The notes beneath the pieces are model-generated. The model ran no database searches, had not been told where the DNA came from, and saw nothing but the letters and a program-made list of their open reading frames with translations. A program made the translations under genes and the position numbers. Below are positions 1 through 17,899 of a DNA stretch of 17,899 nucleotides, one piece after another. The stretch lies in NCBI RefSeq assembly GCF_006345805.1, contig NW_021824561.1:1-17899 (forward strand), in the 5' to 3' direction. Positions within the stretch are counted from its first letter, which is position 1. Each line of letters begins with the position of its first letter. Source of the stretch: Octopus sinensis (taxonomy: Eukaryota).

Positions 1-92
1 CCTCGGCGGAATTTGAACTCAGAAGTAAGCGGCAGACGAAATACCGCTCTGCATTCGCCCAGCGTGCTACCGATTCTGCCAATCTAACCGCT
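1..92 (-). mobile_element. Group A tRNA-derived SINE, 5' head (cut by window edge)
   Basis: Reverse complement gives TGGCAGAATCGGTAGC (A-box-like) ... GGTATTTCGTCTGCC ... GAGTTCAAATTCCGCCGAGG (B-box-like), matching the group A copies elsewhere in the window. Confidence 0.85.
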
Positions 93-102
93 TGGCCACA
101 TG

Positions 103-106
<4 letters not shown>

Positions 107-144
<38 letters not shown>
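107..144. repeat. (CA)n microsatellite
   Basis: Direct reading. Confidence 0.97.
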
Positions 145-147
<3 letters not shown>

Positions 148-262
148 TACACGCATAGACACTTATATAGACGCAATATCATAATACATAATATTTAAGC
201 CGATCAAGTGATGTGTTATTCTAGAGCGGGTTAAATTTTTCCTGAATTCTCCGCATCCTTAC

Positions 263-644
263 ATGTGCGTGTGTATACACATAAATATATACTTATATAC
301 GTGTGTGTGTGTGTGTGTATTTGTGTGTGTGTATGTGTGTGGTGTGTAATGTGTTATGTCGTGTGTGTGTGTGTGTGTGTATGTGTGTATGTGTGTGTGT
401 GTGTGTGTGTGGTAATGTGTGATGTGTGTGTGTGTGTGTGTTTATGTGGTGTGTGGTGTGTGTGTATGTGTGTATGTGTGTGTGTGTTTATGTGGTGTAT
501 GTGTGTGTATGTGTGTGGTGTGTGTGTGATGTGTTGTATGTGTTGTGTGTGTTTGTGTGTGTATGTGTGTATGCAGTGTGTGGTGTGTGTGTGTGTATGT
601 GTGTATGTTTGTGTGTTGTGTGTGTGTGTGTGTGTATGTGTGTA

Positions 645-676
<32 letters not shown>

Positions 677-697
677 TATGTGTGTGTGTGGTTGTGT
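263..697. repeat. Compound (TG)n / TGTA / TGG imperfect microsatellite
   Basis: Direct reading; explains the VC-repeat ORFs 265..717 and 426..701. Confidence 0.95.
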
Positions 698-738
698 ATA
701 GACGGAAACTGAAATAAGCCCGTCGTATATATGTTATA

Positions 739-780
<42 letters not shown>

Positions 781-878
781 CGTGTATTTATGTTTGTGTG
801 TCTTTGTCCCCCAACATCGTTGTGTGCCTAGCGGTTCGGCAAAAGATACCTATAGAGTAAGTGTCATGCTTAAAAAAT
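698..878 (+). mobile_element. Group B SINE, 5'-truncated, with internal (TA)n/(TG)n
   Basis: TAGACGGAAACTGAAATAAGCCCGTCGTATATATG-(TA)n-TGTCCCCC ... GCGGTTCGGCAAAAGA matches the central and 3' parts of the copy at 3565-3986. Confidence 0.8.
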
Positions 879-1091
879 TAGATGCTGAGGTCGATCAAAA
901 ATTCATCAAATTTGATGAGGTTACCTATGAAGAAAACCAAACAATACCAAAGTAAGGGGTTCCCACGGACTATGAACCTGCAAAATCTTACCTCTTTACT
1001 CGAATGAAAGACAACTCAGAATTTATAAGAAATTCACAATCGAGCATAACAAGGATATTTCCATCATTTGTTGCCCAAACGGATATCACTA

Positions 1092-1725
1092 CACACACGC
1101 AATTTTTAAGAAGTTAACTGTTACTTTATTTTATCGATCTTGAAGGAATGAAATGCAAGGTTGACCTCATTGTGATTTGAACTCAAAACGTAAAGTATTT
1201 TTTTTTTTACTACCCACAAGGGGCTAAACACAGAGAGGACAAACAAGGACAGACAAACGGATTAAGTCGATTATATCGACCCCAGTGCGTAACTGGTACT
1301 TATTTAATCGACCCCGAAAGGATGAAAGGCAAAGTCGACCTCGGCGGAATTTGAACTCAGAACGTAACGGCAGACGAAATACGGCCACGCATTTTGCCCG
1401 ACGTGCTAACGTTTCTTATTTCTTTACTATCCACAAGGGGCTAAACACAGAGAAGACAAACAAGGACAGACAGACGGATTAAGTCGATTATATCGACCCC
1501 AGTGCGTAACTGGTACTTATTTAATCGATCCCTAAAGGATGAAAGGCAAAGTCGACCTCGGCGGAATTTGAACTCAGAACGTAACGGCAGACGAAATACG
1601 GCTACGCATTTTGCCCGACGTGCTAACGTTTCTGCCAGCTCGCCGCCTTTCAAAACGTAAAGTGCTGAAAGAAATCTTTATCCGACGCACGAACGAATGA
1701 ACGATCCTTCTAGATCAGCCCCTTA
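1092..1725 (-). mobile_element. Old degenerate group A SINE split by a younger insertion (host parts about 1092-1196 and 1664-1725)
   Basis: TTTTATCGATCTTGAAGGAATGAAATGCAAGGTTGACCTC ... GATTTGAACTCAAAACGTAAAGT is a diverged group A core and B box; similarity resumes after the second TSD copy. Outer limits approximate. Confidence 0.6.
1197..1649 (-). mobile_element. Young group A SINE dimer (head + two bodies, 217-bp period)
   Basis: 14-bp TSD TCAAAACGTAAAGT at 1183-1196 and 1650-1663. Internal junction at 1416/1417 reads AAAGAAATA|AGAAACGTTAGC on the minus strand. A-rich 3' end. Confidence 0.93.
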
Positions 1726-1802
1726 TCGTTTAACAATGATGCTTTTACTAATAACAGAAGGTATTCAAATCCTGCTCCAGATCAAATCTGCCATTCATCA
1801 TT

Positions 1803-2447
1803 TCATAATAATGGTTTCATATTTTAGTACAAGGCCAGCAGGTTCGGGATAAGGTGTAAGTCGGTTACATAGACCGGCGAGCTGGCAGAAACGTTAGCAC
1901 GTCGGGCGAAATGCGTAGCCGTATTTCGTCTGTCGTTACGTTGTGGGTTCAAATTCCGCCGAGGTCGACTTTGCCTTTCATCCTTTCGGGGTCGATAAAT
2001 TAAGTACCAGTTACGCACTGGGGTCGATGTAATCGACTTAATACCTATGTCTGTCCTTGTTTGTCCCCTCTGTGTTTAGCCCCTTGTGGGTAATAAAGAA
2101 ATAGGTATTTCGTCTGTCGTTATGTTGTGGGTTCAAATTCCGCCGAGGTCGACTTTGCCTTTCATCCTTTCGGGATCGATAAATTAAGTACCAATTACGC
2201 ACTGGGGTCGATGTAATCGACTTAATACCTATGTCTGTCCTTGTTTGTCCCCTCTGTGTTTAGCCCCTTGTGGGTAATAAAGAAATAGGTTACATAGACC
2301 GCAGTGCTCAATTGGTATGACTTTTATCGACCCTGAAAGAATTGCAAAGCAATATCAGCCTCGATAGCATTTGAACGTATAATCCGAAGAAATGCCGCTA
2401 AGCATTTATTTTTTTCTGTATATTAATGATTCTACTAGCGCACCGCC
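1803..2447 (-). mobile_element. Old group A SINE with the alternative tail (A2), split by the insertion at 1876-2287
   Basis: TTTTAGTACAAGGCCAGCAG ... AAGTCGGTTACATAGACC | GCAGTGCTCAATTGGTA ... TTTATCGACCCTGAAAG ... CCGCTAAGCATT ... CCGCCTT is collinear with the A2 copy at 2465-2667. Confidence 0.75.
1876..2287 (+). mobile_element. Young group A SINE dimer (head + two bodies, 184-bp period)
   Basis: 13-bp TSD GGTTACATAGACC at 1863-1875 and 2288-2300. Junction AAAGAAATA|GGTATTTCG at 2103/2104. A-box-like TGGCAGAAACG and B-box-like GGTTCAAATTCC present. Confidence 0.95.
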
Positions 2448-2464
2448 TTATCAGTGCTTATATT

Positions 2465-2667
2465 AATTTCACATTTTGGTACAAGTCCAGCAAGGGAGTA
2501 AGTCGATTACATTGACCCCAGTGCTCAGCTGGTACATATTTTAGCGACTCCGGAGGGAATAAAAGGCAAAGTGGACTCCGGCAGCATTTGAACTCAGAAC
2601 GTACCGTCGGACAAATTACCGCTAAGCATTTTTACCAGCGTTCTAACGACTCTGCCAGTTTGCCGCT
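2465..2667 (-). mobile_element. Older group A SINE, A2 tail, monomer
   Basis: Same head and core as group A (TCTGCCAG, ATTTGAACTCAGAACGT, AAAGGCAAAGT) with tail TTTTGGTACAAGTCCAGCA. Confidence 0.82.
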
Positions 2668-2688
2668 TTGTCATTGTGTATAATATAA

Positions 2689-2944
2689 ATAATAAATGCG
2701 CCCTTTTAAAACCTAACCAGGCTCATGGACTCGGTTTCCCGGTTACAAGGTCGTGCGTGTACCCCAGCTTGACGGGACGCCAGTCCATCGCAGCGTCACT
2801 CATTTTTGTCAGCTGAGCTGGCTGGAGCAACGTGGAATGAAGTGTTTTGCTCAAGAACACAACGCGTCGCCCGGTCCAGGGATCGAAACCACAATCTTAC
2901 GATCATGATGCTGACACCCTAACCACTAAGCCACGCGCCCCCAC
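2689..2944 (-). mobile_element. tRNA-derived SINE (group C-related) with CORE-like and V-like modules
   Basis: Minus strand has GCGTGGCTTAGTGGTTAGGG (A box), GGTTTCGATCCC (B box), TTCTTGAGCAAAACACTT (CORE-like) and GCGATGGACTGGCGTCCCGTC (V-domain-like; both domain names from memory). 14-bp TSD TGTGTATAATATAA at 2675-2688 and 2945-2958. Confidence 0.88.
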
Positions 2945-3070
2945 TGTGTATAATATAATAGCAATCAAGCTAAGGTAGTGTTTTAGTTTTGATGTTTATA
3001 GCCTTCTCCTTCAAAATGTGTGGCCTTCTACTTCTGCTACAAACCAACAAGAAAAATGTTTCGATATGCT

Positions 3071-3240
3071 GGTGCAGGTATGGTTGCGCGATAAAAAAAA
3101 AAAAGAGAGCGCTTTGATACCATGTGGTTTGAGGTTCAGTCCTACTTTGAGCAAGAGATTTCAACTATAGCCTCAAGTCAACCAGCTAAAGCCTTGTGAG
3201 TGAATTTGGCAGACAGAAATTGTTTGGAAGCCCATCGCAT
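3071..3240 (+). mobile_element. Degenerate group B SINE, 5' half
   Basis: GGTTCAGTCC ... TTGAGCAAG ... ACTATAGCCTC ... GCCTTGTGAGTGAATTTGGCAGACAGAAA ... GAAGCCCATCG parallels 3565-3730. Confidence 0.75.
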
Positions 3241-3564
3241 ACACACACACACACATACATACATACATACATACATACATACATACATACATACATTCAT
3301 ACATACATACATACATACATACATACATACATACATACGTTCATACATACATACATACATACATACATACATACATACATTCATACATACATACATACAT
3401 ACATACATACATACATTCATACATACATACATACATACACACATACATACATACATACATACATTCATACATACATACATACATACATACATACATACAT
3501 ACATACGTTCATACATACATACATACATACATACATACATACATACATACATACATACATACAT
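3241..3564. repeat. (CA)n then long (TACA)n tetranucleotide array
   Basis: Direct reading; explains the HTYI / MYVC ORFs. Confidence 0.97.
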
Positions 3565-3986
3565 AGCGCAGGAGTGACTGTGTGGTAAGTAGCTTGCTAA
3601 CCAACCACATGGTTCCGGGTTCAGTCCCACTGCGTGGCATCTTGGGCAAATGTCTTCTACTATAGCCTCGGGCCGACCAATGCCTTGTGAGTGGATTTGG
3701 TAGACAGAAACTGAAAAGAAGCCCGTCGTATATATGTATATATATATATATGCGTGTGTGTGTTTGTGTGTCTGTGTTTGTCCCCCTAGCATTGCTTGAC
3801 AACCGATGCTGGTGTGTTTATGTCCCCATTACTTAGTGGTTCGGCAAAAGAGACCGATAGAATAAGTACTGGGCTTACAAAAAGAATAAGTCCCGGGGTC
3901 GAGTTGCTCGATTAAAGGCGGTGCTCCAGCATGGCCGAAGTCAAATGACTGAAACAATTAAGAGTAAGAGTAAAGAGTAAAGAGAG
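3565..3986 (+). mobile_element. Full-length group B tRNA-derived SINE (CORE-like domain, internal TA/TG microsatellite, AGAGTA-type tail)
   Basis: Head GCGCAGGAGTGACTGTGTGGTAAG ... GGGTTCAGTCCC (A/B boxes), CORE-like TTGGGCAAATGTCTTCT, internal (TA)n(TG)n at about 3729-3780, tail AAGAGTAAGAGTAAAGAGTAAAGAG. Confidence 0.88.
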
Positions 3987-4404
3987 AATAGGATTGTTGA
4001 GGTGGTTTGGCCTCATGGAGAGAATGGACGAAGAACGGATGGTAAGGAGGGTGATGAAAGCTGAACCAGAAGCAGACCTCTGTTTGTGTGGATGGATGGA
4101 TGGATGGAGAGTAGAAAGCTTTGGTAGTTATAGGTGTTGGAGTGAGAGAGGCAAGGGAGTTTATAAATGATAGGAAAGCTTGGCGTGTGTTTCTGGACGG
4201 ATGAGTGAATTTTGATGTTGTGCAAAAAGGTGCGGAACCAGCATGATTCGGTGGGGGTAAACCAGCATATGCTGTCGAGCCCTGCTACTGATATCGGAGG
4301 TTGCGTTCTATGCCTTGACCCCGAGCATAGAACGGAGCTCGCCCCCTTGAGCTGAGAAATGAATGGAATGCTTAGTATGTATCTTGCTGTGGCTACCTAC
4401 CTCC
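3985..4404 (+). mobile_element. Decayed RTE-clade LINE 3' end (ORF2 C-terminus to about 4204, plus 3' UTR)
   Basis: Translates to LLRWFGLMERMDEERMVRRVMKAE...WMDG and, after a frameshift, GVREAREFINDRKAWRVFLDG*. This fits the RTE C-terminal pattern RLRWFGHVERM...RWMD...DR..WR. UTR limit approximate; an A-run follows at 4405. Confidence 0.8.
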
Positions 4405-4481
4405 AAAAAAAAAAAAAAATGGGGAATAGGCCTGGGTATATGATAGGATATCATATACCCATATATAGGTATATGATATGA

Positions 4482-4906
4482 AGGCGGCGAGCTGGCAGAA
4501 ACGTTAGCAAGCCGGGCGAAATGCTTAACGGTATTTCGTCCTGCGTTACGTTGTGAGTTCAAATTCCGCCGAGTCGACTTTGCCTTTCATCCTTTCGGGC
4601 CTTTCGGGGGTCGATAAATTAAAGTACCAGTTACGCACTGGGGTCGATGTAATCGACTTAATACCTATGTCTGTCCTTGTTTGTCCCCTCTGTGTTTAGA
4701 GCCCCTTTGGTAATAAAGAAATAGGTATTTCGTCTGCGTTACGTTGTGAGTTCAAATTCCTCCGCCGAGGTCGACTTTGGCCTTTCATCCTTTCGGCGTC
4801 GATAAATTAGTACCAGTTACGCACTGGGGTCGATGTAATCGACTTAATACCTATGTCTGTCCTTGTTTGACCCCTCTGTGTTTAGCCCCTTGTGGGTAAT
4901 AAAGAA
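4482..4906 (+). mobile_element. Young group A SINE dimer
   Basis: 17-bp TSD ATAGGTATATGATATGA at 4465-4481 and 4907-4923. Junction AAAGAAATA|GGTATTTCG at 4723/4724. Several small indels. Confidence 0.94.
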
Positions 4907-4924
4907 ATAGGTATATGATATGAT

Positions 4925-5132
4925 GATGTGTGTGTTTGTGTCATTGTATATGTCCCCCACCAGATCGGTCGGCAACTGGTATTAGTGTACGTCTCCATAT
5001 CTTAGCAGTTCGGCGTAAGTAAACGTTAGACTAAGTATCGCATAAACACAATAAGTACTGGGAAGGGATTTGCTCGCCTAAACCCTTCAAAATAGTGCAC
5101 CAGTGTGGCCGCATTTCAATAAGTGAAGCAAG
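4925..5132 (+). mobile_element. Degenerate group B SINE, 3' half
   Basis: TGTGTGTTTGTGTC ... TGTCCCCCACC ... CTTAGCAGTTCGGC ... ATAAGTACTGGG ... GTGCACCAGTGTGGCCGCA parallels 3760-3950. Confidence 0.65.
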
Positions 5133-5445
5133 TGTTGTTGTTTGTTCCTTTTCGAGCCATGCCTTGCTCATAAGGGCCGGTTTCCTGGTTTCATTGGCGT
5201 ATAGTTTCCCTGCCTGGACGGGACGCCGGTCCGTCGCAGGCGAGCTGCAAGATACAGGAGGAAAAAAAGTGTGAGAAAATTAAGGTGAAAATGTCTGCAG
5301 AAGTTCGCCATTAACTTCTACCGGAACCGCGTGGAATTTAGGTGTTTCGCTCATAAACACACACACATCGCCGGTCTGAGATTCGAACCCGCGATCTCCT
5401 CGACCGCGACTTTGCTGCTCTAACCACTAGGCCAAGTACCTCCAT
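5133..5445 (-). mobile_element. Group C tRNA-derived SINE (V-like module, CAA-type tail)
   Basis: Minus strand TGGAGGTACTTGGCCTAGTGGTTAGAGCAGC ... GGGTTCGAATCTCAGACCGG, collinear with 15590-15885. Confidence 0.85.
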
Positions 5446-5706
5446 GATTGAAGCAACTAGAAGATAAAGATTAAAGATTGGCGACGATGATGTGGTTATT
5501 GCTGTTATTTCTCCTTTTGATGATGATGATTAATCTCATATCGGCCTAAGGACTTTCCAGCCGTGGCCATCATAGTACATTTGCTTTTAGATACTACATG
5601 CAGTTTCATTGTTCAATACATTCTCAAAGACTTTCTTTCTTTAAGAGAATCGGTTGTGAGTCGAAGAATTCTTCGCTACAGATTCTAGCAGATCAACGTT
5701 CGGTAT

Positions 5707-6215
5707 AGCGTCTCTCTTTCTCTCTGTCTATCTCTCTATCTCACTCATTTACTCTCTCTCTCTTTCCCCCTCTCTCTCTCTCTCTCCTTCTCTTCCCATC
5801 TTCCTACCTCCTCCATGCTTTCCCTATCTCCCTCCTTTCTCCTTCAATCCCTCTCCCTCCCTCTCTCCTTCTCTCCCTCCCTTCCTCTCCTCGCCCTATC
5901 TCCCACTCACCCCCGTCTGTCTTCCTCCCTCTCCTTCTGTCTTCCTCTCTTTCCCTTTCTCTCCCCTGTATCGCTCTCCCTCTCTCCTCCCTCTTTCTCT
6001 CTCCCTCTCTCACTCACTCACCCTATCTCCCACTCTCCCCGTCTGTCTTCCTCCCTCTCCTTCTGTCTTCCTCTCTTTCCCTTTCTCTCCCCTGTATCGC
6101 TCTCCCTCTCTCCTCCCACTTTCTCTCTCCCTCTCTCACTCACTCATCCTTTCTCCTCCTTTCCCCCTCTCCCTATCCCATGTCTCTATCTGTCTCCCTT
6201 CCCGTTACTCTCTGG
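5707..6215. repeat. CT-rich polypyrimidine tract containing a ~127-bp tandem duplication (5894-6020 / 6021-6147)
   Basis: GTCTGTCTTCCTCCCTCTCCTTCTGTC ... CCCCTGTATCGCTCTCCC occurs at 5915 and 6041. Confidence 0.9.
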
Positions 6216-6782
6216 TTAGATAAGCAAGAACAGCAGTGGCAGTAGTTAGATACAGAGAAACAGTAGTAGTAAACAATATTTCAGGACAGCAGTTAATTAT
6301 CACCTTATTCATTCGCTCATTCGCTTATTCCTTAATTCCGTATATTCATGTATTCAGGTATTCATCCATTTATCCTTCGTCCATTCCGTCATATATCTTA
6401 TAGTATTAAGAGCCAGAACAGAGGTTACATATCCTGATAATTTTCATGTATTATTTATATATTCATTTATTGTCATAATTAATTTAGCAAAGTCGGGGCA
6501 GGACCCATAACTTTTACAGACCCACTAGAATTATTTTGACAGGCTGATATGACAAAGAGTCAGCATTCTCGTAGGATCTGCAGGACAATGTCTGCAACAA
6601 AAGAAGAAAAAAAATCATTGTAATTTGGTGAGAGCTACATTCGAACCAGGTATCAGAATTTTTGCAACAGACAGAATTCCACCAATAAAGGGATATATAA
6701 GCAAGGAAAACAGAGTAAAATCGAGCATTGTTTTACGTTCTCAACTCCACCACATCAAACACACACATAATATATATATATA

Positions 6783-7377
6783 TATTTCTTTACTACCCAC
6801 AAGGGGCTAAACATAGAGGGGACAAACAAGGACAGACAAAGGGATTAAGTCGACTACATCGACCCCAGTGCGAAACTGGTACTTTATTTATCGACCCCGA
6901 AAGGATGAAAGGCAAAGTCGACCTCGGGGGAATTTGAACTCAGAACGTATCAGTAGACGAAATACCTATTTCTTTACTACCCACAAGGGGCTAAACATAG
7001 AGGGGACAAACAAGGACAGACAAAGGGATTAAGTCGACTACATCGACCCCAGTGCGAAACTGGTACTTTATTTATCGACCCCGAAAGGATGAAAGGCAAA
7101 GTCGACCTCGGGGGAATTTGAACTCAGAACGTATCAGTAGACGAAATACCTATTTCTTTACTACCCACAAGGGGCTAAACATAGAGGGGACAACAGGACA
7201 GCAGCAGGGATTAAGTCGACTACATCGACCCCAGTGCGAAACTGGTACTTTATTTATCGACCCCGAAAGGATTAAAGGCAAAGTCGACCTCGCGGATTTG
7301 ACGTCAAGAACGTAACAACAGACGAATACCGCTAAGCATTTCGCCCGGCGCACTAACGTTTCTGCCAGCTCGCCGCC
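6783..7377 (-). mobile_element. Group A SINE trimer (head + three bodies, 184-bp period)
   Basis: Junctions CGAAATACC|TATTTCTTT at 6966/6967 and 7150/7151. Units 6783-6966 and 6967-7150 read as identical. Head ends GCTCGCCGCC at 7377. TSD is obscured by (TA)n flanks. Confidence 0.95.
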
Positions 7378-7530
7378 ATGTATATATATATTCACACACA
7401 CACACACGCATATACATAGACACACATAAACACTATCACATATATTTGGCTTTCATATTTGGTTCCCAACTCACACACACACGTATATGTATATGTATGT
7501 ATGCATATAAATGTGTGCGTGTGGTTTGTG

Positions 7531-7538
<8 letters not shown>

Positions 7539-7613
<75 letters not shown>

Positions 7614-7659
7614 TGTGCGTGAGAGAGAGAGAGTGTGTGGCGTGAGAGAGAGAGAGAGA
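7539..7659. repeat. (TA)n followed by (GA)n compound microsatellite
   Basis: Direct reading. Confidence 0.95.
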
Positions 7660-7680
7660 GAATTCACAACCCCCCCCCCC

Positions 7681-7845
7681 AAGACGAAGACTGGTGGTGT
7701 AGACAACAAACAGATGTATTAGTACAACGCTCGGGAATTGAAAATGTCTTTAACGTTTCGAGCCTACGCTCTCCCACAGAAGGGAACACAGAAAGAAACA
7801 AGGAGAGAAAATAAAGAATGTGTAGTGGCTAGCGATCTATCCTGG
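7681..7845 (-). mobile_element. Older Penelope-like pLTR-type unit with degenerate hammerhead-like motif (7752-7779)
   Basis: Minus strand CTGTGGGA-GAGC GTAG GCTC-GAAACGTT; homologous to 7903-8060 at 210-bp spacing. Confidence 0.6.
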
Positions 7846-7858
7846 CGAATGATATATA

Positions 7859-8342
7859 ACGGGAAGCTTTATGAAAATAAACAAAAGACGAAGGCAGGTG
7901 GAAAACAAACGAACAATTGTATTAGTATGGCGCTCAGGAAATATAAATAAAACAAGTCTTTAACGTTTCGAGCCTACGCTCTTCAACAGAAAGATACACA
8001 GAGAGAGAAAAACACAGAAAGAAGGAGAGAAAAAAAATGCGTGCAGTAGCTAACGAATCAACATGGCGATCTGATTTCGGCTCGAAACGTTAAAGACTTG
8101 TTTTATTTATATTTCCTGAGCGCCATACTAATACAATTGTTCGTTTGTTTTCCACCTGCCTTCGTCTTTTGTTTATTTTCATAAAGCTTCCCGTTATATA
8201 TTATGCGCTCACGTGGTCTCACTTTCATCCTATATTCTACCAATACCACTATCAACACTTACCTCTACCTTGGATTTTCTTTACCTCTTGGATACTTACC
8301 ATTGGCTGCACCTCTCTTTCGCGGATCAAAGTGACTTTGCAT
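7859..8342. mobile_element. Young non-autonomous Penelope-like insertion with head-to-head inverted structure
   Basis: 13-bp TSD CGAATGATATATA at 7846-7858 and 8343-8355. Perfect 123-bp inverted repeat 7852-7974 / 8079-8201. Hammerhead-like motif at 7962-7989 (-). The Penelope assignment rests on the minimal HHR plus inverted pseudo-LTR architecture; no RT or GIY-YIG ORF is present. Confidence 0.7.
7957..7994 (-). ncRNA. Minimal type-I hammerhead ribozyme-like motif with variant core (A6U)
   Basis: RNA UCUUU-CUGUUGA-A-GAGC GUAG GCUC-GAAA-CG-UU-AAAGA. Stem I is 5 bp (UCUUU/AAAGA), stem II 4 bp with a tetraloop, stem III the palindromic ACGU; predicted cleavage after GUU. Activity untested. 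Confidence 0.55.
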
Positions 8343-8371
8343 CGAATGATATATATATATATATATATATA

Positions 8372-8495
8372 AGCAGAAGAGCGTAGGCTCGAAATGTCGA
8401 AGAGGTCAATATAAATCTAATCCGTTTGTCCTGAGTGCCAAACCTCTATACCCTTATTGTATTTCCTTCGCCTCTCTCTGCCATTTACTTTTGCC
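8372..8495 (+). mobile_element. Third, more diverged Penelope-like unit with partial hammerhead-like motif
   Basis: GAAGAGCGTAGGCTCGAAATGTC (8376-8398), then TCCTGAGTGCCA and a pyrimidine-rich stretch resembling 8079-8180. Confidence 0.55.
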
Positions 8496-8662
8496 TTTTT
8501 TTGATCATTTTGAACTAATATATATGTATATCTGTGTGAGTGTGTATGTGTGTGTTCGTTCGATAGGAGCAGTTTCTATGGTGATTGTAAGATAACCGAA
8601 TGCGTGGGATCGATACATACATCCTGGAATTCGACCTTTTGATCGATTCATAAGTTCACTAT

Positions 8663-8778
8663 TATGTGCGTGTTGTGTGCGCCTGTGCACATGTCTATCT
8701 ATACACACGCGCGCACACACACACATATACACACAGACGCACACGCATACACACACAGACACACACATGCATACACAC
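8663..8778. repeat. Imperfect (TG)n/(CA)n microsatellite
   Basis: Direct reading. Confidence 0.85.
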
Positions 8779-9425
8779 AATCATATAGAAATGGGTGAGT
8801 AGATAGCGGTCAAATTTCCAACCGAATATATTCTGCTGTTCGCCCAAGGAAACCGAATTAGATGTCGCTTCCACAGATACATTTACCTTTAATGTTATTC
8901 TCCAGTGGAATGAACGCAATATAATGTGATCAGTTTGATTCATTGAATTACAGATACAACCCATCCGTCGGGCTTCTATGTAGTTTCCGATCCGCTGTTA
9001 TTGAAAATTATACTATATTTCATCGAATTGACCATGAAGCTCGAACACAGATAAAGGTTGCTGCGGGCTGGACGGAGACTTAATGTGTATGAAAACGACA
9101 AAAATGGGGGAAAAAAGGGAGGGGCACCGGAGCCCGCGACCGATAACCCCTCGAAATCACTGTTCAATTTAAATCAATTTAAATCAACATTATAATCACA
9201 AAAATTCAAAAATTACAATTACAAATTACAAAAATATGTTTTTCATTATTCTTTGTCTTCCTCATTCGGGCCCCCAAGTAAGTTTTTCTGCCGCATGCAG
9301 GGAAACCTGCATCGGCAGGCCTTGAAAATGATACTTGCTGTGTGGTTAAAACTGGAATTTCACATTTGCGAAACATACATCTTAATCATATGCCCAGACT
9401 ATGTGCTCTTATATGTGTATGGAGG

Positions 9426-9658
9426 AGGCGGCGAGCTGGCAGACACGTTAGCGCGCCGGGCAGAATGCTTAGCGGTATTTCGTCTGTCGTTACGTTCTGA
9501 GTTCAAATTCCGCCGAGGTCGACTTTGCCTTTCATCCTTTCGGGGTCGATAAATAAAAGTACCAGTTTCGCACTGGGGTCGATGTAATCGACTTAATCCC
9601 TTTGTCTGTCCTTGTTTGTCCTCTCTATGTTTAGCCCCTTGTGGGCAATAAAGAAATA
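9426..9658 (+). mobile_element. Young group A SINE monomer (defines unit length)
   Basis: 16-bp TSD TATATGTGTATGGAGG at 9410-9425 and 9659-9674; ends AATAAAGAAATA. Confidence 0.95.
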
Positions 9659-9717
9659 TATATGTGTATGGAGGTGTGCGTGAGTGTGCGTGTATATATG
9701 TTTGTGCCTGTGTGCGT

Positions 9718-9720
<3 letters not shown>

Positions 9721-9760
<40 letters not shown>
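9721..9760. repeat. (GA)n microsatellite
   Basis: Direct reading. Confidence 0.95.
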
Positions 9761-9764
<4 letters not shown>

Positions 9765-9848
9765 TGTGTATGTATTTGAACTTTTATTATTTTACTTGGC
9801 CAGTTCATTGACAGTGGCCAAGCTTGGGTAAGGTATACTTCTTCAAGT

Positions 9849-10235
9849 TGTGGAGGCGCAATGGCCCAGTGGTTAGGGCAGCGGACTTGCGGTCATAGGA
9901 TCGCGGTTTCGATTCCCAGACCGGGCGTTGTGAGTGTTTATTGAGCGAAAACACCTAAAGCTCCACGAGGCTCCGGCAGGGGGTGGTGGTGAACCCTGCT
10001 GTACTCTTTCACCACAACTTTCTCTCACTCTTACTTCCTGTTTCTGTTGTACCTATATTTCAAAGGGCCGGCCTTGTCACTCTCTGTGTCACGCTGAATA
10101 TCCCCGAGAACTACGTTAAGGGTACACGTGTCTGTGGAGTGCTCAGCCACTTACACGTTAATTTCATGAGCAGGCTGTTCCGTTGATTCGGATCAACCGG
10201 AACCGTCGTCGTCGTAACCGACGGAGTGCTTCCAC
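9849..10235 (+). mobile_element. Full-length group C tRNA-derived SINE with a second tail type
   Basis: Head GTGGAGGCGCAATGGCCCAGTGGTTAGGGCAGCGGAC ... GGTTTCGATTCCC. 12-bp TSD ACTTCTTCAAGT at 9837-9848 and 10236-10247. Confidence 0.93.
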
Positions 10236-10271
10236 ACTTCTTCAAGTATTCAACGTTAGGATTACAGCTAG

Positions 10272-10497
10272 GTTCACCGCGATCAATTCATCGCAGGAGA
10301 GTTCACTGCCATCAATTCACTGCGTGGAAAGTTTACCGAGAAAATATATTCATAGTATCTCAACATTGATAGGTAAAAAAAAAACTATTTTATTGATAAA
10401 GTAGATAAAAAAAAACGACAGCAAAATTGAAGTTGAAAAATTATGTCAAAAAATTCGTACGGTGAACTTTTCCTGCAGTCAGCTGATGACGGTGAAC
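10272..10497. mobile_element. Putative MITE/foldback element with inverted arrays of ~30-bp subterminal repeats
   Basis: GTTCACCG / GTTCACTG / GTTTACCG at 10272, 10301 and 10331; inverted CGGTGAAC at 10460 and 10490; A-rich interior. Exact termini and TSD not resolved. Confidence 0.5.
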
Positions 10498-10867
10498 TTA
10501 CCAGACATGCAATGTTACTCAATACGTGAGTTTGAAATACCATTTGTGCCTCTTGTATCGTAGTTCCATGCGTAGAATGTGTAGATATTTATTGAAAACA
10601 TTTATATCTCATTTACTTATCTATTGCAGTATACGGTCCTAAGTCTGGATGGGGAACCTGAGAAGTAGTTTTACTATGCGGTGGCGTTCACTTTGAGGCC
10701 AGACATACCTGTTAGTATCACAGTTTGGAGCTGGTTCTTTCCAGGGTCAATAATATCACTTTTGAAGTACAAGTTATTTTTGTAGCTTTGCCAACGCAGA
10801 GTTTTACTTATTTCCTTTGCCCCTATTTATTTATTTATTCATTTATTTATTGGTACAATCGTTAAAG

Positions 10868-10975
10868 GGTTGGACAAATGCTTAGCAGCACTTCTTCCGA
10901 TACTTTATGGCCTAAGTTCAAATCCAGATGAGGTCAACTATCAATTAAGGGTCAATAGAATAAAGTCAAGTACGA
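10868..10975 (+). mobile_element. Highly degenerate group A-like SINE fragment
   Basis: GGACAAATGCTTAGCAGCACTTCTTCCG ... AAGTTCAAATCCAGATGAGGTCAACT resembles the group A head and B box. Confidence 0.55.
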
Positions 10976-11027
10976 GAGTAGATGTAACCCTTCAGCCCAC
11001 TTCCTCTACACTTCATGGTCTTGTGAC

Positions 11028-11159
11028 AAACCGCGATCCTATGACCGCGAGTCCGCTGCCCTAACCACTGGGCTATTGCGCCTCCACAACTTGAAGAAGT
11101 ATACCTTACCCAAGCTTGGCCACTGTCAATGGACTGGCCAAGTAAAAAAATAAAAGTTC
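11028..11159 (-). repeat. 132-bp inverted duplicate of 9778-9909 (unique flank + group C SINE head)
   Basis: The reverse complement aligns without gaps to 9778-9909 with 4 mismatches by manual comparison. Confidence 0.93.
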
Positions 11160-11523
11160 GTCTGCCGCTACGCTCTGAGTTCAAATTCCGCCGAGGTCGA
11201 CTTTGCCTTTCATCCTTTCGGGGTCGATTAAGTAAGTACCAGTTACGCACTGGGGTTGATATAATCGACTTGATCCGTTTGTCTGTCCTTGTTTGTCCTC
11301 GCTGTGTTTAGCCCCTTGTGGGTAGTAAAGAAATAGGTATTTCGTCTGCCGCTACGTTCTCAGTTCAAATTACGCCGAGGTCGACTTTGCATTTCATCTT
11401 TTCGGGGTCGATTAAATATGTACCAGTTACTCACTGGTGTCGATGTAATCGACTTAATACCTTTGTCTGTCCTTGTTTGTCCCCTCTATGTTAAGCCCCT
11501 TTTGGGCAATAAATAAAGAAATA
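11157..11523 (+). mobile_element. Headless group A SINE dimer (two dissimilar bodies)
   Basis: Starts at TTCGTCTGCC. Junction AAAGAAATA|GGTATTTCG at 11335/11336. Ends AAATAAAGAAATA followed by (TA)n. Confidence 0.92.
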
Positions 11524-12099
11524 TATATATTTGCATAGACATACACACTGATATATGTGCTAGCTTGTCTGTGTGTATATACGCGTGCGAGCCTCTGTGT
11601 GTGGACATATGTTTATATTTAATGTTTGCATTTATGTTCAGTTTTAAAGAAAACGATTTTGCATTAATCTAATGGGTTACTCTAATTTCGTAAAGTGCAG
11701 TCTGACGGTGGCTTACTTTACCGAAACTTCGCAGTCAATGTCTATAATACTCTTGTTTAAGAATAATAATTATGTATGTACACACACACACACACACACA
11801 TACACATATATAGGGAGAGAGAGAGATGTGTTCATGCGTAAGTATGTATGCATGCATAATTATGTAAATGTGTATGTGTTTATGCATACATATATTTATG
11901 AACATTTGTGTGTCTAGATATCCGTGGAGCTAGAAACTACAGCTAGGGTGGCCGCGCGGGTATGAGTCAACCCGTGTATAAATACTTTGACTCTCATGAT
12001 AGGAGCTGAAGGGTGCATTATTTCATTTGTGTAATTACCTGTGCTCACGTGCTTATATATATACATACATATATATCACGTGACCGCGTGATATATATG

Positions 12100-12152
12100 T
12101 ATGTATATATATAGATTATATATATATATATATATATATACATATACATATG

Positions 12153-12184
<32 letters not shown>

Positions 12185-12247
12185 CACACACATACATACG
12201 CATATATGTATGTGCTTGTGGTGTATAAATTTTATATCAGTATATAC

Positions 12248-12335
<88 letters not shown>

Positions 12336-12409
12336 ACATACATATATATATTACAATAGATTGTAGAGTGAGAGATAGCGAGTTAGACAGATAGATGTGC
12401 ATATGTATG

Positions 12410-12440
<31 letters not shown>

Positions 12441-12500
12441 ATGTGCGTGTGTGTGTATACATATATATAATGTATGTATGTATGTATGTGCGCGTGTGTG
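12100..12500. repeat. Compound (TA)n/(CA)n/(TG)n/(TATG)n microsatellite field
   Basis: Direct reading; explains the YI / HT / VC ORFs. Confidence 0.93.
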
Positions 12501-12779
12501 TATACAATGTACTTATGCATATATGTGTGTGTTTGTATTCCTGTCGTCCGCGTATGTTTATTGGGTGGATTTGTGCACAGAAGAATATTGTAGTTAAAAT
12601 AGTGAACTTTATTTTTTCTAGGAGAAAATTAAATACTCAAAAACAACAATTAAAGTAATACAAATAAATGAAGGACAATACAAAAACTAGAGAAGACAAA
12701 TAATGCAGAGGCAACATGGATACAACACCCTCTTGAAATATTTGCCATCAACAAATACCAACGACATATTATGTTTTGC

Positions 12780-12780
<1 letters not shown>

Positions 12781-12845
<65 letters not shown>

Positions 12846-12876
12846 CAGCAGTAGTAGTAGTAGTAGTAGTAGTAGT

Positions 12877-12939
<63 letters not shown>

Positions 12940-12953
12940 GGTGGTGGTGGTAA

Positions 12954-12986
<33 letters not shown>
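12781..12986. repeat. (AGT)n trinucleotide array with (AGC)n and (GGT)n blocks
   Basis: Direct reading; explains the poly-S/T/V/Y ORFs. Confidence 0.97.
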
Positions 12987-13135
12987 CGTTCATGATAATG
13001 ATAAAATGAAAAGATGTGAGATGGTGAAAAGGGAAGAAGAATAAAATATTTAGGGATTGGTTTAGTAGATATAACCCCCACATAGTACCAACAGCATATA
13101 CACGTGTTTGTGTGTGTATGCATTTCTCTCTCCTT

Positions 13136-13172
<37 letters not shown>

Positions 13173-13528
13173 ATACTTTTCTTATGATAGAAAACTAGAA
13201 AACTAAATTTCCTTATGGTAGAGAAATAGCTAGTTTTCGCTGCTATTTCTAAATTTCGGTATATGGTGAAACAAATTTTTTGTTGAATCCTAATTATAAC
13301 TGTACTCATAATTATAAGAATTTTTGTTTTAGTTTACCGATAATGGTTCTTTTAACATACCGAACTATTTGGTAAAATTACTGATTATTAATTAATTAAT
13401 TTTGCCCTTTATTATATATATATATGTGCGTGTTTGTGTGTGTGTGTGTGTATCTATAGAGATAGATAGACACATAGACAGACAGATCGACCGACAGGTA
13501 GATAGGTAATTAGAACGACAGACAGTCC

Positions 13529-13543
13529 TATAGATAGATAGAA

Positions 13544-13574
<31 letters not shown>

Positions 13575-13580
13575 AGATAG

Positions 13581-13615
<35 letters not shown>

Positions 13616-13633
13616 TAGATAGATAGATAGATA
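13529..13633. repeat. (AGAT)n tetranucleotide array
   Basis: Direct reading. Confidence 0.95.
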
Positions 13634-13634
13634 A

Positions 13635-13819
13635 CCCTCTAGCATTTAGATTATTCAATCAATTGGAATGATTTGTTAGTCATATTGTTTGAATTAATCA
13701 ATCATCTTGTAGTTTTGAGGTTTTGTAGTGTTGGTGTGTGAGAGCAGAGATCTGGTCAATTTGAACATCAAACAGGTAGAATGCTTAGGCCAGATATGGC
13801 CTGTTCAAATACTAAAGTG
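13635..13819. mobile_element. Putative piggyBac-like MITE
   Basis: Left ATAA|CCCTCTAGCATTTAGA and right TTCAAATACTAAAGTG|TTAA are degenerate inverted termini of the TTAA-CCCTTT...AAAGGG-TTAA type. Confidence 0.55.
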
Positions 13820-14138
13820 TTAATTTATGTTTATCGAAGTATAACTTATATAAGTGCTGAACAAAAATTTATATTGAATTATAATTATTTCGGTGCCTCA
13901 GCAATGTGTGTGTGTGCAAATTGGACAAGTAACTCTTTATACAAATGAGAAAATTTTTTTTCTTAATAAAAGCGGTGAACATTGCATAAACAGAATTCTT
14001 AACTACCTCAGTAAGCATATGGTCAGAAAATGCAAGGGACTCTCATATTGTTGTAGCTGTTGTTATTTTGTTGTGTTCACTGGTTTCACTAAAATCTACA
14101 GTGAAGTCAGTCGAGTTATTTGTTCGTGTAACACCTTC

Positions 14139-14191
14139 AAGCAAAAGTATAGATCTTGAAGCAAAAGTATAGATCTTGAAGCAAAAGTATA
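14139..14191. repeat. 20-bp tandem repeat AAGCAAAAGTATAGATCTTG, about 2.6 copies
   Basis: Direct reading. Confidence 0.9.
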
Positions 14192-14625
14192 TTAAAATCA
14201 GTTATTCAGCAGCTGAGAACAGCGCAGCATCTTTGTCGAACAGTAAGAGTCAAAATAACATTAAATCTTTAACCACTTGCAACAATTCAAAATTAAATTC
14301 TATTTGAAATATATGTACAATATATGGCAGATGTTTAGTTAATTCTTTGTATAACGCGCAAATGCGTTAACAAACTCTTATTGAGCATTCAAAATTATGT
14401 AGGTTTAACGACAAACCCTTTCAAACTATTTTACAATCAACATATTTATACATTTAACAGTCGCGTTAGAAATCCGAGCACATTTTCAAAAGATACTTGG
14501 AATTTTGGACTCCGTAAAGTTTGTATCTATGAGAAGCAGCTCATTCCGCATAAGGTTCAAAACATCTTCAGTCGCAAATAAGAACGAATTATATGTATGC
14601 ATGTGTATATATTCATACAAAAATG

Positions 14626-14703
14626 CATACATACATACGTATGTATGTATGTATGTATGTATGTATGTATGTATGTATGTATGTATGTATGTATGTATGT
14701 ATG
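14626..14703. repeat. (CATA)3 flipping to (TATG)n; 26-bp perfect palindrome at 14626-14651
   Basis: CATACATACATAC|GTATGTATGTATG followed by a continued TATG array. Confidence 0.92.
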
Positions 14704-15589
14704 ATGTCGAACGTAAGAAAAATTTTCGATACCTGCTGAGTAGGACTACACAGAGTATAATTTTTACTATCATTATTAAAATTACTGTCAGCAACGCAAC
14801 CCGAATCTTTCTTCATATAGATATGTACTAACTCTATGAAGGGAGATGCTGAAAAATGCCTCCACTGGAGATATTTATCATTACGCCATCTTTAGTCATG
14901 AACAATATTGTAGGAAAACACACCAAAGACTAGCTGAGAAGATATTTCCTTAAAAAACAATATGTACACTACTTGTTTGACACTTTATCCGTCGTCCCCT
15001 ATCCGTCTCTCCCACAACCTACGCTATGCACACTGCTCCCATTCCAAGAACCACAGTTCTTCGAAGTTCTCTTCTTGTTCGGCCTTTTCTTAATGTGTTG
15101 CTTCACAGAAGTTCAAATTGAACATAATAGATAAGGTAGTCTTTAGATACCTGTGAAAAAGACGAAGTGGTCAAGGTTGAAATGCATTTGATCGTATGTT
15201 TGCTCGACCAGGGAGGAAACAACCAACAACAACAACAGCAGCAGCAGTACTTGCACCAACAGCAGCAATACTTGTACCAACAGCAGTACCAAAGTTTCAA
15301 ATTTGATTTCCAATATTAACACGTTATAAGGACGCAGATGTGACGTTGGAGTTGCTTGTCTTGATTTCGGCACTAATTGAGCAGGTATACAGTCAAAGGC
15401 TGACCATTCATGACTGTCCCCTCATTTTCGTAGTAGTAAAGAATTATGCAGGGCTACATTATCAAAGGTGGATACTGATCTGGTGGGTTTGTCTCTAGAT
15501 TCATCGACAAAGTAGAGGTCCCTATGTGGAATTGTACTATTAATTCTTTTATTTAAAAAAATAAAAACGACTTTGGTAAAATAGGAATT

Positions 15590-15885
15590 TGTGGAGGCAC
15601 ATGGCGTAGTGGTTAGAGCAGCGGACTCGCGTTCTCAGACCAGGCGATGTGTGTGTTTATGAGCGAAACACCTAAGCTCCACGCGGCTCCAGCAGAAGGT
15701 AATGGCGAACTTCTGCTGACTCTTTCGCCACAACTTTCTCTCACTCTGTCCTCCTGCATCTTGCAGCTCACCTGCGACGGACTGGCGTCAAGTCCATGTG
15801 GGGAACCTATACGCCAAGGAAACCGGAAAACCGGCCCTATGAGTTAGGCGTGGCTCGAGAAGGAACAAACGACAATATCAACAAC
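15590..15885 (+). mobile_element. Group C SINE (V-like module, CAA tail) with a deletion in the tRNA head
   Basis: 12-bp TSD AAAATAGGAATT at 15578-15589 and 15886-15897. The head jumps from GGACTCGCG to TTCTCAGACC, losing most of the B box. Confidence 0.9.
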
Positions 15886-15992
15886 AAAATAGGAATTAAG
15901 AAGGTAAACGTTGATAACTAAGTGCTGCAAACTATTTTGTCGGTCACTCTAATGTTCCCATTATGCCAGTTCAATTTAAAAGTTTATTTCTA

Positions 15993-16185
15993 ATTTAGGC
16001 ACAAGGCTAGCCATTTTGAAGGGATGCCAACAATTCTATTTGACTGGTACTTTAATTTATGGATTCTAAAACGTTGGAAGGCAAAGTCAATCTCAGCCGG
16101 ATTGAAGACATGATGTAAACAACTGGAATAGACATTACAAAGTACTTTTCCGCTGCTCTAATGAGTCTTCCAGCTAACTGCTTTT
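15993..16185 (-). mobile_element. Very degenerate group A (A2 tail) SINE
   Basis: TTTAGGCACAAGGCTAGC ... ACTGGTACTTTAATTT ... GAAGGCAAAGTCAATCTCAG. Confidence 0.6.
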
Positions 16186-16388
16186 TCTTTTAATTAATAA
16201 TAATGATGTCAAACGTAAAAGCTAAGCTACAACGCTCCAATCAAGTCCGTATCAATTAATTCGACCTGTTTTAGACTGGTATTTTCGTCACGAATAAATT
16301 AAGCTCCTGCATTAGTTAAGTCAAACAGTTACTTAATGGCCATTTGCTACTGCACCTTAGACGGCGCTGCTAGAACTACAACTGCTGT

Positions 16389-16891
16389 CTTCTTCTTCTC
16401 CTTCTCCCAATCAGGACTCACGTCATTAACCACAAAGAATATTCTCTAATTCGAGCCTACTCTAAGCTACTAAGAATGCGTGTGGCAACTTGAAGATCCA
16501 CCCACCACACGCGATAGACTGGCGGTTGCACGGGCGCGAAAGCTACGTTGTTATCCTCATTCCGTAAACGGTGTCTTTTAACGGGTGGAGAGCTGAATCA
16601 TCCTGGGGTACAGAGGATTCGCAATCTAGACTAGGGTCTGAAAGTTTTATCACACAATAGTGGGTTACACCATGGTTCCTCTGCTCTGTGGCAGAAGTAG
16701 GAAGAAAGAGAGAGAGAAAGTTGTTGGGAAAGAGTACAGCGGGGTTCCCCCCCCCCCCTCACCGCTCGAGCCACGTGGAGCTTAGGTGCTTTTGCTCAAT
16801 AAATACTCACAATGCCCGGTCTGGGAATCGAAACCGCGTTCTTACGACCGCGAGTCCGCTGCCCTAACCACTAGGTCATTGCGCCTCCACT
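16389..16891 (-). mobile_element. Group C SINE with a third, long tail ending in (GAA)n-like repeats
   Basis: Head GTGGAGGCGCAATGACCTAGTGGTTAGGGCAGCGGACTCGCGG on the minus strand. TSD TACAACTGCTGT (16377-16388) / TACAGCTGCTGT (16892-16903), 1 mismatch. Confidence 0.82.
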
Positions 16892-16949
16892 TACAGCTGC
16901 TGTTGCTTCTACTGCCGCCATTGCGGCTCCTACTACTATATCCTAGGCC

Positions 16950-17400
16950 GCTTTAAGACAAAGGCTACCCGGCTGATTGGCATATCACTCACAGACACTC
17001 ATCAACCTCCGGAGCATACTCATACTGTCTCCTCTCTCTGTCTTTGCTACAGAGAGAGGAGACAGCATGCTATGTTTGCTAAGTTCTCCCTCCTTCAGAG
17101 CTGGCTGGGCTTGTGCCACTTCCATTCAAGCACTCCTGATTTATTCGTCTTCTTTGCTCTCATTTCCTGTGTTATGATGAACCACCAACTCAGACCTTGC
17201 ATTAACCATTTGCGCGAATCAGTCCTTCCTCGAGAGAACCTTCGGTCCCCTAGAATTTGCTCCTCGCTCATATCTTTTTTTGCAGATGTGTAGACTTGCA
17301 ATACTTTAGCATCAAAGTTTAAGTCATCAATCACTCCGGTTTGGGAGTGACATTGCAGGATATGGCACTGCCTATTTCTCCAGACTCAAGAACTAATACA
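16950..17400 (+). mobile_element. Decayed CR1-like LINE 3' end (RT C-terminal region + UTR)
   Basis: With frameshifts it reads KATRLIGISLTDTHQPPEHTHTVSSLCLCYR ... SELAGLVPLPFKHS ... INHLRESVLPR ... *NLLLAHIFF.ADVDLQYF. This fits the CR1/L2-type pattern KRA.RLIG...L.HRR.V.SL..FYR...SEL..L.P...NSF.PRT...WNSLP..VFP. Confidence 0.7.
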
Positions 17401-17500
17401 TGTATGTATGTATGTATGTATGTATATATGTCCACACACACAAATATATATATACACAGAAGGACAGAGAGAAGGGGAGAGAGACAGAGAGAAGGAGAGA
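17400..17500. repeat. (TGTA)n, CA/TA and GA-rich simple repeats
   Basis: Direct reading. Confidence 0.85.
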
Positions 17501-17786
17501 GAACAAATGAAAGGGGATTCGGGAATCCAAGAGGTTATCTCAGTACCTCTGTGAATTGCAGCTAACAGAACGTAGAGAAAGGAACAATAGTTCTGTAGAG
17601 ATATTCACTTCAGACAAACTGAAAATTCAGGAAGCTTCTTTCAGTTGTGGAGGATGAAATAACAAAAGAAGAATGGTGTAATAGTAATCATATTTATTCC
17701 ACACTAACAACTGTTTCAGTAATATATCAGTAATAAATCATTTATGAAACATCGAGTATATGATATTGATTACATAATGAAAGATT

Positions 17787-17899
17787 CACACACACACACA
17801 CACGCACATATATATTTATGTATATATTTATGTGTGTATATATATGTGTGTATAGGTATAAATATATAGGTATATATATATATATATGAGTATATATAT
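17787..17899. repeat. (CA)n then imperfect (TA)n/(TG)n
   Basis: Direct reading. Confidence 0.9.

What the first reader, a model, noticed from the sequence alone, without database searches (positions are those of the whole stretch)
7752..8398. Family of minimal hammerhead-like motifs with a non-canonical CUGU core
Seen: the motif GAGC-GTAG-GCTC-GAAA-(C/T)GT(T/C) occurs at 7752-7779 (-), 7962-7989 (-) and 8376-8398 (+), with a half copy at 8079. The 7957-7994 copy folds into type-I hammerhead topology: stem I UCUUU/AAAGA, CUGUUGA, one extra A, a 4-bp stem II, GAAA, palindromic ACGU stem III and a GUU site. Known: Penelope-like elements carry minimal type-I HHRs whose palindromic stem III is thought to form by dimerisation; the canonical core is CUGANGA. 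Both complete copies have U at core position 6 although their flanks have diverged, so this looks like a family trait rather than random decay. Inference: either a natural core-variant ribozyme, possibly active only as a dimer or with protein help, or a catalytically dead HHR kept as a structural signal for the RT.
Basis: partly seen in the sequence, partly recalled or inferred. Interest (0 to 1): 0.85.

Follow-up and report, generated by a model that had tools for sequence, protein, structure and literature searches.

The report
Penelope retroelement hammerhead with U6 core
The repeated motif is the minimal hammerhead-ribozyme module in the 3' end of a very abundant Penelope-like retrotransposon of an octopus genome; the whole family carries U instead of the normally invariant A at core position 6, so it is a natural test of whether these elements need ribozyme cleavage at all.

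Summary
GAGCGTAGGCTCGAAAYGTY lies at 7752-7771(-), 7962-7981(-) and 8379-8398(+), with a half copy at 8079; none is expected by chance.

The motif is not a free-standing RNA gene. [quoted passage not shown] Copies are 5'-truncated, end in (TA)n and form inverted pairs, as in the window.

Genome-wide, CTGTNGAA+stem II+GAAA occurs 16,346 times against 657 with a non-T at position 6, of which about 140 have A. U6 is therefore the family consensus, not decay.

Related PLEs from other assemblies, 87 of 87 metagenome matches, and a second 204-copy family in the same genome all have the canonical CUGANGA. They share the bulged A, G10.1-C11.1 and the ACGU palindrome, and their helices I and II covary.

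Four subfamilies, about 4-19% diverged, are identical over 40 nt except at N7 and H17.

Whether U6 cleaves cannot be computed. My best guess is that the fold is retained and the chemistry is impaired. This is a new variant of a known kind.

The parts
7654..7851 (-). Copy 1: a 5'-truncated 3' end of the PLE, older subfamily B type (N7 = G). Its 3' side runs into (GA)n and then (TA)n at about 7530-7653. C10 at 7671-7680 replaces the family's T-run.
   Evidence: Profile match 7853->7527; alignment to the subfamily consensus; sequence.
7747..7784 (-). HHR-like module of copy 1: CCCUU-CUGUGGG-A-GAGC-GUAG-GCUC-GAAA-CGU-U-AAAGA. It has U6 plus a private A9-to-G change.
7852..8078 (-). Copy 2: a 5'-truncated copy of the young subfamily A (N7 = U). 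Its 3' end is ...CCCGTTATATAT and it abuts the 5' end of copy 1.
   Evidence: Profile match 8085->7852; subfamily A copies are on average 4.3% from their consensus.
7957..7994 (-). HHR-like module of copy 2: UCUUU-CUGUUGA-A-GAGC-GUAG-GCUC-GAAA-CGU-U-AAAGA. This is the complete family-consensus motif with U6.
8079..8212 (+). Inverted partner of copy 2: the same subfamily, 5'-truncated inside stem II (it starts GGCUCGAAACGUU). Together with copy 2 it forms the head-to-head PLE insertion.
   Evidence: Inverted repeat 7845-7974 / 8079-8208, 98% complementary; profile match.
8372..8525 (+). Copy 3: an old, strongly diverged copy that is 5'-truncated inside the core (GCAGAA-GAGC-GUAG-GCUC-GAAA-UGU-C-GAAGAGG). 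(TA)n lies upstream at 8349-8371 and TA-rich sequence downstream.
   Evidence: Profile match 8375-8555 at 46.7 bits; exact 16-mer; no close relative found by DNA search.

Best explanation
Shown: the motif is the minimal type-I hammerhead (min-HHR) module of a Penelope-like retrotransposon.
- The element has RT followed by a C-terminal GIY-YIG endonuclease with a C-x4-C-x2-C linker, which is the Neptune/Nematis type.
- It inserts into (TA)n microsatellites.
- It makes up tens of thousands of mostly 5'-truncated copies in this genome. The genome is probably Octopus sinensis, judged from matching assembly statistics.
- The module lies on the sense strand, about 675 nt after the stop codon and about 125 nt before the 3' end.
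- In the lineage that gave rise to this family the invariant core A6 became U. The change is fixed in all four subfamilies and in 96% of copies. Sister lineages, and another PLE family in the same genome, keep A6.

Inferred: U6 strongly reduces or abolishes self-cleavage, because A6 changes are highly deleterious in hammerheads and PLE min-HHRs are weak even when canonical. The module stays under purifying selection in the master copies because its fold is what the element needs, not its chemistry. Possible uses of the fold are RNA-RNA pairing through the ACGU palindrome, or recognition by the RT-EN protein near the site where reverse transcription starts. The size of the family then shows that canonical hammerhead catalysis is dispensable for PLE proliferation.
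For: Identity as a PLE:
- Upstream of long copies the sequence translates to ...NVIYCISC..YIGQTGRRLADRFAEH.. and to the linker C-SRPR-C-CT-C.
- 45 homologues were found, many carrying PF01541.
- An RT fragment aligns to the RVT_1-annotated ORF of a relative at E = 4e-11.
- Copies end in (TA)n and are 5'-truncated. The window holds an inverted pair.

Homology to canonical min-HHRs:
- Family X reads GCU-CUGACGA-a-GGGC-uaac-GCUC-GAAA-CGUC-AGC. Family Y reads ACC-CUGAAGA-a-GGCA-guaa-UGCC-GAAA-CGUC-GGU. Both lie 75-110 nt after the EN stop codon.
- All 7 tested pairs of helices I and II form in every lineage. 6 of 7 have changes on both sides. Slid controls give only 29-55% pairing.

U6 is fixed:
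- 16,346 copies have U6 against 657 with another base. Among the first 100 of those 657, 70 are C, 21 A and 9 G.
- A 204-copy family Z in the same genome has A6 in 96 of 100 listed copies.
- 87 of 87 metagenome matches to a pattern that allows A or T have A.

Constraint on the motif:
- The four subfamily consensus sequences differ at 2 of 40 motif columns, against 65 of 158 flank columns (p = 3.6e-6). Without the ascertained 16-mer the figure is 2 of 24 (p = 0.0013).
- Subfamilies range from about 4% to about 19% divergence.

Literature:
- The defining min-HHR traits and the low in vitro activity are described in PMC4209133.
- A natural A6C variant has kobs below 0.1 per min (PMC3088659).
- Naiad PLEs thrive without canonical HHRs (PMC8557442).
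Against: - No cleavage data exist for A6U in this context, so the loss of activity is inferred, not shown.
- The only two variable positions among the subfamilies are N7 (all four bases) and H17 (U or A, never G). These are exactly the free positions of a working hammerhead, which fits retained ribozyme function as well as retained fold.
- (TA)n-flanked truncated copies begin at the predicted cleavage product (AAAGAC) more often than at neighbouring positions: 8-12 of about 45. TA microhomology confounds this.
- No protein or RNA partner for a non-catalytic role is identified.
- The clade assignment rests on the linker and EN motifs of decayed copies. Pfam itself gave no hit on them.
Confidence: 0.55

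Rival explanations
1. The U6 module is still a working self-cleaving ribozyme. It would be a natural A6U core variant that cleaves after GU(U/A), acting as a dimer through the ACGU palindrome or with help from the PLE protein or host factors.
For: - The conservation pattern is that of a functional hammerhead. Only N7 and H17 vary among the four subfamily consensus sequences. G10.1-C11.1, the bulged A, GAAA and the ACGU palindrome are all kept.
- There is a mild excess of 5'-truncated copies that start at the predicted cleavage product.
- Rare natural core variants, including A6C, retain low activity (PMC3088659).
- Canonical PLE min-HHRs are themselves very slow in vitro, so a slow variant may be sufficient (PMC4209133).
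Against: - A6 is invariant in active hammerheads, and substitutions cut the rate by orders of magnitude (systematic mutagenesis cited in PMC3088659; exact figures from my memory only).
- This motif lacks the tertiary loop contacts that rescue other core variants.
- The excess of 5' ends is confounded by TA microhomology.
- U6 creates an extra U6-A15.1 pair that favours a rod-like, non-catalytic fold in the predicted minimum-energy structure.
Confidence: 0.25
2. The module is a neutral relic. A6U knocked out a dispensable ribozyme in one master copy, and the rest of the motif looks conserved only because too little time has passed or because it hitch-hikes with neighbouring functional 3'-end sequence.
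For: - HHR catalysis is not needed for PLE insertion in vitro (PMC11167929).
- Naiads lack canonical HHRs (PMC8557442).
- Other blocks of the 3' end, ACTAATACA and CCACCTGYCTTCGTCTTTTGTTT, are also conserved among subfamilies.
- Individual dead copies decay evenly across motif and flanks (single-subfamily set).
Against: - The 40-nt motif is the longest invariant block among four subfamilies whose flanks differ at 41% of columns and by indels.
- The block also stays close to the motif of PLEs whose endonucleases are only about 47% identical.
- A relic should have picked up changes at positions other than N7 and H17.
Confidence: 0.15
3. The motif is not hammerhead-related. It would be a chance hairpin plus GAAA inside a SINE or MITE, for example a pol III B-box-like GTTTCGAGCC read on the opposite strand.
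For: - The opposite strand resembles tRNA A and B boxes (GTGTAGTGGCTA, GTTTCGAGCC) (my reading).
- The copies are short and flanked by (TA)n.
- No Rfam hammerhead model matches.
Against: - The box-like words are about 145 nt apart, and ARAGORN finds no tRNA.
- Variable 5' truncation and the (TA)n 3' end fix the sense strand as the hammerhead strand. Longer copies continue into an RT-EN ORF on that strand.
- Canonical homologues exist at the same place in related PLEs.
- Rfam also misses those canonical min-HHRs, so its silence carries no weight.
Confidence: 0.03

Closest known systems
Minimal hammerheads of metazoan Penelope-like elements (min-HHR; Cervera and de la Pena 2014, PMC4209133; Lunse, Weinberg and Breaker 2017, the latter from memory)
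   Same: - Type-I topology with no real helix III.
- An ACGU palindrome at positions 15.1-16.1, suited to dimer formation.
- An unpaired nucleotide between A9 and G10.1.
- A conserved G10.1-C11.1 pair and a 4-5 bp helix I.
- Location in the terminal repeat or 3' region of a PLE.
- Thousands of mostly solitary, truncated copies per genome.
   Different: Core position 6 is U in the family consensus (CUGUNGA), whereas the published descriptors and families have CUGANGA. The only family-level core variant reported there is the U3-A8 covariation. Helix II here is short (4 bp).
Neptune/Nematis-type EN+ PLEs (Arkhipova 2006; Craig et al. 2021, PMC8557442)
   Same: - RT followed by a C-terminal GIY-YIG endonuclease with CCHH-type cysteines.
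- A CX2-5CxxC linker.
- A bias towards microsatellite (TA)n targets.
- Tandem and inverted 5'-truncated insertions.
   Different: - Canonical HHRs are said to be universal in all PLE clades except Naiad and Chlamys. This family breaks that rule at one core position.
- It has an unusually long, G-poor (6.9% G) 3' UTR between the ORF and the HHR.
- Clade placement was not tested by phylogeny.
Naiad/Chlamys PLEs without canonical HHR (PMC8557442)
   Same: Very high copy number despite lacking a canonical hammerhead, and (TA)n targeting.
   Different: Naiads have an N-terminal EN and no recognisable HHR fold, only occasional core strings. Here the EN is C-terminal and the whole min-HHR architecture is kept apart from A6.
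Natural hammerhead core variants (Perreault et al. 2011, PMC3088659)
   Same: A deviation at an otherwise invariant core position. A6C in phage Bcep176 keeps low activity.
   Different: Those are single or rare loci with tertiary contacts that were tested biochemically. This is A6U, fixed in about 17,000 copies of a retroelement, with no tertiary contacts, and untested.
Animal non-LTR retrozymes and Sm-alpha-type tandem HHR repeats (PMC7229834; bioRxiv 10.64898/2026.07.22.740005)
   Same: Short non-autonomous units that carry a type-I HHR and are probably derived from PLE terminal repeats.
   Different: Retrozymes are regular tandem arrays with canonical, active HHRs and circular RNA products. 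The copies here are dispersed 5'-truncated 3' ends, and the two adjacent minus-strand copies in the window belong to different subfamilies.

Membership tests
PLE minimal hammerhead (min-HHR) | Lies on the sense strand in the 3'/terminal-repeat region of a Penelope-like element | tested here: met
   The EN ORF lies about 675 nt upstream on the same strand, and the motif is about 125 nt from the (TA)n 3' end.
PLE minimal hammerhead (min-HHR) | 5' catalytic box C3-U4-G5-A6-N7-G8-A9 | tested here: not met
   The family consensus is CUGUNGA. 16,346 copies have U6 against 657 non-U, of which about 140 have A. All other box positions are met.
PLE minimal hammerhead (min-HHR) | 3' box G12-A13-A14 followed by A15.1 | tested here: met
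   GAAA is invariant in all subfamily consensus sequences and in the relatives.
PLE minimal hammerhead (min-HHR) | Unpaired nucleotide between A9 and 10.1, and a G10.1-C11.1 closing pair | tested here: met
   The bulged A is present in 28 of 30 and 28 of 29 sampled copies. G-C is invariant across lineages.
PLE minimal hammerhead (min-HHR) | Palindromic 15.x-16.x (ACGU) in place of helix III | tested here: met
   GAAA-CGU is found in the octopus family and in families X, Y and Z.
PLE minimal hammerhead (min-HHR) | Helices I and II supported by covariation | tested here: met
   100% of cells are paired, and 6 of 7 pairs have changes on both sides across three lineages. Slid controls give 29-55%. 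Only three independent lineages were available, so the sample is small.
PLE minimal hammerhead (min-HHR) | Cleavage-site nucleotide H17 is not G | tested here: met
   The subfamily consensus is U or A. Sampled copies give A20/T10 and T28/A1.
PLE minimal hammerhead (min-HHR) | Self-cleavage, as a dimer | not testable with these tools
   Needs in vitro transcription and cleavage assays. The only proxy is the 5'-end census, which is inconclusive.
Rfam hammerhead families | Match to a curated hammerhead covariance model | tested here: inconclusive
   No hit at E <= 10 in window 7650-8500. In the scan of 20 genomic copies no hammerhead family appears among the 150 rows shown; 42 lower-scoring rows were not shown. 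Canonical min-HHRs of families Y and Z are missed as well.
Penelope-like element, EN+ with C-terminal GIY-YIG (Neptune/Nematis type) | GIY-YIG endonuclease downstream of the RT in one reading direction | tested here: met
   VIY..YIG..R..EH motifs. Homologues carry PF01541. An RT fragment upstream aligns to a relative's RVT_1 ORF at E = 4e-11. Pfam gave no direct hit on the decayed copies.
Penelope-like element, EN+ with C-terminal GIY-YIG (Neptune/Nematis type) | CX2-5CxxC linker before the EN | tested here: met
   L061 reads GSFPC-SRPR-C-CT-CPYL. This was seen in single decayed copies only.
Penelope-like element, EN+ with C-terminal GIY-YIG (Neptune/Nematis type) | Microsatellite target, with tandem or inverted 5'-truncated insertions | tested here: met
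   A (TA)n 3' flank is seen in nearly all copies. The window holds an inverted pair.
Penelope-like element, EN+ with C-terminal GIY-YIG (Neptune/Nematis type) | Placement inside the Neptune clade by RT phylogeny; 30-40-bp 'tail' | not tested

The most novel reading that the evidence does not exclude
A hammerhead with U at core position 6 is functional in vivo. Either it is the first natural A6U self-cleaving core, working as a dimer or with the PLE protein, or the hammerhead fold has an essential non-catalytic role in Penelope-like retrotransposition that has kept a 40-nt module intact through about 17,000 insertions.
Probability: 0.3. Interest if true: 0.8.

Novelty: new variant of a known kind. 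Interest (0 to 1): 0.55.

Why it matters
What hammerheads do in Penelope-like elements is an open question. They are nearly universal in these elements, yet barely active in vitro, and they are dispensable for insertion in the one reconstituted system.

This family is a natural knock-in experiment at large scale. A core position regarded as invariant has been changed and fixed, the element went on to produce tens of thousands of copies over several subfamilies, and every other hammerhead feature stayed frozen.

A canonical sister family in the same genome, and canonical homologues elsewhere, provide matched controls. That makes the question directly testable with short RNAs (U6 against U6A) and with RNA-end mapping.

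The case also shows that searches using a strict CUGANGA descriptor, and the Rfam models, miss whole families of PLE hammerheads.

Tried and rejected
- tRNA-derived SINE reading on the opposite strand, using A-box-like and B-box-like words. Rejected: the boxes are about 145 nt apart, ARAGORN finds nothing, and the direction of truncation plus the upstream ORF fix the other strand as sense.
- TA-targeting MITE or DNA transposon. Rejected: there are no terminal inverted repeats. Copies share a 3' end and differ in their 5' ends.
- Rfam, at gathering and at permissive thresholds. No hammerhead match (only the top 150 of 192 rows were shown). Controls show the models do not cover canonical min-HHRs either.
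- DNA similarity search of the genome with the motif region and with copy 3. It returned nothing or only the query itself, because common words are skipped. Exact patterns were used instead.
- A canonical hammerhead elsewhere in the element. A descriptor scan of 129 kb of copies found none at a recurrent position. It did turn up the unrelated canonical family Z by chance.
- Hierarchical clustering of copies into subfamilies. It was noisy because of the (TA)n tails, so subfamilies were defined by N7 plus diagnostic downstream sequence.
- Pfam on decayed ORF fragments. No hit, so homologues and motif reading were used instead.
- The 5'-end census as a proxy for in vivo cleavage. A suggestive peak, but confounded by TA microhomology.

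Full report
**Observation.** The window is a whole 17.9-kb scaffold of a 2.72-Gb, 13,516-scaffold eukaryotic assembly. These figures match those tabulated for Octopus sinensis GCA_006345805.1 (PMC10700109). That identification is an inference from the numbers only.

GAGCGTAGGCTCGAAAYGTY occurs at 7752-7771(-), 7962-7981(-) and 8379-8398(+). None of 200 shuffles gave a match. A half copy starts at 8079.

**What the repeat is.** The 16-mer GAGCGTAGGCTCGAAA occurs 20,439 times in the genome and its reversed control 0 times.

- Thirty sampled loci share about 200 nt that end in (TA)n. Their 5' ends fall at different points.
- This fixes the hammerhead-like strand as the sense strand of a retroelement that is 5'-truncated on insertion.
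- Walking upstream with the longer copies leads through about 600 nt of G-poor 3' UTR (6.9% G).
- Beyond that lies coding sequence that translates to ...NVIYCISCSLCPSLYIGQTGRRLADRFAEHLRDI..., preceded by a C-x4-C-x2-C linker.
- Further upstream are RT fragments. One aligns to the RVT_1-annotated ORF of a relative at E = 4e-11.
- The endonuclease ORF has 45 homologues, many with PF01541 GIY-YIG. Pfam itself gave no hit on the decayed octopus copies.

This is the architecture of an EN+ Penelope-like element of the Neptune/Nematis type. The (TA)n preference and the tandem or inverted 5'-truncated insertions are as described for PLEs (PMC8557442).

**Anatomy of the locus.** The window holds four pieces.

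- 7654-7851(-) is an older subfamily-B copy.
- 7852-8078(-) is a young subfamily-A copy.
- 8079-8212(+) is the inverted partner of the subfamily-A copy. The two arms are 98% complementary, and the partner is truncated inside stem II.
- About 8372-8525(+) is an old, diverged copy truncated inside the core.

The two minus-strand copies are therefore independent insertions. They are not one tandem transcription unit.

**Is it a hammerhead?** Cervera and de la Pena (PMC4209133) list traits of metazoan PLE min-HHRs that were not built into their search descriptor:

- a G10.1-C11.1 pair;
- palindromic positions 15.2-16.2;
- a helix I of 4-5 bp.

All of these are present here.

Homology is direct. 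Related PLEs were fetched through the endonuclease homologues. They carry the following motifs 75-110 nt after the stop codon:

- family X: GCU-CUGACGA-a-GGGC-uaac-GCUC-GAAA-CGUC-AGC;
- family Y: ACC-CUGAAGA-a-GGCA-guaa-UGCC-GAAA-CGUC-GGU.

On an alignment of the octopus subfamilies with X and Y, all 7 pairs of helices I and II form in every sequence. Six of the 7 have changes on both sides. Slid controls give only 29-55% pairing. This rests on three independent lineages only.

Rfam finds no hammerhead in the window. In the scan of 20 genomic copies none appears among the 150 rows shown, and 42 lower-scoring rows were not shown. It also misses the canonical min-HHRs of families Y and Z. That negative result therefore says nothing about U6.

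**Position 6.**

- CTGTNGAAGAGCGTAGGCTCGAAA occurs 16,346 times. The same pattern with a non-T at position 6 occurs 657 times.
- Of the first 100 of those 657, 70 are C, 21 A and 9 G. They are spread over all N7 types.
- U6 is thus present in 96% of copies. A6 is present in about 0.8%, as scattered mutations.

Two controls bear this out.

- A second min-HHR family in the same genome was found by chance in L062. It reads CAC-CUGAUGA-a-GGCUGA-N8-UCAGCC-GAAA-CGUU-GUG. It has 204 copies, and 96 of the first 100 have A6.
- A metagenome scan with a pattern that allows A or T at position 6 returned 87 motifs. All have A.

**Constraint.** Four subfamilies have N7 = U, G, A and C respectively. Among the first 100 genomic hits N7 is U in 50, A in 21, C in 15 and G in 14.

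- Mean divergence from the subfamily consensus is 4.3% for A, about 18% for B and about 19% for C. Subfamily D was not measured.
- The four consensus sequences are identical over the 40 nt CTTTCTGT-N-GAAGAGCGTAGGCTCGAAACGT-H-AAAGACTT, except at N7 and H17.
- That is 2 of 40 variable columns in the motif against 65 of 158 in the flanks, p = 3.6e-6.
- Leaving out the 16-mer used for ascertainment gives 2 of 24, p = 0.0013.
- Within one subfamily sampled without reference to the motif, copies decay evenly across motif and flanks. This is as expected for dead insertions.

Master copies have therefore kept the module, including U6, through a long period of activity.

**Mechanism.** The following are shown:

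- the motif is a PLE min-HHR homologue;
- U6 is fixed and derived;
- the module is under constraint;
- the family is very successful.

The rest is inferred. A6 substitutions are strongly deleterious. A natural A6C variant has kobs below 0.1 per min even with tertiary contacts (PMC3088659). Canonical PLE min-HHRs are barely active in vitro. [quoted passage not shown]

I therefore favour a catalytically impaired module that is retained for its fold or its pairing properties.

Two results keep the active-variant rival alive.

- The only free positions are exactly N7 and H17, as in a working hammerhead.
- Among about 45 (TA)n-flanked truncated subfamily-A copies, 8-12 begin at the predicted cleavage product AAAGAC. 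A uniform spread would give about 1.6 per position. TA microhomology at UUAAAG is a confounder, because the loop TA collects about 6.

Folding predicts helices I and II. It also predicts an extra U6-A15.1 pair that favours a rod-like alternative structure. This is of uncertain meaning.

**Comparison and novelty.** This is a member of the PLE min-HHR lineage by descent and by architecture. It fails the defining 5' box at one position.

I found no description of an A6U family or of octopus PLE hammerheads in the papers searched. Absence from that library is not proof of novelty. I rate it a new variant of a known kind.

Noticed in passing
window 1202-1633, 1921-2290, 4530-4914, 6783-7330, 9426-9680, 11157-11517: A 184-nt unit (once 217 nt) is always present as 2-3 head-to-tail copies, in both orientations, at six places in 18 kb. 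It contains a tRNA B-box-like GGGTTCAAATTCCGCC. Neither ARAGORN nor Rfam recognises anything in it. It looks like a SINE-like element that inserts as short tandems.
   Followed up: partly
L031-L060 (3' UTR of the PLE); L078:798-1184: The roughly 600-nt 3' UTR between the endonuclease stop codon and the hammerhead-like module is strongly depleted of G on the sense strand (6.9% G against 20.5% in the window). The closest outside relative (Logan SRR11869391) shows the same bias, at 8.8% G.
   Followed up: partly
L062:1983-2030, and 204 places in G000: A second PLE-type min-HHR family with a canonical core lives in the same genome: CAC-CUGAUGA-a-GGCUGA-agggtata-UCAGCC-GAAA-CGUU-GUG. In L062 it also sits in a head-to-head inverted pair.
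   Followed up: partly
window 5700-6215: A G-poor, CT-rich low-complexity block with a 126-nt tandem repeat and GC skew of -0.55. It resembles the low-complexity G-poor stretches seen upstream in some PLE copies (L027, L009).
   Followed up: no
window 7671-7680: A run of ten C (G10 on the element's sense strand) replaces the T-run of the family consensus in copy 1. This may be a homopolymer artefact of the assembly or a real change.
   Followed up: no
G000, about 45 loci listed: 5'-truncated subfamily-A copies that abut (TA)n begin more often at ...AT|AAAGAC, the predicted hammerhead cleavage product, than at neighbouring positions. All junctions show TA or A microhomology.
   Followed up: partly
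window 5370-5440: A tRNA-like fragment (ggtctgagattcgaacccgcgatct...ctaaccactaggccaag) lies on the minus strand. It is probably another tRNA-derived SINE remnant, and ARAGORN does not call it.
   Followed up: no
L082-L161 (metagenome contigs Ga0126336/7, OMLO01...): Host-associated metagenome assemblies hold many copies of the family X min-HHR (CTGACGAAGGGCTAACGCTCGAAACGT in 69 of 87 matches), several as close inverted pairs about 40 nt apart. This is evidently invertebrate host DNA carrying an active-looking PLE.
   Followed up: partly
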